DNA of 60,600 nt, filler included, from Sphacelaria rigidula (Eukaryota): assembly GCA_964200075.2 (NCBI GenBank). It is 8 parts of 8 records of this genome, joined end to end, with 100 filler letters (N's around TTAATTAATTAA, not from the genome) between each part and the next. Parts side by side here need not be neighbours in the genome. Positions count along the whole stretch, not along the records: positions 7,589 to 15,076 come from CAXNAA020014696.1; 7 more parts are not named here. One strand, 5' to 3'. This document shows positions 1 to 60,600 of the stretch, in pieces (the stretch's first letter is position 1; every line of letters starts with the position of its first letter). The notes beneath the pieces were generated by a model. That model saw nothing but the letters and a program-made list of their open reading frames with translations, had not been told where the DNA came from and did not search any database. The translations under genes and the position numbers were made by a program.

Positions 1-3000
1 TCAGGACATCCTCGTTTGTAAATTCATTCGGGATATCCCCAGCACATTGGAGTAGTAATCCTGGCGTACTCTCACATATTTTCATAGGTCGCATTTTGCA
101 TGAGATAAAGGGCTCCTAACAATTCAAACCCCAGGAAATCTTTGTGCACCCCTACCGTGGCATCACTCACCACTTGCAACGCCGTCCCACCCTCAAGGGA
201 ATTCAGTTTTAGAACGAGTCTAATATGGCCTTTGATCGGTCTTCTCCTACTTTGATACCGTCAGCGAACAAGGTGTGACCGACGTACTTGACCGCCTTCG
301 GTCCGAACTGTTTTTTTGATGGTTTGAGAATGAGACATTATTTTCAGAGTGTTTTGAACATGTTCCGTTCGAGTTAGGCGGCTTTCCCAAGTGGAGGAAG
401 GGGCGATGTTATCGTCCATGTACACTAACAGACCGCTCTTTGGTCCAAAGTGTGAGAACGTGAAGACCCATTATTCGCGAAAAAATGAACGAGGATGATG
501 CTTAGCCAGACGGTAGATCGTCGAACACCCATTTACCCTTTTCCGTGACGAAGGCTATTTTTCTTTCTCTTCCGCCATAGTTATCTGATGAAACGCGCTC
601 TGTAGGTCAAAGACAGATATTTCTTTATTCTGCCATCGTGTCTACATGACTTTTCCAAATTAGGCATAGGCCGTGACTGTCGAAGAAGACTTTTGATAAA
701 CGTTGATCTATAGTCAACACAAACTCGGGCGTGCCCATCTGCTTTTTGCTACAACAGTCACTGCAGAGCCTCATGGCCTGACTCTTTGTTCAATTTTTCC
801 GTCTTTTTCCATGTCATTCACGCATTGATCGATGCCTTCTTGTACCCTTGGGTTAGTCCGGTACGGGGCTCGATCGACAGGTTTTGTGCCTGGTGTCAGG
901 GGAAATGTTGCTTACCCGATTGTGCGACACCCTAGTTCCTGCCGTGATAGTGACAAGACTGATCTGTACTTTGCACATAAGTCAAGCACTTGGCTTCTTT
1001 GATTTTGCGAAATATTGTTTTTTGAAATGCATTTTAGAGCGCTGTCGGTGTTGTATTGTTCAACTTGTGAAGTTGCACTGACGATTTCCGTCGGTTCGTT
1101 TGTCACAGGTGTCACATACTCCAAAAGCATAATTCGAGGGCGTTGGACGTGCCTAATGGACTGATTTGCAACTCGTACCATAGCTGCTTTATTCACCGCT
1201 GACCATGTACAGGCCGTGCGTTCTACAATTAGGCGGTTACATGCTTGTGGTACCTCTGAGGACTGGAAGGTTTCTCCCGTCACTATATGTGGCTCAATTA
1301 TCGCAGTAGTTGCAAGAGGCGGCGGTTCATTTGTTACCCCATGAAGAGCCATTTCACTTCGAGGCTTAACGCAGCACCTCTTTGACAGGTATACTGCCAC
1401 CGGATCAGTCGTACTCGGAGGACACAACAATAATCATTTTCCGGAAACGTCGGATGAACTTCCATGTATTTCCTTTGTGTTTAGACCAAATTTTCACGAT
1501 CTTTCGAAACACGGGTTTTCACGAACTTTTGAATTACGGAACGTCAGAGTTTCTGCCTCCCGATCGAGGACTCCTCCAAAGGCGCACATGATTGAGTTTT
1601 CAACTAGCATGTAGTCTGGACCGAGATCCCTTCGGGCAAACGTTTCGACAGGCACCTAGCGTAAGGTCACAGCGAATAAATCCGGTTATTTTGATTGGTG
1701 AGCTGTCGGCGCTCCGTAGATCAACCAAACGCGGTGGAGCCGATTGAATGTCTTTTTCGCTGAAATTGGGGTGTGAACGGATCGGATGCACGCCATAATA
1801 ATTGTAGGTAGATCTGAGGACGAGTCAATGCTTATTGCTGGTGCCTCCATTCTGTCAAGTCTGGCTGGCACCTGCATCCTCGCTGATGTAACGTGTGGCG
1901 TTGCCGGGTTTCTAGGATTCCGGGCTAATGCCGGCATAAGAAACGATTCGGACTCTTTCGAGCTCGTGGTCAAAAATTTGGATCTGTGTTTTGTAATATT
2001 TCTCCAAGACGTTTCACTCACAAAAACTGCTCGGAGAACTGTGCCCATGTGTCGACGTCCTTTACTCAACATTCAATCTTGACCTGTGACGTTCTCAACT
2101 TGTCCCTGTATACTGGCCTCTGTAGCCGCTTCTTCATATGCAATCTCTTACATGTCCTCACTGAAGGGGCTACGCTATTGCTAGCAAACCACATTGGTTT
2201 TTCTATTTTTTCCCGCTCAGCCAGAGGGTCAGCATCCATTTGCCATAGGTTGATTTAGATGATACCATCTGAGTTGACGTATGTCCATTGACGCAGAATT
2301 GTTTTGTGTCTCACGAGAAATGACAGCTTGGGGATGACGGTCCTCACCCCCCCCCCCCCTGTTCCTCACTCCTCAACAGTTCTCTGCTTTCAAAAGTATC
2401 GGTTATTCTGTCTTGCCGAATAAGCGCCTCCCTAAATATAATTGTTACATCTTGAGTGCAGAAGCAAGCGGGTCTCACAGCCAATGTAGTGTGCATCCTC
2501 TGCAATCCTATCCACTGAGATAAGAGGTCTGTCTCTTGACAGTACCACACGACACGGGCCTTCCAAAATACATCTCGCTCAGTTACATCGGTGATCATCC
2601 CCTGGATTAATCACCGGCATTCGATTTTGACCGACTCGCCGAACCTGTTCTGGGAAAAGGTTACTTTTGCCGCAGGTTGACGGTCTAGATGTAACGCAAC
2701 AGAGACTCGAGCGTCACATCGTTGACAAAGTGGTGTATCATCAACGTGGCCCAGGCAGAAAGAGCATCGTCTTCGGCTCACAGGCTACGACCCATCAGCT
2801 AACCTGGAGTATAGAGAGCGGAAGGGGTCCCATACTGTCGACATCATATAGACGTGCATATAATCGAACACATGTTGAACAACACACCCCTGCCACATCA
2901 ACCGTCTCGAACACGAGAAAAAGAAAATGTGGATGGTGTATAACAACGTGTAAATGCAGGGGGGAAAAATACTCCACAAGTTGCAGTCACAATGAATTTA

Positions 3001-3197
3001 GTTCCAAGACGAAAGATAAGTGACGCCACGGTCCTTGCGACGGTAACGGCGAAGAGAGACTTGATCCAAGTGGCTAACCTCTCATCAGCACACAGGGGTT
3101 TTGCTGACGAGGGTAGCCGTGACAAACTTTATTCGGGTCGGAGTAAAACACTGCGAGGATAGAAAGAGCACACACCACCGTTTCATCTCTGATACCA
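1..3197 (-). mobile_element. Degenerate Ty3/Gypsy LTR retrotransposon (putative gag, protease, RT; truncated at window start)
   Basis: Manual minus-strand translation gives PGTKPVDRAPYRTNP, P*GSAVTVVAK/ADGHARVCVDYR, IAFVTEKGKWVF and the catalytic YMDD at 411-422. A protease-like segment (SIDSSSD ... LRSADSSPIKITGFIRCDLTLG) lies at ~1650-1830. Protease directly upstream of RT is the Gypsy order. Many stops and frameshifts. Confidence 0.9.
3187..3197 (-). promoter_or_regulatory. Primer-binding site (tRNA-iMet type) of the Gypsy element; putative 5' LTR ~3198-3442
   Basis: Minus strand reads TGGTATCAGAG, the canonical Met-i PBS, upstream of the gag/pol remnants. The candidate LTR starts TGTTG at 3442, but its 3' end lacks a clean CA. 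Confidence 0.6.
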
Positions 3198-3499
3198 TCC
3201 CTTCCCCGTTTACCATATAATACCGTAGTTATCACGAGTTCCAGAACCGCTGCAAGTCACTGGACGGAGCTTGCACGGGGGTACCATATTATACGGTAAT
3301 CAGCGCCGGTTATCAAGCTGATGCCGAAATCACCGGTCGGAATCATACACAACAAGAGGAAATGTAATGTTTTCCAGCATACATCCGCATGAAACTGTAG
3401 TGAGACGTCGATAATTTTTACCCGGTTCGCGTTTACACAACACCCTGCATAGAGGATATGACATGTTCAGATGCCGGCCCGTATAGAAGTTTCACAAGA

Positions 3500-3870
3500 A
3501 CACAAACAAAGTGGAATCCACGCGAGTATCATTTTCTCCACTGCTCGCCTCAGTCACACTTTTTCGTTCTTGTCACACTTTAAACCCCTCCCTTTCCTTG
3601 GGACGAGTCTGCGGTTTCAAGGGATCTACTCATCTTTCCCCGGTACAAACAAGCCTTGCAATTTGGCCTCGCGGATTGGGTCACCACACCTGCGCCCCGT
3701 CCACTCTCGTCAAACAAACTCAGTCAACTACTTTTTGTCAACAACTCACGTAAACCCGCTTTCGACGGTGGAAATCAGATGCTTGGAAGAAAAAGTCAGA
3801 CGCATCTGGTGAAAAGTCGAAGCGACGTCCTCTCCACCGTGATGATGTCAATCGAACCATTAGACCACCT
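3500..3870 (-). mobile_element. tRNA-derived SINE, family A (copy 1)
   Basis: Minus strand begins GGTGGTCTAATGG (A-box-like). The body aligns by eye with 30420-30700 (opposite strand) and 4665-4820. Confidence 0.7.
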
Positions 3871-4301
3871 GTACAGACAAATCTCCGGTACCCTAGGTTA
3901 CTGGCGCCGACAGTAGCAAGAGTTGAACACCACAGAGCCACCGTCAGCAGCCCGGGGAACACCCTTGCTCAATACCCGTGTACAAGCTCGGCTACACTGC
4001 CAACCACCCAGGCTCACCGCCAAATCCCTGGTATATAAAACAAGAGAGAAAGTTCGCCTCGCTTTGGAGATGCTTTGGCAGCTGGGTAACAACAGCGACT
4101 TCCTCCAGAAAGATCCTACGACCCTAGGCAAGTAGTATTCATAGACGGCAATACAACATATACTAGGGTACAAAATGCCATTTGAAAAGAGCACGTGCGG
4201 TGTGCGCACTATCCGACGCCCAACCCATCGCACCTTACGAGAGCTCTTGCTCATCTTACGACCACGTTGCGACGAACGCAAACAACAAACACGGGAAAAA
4301 T

Positions 4302-4387
<86 letters not shown>
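4302..4387. repeat. (AAC)n microsatellite
   Basis: Directly visible perfect AAC run. Confidence 0.98.
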
Positions 4388-4664
4388 GAGGTTGAGTAAA
4401 AAGAAATCTGCACACTTTTCCCGGCCAATGGATAAAAAACATGGAACAACAAAGTATACGGAAAATAACAGAAAAACATACCTTGTTCAGACCCGAAATA
4501 TTTTTGTTGCGGTTCGGGTACACACACACACGTGCACACGTGCACACTTTCACCCCCCCACCCCACACCCCCTCCACCCNNNNNNNNNNCCGAAATATTT
4601 TTTTTGCGGTTCGGCCACCCCCCCCCCCCGCCCCCCCCCCACCCCTTCCCCCCCCCCCCCCCCC

Positions 4665-4820
4665 CTCCCCTCCCTTGTCGAGATAAGTCCGTGGTGTCGA
4701 GGGATCAACTCATCTCTCCCGCGGTACTCGTCATACGTTTTGGTACCGCGGATTAGACACGACAAACACCCCCGCCCCAAGTCAACTCTCGTCAAGTAAA
4801 GTTTTTTGTAACGCACGTAC
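4665..4820 (-). mobile_element. SINE family A, diverged partial copy
   Basis: agggatcaactcatctctcccgcggtac ... actctcgtcaa matches 3620-3715. Confidence 0.55.
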
Positions 4821-4934
4821 TCACATAATCAAAGACGAAAATAATACTCTTGCCAGAAAAATGGGCTACATCTGCCAGGAATCGCATCGGAATTCTTCCG
4901 ACCTCAGGGCATTTCTCACGGTTGGTGTGAATTG

Positions 4935-5368
4935 GGGGGCGGGGGGCGTATTTTTCATGTTTGAGACATGCGGCACGGGTTTGGGTTCCTCCAAGCAGGG
5001 AATATCACCATCACGCGTCTTGGACACTTTGCATCACCCCATCGAGAGGAGTCTGACTCACTTCTGCAACTCGCTTGGCTCCGAGGTGTGGAGGATGGCG
5101 TGCGAACAAAAACACAGCTGGACAAAAAAAATGCGGCGTCTACAGTTTGTTTTCAAGACAAAAACCTGCTGGCACCGCATGTTTTTGTCCAGCTGTTTTT
5201 GTTCTTAGGCCATTCTCGAAACTTCGGAGCCAAAAAGAATCGGAAACGTGTGCAAGGTTCCTCTCGGTAGGGTGGGGTACAGTCTCCAAGACGTGTGATG
5301 GCGATATTCCCTGTTGAGGGCCAAAACCCGTGTCAAATGTTCCCAAAGTGGAAAACAGGCCTCCCCTA
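4935..5368. repeat. Long imperfect palindrome (foldback/MITE-like), centre ~5155
   Basis: cagggaatatc (4996-5006) pairs with gatattccctg (5303-5313). cagctggacaaaaa (5115-5128) pairs with tttttgtccagctg (5182-5195). Both give the same axis. Confidence 0.85.
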
Positions 5369-7099
5369 AAAAGCTAACCGTAAAAAGTGGTCCAAGAGCT
5401 TAAAGAGAGAGAGAGAACCCACGATTCTCTGTTCGGGGATAAAAAAACCGTGCTCAACTTCCCAAACGTGGAAAGTACGCCCCGCCCCCCCAAAAAAAAA
5501 GAAGAAGAGGAAATCAACCGTAAAAAAGTGGTCAAAATAGCTTCAAAAAGAGAAAAGAGGTCATGATAAAAAAGCACTGTTGAGTACTATACAGCCCCCC
5601 CCTCCATCATCTACGACTTGAGCACGTTCTCAGACGGCTTCATTGGGTAGCCGCAACGCTGATGGCGTGGATGCAAAATAAATCCAAAAAAAGACGAAGC
5701 AAGAGGTACTCCTATCCTACGATGGGCCGGGGGGGAGGGGCAAGGGAATCGGTTCTTCGATTGCACGGAACGAAAGGGTTCCATGGGTGTGTGCTACACG
5801 ACTTCAAACACTCGTTGTGTGCTGAAGTCAGGCTGAAAATGTTGCGGGGCCCTGTAAACAGTGCCTATGCTATGTTGATAGGAAGAACAACATTGGAATG
5901 AAGTCAAGCTCGACAACAAGCGAACACGTTTCCGAAAGTCCAGCTACTTTCACTGGAGTCCACCGTTTCCTCTTTCGTTTGCTCAAGCCAAAAAACGCCA
6001 CAACGCTCGTCGTCGCCCATCCTCCCTCTCCCTCTCCCGCCTCCTGCAGCGACGGAAGTATGAGGGTCATGGCTGTACCCCTAGGTTCTTGCCCCTGCCC
6101 TGAAGTAATCTCTCTCGACCAACTTCAACGGTTGAGGTGTCTGACGTTCTTGAGCGCGTAGAAGTACCCGAGACGGACAGCCAGTATGAAAAATATCATC
6201 CCTATCACATCGTACCTTTTCGTGCATGTGCATATCATTTCCGCCCCGTCGTCGTCGTCGTCATCGTTGTTGTTGGTTTGTGCATGATTCACGCCCCACA
6301 AAGACAGGATGCGTGTCGGTTGTCGACACAATTGTTTGTTTTGCGCAGATGACGCGATCGAGGACCCACGGCGATCGGGCACGCGTACACGGAAAACAAA
6401 CAGAGGATGGGTTTCGGCACGCAGGTCGGGGGGAAGAAAATGAATTAATTCGAGTCAATGATTTTCCACTACAACGGCAGTCTCGATACATCGCATGTGT
6501 GCGGTCGGTTTTGCGACGGAAGCAATTTTGACCGCATTGCATTCCCCCCCACTGGATTTCACCCTCCCCGGTAGCGTTGGCGCATACACGAGGCTGCCAT
6601 ATAGCTATTCTATTCTTTCTTAGATGTCTCTTAGATTCCGCTTTGCTATATATACCCTTCATGAAGTCGAGTTCCATTTGGTGATTGTTTCTCTCTCGTC
6701 ACCTGACCCTCGGGTACATGTACCTTGTGACAACGACCGGAGTCACAGCAAATGACCCTGTGTGAGACCGCCAATCAACCAATCAACCAATCAATCGATC
6801 ACTCAACGAAGCTCAACAAAGTGCGTGACTGAAGTCTGCTCAGCGTACACTGCAGCATACTGCAGGAAAATGTAGTAGAGTATGCTGCTGAACTCCCCCC
6901 CCCCCCCCCCCCCCGCGCGCTTTGTAGGGGCGGACCCCCGATGGGGTTGGCGTCGGTTGGCGATGACGCTGTACAACACGACACTCACTGCGTAAGCTAG
7001 GCAACCAGGTTACCGTTTTGTTTTGGCGCGCTTGCGTTTTTTCCCCGGTTACCATGATGGTAGTCGAGCTAGACCATGCTGTACGGCGTGGAAGAACCT

Positions 7100-8045
7100 C
7101 AACTCCGCACAATGGGGATGATCGTATCACGTAGTGGGTCTATGGGAAGACACCCATGAGGCAGTGTATAAGCCGTGGCCGACTTTGGAAGTGGCGATAC
7201 CAGAAAATCAAGCAACTCGTTGGAGGCTGTCATCCAGATGCAAGATAATCGATAGGCTTCGGGCCGAACAATCTTAGCAGGATACAGCTCATCCTTCATG
7301 CGACTCGCCGATCGCACGACGGCGTTGCGTGCTTGATGATCGAGTGCGAACTGGTCCGGCGAAAACCCGGCGTGCTCCGTCCCGGCTTTGTAGGGATGCG
7401 AGGACAATGATCTTATGACTATGGCATGCATGATCATGAGTATACGTCCGGCCCACCCGCCACCTACACCTCCCGCTCACTTTTCAAANNNNNNNNNNNN
7501 NNNNNNNNNNNNNNNNNNNNNNNNNNNNNNNNTTAATTAATTAANNNNNNNNNNNNNNNNNNNNNNNNNNNNNNNNNNNNNNNNNNNNAGTGTGTTCGGC
7601 GAGTCGCATGAAGGGTAAGCTGCACCCTGATAAAATTGCTCGGCGCAAAGCCTACTGATTATCTTGCATTTGGATGGCAGCCTTCAATGAGATGCTTCAT
7701 TTTCTGGTGTCGCTACTTCCAGAGATAGCCACCGCTTATACACTGCCTCATGGGGGGAGGGGGGGTATGCGCGTGTTCCGTTGTCTCTGTAATTTATCTT
7801 AGCCTGAAGTGCGAGCGCAGAGATCCCTCCTGGTCGCGCTTGCTTCATAATGGCATCTCGCGTCTGTCCTTTCGTGCGGAACCGATCTCGACTCTTCGGT
7901 GGAGAGGCCAGTCTCCAGGGGGGGGGTTAGGCGCGCGGGGGGGAAGGGGGGTACTCATGATCATACATGCCATAGTCATAAGACCATTGATCTCGCATCC
8001 CTACAATGCCGGGACGGAGCACGCCGGGTTTTCGCCGGACCAGGC
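7100..8045. repeat. Copies of one interspersed repeat family at the facing ends of two different contigs
   Basis: 7350-7442 is the approximate reverse complement of 7952-8042. 7155-7315 is the approximate reverse complement of 7590-7752. Confidence 0.75.
7489..7588. other. Artificial contig linker N44-TTAATTAATTAA-N44 (also 15077-15176, 22665-22764, 30253-30352, 37840-37939, 45427-45526, 53014-53113)
   Basis: Identical six-frame-stop spacer inside N runs, recurring every 7587-7588 bp. Confidence 0.98.
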
Positions 8046-9009
8046 TTGGCGGGGGGGGGGGTGGGGGGGGAAGGGATACACCTGAAACCTTGAACCGGAG
8101 TTGAAACAAATGACGGCCACGCGGCCCGTCGAAGTAGCTAGCGGACCAAAGCTATGGCAGAAATCCGATTTCAGGCGTTTTCGACCCCGTCTGAGACCAT
8201 TAGTGCGTCATTCGAACCACTTTGGGCCAGTTGTCCGCTTATTATTTCTCCATCGACAGTCAAATACCATGCACGAGGAGATGGTGTCATTTGCCCTAAA
8301 CTTCGGTCGGGACTGAACTTCATACTCGGTGGAAAGCCCGTCCATGACCAGGTGGAGATGCCCCTTCAATTCGCACAGCCTACAGATGAATACGTAACGC
8401 ATTTTTTATTTCGCAAAACGGGTACCACCAGTCGAGTCTGAAGCTGAACATGCACGAAATTCGGAGTAGGGAGTTGCGTTGCTTCATGAAAACAGCGCCC
8501 GTGACGTTTCGGACGTTCATTTTTTCTCCGTTCCCTCGCTCCGATCGACGAGAACGGAACTCATGGTACTTCCTTACACGGAGAAGCAACGTCCTTGGAA
8601 CAAGCCCTTGGGTTCACAGAGAATGGTTTCAAGGATTCGAAATATCGCGGATAGCCCCCAAGGGGAAACATGCTAGCGCATGGGGAAGTGCTGACCCTGT
8701 TTGGACGCAAAATCCACTTGAGCGTTTCAAAAAATGAACAAAAAAACCCGAAAAGGTCGGAATTCTGCTGACTCGCTTGAACTTTCTAATATAGCGAAAC
8801 GACAGCAAGCCAAGTCCCGCCGAGCATTCTACACCTCTGAGTCCTAGAACCGTGTATAACGACCACAAACCAAATCCCGCCGCACATGTTTACACCGACA
8901 TCCGGCCGCATCCTTAAGGCCACTGCTTCTAGGGATGCAGGACTGCTCAGCTGAAGAACTGAGTTATGAGGTATTTGAAGACGAATTGCTTGGTTTTAGA
9001 TGATAATTC

Positions 9010-9210
9010 AAATCGCACGAATCAATCCCTAGGCTTTGTTTCCAGCATTGCAACCCCGTACACGCAGCCCAGGCACGTGGAATGGCGCAAAAGTTGCGTG
9101 GATACCCCCTTCACGAGCGGTCAACTTCGTTCTCCCTTTTGGGCAATCAGGCCGAAGAAATCGTGGATTAGGTGATTCGAACCCGTGATGATCCGTCCTA
9201 AGCGTGAAAA
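9010..9210 (+). repeat. Interspersed repeat, second copy at ~40105-40300 (Sin3 intron)
   Basis: Shared blocks gaatcaatccct, cacgtggaatggcg and caatcaggccgaagaaatcgtg. Confidence 0.8.
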
Positions 9211-11159
9211 AAAATCTTCCAAAGCCATAAGTGGCGGGCGGCCCGCCGGTCGCCACATCCTGTTGCGAGCTGTCTACGGCGACCCATACTGCTTATTACA
9301 TCAGGTTTACACTACCTAATGCGCACCCTACCCGAATTACAGTTTGTACCTGCACCTGAAAATAGATTGGATGAAACTTTCGGTCTTCCTTCCAAGCCTG
9401 CGGTTACATACGTGGATTTTCAGCAACATGAAGCCACTGTTTCGTGCAGACGCCAGACACGTCATTCCTAACCAGCTTCATTGGTCGTTCTGGAGGCCCG
9501 GTCCCAAAATTGTTAAGGGCAGATATCTCGAGACGGTGAATCACGCTTGCTCTTGGACCCCCTTGCCCGAGCTTCCTTCAGTGGAATCGATCTCATCTTC
9601 GAAGATCTAACGCTCAAGAAGACAGCTACCAGTCCGCCTGAATTCTGCAAGGGTAAAGTGGTCCGAGTGCCCCCTCTCCAAAACAGATTCGCGCGCGGCG
9701 TTGGCCGTCCGCAGTATATGACATACCCATGGTGTCATCACACGCACGCGCGCCGAGGATGGGTTGCGACTAAAAACGTTGGGAAGGGTGGTGCGATGCT
9801 TATCGCCCGCACTACACGTATTGTTCATCGGGGCGGCGTGCGCCGAGAGCGTGAAGGAATGTGACTCCCGAATCTGACGAAGGTTGCACGCGATAAGAAA
9901 AGAAAAAAAAAACGCCCTCTTTCACTCGACTAATTCCTTCCGAAAAATCCTGCGCCAAGCACCTTTTTTTTTCAACGTTTTTTTCGACGATCACCATCAG
10001 ACTTTCGGGACGAGTCCAATCTCGAGTGATGGACGGGTCCCTTCTCGGCACTCGCCCCCTTGCCCTACATCTGGTTATCGAGCATTGGATGATTGGACGA
10101 TGACCATCAGCACTGGTGACCTTCTCAGACCCGCCGGGACCATAAAAATTGATTCCATCACTTTCAGGATTCGAACCCCAAGAATCGGCCCAAACTAGCG
10201 CTGTTGAACTACTTTCATCACCGGGACAGCGGGACGTGTCCCTCACATCACAGCCCAAGAACAATTGCCCCACATTACCTTTGCCCCCATCACCATCACC
10301 ACTGCCATCGGAAGAATCAGGAAAGTAAGCCTTGGAGGGTGCCATCCACGGTATGATCTCGAAGAGCAGCAACATCGAAGATTTCCATGCCTCGCTGTAC
10401 CGGTAGATTGGATGGGATTTTGGGACAAAAGAAAAGAATGAGGCCAAGACATGGACAAAAGCAAAAAAAAAAGACTGAGTTAAGTTACACAGCGGTCGCG
10501 AAATTTCCGATGACTCGCGAACATGTTTGACGTACTACTCATGGACGAGACGGTTTGTTTTCGCTTCAGTGCATGCCTTGCACGCTCAACACTTGACTCT
10601 TCCATCATGGTGAAAAAAAACGATGCATCATCAACGAATCTCTGCGGATGTTACTCGCCAGCTGGGGTACACTGCACCGTTGGTTGCGTAACGGGAGAAG
10701 CCGTCGCGGCGACATACGCAGGGGAAGAGCAGTAGCCTCGGCAAGGAATCAATTCCACTGGGCTCGCGTCAACACTTACCAGATACTCTGCAGCACTACT
10801 CCACCATCCATGCTGTTCAAGGACAGGCTGCATCAAGCACATTGAACGGCCTAGGCTGGAGTAGAAGCTGAGCATTGATTAAGCCCTCTCATCACCGCCT
10901 CCCAGTACTCAATTTCCACGCCACACAACGAACGACCGCCGATTCTTGCAACAAAAAAAAGCATCTTTACCGGATATCGCAGATCTGAGACCTCACCCGG
11001 GCTTCACCCATTCCCATTTCTTGCTCCAAAACCTAGTATATTCGACTTGGGCAAAACCGCACATGAAACGTACACTGGAGGCAATGGCAGCAGCTGCACG
11101 AATCATGATGGATGATCGGTAGGCGGCCTGATATATTTACTACTTCCATTCTGTGACAG

Positions 11160-14100
11160 AGGTGTGGTGGAATTCCCCAGGATCCCCCGCAGGTCAGACG
11201 CCACCTTTATTTTCCTTCAGTTTTCATTATCCCACATATATATACCTTCCTTTCTCCCCGACCACAACCCCTCTGGGGTTGGTTGTGTCGGGGTAGGCTA
11301 AACCCCGTCGACAACACAACCAGTACGTAAGAGAGGGTAGGTTGACCTACTGGCTTGTCTGCGTTTCGAACCAGTGGTGATGCAACATACAGTCCATTCA
11401 GTGGGTCCTGTCGACGGTGCTAACGTCCAGGCTCAATCCTGCAGCTTCGGAGTTCTACCCTAGAATGGGAACCAAATTGAACCCCGCAGCTGCAGCGTTT
11501 TACCCGGCATCAAGACACTGCCACGGAGAGCACCTTGATGGAGATGAGGCACGCGTGAGTAAGTATCAAATTCGGCGGACTGGAGATAGCGGCCGACGCA
11601 GGATGGGAAGGCTGCACCCTCCCCGCGAGATAACAAGCGAGGCAAGTACAGTACCGTGATAGACGTGCCGAAGAAAAAATCGAAGCAGAAAAAAGCTCGC
11701 CCGTAAAATTAGGAGGCGGAACAGACCTACAAGGAGAGCAGAGCAAAGAGAAAGACGCGTGAATGTAGAGAAGGCTGAAGCCAGGTCGCGTAGTGGGGAG
11801 TTCAAAGTGGCTACCTATAACGTCCGTACACTGTCCCTCACGGGAAACGGGAAAGAGCGGAGCTGGCCATGCTGAGGTGGTCCTGACAAAATGTCAGGCA
11901 GTCGAATGTGACAACATCGGGCTACGGGAAACGAGTAGACGAGGTCGATCCGAATTTTGTGCATTCGGATATCGTGTCTCTTGCTGCGGGGCAGAGGGGG
12001 GTAAGGGAAGGGCTGGTCAACATGGGGTTGGGTTGGCGGTCACGAAGTCGATCATCAGCAAGGCGACGTGGACTCAGGCACTCATCGGCGAGCGCCTCAT
12101 GACGACGACTTTCAACCTAGCGGGTAAATCAAATGCTGCTACGTTTGTAGCTGCACACGCCCCGACAGACACTCCACAGCCAAAAGAAGAGAGAGCTGTG
12201 TTCTGGACTGAGTTAGACGGCATTGTGAACCGTATCCCCCACAAACATTACCTGTTTATTTTAATGGACGCTAACGCGAGGACTGGAGTACGAGCAGGCG
12301 AGGAGGAGCGTAAAATTGTAGGAGCATGCGGCCGAGACTCCCGATCCAACGACGGTAACGGCACATCTCAAATGCAATTTGCAGGCGACAACAGGCTTTC
12401 CCCTGGTCAACAAGTTATTTTCCACCCCCGAGGGAAACACCTGGCGTACGTTCAACGGTGTTGCGAATCGCCCCGCGGGCAAAAAAACGCATTGACTACA
12501 TCATCACACGGCAAGATCACCGCAGGCCTGTTCGTAATGTTGCCATCCACCTTAAACCCCCCAACTCGCCGGATTCTTACCACAACATCGTGTGCGCCTC
12601 AGTGCGGCTGCTTGGTCGCTTCGCACACAACAGACCTAGACGAACTCCAATTGGGCGTACACCGATCGACAGACGGGCAATAGTATCTGACCCTGACAGA
12701 CGTGAGCAGCTCAGCCAGCTCATCATCAGCGAGCTCAAACAGAGTATACCTGATGATAAGGTCAGTTCACTGGCTACGAACTTTGCCGACTTACTCTTGG
12801 GTGCCGCTGAAAAGGTGATACCCCGTCTGACCCGAAAGCCACGTATACCGGGGTGGTTCGAGGGTGCTGAAATCAGAACGAAATTCGAACAGGCCTGGAT
12901 GGAGAGGGAAAGGGCGAGATCGAAGGTGAGACTGGGATCATTTCGAGATAAAGTCGCATGGCGCACATTGCGAATAGCTTGCAAAAAAATCGAAGGGGTG
13001 ATCCAAGTTGGGGTGGACAGCTATATGGATGTGTATTCTAGAGAAGTAGAGTAATATACTCGAGCGAGGGACATGGGAGGATGGCGCAGATATCTCAACG
13101 GGGGGTGGACACTGTCTGGACGACCAATCGAGAGTGAACAGTACATTCGAGATGAGGACGGCAACTTACTGCGGGACAAAGGCTGGAATCAGTGGGAGAT
13201 AGGAACGGTACTTCTCTACATTGCTGAACGCCATATCGGCAACTATCGACCGCACCGTCATCGATAAGATTGCTCAACGATCGATAGCGCTGTCACTTGG
13301 AGACCCACCGAGCCCAGGTGAAACTTGGGATACTCTGAGAGCTATGTTGAACGGCAAAGCAACCGGTCCGGATGGTATATCTGCTGAAACCCTGAAGCTT
13401 GGACTTAACGGGGAGGCGTCGGACATTCTGTGCCACTTCCAAAGCATCTTCTGCGGTTTGGACATCTGGCGAGGTGCCGCAAGAATGGAAAGATGTCACC
13501 ATCAAAGTGCTACACAAAAAACAAGATAGGACCCAGTGTAGTAGCTACAGAGACATTTCACTTGTGGCACATACCGCCAAAGTTCTCCTCAAAATCGTAT
13601 CCAACAGGCTCGGTAATTTTTGTGAGGAAACAGATGTCTTCCCAGAAGAGCAGTGTGGATTTAGGCGCCAAAGATCGACGTCAGACATGATGTTCGTACT
13701 ACGCCGACGCCGGGAGGTGGGACGGGCGAGCAACGTCCCCATAAACCTATGCTTTATCGATCTGCAGAAAGCCTACGATTCTGTAGACCGCACGCTCCTG
13801 TGGGAAGTGCTTGCTCGATTCGGAGTCCCGTCGCGAATGATCACGATCATCCGTATGTTTCAAGATGGCATGCGAGCTCGGGTACAGCTAGGTAGTGGCG
13901 AACTATCAGCGTGGTTCCACGTCTGCCGGGCAGTTAGACAAGGTTGCGTTTCGTCTCCGCTGTTGTTCAGTATCTTCGAAGCAGGATTTGTGGAAGTAAT
14001 CGCTCAGCGGTTTGCGGCAGACCCAGTCATCGTCTCAGACTTGGTCTTTCTAGATGGCGTGCCAAAAGGTGACGGTGGTGAACCTGTGGAAGAGACATCG

Positions 14101-14965
14101 CTGGAAAAGGTACGATGCGCGGTGTGGGCAATGCTTTATGAGGAAGATGCTGGCATGGCCTCGAAGACCGCAGAAGGCCTTGCTCGAATGATGGCCGTGA
14201 TAGTGATGACCTGCCAGGAATTCCGTCTGATGGTCTCCGAGAGCAAGACAGAGTCTTTGCGCCTTTGGTCAGTACCCAGTCCCACGGAGGCCGCCCTGGG
14301 TATCAAGGCTGCCGATCAACGATATGAGCAGACGGGGAACTTACCTTGGTGAAGCTATCAGCGCGGATGCGAAAATGTCCGTTGAAATCAACCGCCGTAT
14401 CCGCGCGGCGTGGGCGCATATCCGAAAATCTAGTTCCCAACTCTACGACTGACCCAACGCCAAGCTATCCTTGGAAGTTCGACTGCTTAAAGCGGAGGTG
14501 GTAAAAGCTCTGTTGTAGGGATGTGCCACATGAACGCCAGGTTCTGAGGACTTCGACAGTGTGCGGACTGCCCATCACAAGCTCTTGCTGCGAGTGGTTG
14601 GATTCCACAGGAAAGATCGAATTGGCTACAAGACTCTTTCGTACAGAGCGGTGCTCGAGATGACCAACTGCAAACGTATCGAGATGATTATCCGCAAACG
14701 TCAACTCTGGTTCGCGGGAGCCCTTGTCCGGCAGAAGAACTCATGCCTACCTAAACGCGTCATGAACGGTCGGCTTTCCGCACGAGGACCCAAGGAGACC
14801 GGCCGCCGCCCCGAGCAATGGGAGGATACTCTGAAGGAGAACCTACGTGCGCTAGGGACTGCCCCGCACAAAAGAGTCCGACGGAAGTGGTTCGTCTACG
14901 GTGTAGAAGTTAACGATGCATAAGATTAGGTCACTGCGGCGAAGAACATGGGCAAATGGCATACT
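11160..14965 (+). mobile_element. Decayed non-LTR retrotransposon, RTE-like single ORF (APE endonuclease + RT)
   Basis: Endonuclease motifs: FKVATYNVRTL, NIGLRET, LMDANARTG, RIDYII, SYHNIV. RT motifs: KATGPDGI, PQEWK, EEQCGFR, FIDLQKAYDSVDR, VRQGCVSSPLLF and a degenerate YEED in place of YADD. RTE-type C-terminus RKRQLWFAGALVR...LPKRVM. Multiple frameshifts and stops. The 5' boundary is approximate. Confidence 0.93.
11426..11506 (+). other. Two tandem PAM2-like motifs at the LINE ORF N-terminus
   Basis: SRLNPAASEFYP (11426-11461) and TKLNPAAAAFYP (11471-11506) match the PAM2 consensus xxLNxxAxEFxP. Same frame as the endonuclease motif at 11801. Confidence 0.75.
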
Positions 14966-15231
14966 TCCTCTGTCCCATAAGTAAAGTCCGTTATGGGCTT
15001 TTAATCGTCTGTGCATTCAAACTCTTCCTATCATCCCATAGTTGGGTTCGGAGGAAAGATGAAGCGCCAACGAAGCNNNNNNNNNNNNNNNNNNNNNNNN
15101 NNNNNNNNNNNNNNNNNNNNTTAATTAATTAANNNNNNNNNNNNNNNNNNNNNNNNNNNNNNNNNNNNNNNNNNNNACTTGCTTGGGCTGTCTGTGTGGT
15201 AGCGGGTATTGGGGGGGGGGGGGGGGGGGGT

Positions 15232-15277
<46 letters not shown>

Positions 15278-17370
15278 GAGATGATGGCGTGTCCCTACTC
15301 GTGCGAAAGTAGAAAAGCACGGTCATGAGCAGATGAAAGAAAACTTCAACGGAGATCCCTGATGCTCACGGGCGTGCAGGAGGGGCATGTTCGGGCCTCC
15401 ACCGATTCACTGTAGCGAAACGTTGCAAGACCCGAGAAAGTGGACCGATGACCACGGAGGCGAGTCCAATAGCATCTTGCGCGAAGATACTCACAGTTCT
15501 TGCACAGTTTCAAGAAGACGCCCCTTGCTAATTGTGTTGGTTGCGCGTGTGCGTGTTGCGACGGGGGCGGGCAGGGTGCAAAATCTGCCAGTAGCTTTCT
15601 CTCTCACGCACCCGAACAAATACGAACACACAATATCAGCGGGCATACAAAATGAATTGACATCACGTGAACGGCATCAAAACTAGTCGATCTTTGCACG
15701 CTCACTGAGCTTGTCCATCTTCCCCAAGCCTGCGACCGTATGATAAAGTTAAACTGGGACCAGGCCGTGACCCAGCGTGATGGACACACTCCCCAGCCCT
15801 CGGCGTTTTCAAATACACATAGCTGTTGGTATCAAAATGTACAGGTTGGTTGAGACAGGGTTGTACGGGCGGATTAAACTTGGTTTTCACAGCGTCGACG
15901 AAGGGATGGGTGCTGAAAGCCCGACCCCTAGAAAACGTCAGCAGCTGTACTTCGGACACCCGGTATTCGTGAGTGATGTGTGAGTGGTCTTGTGCTAGGA
16001 CCATCATGCATAGGTATCGCAGAAGCTGTTGGCCGGCTGTATCGGCCCGCAGGTTCGCGAAGGAGTGCGCAATCCGCGGTGTTTACGGGGCGAAAAAGGA
16101 ACACCCATATACATAATACAAAACGACTACAAAATACATGTTGCCTGTAGAGTTGTACGAGTATTTAGCTGTGACGAAATACGCGATCTGCTGCATTACT
16201 GGCATGAGAGAACTCCGCCGACAGAGCAGACACAGTGCTCCAGCTCTTCGCCGAAAGACTTTTGCATTTCGAATCTAGTCAGGGCTGACTGGCTGGCTGA
16301 TTGGCTGCTGGAGTTGGTGGTGATATGTTTCCAAACACCTAGCCAACCTGTCTGTGAGGGATCTCTCAACCAATACGAGCGAAAAGCACCAACACACAAA
16401 CCTATACACACCTCTCTGCACGAGCGCGCGGATCTCCCTCCTTTGAATTCTTCCCCGACTTTTTTGCGTCCCTAGCCTGCGCCTTCAGCCTGTCACGGTC
16501 CCTCTGGTTCCCTCGAGCCATTGTGTTGAACTAAAAGGGACTCTTGGGACTATGTGAGCTACAGCTCTTGTTGTTGTGAGAAGATATGTGTGCGCTGAGG
16601 CTTGATGTATTGTCACTCAAAATGTTTTACATTTTTTTCCTTGATAAATTTGCTCTTTCCGTTGGCCAGACTCGCGTTCTAGGCCGTGTCTTTCAGCAAA
16701 TTATATTACCATCGAAAACGTGTGGCGGAAAAGAAAAAAATGATCTGAAAGGTCATCTCTGATGTCCACGCCATTTCTGTTACAACGACTAACTATCAGA
16801 TGGGAATTTTCCTCAAACTTTTTCGATCGAAGACTGATGTGCTATTTATTCCCTAATGGGGTGGCGGTGATTCTTGACATCAACTAATACGATTCCACTC
16901 CGCTCGATCTTTATTTTTCTGCTCTTCATTTCTTCTCCATTGGATGCTCATCAAAGTCACTGTTATACGAGTCCTGCAACACCACCACTATTATTATTAT
17001 CAATCGGAGGTGTGTAGATAAGGTTAATCAGTGTTTAATAACGCTATTAACTCTAACCCCAAACTCAACCCAAGATATACCAAGAACTCTCGGGCGAGGG
17101 GTGTGCGAAGCGATCCCAAGGCAAAGTGTGGTTTTGGCAGACCTCGAAACTGCGCCACAGGCGCCGATTGTGACGAAAGCGCGTTCTGCGCACGCGAGAG
17201 GCAGTTGGGGCTGTCAGCCCAGCTAAGAGATCCGAATATCGGTGTTCACATTCAAATCAACTAATTAAGGACCGGGGGAAGGTTCTAATCGACCAAGTGG
17301 TGAACACTACGCTGTACTGTATTATTATCGCACCACCACTACTATACTACTCCCGATGCCGCTGCTATAG

Positions 17371-17373
<3 letters not shown>

Positions 17374-17418
<45 letters not shown>

Positions 17419-17422
17419 ACTG
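17374..17422. repeat. (CTG)n microsatellite
   Basis: Directly visible. Confidence 0.95.
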
Positions 17423-18615
17423 AATCATCCTACGATAGGGGGGAGATATTTTGGGCCATTTATTGCACGAAATTCCAAGTCAAATCGTCGTTAAAAGCAG
17501 CAACGGTTGCTCGGGGACAAGCTTGTTATAGATACGTGACGCTGATTCATGCCGATTGACATCGTTTGGAACCAAATACAAGCGCACCACGAATGTGGCA
17601 GGTCGTCTGACACACTTATAAGCCTCTTGCTACTGTTACACTACTACTGCTACTACCACACTACCAGGGGGCTGCGCGGAGAAGATTTTCGGGCACGGAG
17701 CCCCCTCCCTCCTCCTCCCCCCTCTCCTCCCTCCCGGAGGGCATTTTTTCGAAATTGTCATGATCGGGGGGATTTTCTTGTTAAATCATATTGCAAGAAA
17801 TATATTAATAAAACACTGACAAAAACCGAAAAGTCTGGTAGGCTTGGGATAAATTTGCTTCTGCTCCTTGCCCGCTCCGTCCCGATGACCTCGGATGCCA
17901 GCCACGCTCATACACATGTATGTACACGAGCGCACAGTAGCGACAGCCTATAGCCCAAGTAGCAACACCATCTCACGCCTCGCCGAACTTGCCCGGAATA
18001 CTTGATGATTGTGATGATAACAACAACAATAACAACAACAACAACAACAACTGTGCAAATTATGCATTGGGCATACGTATCACACGCAGATTCCTGGGCG
18101 TGCAATCAACCAGCCTGGTAGAAGCTTGTCAGTACGGTTCAGAACAAAGCATCATCAAGAGCGGCCCAGGAACCGGGACCAGTACGGTCAAGTACGAGGT
18201 AGGAACGGTTCGGGAACCAGTATTATTGTAGTTCGTCAGTGTGATTCAGTCGAGCCAGAACGGCTCCGTGACCTTATACTGAAGCTCGATAGTTGGGGTT
18301 CAGGACTGTACACCAAGCTAGCGGGTGACCTCGGAAGAAATATTTAAAGCACGGCGATGCAGGGCCCCATTCGGGTCAGTCGCCTGCTGAACCCTTCAAG
18401 ATCTCTCGTCGCGATTTCTTGCGCTATACACGGTGCGCTGCGAGGAAGCGCGCCACGGCCAAGTCAACATCTCACAAGTGCACAGGTTATGAGCCTCGAG
18501 GAGTATGGAGGCAGACCCATGCAAGCTTCCAATCTGGACGCGCACTACTCATACACTTTCGAGAAACGTGGGACAAACAGAGGCTACGTCCCAGGATACG
18601 AAGGGGATAAGAGCC

Positions 18616-20340
18616 GGGTACGAAGCCCCGCCCGCAGAACCAAATAGCAGCGGTACTCCGGCCGACGCAGCAGCGGATCCAAATTTCAGCTGAAATCCAG
18701 CAGGCTCAGCAGCAGGCGTCTCGCCTTGCTCTGCTGCCGGCGGCGCCGGCACCGAGCCCGACACTTGAGTGGTCGGTCCCACCTGCACCGCCCGTTGCGG
18801 AGCAGCAGCCCCCGCGGCTGAGCCGGACCTAGAACCGGACCCCTACTGACGCCGTTGCCCCTGCTGCTGCTGCTACTGCTGCTGCTGGGAACTCGAGTGC
18901 ACACCTCCATCGCTGGAGGATCCGCCTCCGCCACCACCCCGATCACCTTTTCCTCCTTTTTGATTGCGAGGGCGCGCGGCACTCGTATGCCCGATTCCCC
19001 TCGGAAGGCGTTGGGCACTTCCGTGCGTAGTGGCCTACCTGGCCACACTGAAAGCAAGTGATGTTGGCGGCGGCACGCCTGCGGGTTTTGATCCGCGGTT
19101 ACGCGAGCTCGAAGACTGCGGCGACGAAGTGGATGATTCCCCGAATACTTCAAGTTTCCGCCGTGCCTGAGCCTCAGCCACCACGGTATCCGTAACTAAG
19201 TACGGGTCTGACTTCCAATTGGTTTCATGCTGTAATTGCACAGGCACGGCCTGTTTGAATTCCGCCGGTGCCAGACCCTCCACCATCGCTTTCGTGATCA
19301 CCGCAGGGGGCCCTTGACGGAATTTCCCATCGGAGGAACGAAAAACCATCTCGACATCGAGATCTCCCGAAAAATATGTCTCCAACTAGCCCATGATTGG
19401 CTCCACCCTCTCACGCATGGTCATCCCCTTGTGGTTCATGGCGACAGCCTTCGCCACGGCCGCGGACGCCTAGGTTAGCTCTACCTCAGCGCCCGCCGCA
19501 TGCCCTGTATGCTTCTTGATCGCTGCAGCCAATAGCAGCGGCGTTTTTGTGTTCTTCTCATGAATCTTCTTGCAAAAACGCGTTTGAGGGGGGTAGGCAC
19601 GAGTAGCACCGTGGATACTAGCTGATGCCTTACCGCACCCCCCCGCATTCGCATGCTCCACCCGCTTCTTGTGCTCCACATATTTCGTATAAAACGAACG
19701 AGGAGCACACGAAGGATACAAATTCCCGTAACTGGGAGGCCGCAACTCTTCTCTCAGAAGAACTGGGATTACGGTCGTCTCCGCTGGCTCTTCGGTCGGT
19801 ACCTCTGTAGTCGACATTTCCGAGCGGACCTAATCGAAGGCTTCTGAACGTTCTCGAACTCCACAGTCCACACCTGCCTTCGTCGCCGCACCACACAGCC
19901 GTGGGGTCCTATAAACTCCCGCTGCACGCAGCTCCAGCAAGTCTCCAGTAAGGATCAATCACGGGCCAGCCGCCTTTGCAGCTACCTCAGCTTGAACCCT
20001 CCTCACGCGTCCGTGAAGCAATATGTCCGAAGTTGTCCAGACTCCTCTCTACTGAAAAATTTCCAGCAGTCACTACCGATAGCACTACTGGCATGACTAG
20101 CACTAATATCGATATTGTGACGCCCGCAGGTTGCTAGTACTGTAGCGTCTAATGCTGTTGAGGGACTCCCTAGTTCCACTGGCCTCAGGTTTCAGTTGTT
20201 AGCCTTCACAACAGCTTTTACTATCCTGGAGTGCCATCCAGGCACACGCTCTATAAACCACATCAGGGTATCACCCCTGTGTCCATGTCATCATCCATAT
20301 TATCACTATGTTCTCAACGTGACGGCGTGATTTCGTCACA
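18616..20340 (-). mobile_element. Nested, oppositely oriented retrotransposon gag fragment (probably Gypsy-type)
   Basis: CCHC zinc knuckle CFQCGQVGHYARKC at 19056-19015, preceded by frameshifted gag-like ORF pieces (19470-19817, 19035-19385). Possible degenerate PBS tggtttatagagc near 20250. Confidence 0.75.
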
Positions 20341-20756
20341 ACGCGCACTCATAAGCACTTTCGAGAAGCGTGGGACGAATGGCGGCTCCGTCCAAGTATA
20401 CGAAGGGGAGAAGAGGCTATACCCTCTGCTGTGACCGGATTAAGCTATACCGCGCGACAGCGACGGCAACACTAGATCAGTATAGGGCGCACGAAACGCA
20501 CCAACGCAACACGCCCTTGTCATTCCTCCTGACAAAGGCTACGAAACGGTCAATCGTAGCCATTGTCGCGCAATTTGAGGACGGTGGCAACCCCGACGGC
20601 ACGGAAGCCTAGCTGAAGCTCGAACGGATCTACGGAGGACGTGCACAGGACGAGCGGCCTGTGCAACGACTTTCATTGGAGCGAAGATTGTGGGATCTCC
20701 AACCCAGTTATGTAGAAGAACCACCAGCTTGTATGATGAAGCTAGACACCATCTGG

Positions 20757-20947
20757 GACACTTTCTACGATAGCCCCCCCAAAAAACTAGCCCAAAAGTC
20801 TGACAAAAAAATGAACGTACAGCGCCTGATGTTTGGGTTCAGACTGCACGAAGCGTCTCATATGGGCTCTTTCCATTTCGATTAACGAAACGATTTTGCC
20901 TCCCCAAATCAGGCACTTTTTGGGGAGGGGCTATCGTAGAAAGTGCC
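20757..20947. mobile_element. 191-bp MITE with 4-bp TSD (CTGG) inserted in Copia gag; second copy starts ~52904
   Basis: TIRs GACACTTTCTACGATAGCCCC / GGGGCTATCGTAGAAAGTGCC, with CTGG on both sides. Removal restores ...DTIWREFEALG. Confidence 0.9.
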
Positions 20948-22588
20948 CTGGAGGGAATTCGAGGCGCTTGGGAACGCCAAAGCCGGCGGAGGAGACCAAG
21001 AGGGCACCCCTTTTACTCGCGATCAAGGACGCGCTTCCACAAGTTTTCTAACAGCTGACAACCTGGCCAGGTATGATGTACGATGAGCTGAAACGGGCAC
21101 CCATACCATCATCATCACACCTAGCGATTCGGCGTGACGGAGGAGACTTTGAGGACCCCGGCAAGAAGAAAATATACTTTTAGTTCGGAAGGAATGGATC
21201 GACGGTTCCCGTGGCCGAGAATAAAGGGTTCCTGATCATGTCGGCATCCGTACAAGGGAATGACAAACATGCGGTGTTGGTGCACGCTCCATTGGCAAAT
21301 ATGAAGCAGCGCCTCACATTAAAGCAGTGACGCGACACCTTTGGACACATCGATCTGGCTCCCGAAAGGCACGTTGAGAAGCGTGGGCTAATCGATGTGA
21401 CTGATACCACGGTGGCATGTGACATGTGCTGCAGCGTCTGCAAGGAGTTCAAGTCCGAAAGGCTCAGCTACGGCCGCGGTGGCAGGAGTTCCAAAGCACC
21501 AGGGGCAGTCGCGTAAACTGGCCTTAAGGGTTTTTTCCACGCCGATGTCACGGACATGAAACACTCACAGGTTTTCGTGGACGAGGCCAATCGAGACAGG
21601 CACGTTGTTGGACTCAAGACATGAGATACTGCTACTGACGCCATGGCAGCCTACATCTGCGAAATGACCCGTGAGGGAATGACCATTGCATGCATCAGCG
21701 GAGACGGCGCTGGGGAACTCGGGCGGTCAGACACACGTCAATGCATGCCAGCGGAGAGGACTACCGATTCTTCGCCGTGGCGGACGCGGCGTCCAAGACC
21801 GCAGGGATGCCCGACGAGTACCTCAGGGGCGAGACCTAATGTGAGAGGCAGACAGGCAAGCCTTTTAACCACGACCGGCTTCTAACTTGGGGACCGGTGT
21901 GTTTCGTGCACCAGCACATGCAGCAGAGCGGCGCCGCTGCGAAGTTCCACCGATGTGCGTAGCGGGGTATCTTGGGGCACGATCGGTACTCGCTCCGCTG
22001 GTATGTATGGCTATTGCAGGAATCCAAGCTCGTGAAGTCTTGACATATCGCATTCAAATCAGAGGCCAAGCTCCTAGACATTGTGGGGGAGCTGAAAGCT
22101 GTCGAACTGAGTGACGATGAGGACGAATCGTCGAAAGAAGTGAAAGCAGAAAAAATCGGCGGCGATAATGGCCAAGATGGACAGCCACCACGAGACACGA
22201 CCTCGTCGAAGCGCTCTTCTCCGGACAGTGGACTGCGCCGGTCAACTCGACTGATACAACAGCGTCTGGCCGAAAACACGCAACAATGCTTGAGGATTTT
22301 TGACGACAGCAGCTACGATGACGAACATTTCCTCGTAGCCTTTCTACAAAATCAGGACGAAGGCGCATTCTGCATGTTCGGGAGCGGAAAAGATTCAGAC
22401 AGGACTGTACACCAAACTGGTGGGTGACCTCTGTAGAAATGATCAAAGCACGGCGATGCAGCGCCCCATGCAGGTCAGTCGTCTGCTCAACCCATTAAGA
22501 ACGCTCGCGACTGTTGTCTTGCTCCGCTATCAATGGTGCGCTGCGAGGAAGCTTACCACGGCCAAGTACAGCACCTCACATGTGCACA

Positions 22589-22638
<50 letters not shown>

Positions 22639-22664
22639 AACAACAACAACAACAACAACAACAA
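22589..22664. repeat. Compound (GAC)n(AAC)n microsatellite
   Basis: Directly visible; continues the AAC run at 18019-18051 on the other side of the Copia element. Confidence 0.95.
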
Positions 22665-25060
22665 NNNNNNNNNNNNNNNNNNNNNNNNNNNNNNNNNNNN
22701 NNNNNNNNTTAATTAATTAANNNNNNNNNNNNNNNNNNNNNNNNNNNNNNNNNNNNNNNNNNNNAGCAGAAAGAATAACTCATATGCTAATATGAGCCAG
22801 CACTGCCCCCCGCTTGCCGCGGTGTCGGGCTCACGTTTAGTCTATAAAGCTGCCGCTGTGAAAAATACGGATACGAATCAAGTCTTCCCGCTGCCTATAT
22901 CCAGCCCATGACCTCAGCTACCACGGTAACAACTTCATGTTGTGTCGACCGGCGTCCGGGCTTGCCTATTCGAAGCTTGCGGCCTTTTCGATCGCTTATC
23001 TGTGATCAGCACATCGTGTGTGGCACAACGGTGTGACAGCTAAGCACGTATCTCATCTGCTACAGGTGCGTTTGCTCCGTGCAATGGCTTGAACGATAGC
23101 TAGAGACTGTCTGATTATTTGCCATGTGTTGCTGTGTCCATGCGGGGCTTGTGGGACGGATGCTGAACGCTGACGGGTGAAACAGATTACGTCAAGGCTG
23201 GCGAATGTAACAGAGTATGTCAAAGCTGGCGGATGTAACAGATGACGTCAACACTGACGTAAATAGCAAGACTCCCCCCAAAAGGGAAGGTTCAACATAA
23301 TGTGAAAAATTACTGGCCATATGCGACGTTTTTTAGGGCTCGAAAAAACTCCGGCATCGTGTTCTTCAAAGACGAGGGAATCCAATGAAAGCGACCTCCC
23401 TCACCTGGCGAGAGCCGTCTCAAATGTACGAAAGGAGATACATACAACAACCGATTCCAATTTTTGGGGTTGAACACCAAAATGGAGCTCAAGCGGTATA
23501 TCGTTTTTGCAGGAATGGCGCGAAGCAGTTACACCAAGGAAAACCATCTTCCCCCCAAACATCTGCAGCAGCTAAGCAATTGTGGCTAGGTGCACCGAAC
23601 GAATGCGGTGCACACGCGTGTCAATGACGATACCACCGGAGGAGTAAAGGCAGAGAGGAAGCTCCTCGCCCGTATCCTTCGTGTGTCCTCGCTCGGCGAT
23701 TTCCAATTCCTCGAGAGACTGGCATCATGCATGTTATCAGCATGTTTCCAATTTTCCGTGTGCTGGTAGGTAGGTTATGCTGCACAACCCCCAAAGAACA
23801 TCGAGGTGCCGACGTGTCGTGTCTTCTTGTCTGTGGAGCTTACCAATACAAGGATCGATTCCTCTCTGCCTCTCGTTTGGACAGGACGCGGCTCTGTGCG
23901 CTGCAGAACACGTCGTTGAAAAACAGGGTGATGTTCCCGTCACCGCTACTGTTCTCTGTTGCACACATGCCAGCAAGGACGGTGCTGCGGTAATAACAGT
24001 TCCAACCGCAACTTGGGGGGCATTATTCATCCTTGATTTTACCCGACATGTGTACTCGTACTCGTGCGTGCGCGACGACAAACGCGTGCCACACGCCAGT
24101 TGGGGAAGGTATATGAGTGATCAAACCCTTGTGGAGACGTTTTTGTCATACGGAGTGAAAAAACCAGACCTATGGTAGTGACCTAACAGTTGCTGGCGTG
24201 GTGCATGGGGGTGTCTCCATGCTGCAATCTTGAGCATCTACCCACCCGCTGCGTGTGTCGCGGTAGCTTTCGACAACTCCCAATTGAGGAGGTCATTCAT
24301 TACACGCTGGGGCGAGATATGTTTCACGAGAAACAAGAGTGCTCTATGATCAACCACTCCTCGTTGCATGTGCGACCCACACCAACAACCGCCGAACGCA
24401 AAGGTCTTGCGGCTTGCAGTCAACGCTGGCAGCAGTACGCCAGACAAACCCGGTCGAAGCTAGCTTTCGTTGCTCTCCTGTCTGTTCTGACTGTCACGGC
24501 GTCTGTACAATCACCTCCTTACAACACCGAAATTGACAAGGGTTACAAAAAATATACAGTTCCATTTTTTCAATTCATCCCACACAATGTGAAGGACTCT
24601 CGAGAGCTGCGGGAAAGTGGCCACGTTGGGGTCGGTCAAACGTGCGAAGATACAATCAAGTGGCAATACAAACTATACCGGGATCAGCATCAATCAATCA
24701 GTATAGAACAGCAGTGAAATGGACAGCCTCACGTTCTGAACAGTACACTCTGTACCCGAGACGGTTTGCATGTGGAAAAACGCGGATTTTCGTTAGGAGA
24801 AACACTTTGTTACCCCGTCAGTGTTACATGATCTGGCAAAAACCATGTCGTTGTGTCTCAAATACCTGGTGGGGGGCGGGAAAGCCACCCTCTGATGAAA
24901 GTCCTTTTTATTGTATGGGATGAGTAGGGAAAAGTGGAACTGTTTTTTTTACAGGCGTTGTTAATTTCGGTGTTGTTACGACGTGATTGTACAGACGCGC
25001 CCCAATGCCTGTCACGCACACGGCCCCAATATTGATTGACGAGGCAATAAATTGTTGTGA

Positions 25061-25410
25061 TCAATCATCGGAGGAGAAGGATGCCGGCGATGTGTCCTCT
25101 CTAAGCAGGAATCCATCAGCGTACAAAACCGCCACACAGGACACTGCTGCCGATTGACTGCAGGAGGAAGAGGATTCGGGGGGTATGTCCCCTTCCAGCT
25201 GGAATCCCTCGGCCTGCAGAACTGCCACCCATGACACTGCTGTAGTTCGGCTGCAGGAGAAAGAGGATGTGGGAGGTATGTCCTCTTCGAAAGAATAGGA
25301 TTCCAGAAACATGTCCTCTACAGAGAAAGAGGATGCCGGCGACATGTCCTCGCCGGAGGAAGAGGATACGGGGGGCACGTCCCATCCGGAGGAAGACGTT
25401 TCTGAGGGGA
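25061..25410 (+). repeat. Degenerate coding-like tandem repeat (acidic modules); paralogous block at ~29860-30085
   Basis: Recurrent gacactgctg...caggaggaagaggat...ggtatgtcc units in both places. Confidence 0.75.
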
Positions 25411-26693
25411 AGGGCGAACGCAGTACCACTGCGAACTAGCGAGCTTCAGTTGATTATGATGCGGAGAACATCACCCCTGGGCATGAGAAATCTCCGAAAG
25501 GGACATTCCTCAACAATAATGGCAACCAACCGCTGTAGTAGGCGCAATGTTGCCAAACCCTTACGGATAAGCAGGGAGTCGGAATCCCCAGTACCTCTAG
25601 GAAAAGCGACGTCGACTTCAATGCAGAAGGCCGGCGAGGGCGGAAACTTTAGCGGTAACGACGTTCCCTAGGAACGTGACGTTAGCACCGATAAACGCTC
25701 GGAATCCGGCCCGGGGAATGGTGCACCGAAGATATTTGAAGCCAAACGATCGAACTGGAGGAGAGGACCGGACGAAAAAAACGCCAACTCGTCGAAATCT
25801 CTAGACGGGAAGAGAGAGTCAGAGAAGAGGAATGTCAACGGGTCGAACCCTGCGAAGGGGAAGGGAACATCGAGGGTGAAGCGATCCAGAGTTGTCGGAA
25901 TGACCCCATGCCACGTCCCAGACAGGATGTTATATGATTCGCCTTTACGCGGTTCTCAACGCAGCAGCCTCTTGCCTTTGGCATAGAATCGATTGTCGTA
26001 GCAAGTAGACTTGAAGGCTAAGGGGGCGGGGGCAGGCGACGGAGGGGACGGCGAGGAATTTGCTTCAATTCTCTGTATTTTGTCCGTCCGCATTGGATTG
26101 TCCAGTTGCAATACTGCACAGAACGTGTCTGCATCAACGTTCTACTATCTCCTATCGCAGTACAGAGTGTCAATGAGTGAGTACTTCTTAATAGGCACTA
26201 CATTGTTGTGCGCCACGTTGGGCGTTTCATTGTGGTGCACACTACTATCTCCTCTGAACTCGAGTGAAAGAATCAGTGTTTGAAAGGTAATGCACACGCT
26301 ACTGTTTCCTGTCGGATGACGCCGGCGCGATCTCCGGGGGATAAGCTCACGAATCACCATCGGATAGTTGGCTTCATCGTACATCACAGTACAGACAATA
26401 TCTGATAAAGTACGGCGACGTCCTGCGTGGGCACAGCTGACAGTCACTGGCATGTCAATGTCCCAATGTTCATGTTCCTACTTTTGTAGATACGTATGTC
26501 CCGGAAGTGACACATAAGCATAACCGAATATCCCGATAACGTCGGAAAGGGATCACCGAATGTCCCGATGGTGTCGTAGAGAGGAATACCCGAACGCCCC
26601 CGCGATGAGATATATACAATTTCCGACAGTGGCATGACATTTATTGTCCGTGTTGAGAAGAAAGTAATTATTTTTCATTGCGAGAGCACCAGG

Positions 26694-26890
26694 GTAATGC
26701 GTGAGAGGACCGCGTGCTTCGGAAGTTGAACCCCCCTATGGTTAGCGTTAGGGTTAGAGTTAGTGTTGGGGTTAGGGTCAGGGGCGTGGTACCTGCAAGG
26801 ACTGACCGTATTGGTTTTGAAAAACGTCGATCCTGAGGTATCTGGAACTACGGCGCGGTCCTCTAAGCACGCGGTCCTCTCACGCATTAC
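26694..26890. mobile_element. 197-bp MITE with perfect 26-bp TIRs, AGG TSD and internal TTAGGG-like repeats
   Basis: GTAATGCGTGAGAGGACCGCGTGCTT at 26694-26719 and its exact reverse complement at 26865-26890. AGG flanks both sides. ggttagcgttagggttagagttag at ~26740-26780. Confidence 0.9.
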
Positions 26891-27099
26891 AGGTAGGACC
26901 CGTCTAGAGGTGCAGAATTGTGTGGTCGAGTGTCCCTTTCACGGTAGAAAGTCCCCACAGTAACGTGTAAGCATACCCTTAACGGTCGGTAATGTTGAGG
27001 GCAATGTCATTAGATGAGAGACCGCAGTATTATTTTCATAATTATACAACATAGTATCACTGATGATATACCACGGACAGTACGGGTGGCAGTCTTCTC

Positions 27100-28400
27100 T
27101 GAGTGCATAGTATATGCTCATTCCCCCTGTTGAAGTGTCCACGGACAGCAGCAAGGCATAGTGACTGTGGAACAGAGTGCTGGAATATCTCTACCTCAGC
27201 TTCATCACACGACACAGTATGATCATCTTTGCTCATGCACTAGACGTTGCGCGATAGCATCTCGTGTAGTACTGCTCAAGTCTATTTGAGAGTCGTTCGA
27301 ATATACACGTCCGGATACAAGTATCACTCCTTTTACGTTGGACAGACAGTACAGTGCGATACAAAACGGAATATATATATATATATATATAGCACGTCTG
27401 TGTACTATTCACACTTTGACATTTACGTTGAGATATACACGTCCCGAAATGAATAACCCCCCCCCTTCACGGTGCACAGACAATACAGTGCGGTGCAATA
27501 CGGTACATGGCGCGATATTGTTTGAAAATCACACGTACAGGTTTCTACTCCAACGCATTATCCCTATTTTTGCTTCAATGTACACCACAGTATGATCCCC
27601 TTCACTCATGCAGGATAGACAATATGCGATATCATATCGTGTAGGACTGCTTGTGTGCAGTTTGAAGTCATCAAGAAATACACGTCTCGATATAAATAAC
27701 CCTCCTTTTACGGTGTCCAGACAATACATTGCGGTACGAAACACGAAACATAGCGCAATCTTGGTCGATAGACACACGTGCAGTGTTTTGTTCAGACTGA
27801 ATGTCCCGTTCACAAAGAGGAAATGCCGATTATACCCCAATGATACGCCGCCGACACCGTAACTAGCGATTTCTTCTGTGTGCATAGTGTATGCTCATCC
27901 ATCCCTTTCGAAGTGCCAAAAGGCAGGGGCAAGGCATCGTGACTGCAAGGGGCAGGAAGCTGGAATGTCCCCACTACTACTTACTTATACAATACAGTGT
28001 GATCCTCCTGGCTCGTGTAGCACAATGTGCGATAGGGTATCGTGTAGATCTGCTTGAGCGCAATTTGAAGTTATTGAGATATACACGCCTCGACATGAAC
28101 TTCCTTCCTTCTACGGTGTACAGACAAATACGTTGCGGTACAAAACGGTACATGGAACGGCTTGAGCGCAGTTTGAAGTCAACGTGATAAAAACATCCCG
28201 ACATGAATATCCCTCGTTTTACAGTGTATACACAATAAATTGCGGTACAAAACGGTACATAGCACAGTCTTGGGTTTGGAGGGTCATTCTAACTGGAGAA
28301 CTGCGGATACTACTCTTATCTGTGTACATATTGTATTCTCCACCAATTTTCTGTGGTGTCGAACGACAGCAGGGGATGGTGGCTGTCGTAAAAAATGTCA
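27100..28400. repeat. Degenerate hierarchical tandem repeat array
   Basis: The core atacacg...tttacggtg.acagacaa...tgcggtac recurs at ~27300, 27430, 27680, 28080 and 28190. The larger-unit marker gtgcatagt.tatgctcat recurs at ~27103 and ~27880. Confidence 0.75.
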
Positions 28401-30399
28401 AAATGGACAGGAACCACGGTACAGTGTCATATTGAAACGTGGAACTATGTTCGGTGTTCCGTCCCGAGAGGGTCACCAGTGATAATCTGGTTAATCAGGC
28501 GGCAGAGGACGAAAAACTCATGATGAAATGATAAAGCATCAAATATCTCGACCGTGCCGTCGAGGGACAGCCGTATGTTCAGACAATGTGATGTAGGACG
28601 ATCTGTCGTGGCTCGTTGCAGGGGTATCCGTCCCTTGCCCAGGGACAACTGCCATTGTCCCTGTGCATCTGTCTCCGTGTCCGTTCACGTTCCTTCGTAC
28701 TGTACTGGAGCCTGGGTCACTACTGCACCAGTCACCCTCCCTGTCTGTGCCACTTACCGCCCTCTGCCCCTTTTCCCTTCCCTCGAGGATACCATGTTCC
28801 TTCTTCCTGAATCATCCCCGGCAGAGAAATGATGGTGATTTGGAAGGGGATTACTTCAACGTGTGGTTTGGTTACCTCGTGGAAGGACGGAGGGAGGTGT
28901 TGTCTCCTACACCTGCTTCTTCATCGGGAAGGCGATAGAGGGAGATGTCTGCAATGTCTCAACTCCCTGCCGGTCGGACAACGGCTGTGTCCGCCGGAAT
29001 AAGAAGCCATCGGAAAAGTGTCGGACTTCGCCGAAGCATGATATTATTTCGCCGCACTCCGCTCCTGATTATGTTCCTACGCCGCACGGCGCCCCCGTAG
29101 TGACGCACGTTGCCCCGATTGTCGAGAAGGACGCAAACAGGGAGACCTGGAGCGGAGCAGCTCTTCGACTCGCCCGTCCACGACTACCGCATCCACAGGC
29201 GCACAGAACGGGATCCTGCCCGGGTTCACCCAAAAACACGGGCTTCGTGGAACGGGAATGGAGACATCCGCTGCCGCGCGGGCCGAGAAGGGAGCTGCTG
29301 ATCCGGCGGGCCTCCAGCAAGGACAGCGGAAAATGACCCGTTCATCGCCGCCACGTTCCTTCCCGTCGACTTCTGCTACAGTGTGGCGCCCGTTGTGCCG
29401 GAGAGCAGGCACTCTCGATTGGCTGACGTCAACCGAACGGCGGAGCCAACGGAGGTGACATCCGTGGGGCAACAACCCCCGCTGTCCGTTGTGACCCCGC
29501 TGACGATTCGGCGGAGTATATGTCTAGATCATTATCGCCGGATACGCCGATGGCGCCCGTCGGCAACAAGTCTCCCGCAGTCGGTGGGAATGACTGACCG
29601 CATGGAATACTAGCGGCGTCATCATCAGCAGCTGTTGTTGCGGAGCCGATGGCGCCTCGGAGCACCAAATCTCTCGTGAAGGAGGTGGCATCCGCTGTCC
29701 TTGTTAACACTGCTGCCGATCCGGCGGCGGAGGTAAAGGTTCAGCCGCCCGTAAAGATGGGGACAGCCAAGTCTTCAGTTAGAAGCGAGAACCCTCTGCA
29801 GAATACTCCTACCGATGCATCGGTGGAGCTGCCTACCAAGGCTTCTTCGAGAAGCAGGAATCCCGCGGCCTGCAAGACCGCCACGCAGGACACTGCTGCC
29901 GATCAGGAGGAAACGTATGCGGGGGCTACGTCCTCTTCAACCAGAAAACCCTTTGCCTACAAAACTGATGCGAATGACACTGCTGTCGATCGGCAGCAGG
30001 AGGAAGAGGATTCGGCGGGTACGAGCCGTTCGGACAAAGAAGGTTTTGGCGGTATGTCCTCTCCGGAGAAGGAGGATGGCGACAACCCTTTGATAACGGA
30101 GAGCGAGAATTCTGGGGAAAATATCGTTATGTGCACCATATTTTGAGACAAAAATGAAAGAGGTGGAGTTGAGGGTAGAGGGATGCTACGGTAGGGGTAC
30201 ACAAATCCAAAACACGACTTCTGAAAATATGCGAGAGTACGCCAGGATTACTNNNNNNNNNNNNNNNNNNNNNNNNNNNNNNNNNNNNNNNNNNNNTTAA
30301 TTAATTAANNNNNNNNNNNNNNNNNNNNNNNNNNNNNNNNNNNNNNNNNNNNGCTGCGCTGTGAGCGACCTAGAACTAAAGATCAGAATAATCGTGATA

Positions 30400-30705
30400 T
30401 TAGTTACCTCTATATACATAAACCGACTGTCGCCATTAGGGTGGAGAGACTGAGGGTTTGATTCCCGAAGCGTTGGGTTTTTCTTCGTAATATCTGATCC
30501 CCACCGTGGAAAGCGTGAGAACGTGGGTGAAGGAAGTACTCGACTGAGTTTGCTTGACGTGAGTTGACGCGGTGCGGGAGTGCTGATAGTCATGACCCAC
30601 ACCGCGAGACCAAAATGCAAGGCGTGTACCGGGGGAGAGACGATAGAATGATCCCTTGAGACTGCGGACTCATCCCGAGGAAGGGGAGGGATTCAAGGTG
30701 AGACA
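30400..30705 (+). mobile_element. tRNA-derived SINE, family A (copy 2)
   Basis: B-box-like GGGTTTGATTCCC at ~30454-30466. Homologous to 3580-3850. Followed by a (TA)n run. Confidence 0.7.
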
Positions 30706-32932
30706 TATATATATATATATATATATAGAACAACAATAACAACAAAAACAACTACTACAACATAAATGACAATGTATTGATAAATAATAATGCAGCCATC
30801 GATAGTCCATTCTCCAGGGTGTGTGATCATCTTCTGTGTACTCTCCGCCCGCAACACAAACCCCACGCCTGAAATTAAACTAGTGTCCAAAGTCACACAC
30901 ACGCACGCGTCGTGGTGGCAAGTCTCGCCACTCACTCACTTGCTCTTCTCACTCACTCTTGCAACATCCCGATGTACTCCTTGTACTTGGCCGGATCTCC
31001 GCGGCGATACCTCTTCGCCCCGTCGGCGAACGACAAAACTGCCGACTTGTTTTCCTGAATTTCATTCCGTCATGCACCAGAGTTTTATTCAGCAAGCGAG
31101 TTAGTTTGTCGTCAAATCTTCCACAGCTTGAGACATGCCCAATTTTAGTTCAAGATTGTCAGATCTAGATCTTTAGAGGGGGCTGGCTTGACAGTACCGA
31201 GTGCTCCCTCTCTCCGTGCCCAGCGGGTGATTTGCACACCCTGGACAAAAGAATACACAGCCAAAAATTGTACTGCGTACAGTATCAACTATTGCGCCTA
31301 TTGCAGTAGACAGTACATTCCATACTCTACGCAGTACATTTTTTTACAACATAATCTATTGTTCAGGGTGTGGTGGATTTGCCTTGGACGCCGTATGAGT
31401 ATCCCTAGCCTAATGGTTCTCGATATACCGCGGGTCGGGGTTGGTTAAGGTTAGGGTCAGGGTTAGGGTGAGAGATCAATCTTGAATGCGTCAGCCGTGG
31501 TGATGCGACAAACCCGAGTAAGCTTTTCACCCGTCAGCTCATCATCCGCCATGAAATCATCGAGGTGGTGGTGTGTCTCATGTTTCAATCGCGAAGCCGT
31601 CCATTTATATTCGCACTCAAAAGACGAAGTCACGAATTACAACTGCTACAAATACCGTACGAACGTCAAGGGTAACGTGTGGTGGATACAACTAAGCTTT
31701 CTAACAGGAGGTCGAGCTAGGAGACTGCTGGCGACCTCATCAGTGGTAGTGGTAAACTGCCGAGTCGCAGAACCCTGGAAGATGACCATGACAGGGTGTA
31801 CCGTACCGCAAGTATCATACGCTTTCAGGGTCATTGCCTCACAGAGCACCCAAACTTTGCTAGAGGGGTTGGCCGGAGAGAACACGGAGTATGTTTTAGT
31901 ACCGTACAACAAAAGCCGTGATACAGCTGAAACAATGTGCAGTGCACAGTCCCAATATGCTCGATTGAGATAAGCGACGATTGCCTCCAGATTACCACGA
32001 CTTCCCAAACAAGCCATGAGACTAGGGTCGAAGCTCGTAAGAGTAGGGCGGAGCGTGCACTGCGCCAAGTTGCCGGGGGGGGTTAGTGGGTTCAACTTCC
32101 ACACTGCCTTGAGCAAAGCTTCCCGAACGCTCGAGGCGCCTAACCCATATGGCCGCCACACGGTGATCTAGCCGAGCCTCCAGGTAATCAGCACACGAAC
32201 TCGTTCGTGGGGTAAGTGTTGGGTCAGGGTTTTCTCCTTCCTTCAAGGAAAAAAAAAAAAAGTACGCTGCTCGCATACTCGTAGTAGGGAATGCACACCA
32301 CTTGCAATGCATGATTCTGACAAGACATTTTTCAGAAACAGCGAGATATGAGCACACTCTATCGATTACCCTTAAAAGTGGCCATCGATCCTCGTACTTC
32401 ATGTCCGGTGCAGATCATACTCCACGAACGGTGGTGGTAGGGGTAGAGTACCGTACCCTGAGTACCGCGGGTTTTCAGGTCATTTGCTACACTGTATCGA
32501 ACACCCGAGAGTGCCTGACAAAACGACGGCCGAAAAATACTGAGTGCTTTGGGCTACCCAAGAAATCGCCGACCGAATTAACCCTTGGACCGCGGCGCGG
32601 GCAGTCCATCTGGATCACGCATACATTTTTCAAGTGAATAAATAGTGATACCGATTCAGCAGGTAACCTACCCTCGCAGTCTACAGGCTAAGCACGATTG
32701 TGCTATGTAGGGTATACCGGTGGAATCTATAAATAGGGTATTTACACAAGTGAAAAACGGAATCCGAGCGTTCGGAACAGGGCTCGATATCCTTACGAAG
32801 CACACCGGAATCTTCGTTACACACTTCGGTGCGGCATGATATGTCAACCTGACCCCCCCCACTTCCGGGTACTGCATATACCCTGTAGAACACAGCCTTG
32901 GAATTTACAACTATTCCGCGGTATTCAGGGTA

Positions 32933-33482
32933 TAGTGAGGGGCTCTCAGTAGTGCCCGTTGAATAGTGCCAACGACCTATATAATGCCGGAAAAATCTCC
33001 GGGCACAGTCAGAGCTCGCAGCAGTGCAGGGCGGCACTACTGACAGATGACTCTCAGTAGTGCCGGTTTGAACGGTTTTTTAACATCAACAGTGCCGGTT
33101 CCGGACACACTCACGCACGCCTTACCCCTCACCAACCAAGCACCAGTAGGGGTACAGCAGGGTACGTGCTGCTGCAGACCTTGCAACGTAGGGACACAAC
33201 ATGCCTTGTGCGGAAGGTGAACTGTGCCTGGTGCAGGCCACGACGCCAGAAGGCCGTCATGGCCATGGTTGCTAGGGGACATGTGGCGGAAGGCTCCACG
33301 GTATTTGCGGCAGGATGTTTGGCGACAACGAAATGCACCGCATCTGCAGCAAGTGCCTTCAAAAAAAGGGCAATACTACTGAGGTAGTCAGAGCCCTCAT
33401 TGCACCTGGTAGTGCCGGGCTCTCTGAGTAGTGCCGGTGTCCGTGGTGGGCACATACCGGCACGACTGAGAGCCCCCCACTG
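32933..33482. mobile_element. Tc1/mariner-like non-autonomous element with internal AGTAGTGCCGG repeats
   Basis: Imperfect TIRs tagtgaggggctctcagtagtgcccgt / accggcacgactgagagccccccactg, with TA on the left flank. Nested in an older GGGTA/TACCC-rich repeat (~32440-33685). Confidence 0.65.
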
Positions 33483-35707
33483 TGTACAGTACCCGAAGAA
33501 ATGGAGTATTTCCAACGACACAGGGGTGTTGGGCTGCCAAAATCGAAACTCTTTCAGCATATTTGAAAATATGGAATGTCGAAGATACGGAGTATTCGAG
33601 GATACCCGGGTATCATCACCTACCGAGAATTAACATGTATTTTTCTGGTATACCCACTGCAAAATACCCTGACCCGTGACCTAGCGTTCACACGCCCACC
33701 ATTGCAACTCTGAACGGCGATTGTATATGCCGTAGGCCACTGTGAATTTTCATTACATGCATCGTACCCGCGGATCGCGATCTATCTGGAAATGACATCC
33801 ACGAGTGCTTCTGTATGACAACAGGCATATCGAAGTAAAACTTGGCTCGTGGACCGAAGACAAGAGCTGAATAGTTCTCAATCCAGAGCAAGCGACAGGG
33901 AAGCGAATTGCCTTCTCTTGCATCTGATCAGTCTGAACGCACGGTGAACACACGGTGCTATTCGAGCATTCTTTTCCCCGAAAATGGGCTTCTTTGGCGT
34001 ACGCTGAGCTCTCTCACCTCCGGCGTCAACACCCTAATGCCATCCTCGCCTCCTCCGTATCGTGTGGCCTGCCGAACAAATATGGATCATGGCGCACGAC
34101 AACGCACACAAAAATAGACTCAAGGACACAATAAAAGACAGGTATCACTAACTTGCGGAAGTTGATGGGCTGTGGGAGGGGGAGGGGGGTAATCATCACC
34201 CAACGCTTGGTAAGACAGGTATCAGAGGAGGCACGAGGGAAATTCCTTGATACTTCGGCCTCGTCCCAAGGAAGGTGAGGTAGTTGCACACAAGTAACAA
34301 CAAAAAAGACGCAAGGGAAGCTCGATACAATATGTGGAATATGACATCTGAGTCGGAACACATGAGGCACGTCTGAACGGCGCCAACTACGGTAGGGATT
34401 GGTGGTAGAAATACGGTGGTGGACCATGCTGTCTACGTGTTACTACGAACACAAACAGTGCGGATACGATAACAAGGAACGGACAGGTAACATTCAATAT
34501 TTTTGCGACCCACCAGTTCGAGAAGCAACCGACTACAGGGAAAGTCGAGAGTTGGATTACAGTGCACAGTGCGTCCTTTGGACGCGGCCGTACATGAGTG
34601 GTGTCAGCGCTGTATGACTGGTCTCGCAGCCCTCTTTTGTACCGATTCGAACTCCTAACACGACGACCCGTCGAGGCGTTGTGCGCGTGATTTACGTGTG
34701 ATCTTTCCGGTATCTCCGACGTGTGTCCGACTTTGCGTAAGTTGTACGGAAATAAGTGGCTGCTAGAGCTAGTTCGAAGCGTTTCAGTCCTGAATTTTGA
34801 GTTTTACCCTGGTCAAACACAGAAAGCCCGAACACCAAATGCGTGCTAGTTAATCATCGTCATACTCTTCCCGTAGGAAAGAGACCCCGCACGCCCGATA
34901 AAAACCTTGATGAAAATCCCGTTGGGGGAAAGAAATAAAAAACTATCCATTTTTTAAGCAAATCCTTCGGGGGATGAAAACGTAAACCCGAAGGTGATCG
35001 AATCCATGGATGATGCGTCAAGTAGTCCCACGTACTCTCAGTCGACACCGATCATAGACGCACCGATACACTGTCCTGTCTGTAGTACAGCAGTATCCCA
35101 ACATCGGAGTATATAACCATGTTGTGCGGCGGAGCAACACGTGAGGAGAGAACCTACATCTCTCGAAGAAAGAACATACCCATCGCTTGTGGAACAATAG
35201 GGTGCTGGGTAGTCGATTGCAAGTGAACGGAGCGGGTGCATGAACAAAATCATGTCCAGATCATGCCGCAAGCGCATCACGGAAATTCAAAGGGGCTTGC
35301 TGGCGAACTGACGGATGATGTTGAATACGCTTACGTAAATGCCCCGCACGAGTCAAGAAATTGTTTTTTCAGTCAACGCACAGATCTCGTTGCAAGGACT
35401 TCAAATGCCCCATCCTGGGTACCCACCGCCCGACCGTGCACCGCCCAAACACCCCTTTGGAGCAGACTGCATGTACTGAACGCAAAGAAACGTCACCACT
35501 GACTTCCTCATCTTGACGCCATATCAAGAACCTCGTAGTAGACCGCAGAGGTCACATCAAATCCAGACAAACGCATCGATCCGTCACCTGCAAATCGGAC
35601 ATTGTACTGCAAGCCAGATGCAATGGAATACAAGGGCGCCACCTGTCGACAAACGACCGAACGCCGTGCGATACTGCACTCGATTGCACGATGTCTTGTA
35701 AGCTCAC

Positions 35708-36007
35708 CCGAGATACAGGTGGAGGCATCATAGTAGAACCTGTACCCGACAGCTGCAAAGGTCTACCCCCCCTTTGCCTGGCTCTCCTGTCCCAGATGTA
35801 TCGAGGCGGTGTCCTGTTCTCGTCTGCGTCCAGAGAGGATCGTGGTTGGGGTAATGGGGTGGTACAACCGCGCAGCGTCGTAGCTGCTGCAGCACTGTTG
35901 ATGTCGCTGCCTGACTTGACCCAGGAGATTCGATGAAAGGCATCAACAACCGCTGGACTCGTCACCAATAGCACTGCAAACGCACAAGCGCCCAAGAAGT
36001 ACTTCAT
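35708..36007 (-). CDS. Putative first exon of a plastid-targeted protein (downstream exons unresolved, possibly pseudogene)
   Basis: MKYFLGACAFAVLLVTSPAVVDA-FHRI: hydrophobic signal peptide, AF cleavage motif and S/T/R/A-rich transit-like stretch. Ends at a CGG|GTGAGC donor. Confidence 0.55.
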
Positions 36008-36673
36008 ATTGCCCCTCCCCAAGTGCAACCGGCTTCTTCGAGGAAATCGGGGTGTCCTGTAATACAATACTAATTTCAATATAGAGATCTAAGCCACAGC
36101 AAAGCAGTATACGGTCCGCCCTAGTGCCGCTTGCGCGCCGATTTACTCTCGTCTACTCCTCCGCCTTCTAGGGTTTATTTACAGAAACTTTGGGTATATT
36201 GTAGGATGGTCAAATTCTACTAGTTGATGAGAACAGCTATCTTCAACGGTGAAGGGCTGAAGATGATCACAGGCAACGCTTGAAGCTTTGAAGTGCTCTT
36301 GGTCAGGTACTCGAATTTAATTCAGGATCTTTACCAAAATTATCGTTGTCCAGACCCGTGGTCGAACGTCGAGAGGAGAACTAAAATTATCGCGTTGTAA
36401 ATCAAAGGCGACTGAAAACTAGCCCCTCTTTTGGCAGCACGTAGACACCGTAGGTAGAAAGTTGAGGAGAAGGATTCATGCGCTCAATGAAACTACGCAG
36501 GGATGAGTGCGGAAACTCCATGAAGGGGTTGAAAACCCTTGCTAATGACTCATGAATGGAGTATAACATCATGGAATATGGCTCAACTGTATCCTAACCC
36601 CCTCTCGTCCTCGATCCTTAGTCACACGGACCTCGCTTCTTGTAGGTCAAGAGAGGAGTGTGCTGCGCCTAAG

Positions 36674-37158
36674 ATGTCAAGCGGAAGTGATCTTGCTCCC
36701 TGTGGTATTTTCGATTTCGAAGGAATTCGCGGTGAATACCCTAGTTGACACAGCCCGTATTGCTATCCGTAGATGTATGTGGTACATTCCGGAGCTGGGC
36801 GCTCTCTTTTATCATCGCACACATCGCATATCGAAGTAAGAATGCATTCACTCTACTCCATGTCGGTAGTGCTGGGACCGAGCGAGTCGACCATGACATA
36901 CGGGTGGAGAAGCTTTGGCGAATTCAACCTCTATCCAGAGAAAACATGATCTCGTCACATGCATTGCAGGGGCTCTTGATCAAAAAGTAGCAGTGGAGGG
37001 TGAGTGCAAATGGTCGCCACAAAGGAAGCGACGAGAACGCCCACATACGATGTTGCCCGTTTGTTCGCCCCCTATTCAAAACAACAGGGGATGCGCAGGC
37101 GCTGGCGCAAGAGGCAGTAAGCACTGTCCTGGAGGGGCGACGATACTCCCATAAGAAG
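36674..37158 (+). CDS. Tctex-1 (DYNLT-type) dynein light chain-like, exons 36674-36731 and 37088-37158; remainder unresolved
   Basis: Phase-1 splice gives MSSGSDLAPCGIFDFEGIRGDAQALAQEAVSTVLEGRRYSHKK, resembling the Tctex-1 helix '[20 protein letters not shown]'. Confidence 0.6.
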
Positions 37159-37409
37159 GTTGTGGGCCAATTTTCCTTGCTCGCATATGTGTGCTCAAAA
37201 AGAGGCGCTTGTTCGCAGTGTCTTGAAAAAACTGTGTAGAGCCAGGTATAGCTGCTACTATTGGCACACACCATCCGCTCGCTGCCGAGAGATGGTTTCA
37301 CCTCGATTTTGTCCTTGTCCTCACTTCTTCCCGGCTCATGCCGCCAAAAGCTGTGTCGCGGACTAACCATCAGCGGTCGCAATGTATTGATATATCGAAT
37401 TCCTACGGA

Positions 37410-37630
37410 ATGTAGTGTGTTGTCATCCTATCTACTCTGGACGCCAGTCTACACCTTTCGGTACATGTAGGTGTATCAGCTGGGGTCGCACAGGAGGAAG
37501 GGCAACACAGGAGTTTTTTTTCTGTTCTTGTTCTAGTACTCCATCTTCCTTGTGCGGTGCTCGCCTTATTTTTTTTATCGCGAGAGGGGTTCAGCAATCC
37601 CTTTCCCTCGTCGATCGTGAAGTCGAGTTT
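37410..37630 (-). mobile_element. tRNA-derived SINE, family B (5'-truncated)
   Basis: gttgtcatc...gacgccagt..acacctt...acaggaggaagg...cctcgtcga..gtgaagtcga is shared with 51470-51682. Confidence 0.85.
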
Positions 37631-38601
37631 TTTTTTTCAATGCAGTAAAGTCCATCACTTGTTCATCTCAGAAATTGTATTGTTCTGCGCTCCATGACGA
37701 AAAGCGAGTGAGTTCGTTGTATGTATCACCATGACCAACGGCCACGACAGGAAATAAAGCAATCCCCTCGACTCGCCCGCCACTCGAAACAGCCAATCAT
37801 TTATGTTGAGGATGGTGCTTTTCATTGAGGATGAGAACCNNNNNNNNNNNNNNNNNNNNNNNNNNNNNNNNNNNNNNNNNNNNTTAATTAATTAANNNNN
37901 NNNNNNNNNNNNNNNNNNNNNNNNNNNNNNNNNNNNNNNACCTCCTATGCCATTCATCAATTGGTCCCCCCCCCCCCCCCCCGCCCCACTTTTTTTTTTC
38001 TCTTGAGCGAGCGTTTTCGCGTTTTTTTATCTCGCGTACGTCTCTTTCGTGGATAATGACCACGCTGCGTCCCCCAGGTACCAATCAGTTGATGTGTCAC
38101 AATCAAGCAGTCACCTCACGTCGTATATCGCCCCCTTATTCACACGGTGCTCCGTCTCGAAACGGGTGCGTGGTCAATGATCAAACGACGAAGGCAAGCG
38201 ACAAATGAGTACGCCTCGCCCCTGCTGACACATATCATACGACTGCGGCATGCAAGATCGTGAGTACACTACTCACACACGTAGTCGTCCGTGGGGCCAT
38301 GGTCCTTGTTCGCACGTGGTCTCATTCCGATACCAACCCTACACAAGACCGCTACCACTACGGAACCGGTCGACTCCTGCAAGAACTATACCTTGTATCG
38401 GTGTGTACCTTTTTGTATTCATGTGTGTATCTCGTTTAGGCAGACCCACTAGTTCTACTTGTACTGTATAGCTCTGTTATCCTGGTGTCGGTGTAGAGAA
38501 GGTGCACGTGCTCTCCATGGCGTAGGTACACGTCGGGTTGAAACCTGAAGACCGTGTTTCCCGTCCTCACCGGGTTGGTGATTTGGGCTGTCGGCGTTTA
38601 G

Positions 38602-41600
38602 GCGCGCTACCAGTTTAAGATGGACCGACGCGTGCTGAGCCCGATCCAGCTTGCGGCGATCACGCGAATCTACGGAGATCACGGTGCGGAAATCTTGGAG
38701 TTGTTGCGCAAGAACCCCTGTAAGACGATTCCCATCATCCTCGCTCGCCTCAGGCAAAAGGATTTGGAGTGGAGAGTGGTGAGTGGCGAGTGGCGACGTA
38801 TACTGGATGTGTATTTCTAATAGAAGTCTACCCCGACGTTCCCCGCCCGATGCTATTTTCGATTCTTTCTTTACTTTATTCTATTTTAATTCTTCTTGTT
38901 TTGTTCATTTTTTAATTTATGGCGATTTTTCGTTCTTTTCCGTATCTTTTCGTGCTGTGATTGAAGGTTGGGAAGCGTGCCAGTTAACCCCATATCTATT
39001 TCCCGTACCTTTCCTCCCCCCCCTCCCCGGAAATTTGTGGCGTTTTTTTTTTGTCGTTGAATCGAATGGTTGGAAATATCTTTATTCAGAGGGAGCAACG
39101 AGCTTCCCAAGTATGGTATCCATTAAACCTACTTTTACTCGTCTCTTGTCTTCTCATCGCCTTGTTCTTTTTTCATGTCTTCGCTCGCTTTTTTGCCAAC
39201 CTTCTCTTGCCACCGCTCGCAACACTTCACAACTACAACGACAAAAACGAAAAAAAATATTTGCCGAAAGACGCGTGAGCGCCTCAACAAGGCCTGGGCG
39301 CAGGTCCAGCGAAGCACGTACTACAAGTCTCTGGACCGAAGCTCGCAAGACCTGAAGAATGAAGACAAGAAATGTCAGACCTCCAAAGCTCTTCTCAACG
39401 ACATCGCGCAAAAGTGAGCGATAGATTTTTTTTTGCTGAAGAGACAAGAGTCTGATTTCCGCCCGTTGAAGAAGAAAAGTGGGGACGTGAATGGACAAAA
39501 GTCGTGTGTGCGGTGTGGGAGTGGTGACTCACTGATCCATATCCACTCGGCGGTACGATGGTACCGAAATGTAACATGTAAGACCGTATTTCCTGGCGAC
39601 CAATCTCAATTTGTACCAAAATAAGTATTTCAGCCCGTCTAGAGGCGATTTTCTCCCGTGGATTGATTTTTCGGACTCCAGTCGGTCAGGCAATGTTTCC
39701 CAGTCAGCTGTGAGAAAACCAGATCAATCCTCTGATTCTCTGGACATTGACTTTTGGGATATCACCTTCCTGCTCAAATCGGCACACTGCCGCATCTCCT
39801 CCATTTTTTTTTTTTTCAAATCGAGATTCGTCGTCATTTTTTTCGAAGAGCCGTGTGTGTTGTGTGTGTCCGGGGAGAGATGTATGATGGCTTGATTCAT
39901 TGAGACACTGCGGACGCGTCTCATGGAAGGGGTTGAGTGGAAATACAGCTGTTGAATGTGACGAAAAAAGTGCATATGCACATGATCAATACGCAAATTG
40001 CTGTGTAACGCGGGCGAGATGGATAGACGACCGCGAATCTTGCAAGGGTCAGACAAATATTGATTCGTCTGAAAATGACTTGATTTTAGTATGATGAGTC
40101 AACTCGTGGCGAATCAATCCCTGGGCTTTATTTCAGCGTTGCAACCCAGGTAAACGCAGCCCAGACACGTGGAATGGCGAAAAAGTCGCGTAGATACCCC
40201 TTGGACCAGCGATCAACTTTTTTCTCTCTTTTGGACAATCAGGCCGAAGAAATCGTGAATGTGGTGATTTTGAGTCTTGATGATTTGTCCTAACCGTGGA
40301 ATCTTGCATCACATGCATGCGCGCAGGCGCAGCGCGCAGCTTGCTAGGGAGGAGATGCCTAAGCCCGTGGAGATGCCCAAGCCGGGATCGGCGGATGCTG
40401 CTGGTGAGGAGATGGGAGACGACCTTGACGCATTTTGGAGAGATTTGATGATGATATCTTCTGATACGTTCTGCTGCATATTGATACCAAACAACCAAAA
40501 ACATTTATATATGGCCATCTTCATATTTTTTCAGGAATTCCTGGATTGATTGATTGATTGTCGCACTTGAACTGATCCCCCAGGGGTCCAGCCGTGGATT
40601 AGAATAATGAATAAGTTAATTAATTAATGTTTCTTGGGATATGGTTTTCATTTTTTTGGTTGGGAGTGTTTGGGGTTGGATTACTATTCCTGGGAAGAAT
40701 GGAACACAATATGATGATCAAACGGTTTGAAAAATACTGTAGATGAGTGGCGGATTATTTGAATTTTTGATGGAGTACTTTTTCCGTCATGTATGGCGTC
40801 GGTTTTTTTCATGAGAGGGAGTTGTCGGAAGGACGCGGAATTTTTCCAGGTGTTTGGACACGAAATAGATCTGAAAATATGTTGATCGCTGAATTATGAC
40901 GTTAAGTCGTATGATGAAGCGAAGAGCCTTTTGAAATACGGTACTTGGTTTCCCCTCTTCTGAGAACAGAAATTACATGTTCTCATTGTAAGGGTGAGGA
41001 GGGGGGTACTTCACCCCCATCCTGCATAGCGAGCATTTAGAAAGCAATTACCAATCAAAATGAAGATTTGACTCATTCGTTGTATTTATCCCGGAATTTC
41101 TTCATTTTTTTCAACACCTGAGCGAGGCTTGTGTGACCTTTTTTTTCCCCTTCTTTTTATCATGTTCCGATTCGTAGGTAAATTTTCGAACAAGGGGAAA
41201 GGAAGGGAGATCGATGCTGAGGATGATGACGACAGCAAGGGGGATCCGATGGAAGAGGATGACATGGAGGAAGGCGGAGACAGGGTGATTTTTTTTTTTT
41301 CATTCCTGTGTTGGTGCGAAGCTGTTGATACTATGCTGGGAAATCATTGAAGCGAATGATGTGTGAAACACAGATCGCGCACAAGTATGTCGCTTACGCA
41401 ATACACAGTAAAATGAAGGTCTCATCCGCGTTTGTGTCGTTTTGTTTTGTTATGTTTTGAAGGACGGTGAAGCGGAGGCGGGAGATAAGGGCCGGGTCAA
41501 GGACGAGGATGATGACGATGGCAAGACTGAAAATGGTGGTGCCAAACGACAAACGCCATACGTAAGCTCCGTCATACTCCAATGTTTTTTTTTTCCTCCT

Positions 41601-44600
41601 TTTTTTTCGTCAAATGAGCAAGTAAAAGTCGCGTCCATAGATTCTTCATGATACCGCCTGTTGCACAATAGGTGACATCTGTGACCAACAAGAATCGTCG
41701 AAAGAAGGAGGATTCTCAAACTCGTCGGTTCGAAAACATGAAAATGTCCGAACAATCCTGTTTTTTTTTATTCAGTTGCTCTTTTTGTTTTTTTCATTGT
41801 TTATTTTTCGTTCAAAGAATAAATCAAGCATTTATTGATATACTGTATTATTTTTTCATATAACAACGTTTTCGTGAGATTGAGACTAAAGCGCTGATTG
41901 AGAGTGGCTTTGATCATTCATTCGCTTCAACATAGCCAATTTTTCCGTGTGTGCTTTTCTTTGCCATTATCACTAGCGTGTGTTGACAGCTACACGTCGA
42001 TAACCTACTCAGGGATATCAAAGGCCTCAGTGGCAAGCTACTACAAAAAGCATATTGGGCCTCGTAGAGGAGCATCCCGGAACTGAAACGATTCCTTCAC
42101 TTATTGATCACTTTTCACTCTCAATCTCATGAAAATCCTGTTCCCCAGTGACGTACCCTGGATCATGACTCCTTCGAAACCAGGAAATAATTACCATGTT
42201 TTGATGTTTTGACGCATCGGTTCCGAAAATAGTAGTAAGGAATTCAACCACGAGTCAGAGATCTCCAAGCATTGATTTTTGCGATCCTCCGCGCGTGTCC
42301 AGCGGCCAACGTGTGAGGGACCGGGAAACATAGCCCGATGATCCGTATCCGCACTGTGTAGCACGGGTCGTGTGCACTAAGAGTTTTAGCAGTGTCCATA
42401 TGAACCATGATATCTTATCTAACGCTTAACGGGGTGACTCCCTCGTCTTCTTTTGGTTTCACTGTGTATTGTGGATGTTGGGGGATTTATTCTTCTTGTT
42501 CGGGATGCAGGAGAGGAAATTGGCGGCGTACGAGGCAGGCGTAAAGCGCGCGAAGGAGGCGTTGGCGTCGAGGTACGGTATGAAGAATTATATTGTGTTG
42601 GGCATTTTTATTCGGCCGCGTCATCGTACCTGCATTTTGTTTTTGTTTTACTAGACTTTTGACCTCTACTCACAAGCGGTGCTCGCATTCATTTATTTAT
42701 CGAGTCGGGAATGTGGAGAAAGCAAGTAACATCACCCCATCCTTCATGGACACCGAACCGATTTTGTGTTTCAGTTTTTCAATCGCCGTTCTCTCTTGTC
42801 TTTTTCTTGGACGATTTTTGTTATTTTCCTCGTTCCCCTGTGTTGTTCTGTTCTTGTTGAGTCAGGTTGAAGGCGGAGGCCAGCCCCCCGCATTACATGC
42901 ATCCGCATATCAAGCTGGCGTATCCTCCAGTAGACGTCCGACAAGACTTGCACCAGTTCCTACTTCACGCCGTCCGCTGCTCCGCCAACTCGCCGGGGGA
43001 TAAAGCGAAGATGCTCAAGTAAGGATAGCTGCATACACAAGATAAAGGTAGACGTGGTACATTTTTTGGATTGGTGCATATGTGGAGATGCGTGAGTCGT
43101 TGGGTCAAGTGATCCCTTGGGAATCCAATACAGCTATTATATTAAACTGGTGGGTCATGATTCTGGAGATGATAATTATAATACATTTACTTCAACATAC
43201 ACAACATGTAATTTTATCTACAGAGTTGGATGCTTTTTAACCATCTACATTTTCGGCCTGAATTGCCGTTGAGTTAAAATAGTATTATTTTATTTTACTT
43301 CACGTACTCCCAACCATGTTAACACCATCTTACACCCTACCGTGTCTTCACGTCCACACTTGTATATTTTCCCATGTGTATTGTACTACACTGAGGTGAT
43401 CACTTTCATGATACCCCCCGCCCTCCCCCATTGCCCCCGTTCACGCTTTTTCAGGGTCCTGCCCACGCTGCGGGCATGGATGGGCGGCTCTCTCTCTTGG
43501 GACCTGCACACAACTGTCAGCAGCAGGGTGAGCAAGGTGTATAAGCCCAAGCCGGGGGCGGCGTGCGGTCTCTCTGGCTTGGAGCTGGGCATCGGTGGAG
43601 CGGCCACGTGGCCAGCGGGGGGCGCGCAGGGTTATTTGAGCGAGCTGAGGGTGGGCTCTTTGGTGAGCTGTAGTAGCTGATAGTTGGTTGTTGAGGGAAG
43701 GCGACGGCGTAAGGGGTAGAGGTAGGGGTCATCATTTACTTCAATGGTTGCAATGGAGAGACTGATCGACGCACGCACATAGATCAGGTGGATGCATTTG
43801 GTGAGGATTGTTTTGTATATAGCTGGTGTCGATGGTTACGAATGTGTGTGCGTATGTATTCATGTATAGACCAGAGTTTACACCATAAGTCTCTCGTGGA
43901 AGGGGAGACGGGGTGGCGATAGACTGTTTTGCGAGAAGTCGGCGTGTCCTTTATGTAAAAGATGATACCAAAACGTTGTGTAGTGCATGGCTGCTGCTGG
44001 TTCTTCACGTTTTCATTTTTTTTTTTCTTCATGTTCTCAATCTTCCTTTTTTCCCTCATGTTCTATACCTTGTTAATTTGCGATTTTTTTTTTCCCACGT
44101 TCTCACTTTTTTTCTCCTTGTTTTCTCCTTTTTCTCTTGGTTACTTGTTGTTCTGTTTCTTTTTTGTCTTCAGCGATTGTTTTCAATTTTGTTTCGTCTC
44201 GGTCGCGTATATCATGTGACCACGCCTGGATCCTTAGGGGCCGAGTTCAAGTACGGCAATCAATCAAATAAAATCAACGACCTCCTTCTTCAGTGTTTTT
44301 TAGTTCTTGCTTCTGCTCTTACCTTGTCTCACGTCTTCTATCTCGCGTCTTTTATCCTTTCCCCCGCCCCCCTCCCCGCCTGTTCGGACAGGTATTGACT
44401 CGATGGGGAGAAGCACGCGTGACGAGCGTGAAGAAGGGCCTGCCTCCCCCCACTGTGGCGGTGGGCGGCGGGGGACCAGTAGTACTGGCGGTTGAGGGCA
44501 CCATCATATGTTCGGGGAAGACCGTGAGCTTGCCGGCGAAGGAGATTCTTCAGGTGACTTCCTTGGTAATCAAAACGGAGAGAGTTGCCGTAGGTGGAGA

Positions 44601-45115
44601 TATACAATGGATGCCGTTAAAATTTCGAGACAATGGAACCGGTTTGGTTGCTTGTGCGGCTTTTATTTTATTTTTCAAGTTTTCCAACATTTATTTATTT
44701 ATTATTATTTGTACATTCTGGAAGCGTACGAGTACTTGTCTTCTATCTGCTTTGATGTGTGTGTATGCATGTATGTATTTTTTTTCTCCTTGTCATATTT
44801 TTCCCCCTTGTGTTTTTTTCTTGTCACCTTTTTGTTTCATTATTTTCACCTTGTCTTTCGGTTTCTCCCCCCCGACCTTTCGCCTCCTTATGCTATCAGC
44901 TGCGACCAGAAGGCATCCCGTTGGCACCCCCCTCTCCCCTCAACGAAGACGGTGATAGCTCCCGCCCCAGCTCAGCCTCTTCCAACTCGTCGCTGGGAAG
45001 CGCGGGCGCCGACATCGGTAACGGGATGCGTGGCGGCGGAGAAGAAGGAGGCGTTGCGGGCGGGGATGGGGGTCTGCGTCTTCCCGAAACGGAACGCCTC
45101 TTCATGTGTACTCAG
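38602..45115 (+). CDS. SIN3: Sin3-like histone deacetylase corepressor, internal fragment (exons 38602-38778, 39271-39413, 40327-40403, 41178-41284, 41463-41561, 42511-42572, 42866-43018, 43455-43662, 44392-44553, 44900-45115)
   Basis: All junctions are GT-AG and phase-compatible. Motifs RIYGDHGAEILELLRKNP..IPIILARLRQKDLEWR, LNKAW...YYKSLD...DKK..SKALL.DI and PHIKLAYP..DVRQDL are typical of the Sin3 post-HID region. Confidence 0.9.
41865..42140. repeat. Intronic imperfect inverted repeat (MITE-like)
   Basis: ttttcgtgagattgaga at ~41868 pairs with tctcaatctcatgaaaa at ~42119. Confidence 0.55.
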
Positions 45116-48100
45116 GTCTCTTCATGTGCACGACTTATTTATTGGGGTGGGGGAGGGTTCATGTGATATGAGGACAGAGTAAGAGTATGCCAAACGTTCG
45201 CGCCAAAATTCCGGTGTAGTCATGAGGGAGATATTTATGCATTCCTCAGTGAAACTGATGGATGAAAAGCTGTTGGGGAAGGGGGACAGTTTTGAAGAGG
45301 GTCCTGGGGCAGGGAGAGGGGGCGGGCGGGGGGGCGGGGGGGGGGGGGGGGGGGGGGCCTCATTTGTTGCTTGCTTTCGGTTGTGGGGGGGGGGGGGGGG
45401 GGGGGGGGGGGGAATCATAAAAATCGNNNNNNNNNNNNNNNNNNNNNNNNNNNNNNNNNNNNNNNNNNNNTTAATTAATTAANNNNNNNNNNNNNNNNNN
45501 NNNNNNNNNNNNNNNNNNNNNNNNNNCACGGCTGGTCACCCCTCAATAACACTCAGGTACGCCAGCGCCATGAGAGCGGGGGGGGGGGGGGGGAGAGGGG
45601 GTACGCTCCACATTGCCCCCCCGAAAATCTCCAATTTTCAAATTTCGACCCCAACTTTCTCAGTAATGATATACGTTCCAATCGTTTTTATTTTTCGATG
45701 AGGACCATGATTTTTCGTTCAACAAGCCGAACTATAGGATCGTGAGCATCTCCGTTGGGGAAACACTATCTGCAACCCGAAAAAGACTATACTAATGGCA
45801 CAGAGGGAGTACTGTACTTTAGGGATCACCATCATCAGCAACGTTCTTTTTAACAGCGATGATTACGCGGTCACCTGACTAACGAACACCTCGTGGTCTC
45901 TCCCGGAATGCAGCAGTAGCATACATGAACACGAATAAATGAATATACCGACTGTAGAAATTAATGATCAAGCAGGAGATGGATGAAGGGGCTATCCGAT
46001 GCGTGACTTGATTACGACATACAGTCTTGGTCACAACCACGCGGTCTACAGCCACGAGCAACTATCTGCTTCGTGATACTGTGTGATCTGCTGCTGTATC
46101 TGCGCAGACAACCGGACAGCTGCGTTGCATTTGGAAAATCCCTCAGTTTTCTTTTATCTTTGCTGTTGCTGGGGGTCGTCAGCGGCAGTAGATCGATCGC
46201 TGTCGAAGAAAACAAGAGGCTTTCAAAATATCAACCCAAGGTTTGTATATATTTAGTACGCTTGCTTTCTGTAAGTCGTGCGCTTAGATACACTCGTCAA
46301 ACCACGAGCTGTAGACATTACCTAGCGTACAGACGGTGCCGTAGCGTGCAGTCTGTGCAGCACAACAAGCAGGTAGGTTGCTACTGGATTTTTGCTTCTC
46401 TTCACTTCGAAGACAAGTCAAATTCTCCTGGGTTTATCTGAGAACGGCGACCGCAGTCGACGCCAGCAGCACAACGACTGCTGGCGACATACACACACCA
46501 TCTAAGAAGGCTGCCCGAAGGGTATTCGGGCATTGTGAATACAGTAGCTTACTTATTAATTCGGTGCGGAACCGATATATTGCCTGCAGTGGATGCACTA
46601 GTGATGCATCTCACCAAACAGGCAACAAAATGGCTCTCCAAACCGCCCTGCCGCTCACACGACTGCGCCATCAATTCAACAGCGCCGCGGCACCTTCGTG
46701 CCATACTTCTCTCTTCGGTGCGCTCTGATTGACTGTGCACATCAATGCACATCAATGAATTTTTCAAATGGCAGGCGTTATTCAGGTCATGACTTGGAAA
46801 AATATATATGGGTCCCATACTTCAATCAAGTTGCGCACATCAATGCACAGGTTACCGTATGGGCGCGGAGCCGCGTTTGGGGGTACAGTACAAGAGTACG
46901 AGGACGACTGCATTCTTTTGTCGCCACATGAGATTACATATAAATATTTTCTCCATCGATTCCCGTTGGTCAAAGCTCGCGACGGAAGTATCTGAAAATC
47001 CAAGCTGGACATCAACAACACAAAATCTCGGCCATGAGACCTCTGCTGTACCTTCACCCCTACCCCTACCGTGCTGCTCAATGCTTTTCCGTCGACATTG
47101 ATTCAGAAATTACAAAAAAAAGTATCCCATTCTAGAAATGCCAAGCAATTGCATCATACAACTACACAAATACCGTATTTTATGTAAGTGCACACACATC
47201 CTCATTATGTAGGTCACATGTAGGTGGAACCTAAACTGAACGCTAAATATCACGAGCTAGAAGTGCGCCGGCGCCCCCATTTGCACAAAAAGTTGACCTG
47301 ATCGTGAGAAAAAAAGCCATCAAATATGCTCCCCTATGCAACACCAAAAATACACGAAACGAACACATGGGATTGGAGATCCCAACAACATACTCTATAC
47401 TGTCCTATCCTTCGTTTGCAATACCACGAGAAACAGAAGTCGGACAAGTAACTACAAGGAGGGCACGACAAACCCTGGATGAAGGTTCCGAAACTACACA
47501 AAACAAACAGAGGGAACATACCACCACACAAATGTCACACAAATGCGCATCCTTGCACGCTGACACAAGAATTTCAGATTTAATCATCAGCCGCTCGCGG
47601 GCATATCTTCCAAAAAAACTAAACCCCTAAAAAAACGTTTTGCTGGAAAACATTGCAACCCGTGCCTGTCAAAACGTCCACAACAGGATATATCACCCTC
47701 GGCACACAACGGACTAGGCAATGACATGAATCAACCAGCGGGTTGATTTATCTGAATCAAAGTCGAGCAATCGAAGCCTCTGGAACGCCGTTACGCAAGC
47801 ATCTCCAACGAAAAAACGTCACGGGCAACTCATTCGAGCATTGCTATCGCGACTCAATGATCCTAGCAAACAACAAAAATGGTCAAGACATGCAGGCCCG
47901 CACCAGGAGGATGGGAGATCTCAGCCCAACTGCAGACGCTTTCTCGGGGCACAAAAACACGGAATACTGCCAAGTATGTGGCCACATGGTCCAATCTAGA
48001 TCAAACTTCTACATTTTCTACTACTGCATCGTACACCCACTAAAGAGCGAACGTTGGATCACGCGGGGCACTCTAGTTCGCCTCGGCACGGTTTCAACAC

Positions 48101-48708
48101 AAACGCTTTTCCACGTGTCAAAATGTTTCACCTCACTCAACAAAATTGATCCCCCCTCCCCCCCTCTCACTTTCGGGGTCATACCTCCACCTTGCAGTAA
48201 TCTATTATTTTCTCACACCTACACAGCTAGCTATTTTCATCCTCGTCGAAGTATGCAATCGATGCGACAAACCCCGCCATTTGCCGACGAGCGTAGCAAA
48301 AAAAAGTAGGCAATTCTGGGGGAAACAAACCCCGGTGTTCCCAGAAGAAAAAAAAACACTCAAGCTACTGAACGGAGGGTGGAGGGCGGGCAGTCCAACC
48401 GTATGTTGTCACTGTAGCCACAAGTTACTCGCGCCGAAAACATCCCACTTCCCCCCACCCATCCGCGTCGCCGCAACGACGCGAGAGCCAAACAAAAGTC
48501 GACACGAACCAAACAGTCCCGCCTCGCAGATATTCCCAACTGCTGGAGACGAGAGTTGACCTTCTTTGCTCCCCCCCCCCCCCCCCACCCCCCCCTGCTC
48601 TACCCCATCGCCGCCGCTGCTGCCTCAGCTTCGTCGTTCCAGCAGGGCACCGCACACCCGTTCTACAAACGGCGATTGCGCTGCTGCTCTGCGCCCAGTT
48701 TTTGTATT

Positions 48709-51283
48709 TTAGCGGAAGCTAGCACCGTGGGTATCGTCTTCGGACATCCTGTCGGCGTAATAGAGCGAATAGGTATGTCTGCTGTACACGGTAGGCAGCA
48801 TCCGGTCGCGGTCGGGGGGATCCAACCCCCAAGTATCCAAAATGTTGTTGAAGATGTAATCATCAAGGATCTGCCCGTCAGAAAGGGAAGTGAACGTGCG
48901 TGGCCAAAACGTGACAGCGTAAAACTGTGTCAACACAGAGAACATACGGCATGATGCTGAAGCGAGAACGCAAAGTAGAAACACACTACAGAGGGCATAC
49001 ATCAATGTTGAAGATCGAAAGGAGAACCTGGTTCGATTGGTACGTCGAAAAAAATGACAAAAGAATAAACGAGCCTAATATTTTTGCCTTTATTCCAGAA
49101 ATAAGACGATACACACGATACTCGATATCGATTCGATATTCCGCCTATTTTTCACTTGTAAGAGTATACAATTGAGCGGTAAACACTAGGTAGTATATAG
49201 AGTAGGGCAGGTCCCAGTATACACGGAACATATACCGCAAGAGTGCGCTTTCGCAGCGAGCGAAAAAAACGGACCCACAGACGACGGCTGTGGTCCATAT
49301 AACCCAGGATGGAGGGCGTGTATGGGTTATAGCTTCTCACCCGACGTGGGGTGTGTGGAGCGTGTGGGAACGCGACGAGGATCTGGACTGGTAATCCTTG
49401 TGGCGTACGGCTTGGGGCAAGGTACGGATTGATTGGTCATTGGTGCGTGATGGTGCACCTTGAGTGAGGAGTATGACCATCGGTAAGACTGGATACTGGA
49501 GGATAACGGTTCCCGGGATAACAGGCCTGGATTATTATATTATTAAGCAGGTCGGGTCAAATACAGGAGCTGATCACATAAAAAGCAGTTTTCGTGTCTT
49601 TTGCATGAAACATTTGTCATCGAAAAGGTTGATCACAGCAGGACGAGGTGCTTAGTTGTTCCGTTGCGTCCACAACAATACGAGGTGATGAAGACGACCA
49701 TTGGTCCGTCTGTTCCCATCGATCAGCGCATACACACACACCATGCGCACGCCTACTACGCGCCCTGCAACAGGACGGTCACTTCCCTTCGCCAAAATCC
49801 GGAGAAAATGACATAACAAAAATAAATCAAAACAAATAAACGCATAAAAAATGCATCTTCACTGTACTCATGTACGGCCCTCGTTACCGCAGTTGTACCT
49901 TGCCACATACCCGCACGAAACGCGGATGTCAAAAACTTTATCTGAAACATCTACTGCCTTATCCCACCGGGCAGCATTGGATAATCTGGCGCTCACTTCT
50001 CACTACAGCAAAACGATAAAATAGATCGAGCAGCACACCTTGCGGTTGGTCTACGGGCAACGCTTCCGTGTAGTGAAAATGAGTTTTAGAACAGAAAAGG
50101 GGCGCGCGGGGGGGTGGGGGGGTAACGGCAATGATCGCCCCGGACGTGTTCTTCGACAATGGGGTCAAATATAAAAATAATTGAAAGATGAAACTTGAAA
50201 CTCGGTACTCGATACTGTATTAGAATCGATAAATGTCGGCTTTTCAGTCGGAGATTCCGATTCGCAGAATCGCCGATTTGAACCGCGATCTTATAGGTAA
50301 TTCGATATCGACCTCCAGGATTGGAATGCATACGTGTGATAGGCCTTGCGGCCGCGTCTATTGGTGGCGAAAGCGAAGGCCGTCAAGGTACGAAAGAACA
50401 CCACGGTGCACTCACAGCATAGTCTCGCACGGTGAAGTCTCGACCGTCGGTCCTGGCCACAACCACCGTGCCCAGGTGGTTGTGTTCACTGCCCGCCCAT
50501 CTAGGGGGCGCCATCCCGGTGTGCGGCTCGATGGCCAGACGAGTACTCTGGATGGGAAAGATGCAATGGAAGCGGTGCAGAACAACGCAAATATCGCAAA
50601 ATAGTACACGGAGTTAACAAAACACTTACGAGTAGTGAAGGCCACATTTTGGGTGGGGGCGGTTACCGCCTGGAGCAGCACTCACGATGTAAACTAATGT
50701 ACTACGGGATGATACGCAGATGAGCCGAGAAAATTCTAGACTCAAGTTTGGCCAAATAGTTTACTTCATTCGTTACCATCTGCTAACGGATAGAGAATAA
50801 GCCAGGAGAAAAACACGGATGTGACACCCACGACTTGCGCCCCAATTCGCCACTTCAGGACGAGTTTCTTGTTAACCGCTCCCATGGGCCTTGATGGCAA
50901 TGAAACACAGACAGTGCAAACACTTGAACTGACACTTTCCCATTATCTTGTCGTGTCTTACTCCACACATATGCACCGACACATTGCTCGGATAGTGGCG
51001 GAATTACCCAGAAAAAGAGAAATATAGCACAAGTATCATAAACAACTGTCAACTCACAATCTGGTTGGAAGGCACGGGGTCGGTACCCGTCGGCCCGACG
51101 CATAGCGGGCAGCAGCAGTTGCGGGCTTTCTTGATAGCGAGCGGCACACCCAGCATGTTGACAACAGGGCACAGCTCCCATCCGCTGCCCCCCGCCGGCG
51201 GGGGCATCTCCTCGCACGGGAAAGTGACAGGCTTGACGACTGTGTCGCATATCGCCAACACGGTCTGGTGTGACCGAGGGCCC
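48709..51283 (-). CDS. Uncharacterised conserved protein, 3' exons 51283-51058, 50547-50416 and 48870-48709
   Basis: Clean in-phase GT-AG junctions give ...WELCPVVNMLGVPLAIKK...SNQI|STRLAIEPHTGMAPPRWAGSEHNHLGTVVVARTDGRDFTVRDYA|ILDDYIFNNILDTWG...*. Confidence 0.8.
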
Positions 51284-51445
51284 CTGCATACAATGTTCCG
51301 TGGACACGATTACGAGTAAGACAGAGCAGAGGGGATAGCACGCCACTAATCGGTTGTGCAGTCTCCGGGGGACATTGCCGCGGTATTTCCAGACAATTTA
51401 GTGTACATCCGCTTTGAACCGTGAATCCTCGGTGTTGCGGTACAT

Positions 51446-51817
51446 GCTGTGTGTGTGTGTGTGTGTGTGTATGTTGTCATCTCATCTATTCTAGACGCCA
51501 GTCCACACCTTTAGGCATATATGGGCGCATCAGCCGGGGCCACACAGGAGGAAGGTCACACAAAAGATTTTTTGTTCTTGTTATTTTGGTTTCTGTACGC
51601 CATCTTCCTCCTGTGGTGCTTGCTTTCTTTATCGCGAGGAAAATTTGGCGGTTCTTTTTCCTCGTCGACTGTGAAGTCGAATGGCATTGGCACTCTCTAC
51701 TGTTGGGTATGATGTGAGAGGAAATCTTAGATCGTGCGACTTGACCGAGATTCAAAGCAACATCCCAATCGTCAGAGGACTTCCAGAGGTCACCAGCTGA
51801 GCCACCGGGGCGACTGG
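51446..51817 (-). mobile_element. tRNA-derived SINE, family B (near full length, (CA)n tail)
   Basis: Minus strand starts ...GTCGCCCCGGTGGCTCAGCTGGT (tRNA-like A box) and ends in a CA repeat. The same 5' end occurs at 53114-53158. Confidence 0.85.
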
Positions 51818-52268
51818 ATCATGGTGTGACGCGAAATTGCACTCGGCTGTCAAAGACCAGACGGTACGATAACCACGTGGGAGCGCGACAGTTGAGCTCA
51901 TTCGTATCAGGGTCGTGCGACCGCGCACCAGATGCAAAAGCCACGGGATCCATCACAAATGTCAAGAGGGTGCAACCATGGCAGATGGCGTGAGCGTGAC
52001 GTTTACTTCAACCTTTTTAGCACCCCCCGCAAAACGGCAGATCTAACAATCCGATCGATGTCTGGAGGAGGCGAATATCATAGGTGTAGATGGCCGCTAG
52101 TTCGCCGTGCGAGTGTTGGGCAAGATGTCTGTCAAGATGAGAGGTACTGAGGCACAACGCCCATACATGGGGATAAACTCTTGTAGTGAAATGTGAGGAA
52201 TCGGCGGAATCGTGCGCCAATGAAATGCGACCTTAGTGAATTATGTAGTGATAACTGCTTGTGATTGG

Positions 52269-52670
52269 CTGAGAGTGCTTAATCAATATTTGAATAGAGT
52301 ATTTGAGGTCGTACTCGGTCTACTCAAAATTTGAGTAGAGTATTGAGGTCATACCCAAGTGGTATTCTATACTCGAGTATTACTGAGAGTGCTTACTCAA
52401 TATTTGAGTAGAGTATTCGAGGTCGTACTTCATCTACTCAAAATTTGAGTGTAGTATTGAGGTCATACCCAATTGATACTCCATCCTCAAGTACTACTGA
52501 GAGTGCTTACTCAATATTTGAGTAGATGGAGTATTTGAGGTCGTACTCAATCTGTTCAAAATTTGAGTAAAGTATTTAAGGCCGTACTCGACCTACTCAA
52601 ACTTTGAGAGTAAATACTCGAGTATTTTACTCGAATACTCAGAAGTACATACTCTACTCGACCTGCCCTT
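52269..52670. repeat. 114-bp tandem repeat (x~3), rich in GAGTA/TACTC palindromes; likely non-autonomous DNA transposon end
   Basis: gagagtgctta starts at 52271, 52385 and 52499. Confidence 0.85.
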
Positions 52671-52903
52671 GAAATCTAGGTAACTTAGGATGGAGCGTGT
52701 GTTCTGTTCGGCAGAGGTTCGGCACAGGTCCGACCAGTCAATGACGTCTTCATCATCCCTCCGCGTTCATATATTTTTTGTTGACAACGGATTTTTGGTC
52801 GGTAATCCTTCGTTCACCCCCATGACTATACTATAATTCGGGTTTGTGCGCATCAGGCAATGTACAGATGTATCAGCAGTATGAGTCGCCGTGGAGAGCT
52901 TTT

Positions 52904-53013
52904 GACACTTTCTACGATAGCCCCCCCCCAAAACCAGCTAAAAGTGCACGAAAAAAATGGCCATACAGCGCCTGATGTTCGCGTTCAGGCTGCATGAAGC
53001 ACCTCATATTGGC
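52904..53013. mobile_element. Second copy of the 20757-20947 MITE, cut by contig end
   Basis: gacactttctacgatagcccccc...tacagcgcctgatgtt is shared. Confidence 0.85.
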
Positions 53014-53113
53014 NNNNNNNNNNNNNNNNNNNNNNNNNNNNNNNNNNNNNNNNNNNNTTAATTAATTAANNNNNNNNNNNNNNNNNNNNNNNNNNNNNNN
53101 NNNNNNNNNNNNN

Positions 53114-53158
53114 TCAGAAGGTTACGAGGTTACCAACTGAGCCACCGGGGCGACCGGC
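53114..53158 (-). mobile_element. 5' tRNA-like head of SINE family B, cut by contig start
   Basis: Minus strand reads GGTCGCCCCGGTGGCTCAGTTGGTAACCTCG. Confidence 0.75.
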
Positions 53159-53485
53159 TATCCCTCCGTGTGCGAAACATATTTCAGCATAAAACGCCCT
53201 CAAACGAGAGCATACCGGTTACGTCGAGCCGTCACATTTTCATCTCTCTTCCGATTTGAGTAAAAACGTCTGTCACCTCCCACTTGGGAGTTCGACGCCG
53301 CAAGCAATTGCGGACTTATGCATTCGGACATGGATGTAACGGAAATACCTGCTCACGGATGGTATCTACTCGCCCCACACTTCGCCGTGCACATCTTCAT
53401 ATCCCCCCCCGAACCCTGCACAATTCTCGTCTGCCCAGCTAACTAAAACTCATGTGCGCGTGGTGAAAAACTCGTCGTCGCTCAC

Positions 53486-56400
53486 CTGGATGGTGTTGAT
53501 GTACAAGAGCCGCTGGGAGGTGGGCACAAACTTGAAGTTGATGGTGTGCGCCGGCACCCACACGGCCCACGACCCCATGACCGCCGTTTGGAGGTCATTT
53601 TTGATCTTTGTTACGATTTCATTTGGGCTCTTACCCTCCGCCAATCCCAGGTACGAGAAGAACATCACTCCGAAGATGGGATTCCAGATCGTCTGCGCAG
53701 TTATTCCAAAAACACGTGCAAGGAGGCGTGGGTACGAGTTAGCGGACTGGCCACAGTTTCGAGTCTCTGTCTGAGGCGCCGCCATTACCAGTGTTACGCC
53801 ATAACAAAAAAACACATTTTTTTCCCAACAGATTTTGGCTGCTTTCCCCTCTTGTGCGCACTGCTGCAACGCGCAGAATTAGAGCTGGTGACGTGTAACT
53901 GTTAACTGTGGTTTTCATAACATATGATCGAAGTTACAGCACATCTGATTATTTACAGCGCGCGTATGGCCGTGCGTCATGAACTGCACACCTCTGCAGA
54001 CAATGTGCCGATCGGTACGCTACCGATGCTCATGATCCGGAAAGGGTCATGTGTCAGTTTGCTACAACGTCGACCGCCCAGTCGCTCAAGATGTCGAAGT
54101 TAGTGAACGTGCGCGTGTACATATGCATCCATCTCTAGTGCACGAAGTCTGGACTGCGGGATAGACGCTTTGAGAGCGCATCGGCGGCATTCCCCGAAAT
54201 TGCTTGTGCTCATGCCAGTAATTTGTGCGGGCGCTTAGCGCATGTGTTGACTCGGGGATGGGGCACGCGACGTTTGCTTCCTCAGGAAAGCCGGAGACAA
54301 CGAGCCTCCTATCGGGACGCACAGACCTTATTATGCTAGTAACACATCAATCAAGTCTTCCGCGACAAAGTCGGCCTGTCTCGGATACGGGGTGAATCAT
54401 TTCACATCTTTCACGAATAATAAAAAGCGTACTTCAGAGGCTCGTGATTGCGGATCAGAGAAGTACAAGGGCTGTATTTTGCGTCATATCGCACTTTGCT
54501 GCGCGTAGCTCAGCGGGAGCTGAATCATTTTGAGTGCTTCATGGTCGCATCAGTAGTCGCGAATATGTAGTTGTCTCGTACGCTATGGGAAAACGTTTTG
54601 TGTGGGCGATAACGGGTTTATTTGAGATCGTATGAGTGATGCTACAGGGTGTAAACTATTTCTCAGCATCTGCATGTCATTACCGTATGCATTCAACCTT
54701 CTCAACGTTTCCGAGCGGGCAACAACACACATGCCACCTCTTCCTCTGCCGTGCATGTTCCATCAAACTGAAACACGTGGAATATGACACGGCCCACACC
54801 TTCACAACGACAACAAGAGGGATCAATTTTGATGACTACAAGTTTACAGTTGTACAGGAATTACACCGGACGCAGGGGGGTAGCATAATCTGTCGGTCGT
54901 GGTACCTATTCCCCCCCCAACCCCCTTCCCCGCGTGTTTTGGCCATAAACAAAATTTCAAAGGTAATCCAAGAATCGCTACAAAGGCAGCATGAAGTCCC
55001 ACTGTAAGGCGCCCATTAGCTACAGGAGTATTACGCCACACATGAGTGAGTGTGTTAGAGAGCTGAGTCTTCCCCTACACCCTCCCAATACGAGTCGTGA
55101 GGTGTGGCGCGGTCTTCGGAATACTCCTGAACACCACCTATCCTTCCGACTCGCGGTCAACTAGTTTCCAAGTTTCGTCAACAGTGAGAATTCTCGCCTT
55201 GGAGCATACCCTCAAGCATCAACCAGGTCTACAGTACTACCCACCTGACTGATTAGATCAAAAGTGCCTCCCCCTCACGACCGAATGCGGGCTTCTCGAA
55301 TTTTTGGGCGCAGTGCTGAAACTGGAAGACATACTACCCCCCTGCCGGACGCGTGAAGGTGTGGCGTGCGTGCCCTGCAGGTTTTTTTTCTTAGCTTACT
55401 CATTTATGCGTTGCACCCTCCTGCTTTTTTTTCTCTCACTCTTCTTTGGCGAGTGTTTCAGATTTGTCTTGTCTTGGGATACATTTACTGTGTGACCACA
55501 GGTGGATCCTGCGGAATCAATCAAAAGTGCGTCAGCCGCAGTACAGACATAATAATGAAAATACGCACCTGGTCAATGGCCACCTTGGACACCACCGTCA
55601 TCGGAGCAGTTCCGGGCATCTTCTTGTCAAGCATCCCATAGAACCAATGTCCCGTGGGCCCGTGCACAAGCGCACCGAATGACCCTATTCGATCCGGACA
55701 AGAACAAAAGAGAGGGTCAAGGATGTAACGATATGTGGGCATTCGTTCCCTCCATCAAGACATCTCCAAAGCGGGAGGCGGGGGCCATTGACTTTTCGTC
55801 AGAAAACTCGCGAGTCCTTCGAAGACTAGGAGTTCGAACACATAAATCAACAACTTTCAACATGGAACTCGAACATCGTCCCCCCCCATCCCACCCCTCG
55901 GGGTGCCAAACCGGCTTGTGACAGCTTTCGATGCTGACGTTCCGAGAAATGCACATTTTCATAGGAAGGATTTCAAGCATGGCTTGGCATACTTGTCCCG
56001 AGGGAGGAATCAGCAGCATCACCTTCCCTTAGCTTTGATCACGACAAGTCCTCCAAGTGTTGATATTTTAAAGTTTCGTTTGCAGCAAGAAGTCTACGAG
56101 CATGCTCGAATATCAGGGCCCAGTGCCGTAACCGTAAGTGTCTTTCTTCCACGTGTATTGCTCGGTTTTTGCAATCGGTTGGCTGGTTTTGCCCGAAGAT
56201 GACAAAACGAACACCTAAATTAGAAGTGGATGTCGAGCTGGTTTGCGAGACTACACCACTTGGGCTTGAACAGAGGCTACTGCTGTAGCTGCTGGTGGGC
56301 TCCACTCGATAGTGGCGTGGTTTTGATGCGATGGTGTTCGCGAGGGTTATCGAGGAAAATTTCTCCGAGTTTGTACAGCCGAGTGCGATTGCCTTGCCGT

Positions 56401-58500
56401 CATTTGAGAAAATTTCACAATTGTCGACAAATTTTGTGTCCCATAGCAAGTAGAATCAAGACCGGCTTCCGGGTCAATAGACTGTAGAGATAGCCTGAGG
56501 GTGACGTGACACTATTATAAATCAAGCGCAAGACGACGGTAATAGACAATGAACTTTTGGTGCGGTACTTCTTTCATCGCCAACAACAGTGCGGTCCTCG
56601 TCTTTTTCGTATCAAGAACGTCCAGGTCGTTATTTACCATTCGAGCCTACACTGCGAGAGCACCCTTTAATAGTTGTGGTGCCATCTTTCAGCCACAGCG
56701 CACAACTCATGTGAATGTTCCATGTACATCGACGTATTGGGCCTCATATCGGGGTTGTTGTTGGTGATGCAAGCGTTCGCGAGTGGAGGAGAGAGAAAAG
56801 TGCGATACCTGCATTCAACAGTAAAAATAGTTTACATCCCAACTGCAAAATGTTCATGGTGTGTTGCAATCGCCCCACGATAGCGCATGCACAAGCGGCC
56901 AACGAAAGTGACAAAAGTGGACAAAAATGACAACTGATAACGGAGGACATACGAGCACCAAAGCCAGTCCAAAGACACCACGACACTGTGCGCGCTGTGA
57001 GAGTACCATATTCGAAGTACTCGACGAAACTAAGGCAAGATGCTGCCGGTACCGTACGGTAGTCCCGAACATACTTGTCGAAGAGCTGTCCTTTCTTTGC
57101 GAACTCGCCGACATTTCCATCCCTTGCGAGCGCGAGTTCACAGAAATTCTAGTAGCTTGGAGGGTGATACACTATACTGAGTGCTGTCATCCGTGGGTAT
57201 ATTGTTATGTGGAGGTCATCTGTTCTAAAATGAACTAACGCTCGTGATGCCAGATCAAGAAGGCATGAGGTGTGAAGAGCATCGTTTGGCGTGCAAGACC
57301 GTTCTCTGGGGACAGCGGGGACGACAGTAAGACGATTACGTGTTGGATGTACAGTACTACACTCCATCCAAGTACAACAGTGCCGTGCTGATCGTTTATT
57401 CAGTAGCTTCGTTGAAGCAAATGAACGCATGTTGTACAAAAAAAAGGCGTAGTGTTGGCTGGGCGAAGGCGACGATACTCACATGGGGAGCCCCCAGAAA
57501 TCTCTCCCGAAATGCTTTACACGCGACTCTTATATCGCTTCTTGATGTTTAGTCCGAGGCAAGCGGAGAGAGAACCAGTCGCTGAGAGGGTAGCGCGTTT
57601 TTACTGGCGGCAATGCTGCACTGTTTGTTGCAGTTGGGGAGTGTCGGCGTGGAGTCTGTGCCTTCTGTTGTAGTACTTAGGAGTTGGAATGTGGCCACGC
57701 CAACTGCCGTCTGTTGACCTGGTCCAGTTTTGCCTTCTATGGTGCCTAGTATGATCATTACGTACCAACAGAGGACGGAGAGATAGGATGGACTGCTGTA
57801 ATCTCACCAGCAAAAAATTGACAGAGGTCGATGATTCTTCCCGAAGCGCCTTGCGAGTACAAATGCATCCACCCATACTCGGTGGTCTGCGCCAGAATCA
57901 AGCAGACGGTGAGCGGTACCATCTCGAGCAGTCACCGCTGCCTAAACACTTGGATGCCTTCTTAGAGCGTGCAAGTCCCACCATGCCACCGACGTAGCAT
58001 GCCATGTTGGCGCAGCGAATCGACATGGCTGACGTTGGGTGACGTGAACAATTTCGTGTGGGGACACCAAAACACGGGTTGTTTCCACGACAGCACGGAC
58101 TACACCTCCGCGGTCTGCCTGTACCGTGCAGTGTGCGTATATTGAGGGAAGCTTCCTCGTGTGCGAATACAAGTTCCTGCGTGCTTTCATTGCTGTTCAT
58201 TAGCTAGACATGCACATAGCATGGCACACGCTTTTTGCAGCAACATGTCCCGCTGTAGGGAGCAACGTCTACGGTATCAGTACTATACTGTTCTGTATTG
58301 TTTTGTACCGACTTGCACTGCATACAAACCGCTCACTCACCCAGGCGGATTGTTCGCATTATATCATAGTCCTCGTCAGGGTTGATGAACTTTTGCGCCA
58401 AGATGTCTCCCACCGTGAACCCCGTGAGGGAGGTCAGAGCCTTGACGACCAAAGGGTTGCTCGCCAGAGCTTTGTTGTACGCCGCCCATAATCCAGACAT
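53486..58500 (-). CDS. Mpv17/PMP22 family membrane protein (exons 58500-58341, 55684-55569, 53692-53486; last exon missing)
   Basis: Spliced product MSGLWAAYNKALASNPLVVKALTSLTGFTVGDILAQ...GSFGALVHGPTGHWFY...KVAIDQ|TIWNPIF...WAVWVPAHTINFKFVPTSQRLLYIN contains the family motifs. Phases 1 and 0 are consistent. Confidence 0.95.
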
Positions 58501-59091
58501 CGTGACGGCGATATAAACAAAGACGGTTGCAGCGTTGTGGTGCAATTGTACGCGTGGCTGCAAGAATGGACAACGTGAGAGGTATGCAGTTCTACTAACC
58601 TAATGACATACCTTTGTACGCGTAGCAAATATTTCGAAGAGTTTTACACTAGTGGTAGCGAGGTGGTAGACTCTATCGTGGTGATTTTCGTTGCTAAATA
58701 TGGCCATTCACGATGACTACCGGTATATATATGTATATATATTAATATAAGTTTTGGTTAAATATATGCAACGTAAATTCTATAAATGCCAAGAACAAAC
58801 ACAAGGTGATGCGATAATTTGGATCTCATCCAAAAACGACGACGGGTACGAGAGCAATACGTTTTGAAGAGGCGTTTAAGATGATGGAACATGATTGAAA
58901 TAATATATGTATAACTTTTTTCAGAACCCTCCAGGCAGGTACTGTTTCTCCACGCGCCGCACGAAGTCTTACTGATTGTGTCTGCCCTCAGACAAGCAAG
59001 CATTGTGACGAACTCTGGGTGGTCTCAACAGCTGTAAAGGACAATCAGAACTTGAGAAAGGGTATCAGCTTTTGGAGCGGCAGATTCAACA
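58501..59091. promoter_or_regulatory. Candidate bidirectional promoter
   Basis: 591 bp between divergent ATGs, with an AT-rich core at ~58720-58790. Confidence 0.55.
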
Positions 59092-60039
59092 ATGGCAGGC
59101 CTTGTGATCGACGATGGCATCAAAGAGTCAGACTATGGCTATGTGCTGCGCGTTTCGGGTCCTCGTAAGTCGCTGCTGTGGAGCTGTGCTGTTGTTGTAG
59201 CAGAGGGCGCACTTGAGAGAGAAAGTAGTCCGTATTTGTTGTTCGGTTGAGTCATGCCAGGACTTACCTTTGTTGGAGAGGCGTTGCAGTCGAGTTCACC
59301 TGTAATCTCTTCGTTTGTGTGCGGTGAGATGAATTCCTTGATGCTCAGCATTTGCTTCTACAGCGGAAGTAGGAGACCAGCGAAGCCTTCACAGTGCAGC
59401 TAATATGTACACAATTTATTGTAGGAACCCGTAAGCGCTTCGTGTTTTCGTCATTGTGGGCAACAGACTAGGACCTTTCGCGTACACGAACACGAAACTC
59501 GATACTTTTTTCGTGTCCCGCCTTGACTCGGTCTCGCTGCAGGAGCGAGTTGCTTGTTGAAGCTACCCACGCGTAACTAGATGATATCGTTACGATCGCT
59601 GTCTGTCGGTACAGCTCTGATGCTGGTGTAGCTCTGATTCTTGACGGGTGCTTATCAAGCAATCCGCCGTCATGGTGAATTTCGCAACACCAAAAGTAGG
59701 CCCCTCCTCACCCCGCGGCTACGTTACCCCTATCTTTCCTCACAATGTACTCTGAAAACGAGTCGTTTTTATTGGGTTGCACCAACACTGCAATGAACCT
59801 ACTGTAAACGCATGCTCGGAGCTCCCCACACAGCAGCGCTCGCTGATGTTCGTGTTTGTGTTGATCCCATCCCCCGCCCGTCCGCTCATCCTACCTCCTG
59901 CATGCCGTACCTTCGGTAATGATCAGTGGTTATTGCGGAGAGCATGTCCGGGGCTGCTATGTACGAGCTCGTGCGAGTGGGGCACCAGAAGCTTGTCGGG
60001 GAGATCATCAGGCTGGAGGGTGACACTGCTTCCATCCAG
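59092..60039 (+). CDS. VHA-A: V-type H+-ATPase catalytic subunit A, exons 59092-59164 and 59927-60039 (continues beyond window)
   Basis: [62 protein letters not shown] is the conserved V-ATPase A N-terminus. Phase-1 GT-AG intron. Confidence 0.96.
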
Positions 60040-60600
60040 GTATATTCAGGTCCCTTTGACCCTCTTCGCTGTACATGTTTTTTTTGTTTGCCTGCGATCC
60101 AGGTAGCAAGCAGTTATCCTCGCATTCTCCCACGCTTCCTGCCAACGTTGTCTCTGGGTCGGATGTCGTACACACGGGAATCGTCTGGTATTAGCTTATA
60201 CATTTTGCAGCAGCACGTCTTGCTGCAAGTCACACTTGACCGTAGCGAGGAAGAAAGTGGGTCCAGCATCATGCACGATCCGATCGATGCAGTTCCTGTC
60301 ATGCACCAATTCATTTTTGTTCAGGCAATCCGTCCCACACGAGACCGTATCCAACACACCGCAGCGGTTATGGTCACGTGGGATGCGCTCGAAAGCAAGT
60401 GCTCATTACTGGCGACGTTAACTATCATGAGTCACTTGTGGCGTGTTGCCGCCTCACGAGCTTGTATACGGGCGATCTTGAGCTCTCCCTTTGTCGACAA
60501 AATTCTCGGAAATCAATACCCCCCCCCCCCCCCCCCCCCTCCTCCTTCCCTATTTTTTTTTTCTCCAAAACCATCCCCTATCCTTAGATTTTCTTCCTGT

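Follow-up and report, generated by a model that had tools for sequence, protein, structure and literature searches.

Cellular ligands of cytoplasmic poly(A)-binding protein (PABP), such as Paip1/Paip2, eRF3, ataxin-2 and LARP4/LARP4B, are factors of host mRNA metabolism, and eRF3 and Paip2 each have several PABP-binding motifs. The PAM2 motif has the consensus LNxxAxEFxP, and Trp is tolerated in place of Phe: LARP4/4B bind MLLE through such a variant, PAM2w (PMC7356810). RNA viruses mimic this motif. PAM2-like peptides are described in the P/V/C proteins of Hendra and Nipah viruses, the N protein of HCoV-229E and residues 2–17 of Berne virus N, and Hendra virus P (186-LNPAAVPFVP-195) binds the C-terminal domain of PABP1 in a motif-dependent manner with Paip1-like affinity (PMC10132805). 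Human LINE-1 (L1) depends on cytoplasmic PABP; knock-down of PABPC1 lowers L1 retrotransposition and RNP levels, and the association was reported to be RNA-dependent (PMC4782638).

We analyzed a window of DNA from Sphacelaria rigidula, meaning the whole stretch of 60,600 nucleotides. Our main reading, to which we give a probability of about 0.6, is that the locus represents the 5′ end of a dead single-ORF LINE (endonuclease and reverse transcriptase, RTE-like, without ORF1) whose N-terminal PAM2-like motifs would dock on PABP. The features are summarized in Table 1.

Table 1 Features of the LINE copy, in positions of the window.
Feature	Positions	Strand	Remarks
5′ untranslated region	11250..11407	+	Covered by contig pieces of other copies at ≥80% likeness in 4/4 runs; true start upstream
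Whole single-ORF remnant	11408..15046	+	End estimated; 3′ UTR and tail beyond 15076
Start codon of family ORF	11408..11410	+	CTG in window copy, ATG in others
PAM2-like motif 1, LNPAASEFYP	11432..11461	+	Family ORF residues 9–18; in P0324, P0325 and P0326, partly mutated
PAM2-like motif 2, LNPAAAAFYP	11477..11506	+	Family ORF residues 24–33; in P0323–P0326
Second conserved N-terminal block, V-S-K ... G-R-R-R-x-G-x-L-x-P-P	11555..11623	+	Aligned in window copy and P0002, P0029, P0031, P0052 and P0059 families
Frameshifted segment of window copy	11630..11690	+	TGA TAG in wrong frame; ancestral reading is the neighboring frame, 11643–11690
Basic patch (KKLARKIRRRNRP...) directly ahead of endonuclease	11690..11794	+	Kept in all families aligned
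Apurinic-type endonuclease domain, frameshift-broken	11795..12580	+	P0002 residues 97–293 map to 11847–12434, 59% identity
Reverse transcriptase domain, longest open stretch of the copy	13396..14352	+	Pfam RVT_1 84.1 bits, E 1.5e-23

The element and the cellular ligands have the core LNxxAxx[F/W]xP in common; for the element, the region around it may be unstructured, judged from low pLDDT in the model of one relative. Its motif is close to the N-terminus, as in LARP4/4B, and the window family carries more than one, as eRF3 and Paip2 do. The Glu that precedes Phe in the consensus, however, is absent from motif 2 and most relatives; the carrier of the element's motifs is an endonuclease/reverse transcriptase protein, whose binding to PABP we infer. 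RNA viruses, too, are genetic parasites with a host-like PABP-docking peptide (docking being putative for the element), and the motif of the RNA-binding Berne virus N protein likewise stands at the extreme N-terminus (PMC10132805). The window motifs match the Hendra virus P peptide at 7/10 positions. Hendra/Nipah viruses, HCoV-229E and Berne virus are exogenous animal RNA viruses for which affinities and a crystal structure are described (PMC10132805), whereas the element is a genomic algal LINE known from its sequence. Human L1 has the ORF1p chaperone, and the account of PABPC1 in L1 mentions no PAM2 in L1 proteins (PMC4782638); in the element, which lacks ORF1, a self-encoded peptide would contact PABP. 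The preliminary description knew of no account of this architecture, and our literature searches likewise turned up no retrotransposon protein described as carrying PAM2. The element looks RTE-like: as in RTE-clade LINEs, there is one ORF of about 1100–1240 residues, a short N-terminal extension is followed by the endonuclease, and no ORF1 is seen.

The locus contains the 5′ end of one decayed member of a high-copy LINE family of a brown alga, and no further copies were found in the 60.6-kb window by blastn. The domain order is that of APE-type LINEs, an N-terminal apurinic-type endonuclease followed by a reverse transcriptase in one protein; Pfam Exo_endo_phos (residues 87–338 of relative P0002) and RVT_1 were both detected in P0002 and 14 other relatives. 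Residues 1–1135 of the 1163 residues of P0002 are colinear with 11555–14962 in seven segments that alternate among the three forward frames, with nine stops inside, and the reverse transcriptase region is 68% identical to P0002. The piece of the window that holds the copy ends at 15076, and a spacer of N/TTAATTAATTAA starts at 15077.

Contig pieces of other copies were available from four runs (X1, X2, X4 and X6); that X6 represents RNA is a guess, so its contig pieces carry no information on expression. A 7-nt duplication near 11840 is the first frameshift of the endonuclease domain, and the P0002 match from 11847 lies in a different frame from 11555–11845. Contigs without these 7 nt number 13, 2, 9 and 3 in the four runs and account for about a tenth of the X1 depth, and the loose-end records that continue in frame behind 11847 number 16, 7 and 16 (X1, X2 and X4). 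No Pfam domain was found in the window ORF 11769–12683.

We determined the start of the family ORF from the same runs. The change 11408 C>A accounts for 4237.9 of 4295 in depth in X1 (32 contigs), 106.9 of 106.9 in X2, 1381.3 of 1381.3 in X4 and 27.7 of 27.7 in X6; ATG thus makes up 98.7–100% of the depth in all four. Because other copies have ATG where the window copy has CTG, the latter has lost its start codon. The ORF fragments P0324, P0325 and P0326 from other copies carry both motifs, and their initial Met aligns with 11408. Two codons ahead of the start, the codon at 11399–11401 is an in-frame TAG in other copies (loose-end consensus of 7 records in X1 and 5 + 5 records in X2). No Pfam domains were found in ORFs upstream of the family ATG, and in the P0029 cluster an ORF of 1205 residues sits on contigs of 4000–4362 nt, which therefore have no space for ORF1. 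These three observations agree with a single ORF and with the preliminary description of the element as ORF1-less. Candidate hairpins in the 5′ untranslated region (11265–11315; −28 kcal/mol, z −2.4) were set aside as too weak, as 5 of 200 shuffles were equally good.

Two adjacent PAM2-like motifs had been reported at this locus, and both are present: SRLNPAASEFYP at 11426–11461 and TKLNPAAAAFYP at 11471–11506, in a common stop-to-stop frame (11381–11659). The Pfam PAM2 profile (PF07145) matched two stretches of this frame with 28.7 bits (E 8.6e-7), above the gathering cut-off of 20 bits. The consensus L, N, A, F and P occur in both motifs, and the Glu occurs in motif 1 only. Among other, decayed copies of the family, P0324 scored 21.9 bits and P0325 16.7 bits, and P0323 and P0326 gave no score. 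The strict pattern LN..A..F.P had exactly two matches in the six frames of the window, both at this locus, and 200 shuffled windows gave a mean of 0.05 matches and a maximum of one.

The two 30-nt motif segments are identical at 21/30 positions. Eight of the ten residues are common to both motifs (two residue changes), and five of these eight use different codons. Between 11409 and 11508, the only well-supported difference listed for other copies is 11477 T>C, a synonymous Leu change at 62% of the X1 depth; the listing excludes 185 weaker differences. Synonymous divergence with residue constraint, as proposed earlier, is borne out by these comparisons, and constraint on the motifs at the protein level is supported. 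When PDB sequences were searched with the region of the motifs, the only hit was apolipoprotein A-I (E 1.8), which is meaningless, and a word search of long proteins with the read-through N-terminus (X at stops) gave 1045 candidates, none with E ≤0.001.

We examined the frame that connects the motifs with the endonuclease. In the window copy, this frame is interrupted by TGA TAG at 11657–11662, and the subsequent stretch in the same frame (11663–11875) reaches GEFKVATYNVRTL at 11795–11833. The two stops had been tentatively attributed to C>T decay of CGA/CAG, which proved incorrect; they appear because the segment between two compensating frameshifts is read out of frame. The tblastn alignments of P0323, P0324 and P0326 begin in frame 1, slip into frame 2 at about 11630 and return at about 11690. 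Loose ends behind 11630 (21, 8 and 27 records) continue in frame, and small indels are listed across 11631–11688. P0323, also from S. rigidula and the fourth other-copy fragment that covers the N-terminus, has no stop between motif 2 and the beginning of the endonuclease, basic patch included. Motifs and endonuclease start share one frame in the window, where the copy is frameshifted between them, and this frame is open from motif 2 onwards in P0323. The motifs belong to the single polyprotein of the LINE and are translated in the family. Of the Arg/Lys-rich stretch noted previously, RRKNRSRKK (about 11669–11689) is an artifact because it was read out of frame, whereas the basic patch from about 11690 stands in the ancestral frame. 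Arg and Lys make up 28–33% of the N-terminal 108–119 residues versus 14–17% elsewhere in five proteins (four relatives and P0323).

The motif was then sought in related families. Of 120 relatives listed, 22 had an endonuclease start, and 10 of these had at least 60 residues upstream. Four of these 10 N-terminally extended relatives (P0025, P0029, P0030 and P0031), more distant intact families of 1199–1240 amino acids, have one PAM2-like motif at residues 3–14, which aligns with motif 2 of the window; the other six show none. The four are 57–69% identical to one another over the whole protein, and the motif is kept at the same place in families 49–69% identical to P0030. In two of the four, Trp replaces Phe. 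The Pfam PAM2 profile gave 16.8 bits for P0029 and 14.4 bits for P0031, below the cut-off, and did not report P0025 and P0030, the Trp variants. No further match to the motif pattern was found elsewhere in the 90,244 residues scanned. These families retain the motif at the extreme N-terminus, as the preliminary description would lead one to expect.

The distribution of the motif is limited. The N-terminal region of P0052, P0059 and P0112 is homologous but contains no motif, and in the clusters nearest the window (P0002, P0009 and P0020) the called ORFs start 20–40 residues downstream of the motif position. The window family and the four motif-bearing families form one clade (SH-aLRT 99) in a quick IQ-TREE tree of relatives only. 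Among 150 RTE-like representatives related to P0030, 56 have an endonuclease start, and the motif occurs in only one, a close relative with 67% identity; therefore, the PAM2 head is a speciality of the one sub-clade that includes the element. The pattern had one match in 129,299 residues of relatives, at another N-terminus. For the first 180 residues of P0029, an ESM Atlas search gave endonuclease-fragment clusters at 0.90–0.91, without informative taxa. Ten loci were obtained in a metagenome scan; none contained the 5′ end of a close relative, and three gave 3′ flanks that do not define the element end. Some relatives start with Met-Gly, and N-myristoylation was considered and rejected by eye, as the sequence that follows Gly departs from the usual pattern.

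An AlphaFold model of relative P0030 had a mean pLDDT of 86.9. Residues 1–66, motif included, had pLDDT below 50 (28–34), a proxy for disorder, and the rest of the model was confident; the tail that carries the motif is thus a candidate disordered region in this relative. Residues 63–110, the counterpart of the basic patch, form one long predicted helix (pLDDT about 75–82) leading into the endonuclease. Foldseek matched the model to full-length human LINE-1 ORF2p with E 7e-38 over about 1080 columns, so the modelled relative has the L1 ORF2p fold. We consider the PAM2-like motif very probably genuine, in frame and conserved.

Judged from sequence, the motifs probably bind PABP, at odds somewhat better than even. 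In the living family, the ORF would encode Met, seven residues, motif 1, five residues and motif 2, followed by about 70 residues with the second conserved block (RRR-x-G-x-L-x-P), the basic helix, the endonuclease and the reverse transcriptase. The motifs would dock onto the MLLE domain of cytoplasmic PABP, and the PABP captured would most likely be on the tail of the very mRNA under translation, because the motifs leave the ribosome first. The adjoining basic helix would hold RNA, and docking and helix together may provide RNP assembly and cis-preference for an element without ORF1. The motif findings suggest, rather than prove, that the element hooks to its own mRNA tail, and we rate cis-tethering as the purpose of the motifs at a little under an even chance. 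RTE-type LINEs are known for short tandem repeats at the 3′ end rather than A-tails, and the 3′ flank of relative L001 has a (CAA)-type run and no A-run, though it does not define the element end. If RTE-like elements end without poly(A), the purpose of the PABP contact becomes the puzzle. Loss of PAM2w in LARP4B affects PABP association in cells only weakly (PMC7356810), and a motif of this kind therefore need not be the main tether. Typical ataxin-2 orthologues are reported from Ectocarpus, where they are described after a group said to share a PAM2-containing domain structure (PMC12898128).

The motifs might bind PABP but act in trans or on RNA fate instead of as a cis-tether. By occupying MLLE, the protein would compete with Paip2, eRF3 and deadenylation adaptors of the Tob/PAN3/GW182 type, and would either protect or boost the element mRNA, in the manner of LARP4-type factors, or interfere with the turnover of host mRNAs. 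Competition of PAM2 and PAM2w ligands for one MLLE site is expected (PMC7356810), viral PAM2 mimics have been interpreted as rivals of endogenous ligands (PMC10132805), and two motifs in tandem would bind PABP arrays with greater avidity. However, a retrotransposon protein, made in tiny amounts, would be a poor global competitor, and competition does not need the strict N-terminal position seen in 5/5 families. We regard action in trans or on RNA fate as unlikely.

The peptide might also resemble PAM2 while serving another partner or purpose: it could bind a different adaptor, of MLLE type or unrelated, assist nuclear import along with the basic helix, or control protein stability. The residues kept, L/F, N, P, A, F/W and P at fixed spacing, are those that lie in or shape the MLLE pockets (PMC7356810, PMC10132805), and the window motifs exceed the curated cut-off and are almost the same as a peptide whose binding to PABP has been measured (PMC10132805). 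These points make another partner or purpose improbable, even though the relatives fall below the Pfam cut-off, the consensus Glu is missing as described above, some related families have no motif and a second conserved block with no assigned role lies nearby.

Chance or neutral resemblance without function is very improbable. PAM2 is short and the copies examined are decayed and variable, but two adjacent matches in one frame were observed against 0.05 expected per window, their residues are conserved across synonymous divergence, the motif is retained at the same site in the families compared with P0030, and the scans of 90,244 and 129,299 residues added none and one match, the latter at an N-terminus. 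Finally, the possibility that in intact copies the segment is a 5′ untranslated region, forms an upstream ORF of its own or stands out of frame with the endonuclease, which the two stops and several frameshifts of the window copy and the downstream starts of the long ORFs nearest to it (P0002 cluster) might suggest, is negligible and, for families with intact ORFs, refuted by their reading frames: P0323 is open from motif 2 into the endonuclease, P0025, P0029, P0030 and P0031 are single ORFs with the motif at the start, and, of 15 P0030-cluster members listed, at least 10 share the length of 1199 residues.

With PABP docking as the preferred reading, we tentatively suggest, as a possibility well below even odds, that an ORF1-less LINE clade evolved its own PABP-docking head, in which a short linear motif replaces the ORF1p chaperone for cis-preference. 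It would be the first PAM2 that a retrotransposon encodes, a case of convergence with RNA viruses. By what means LINE proteins locate their own RNA has long been asked, almost only in studies of L1, and RNP assembly by single-ORF LINEs without ORF1p is little understood. A simple hypothesis, accessible to mutational tests, follows from the conserved, putative PABP-docking peptide at the extreme N-terminus of the element's protein, and such a peptide would extend host-motif mimicry, familiar from RNA viruses, to transposable elements.

Two PAM2-like motifs had been claimed in one frame of the window, and both were found there (Table). The frame carrying them matched Pfam PAM2 in two stretches (28.7 bits, E 8.6e-7, cut-off 20). 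The strict pattern LN..A..F.P occurred only at these two motifs in the six frames of the window, and shuffled sequences (n = 200) gave a mean of 0.05 and a maximum of 1 occurrence; given this count and the Pfam score, the motif observation stands. The frame also continues past the stop pair into the endonuclease start, as described earlier. Five of the eight residues shared by the motifs use different codons, which is evidence of purifying selection on the pair and agrees with the protein-level constraint proposed from synonymous differences.

Table. Positions of the PAM2-like motifs, neighboring LINE features, and spacers in the window.
Feature	Position	Strand	Remark
PAM2-like motif 1, LNPAASEFYP	11432-11461	+	stop-to-stop frame 11381-11659
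PAM2-like motif 2, LNPAAAAFYP	11477-11506	+	stop-to-stop frame 11381-11659
Stop pair TGA TAG	11657-11662	+	frame 11663-11875 behind the pair is the same frame
Endonuclease start GEFKVATYNVRTL	11795-11833	+	inside frame 11663-11875
Reverse transcriptase	13396-14352	+	Pfam match
Spacers	7489-7588, 15077-15176, 22665-22764 and so on		44 N, TTAATTAATTAA, 44 N

Eight pieces make up the window, with spacers about every 7,588 bases; adjacent pieces are possibly non-contiguous in the genome, and features are cut near piece ends. The element is confined to piece 7589-15076, and no second copy was found within the window. Two small G+C-rich hairpins, weakly predicted in its 5′ UTR (11265-11315; −28 kcal/mol, z −2.4; 5 of 200 shuffles as good), coincide with the bin of highest contig depth (11277-11303). 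On the minus strand, opposite to the element and about 0.9 kb 5′ of it, a 240-residue stop-to-stop ORF (9812-10534) had no Pfam match. The start of the next piece (15203-15277) contains a run of about 65 G with few interruptions, which stop-to-stop ORFs of the opposite strand translate into a long stretch of prolines. At 59923-60600 (+), a frame open past the window end matched the ATP synthase alpha/beta N-terminal beta-barrel domain (29.4 bits, cut-off 20.9). This was the sole Pfam match in 38 ORFs, comprising 33 of the 51 ORFs of at least 130 aa and five shorter ones within the element and directly 5′ of it.

Public contigs of four sequencing runs were compared with window 11250-12050. At a likeness of at least 80%, 722, 243, 751, and 91 contig pieces fitted, indicating that this LINE family is high-copy. 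Position 11408 is A, not C, in other copies (depth 4237.9/4295, 106.9/106.9, 1381.3/1381.3, and 27.7/27.7), which creates an ATG in the PAM2 frame in nearly all of them. The loose-end consensus (7, 5, and 5 records) has an in-frame TAG two codons 5′ of this ATG. Within 11409-11508, the sole difference listed was 11477 T>C, synonymous for Leu in motif 2; the listing covered well-supported differences, with 185 weaker ones of the comparison falling outside it. Loose ends behind 11630 (21, 8, and 27 records) depart from the window sequence and continue in frame. Fragments of other copies (P0323 to P0326) were recovered by a protein search using the read-through N-terminus as the query. The initial Met of P0324, P0325, and P0326 aligns exactly with 11408, and all three contain both motifs, variously mutated. 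In P0323 (NCBI 'unnamed protein product', Sphacelaria rigidula), a single open frame begins at the Met ahead of motif 2, spans the basic patch, and reaches into the start of the endonuclease, as expected if motifs and endonuclease share one ORF.

Alignment of these fragments by tblastn showed that the window copy leaves the ancestral frame near 11630, uses the neighboring frame at 11643-11690, and returns at about 11690. Thus, the TGA TAG pair and RRKNRSRKK are out-of-frame readings. The preliminary description had suggested that the pair could be C>T decay of CGA/CAG, which we rejected because the pair sits in the frameshifted segment; part of the very basic stretch that it described, RRKNRSRKK, is likewise an artefact. 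A further frameshift comes from a 7-nt duplication near 11840, and the closest long relative, P0002, mapped on 11555-14962 in 7 segments alternating among three forward frames, with 9 stops. Judging from these lesions, the window copy is dead. The estimated ORF end near 15046 places its 3′ UTR beyond this piece.

The reverse-transcriptase fragment as the query matched 296 proteins at E ≤ 1e-10. Among the 120 relatives listed, the endonuclease start is present in 22, and 10 extend at least 60 residues upstream of it. Four of these 10 (P0025, P0029, P0030, and P0031) are complete ORFs of 1199-1240 residues with the PAM2-like motif at residues 3-14, which refutes, for the intact families, the alternative that the segment is UTR or out of frame with the endonuclease. 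The motif is LNPNAMVFVP in P0029 and FNPNAKEFIP in P0031 (Pfam PAM2, 16.8 and 14.4 bits, below threshold); P0025 and P0030 have Trp in place of Phe and received no Pfam PAM2 score. The pattern had no match elsewhere in the 90,244 residues scanned. The clusters of these four proteins have many equal-length members on contigs of 4-5.3 kb, leaving no room for an ORF1, so that the PAM2-headed relatives are ORF1-less as supposed.

No motif was seen in the other six extended relatives listed. In P0052, P0059, and P0112, the N-terminal region is homologous but lacks the motif, and the called ORFs of P0002, P0009, and P0020, from the clusters nearest to the window, begin 3′ of the motif position. The presumed conservation across related families was seen in four families. 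The N-terminal alignment revealed a common plan of PAM2 head, linker, V-S-K ... RRR-x-G-x-L-x-P block, basic patch, and endonuclease. The block between head and patch (V-S-K ... G-R-R-R-x-G-x-L-x-P, window 11555-11623) also occurs in P0002, P0029, P0031, P0052, and P0059, being retained even in families without PAM2. In a quick maximum-likelihood tree, the four PAM2-headed families grouped with the window's family in one clade (SH-aLRT 99), with P0052, P0059, and P0112 outside. With P0030 as the query, a full HMMER search against 1.84 billion representatives gave a list of 150 proteins, 56 with the endonuclease start and many with long N-terminal extensions. Among these matches listed, one of the 56 carried the motif (P0310, an N-terminal fragment 67% identical). 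Thus, this survey of RTE-like N-termini identified the PAM2 head as the trait of one sub-clade, not general to RTE-like LINEs.

The AlphaFold2 model of P0030 (73-row alignment) had a mean pLDDT of 86.9 and a pTM of 0.82. Its best PDB matches were full-length human LINE-1 ORF2p (E 7e-38, about 1080 columns), then R2 proteins. Residues 1-66, motif included, had pLDDT below 50, and the tail holding the motif is predicted to be disordered in this relative. The basic patch (residues 63-110) forms one long predicted helix running into the endonuclease. Arg and Lys make up 28-33% of the N-terminal 108-119 residues versus 14-17% of the rest in five proteins (four relatives and P0323). Together, these results show that a LINE polyprotein begins with a conserved and translated PAM2-like peptide, which occurs twice in the family of the window copy.

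As stated in passages of PMC7356810, the PAM2 consensus is LNxxAxEFxP, its Leu and Phe occupy two MLLE pockets, and Trp replaces Phe in LARP4/4B. Passages of PMC10132805 report that the affinity of Hendra virus LNPAAVPFVP for the PABP1 C-terminal domain is similar to that of Paip1 and depends on the motif, and that a crystal structure places a coronavirus N peptide in the same groove. PABPC1 is described as promoting L1 retrotransposition and the build-up of L1 RNPs but as associating through RNA (PMC4782638), and typical ataxin-2 orthologues as present in brown algae (PMC12898128). Full-text literature searches, covering few subscription journals, found no retrotransposon protein described as carrying a PAM2 motif, in line with the preliminary description. 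Both the LINE framework and the host motif are ordinary; their combination appears to be undescribed.

We infer that the PAM2-like head would dock on PABP, a predicted binding. Its main weaknesses are the several related families without the motif and the position of the element's 3′ end beyond the piece; RTE-type elements are not known to be A-tailed. In a marine metagenome locus (L001, 80% identical to P0030), the last 250 bases or so of the 3′ flank include T-rich repeats and a short run of the (CAA) type, and no A-run was seen in them; this flank may be an RTE-style microsatellite end, one copy being too few to define it. Rival readings are that PABP binding serves competition or mRNA protection, that the N-terminal peptide serves another partner altogether, or that the PAM2 resemblance has no function.

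Under the PABP-docking reading, the head is the first part of the protein to be exposed during translation and for that reason may catch PABP bound to the tail of the mRNA that encodes it; the adjacent basic helix would bind RNA. If true, an element lacking ORF1 would owe its RNP and cis-preference to PABP capture together with the basic helix.
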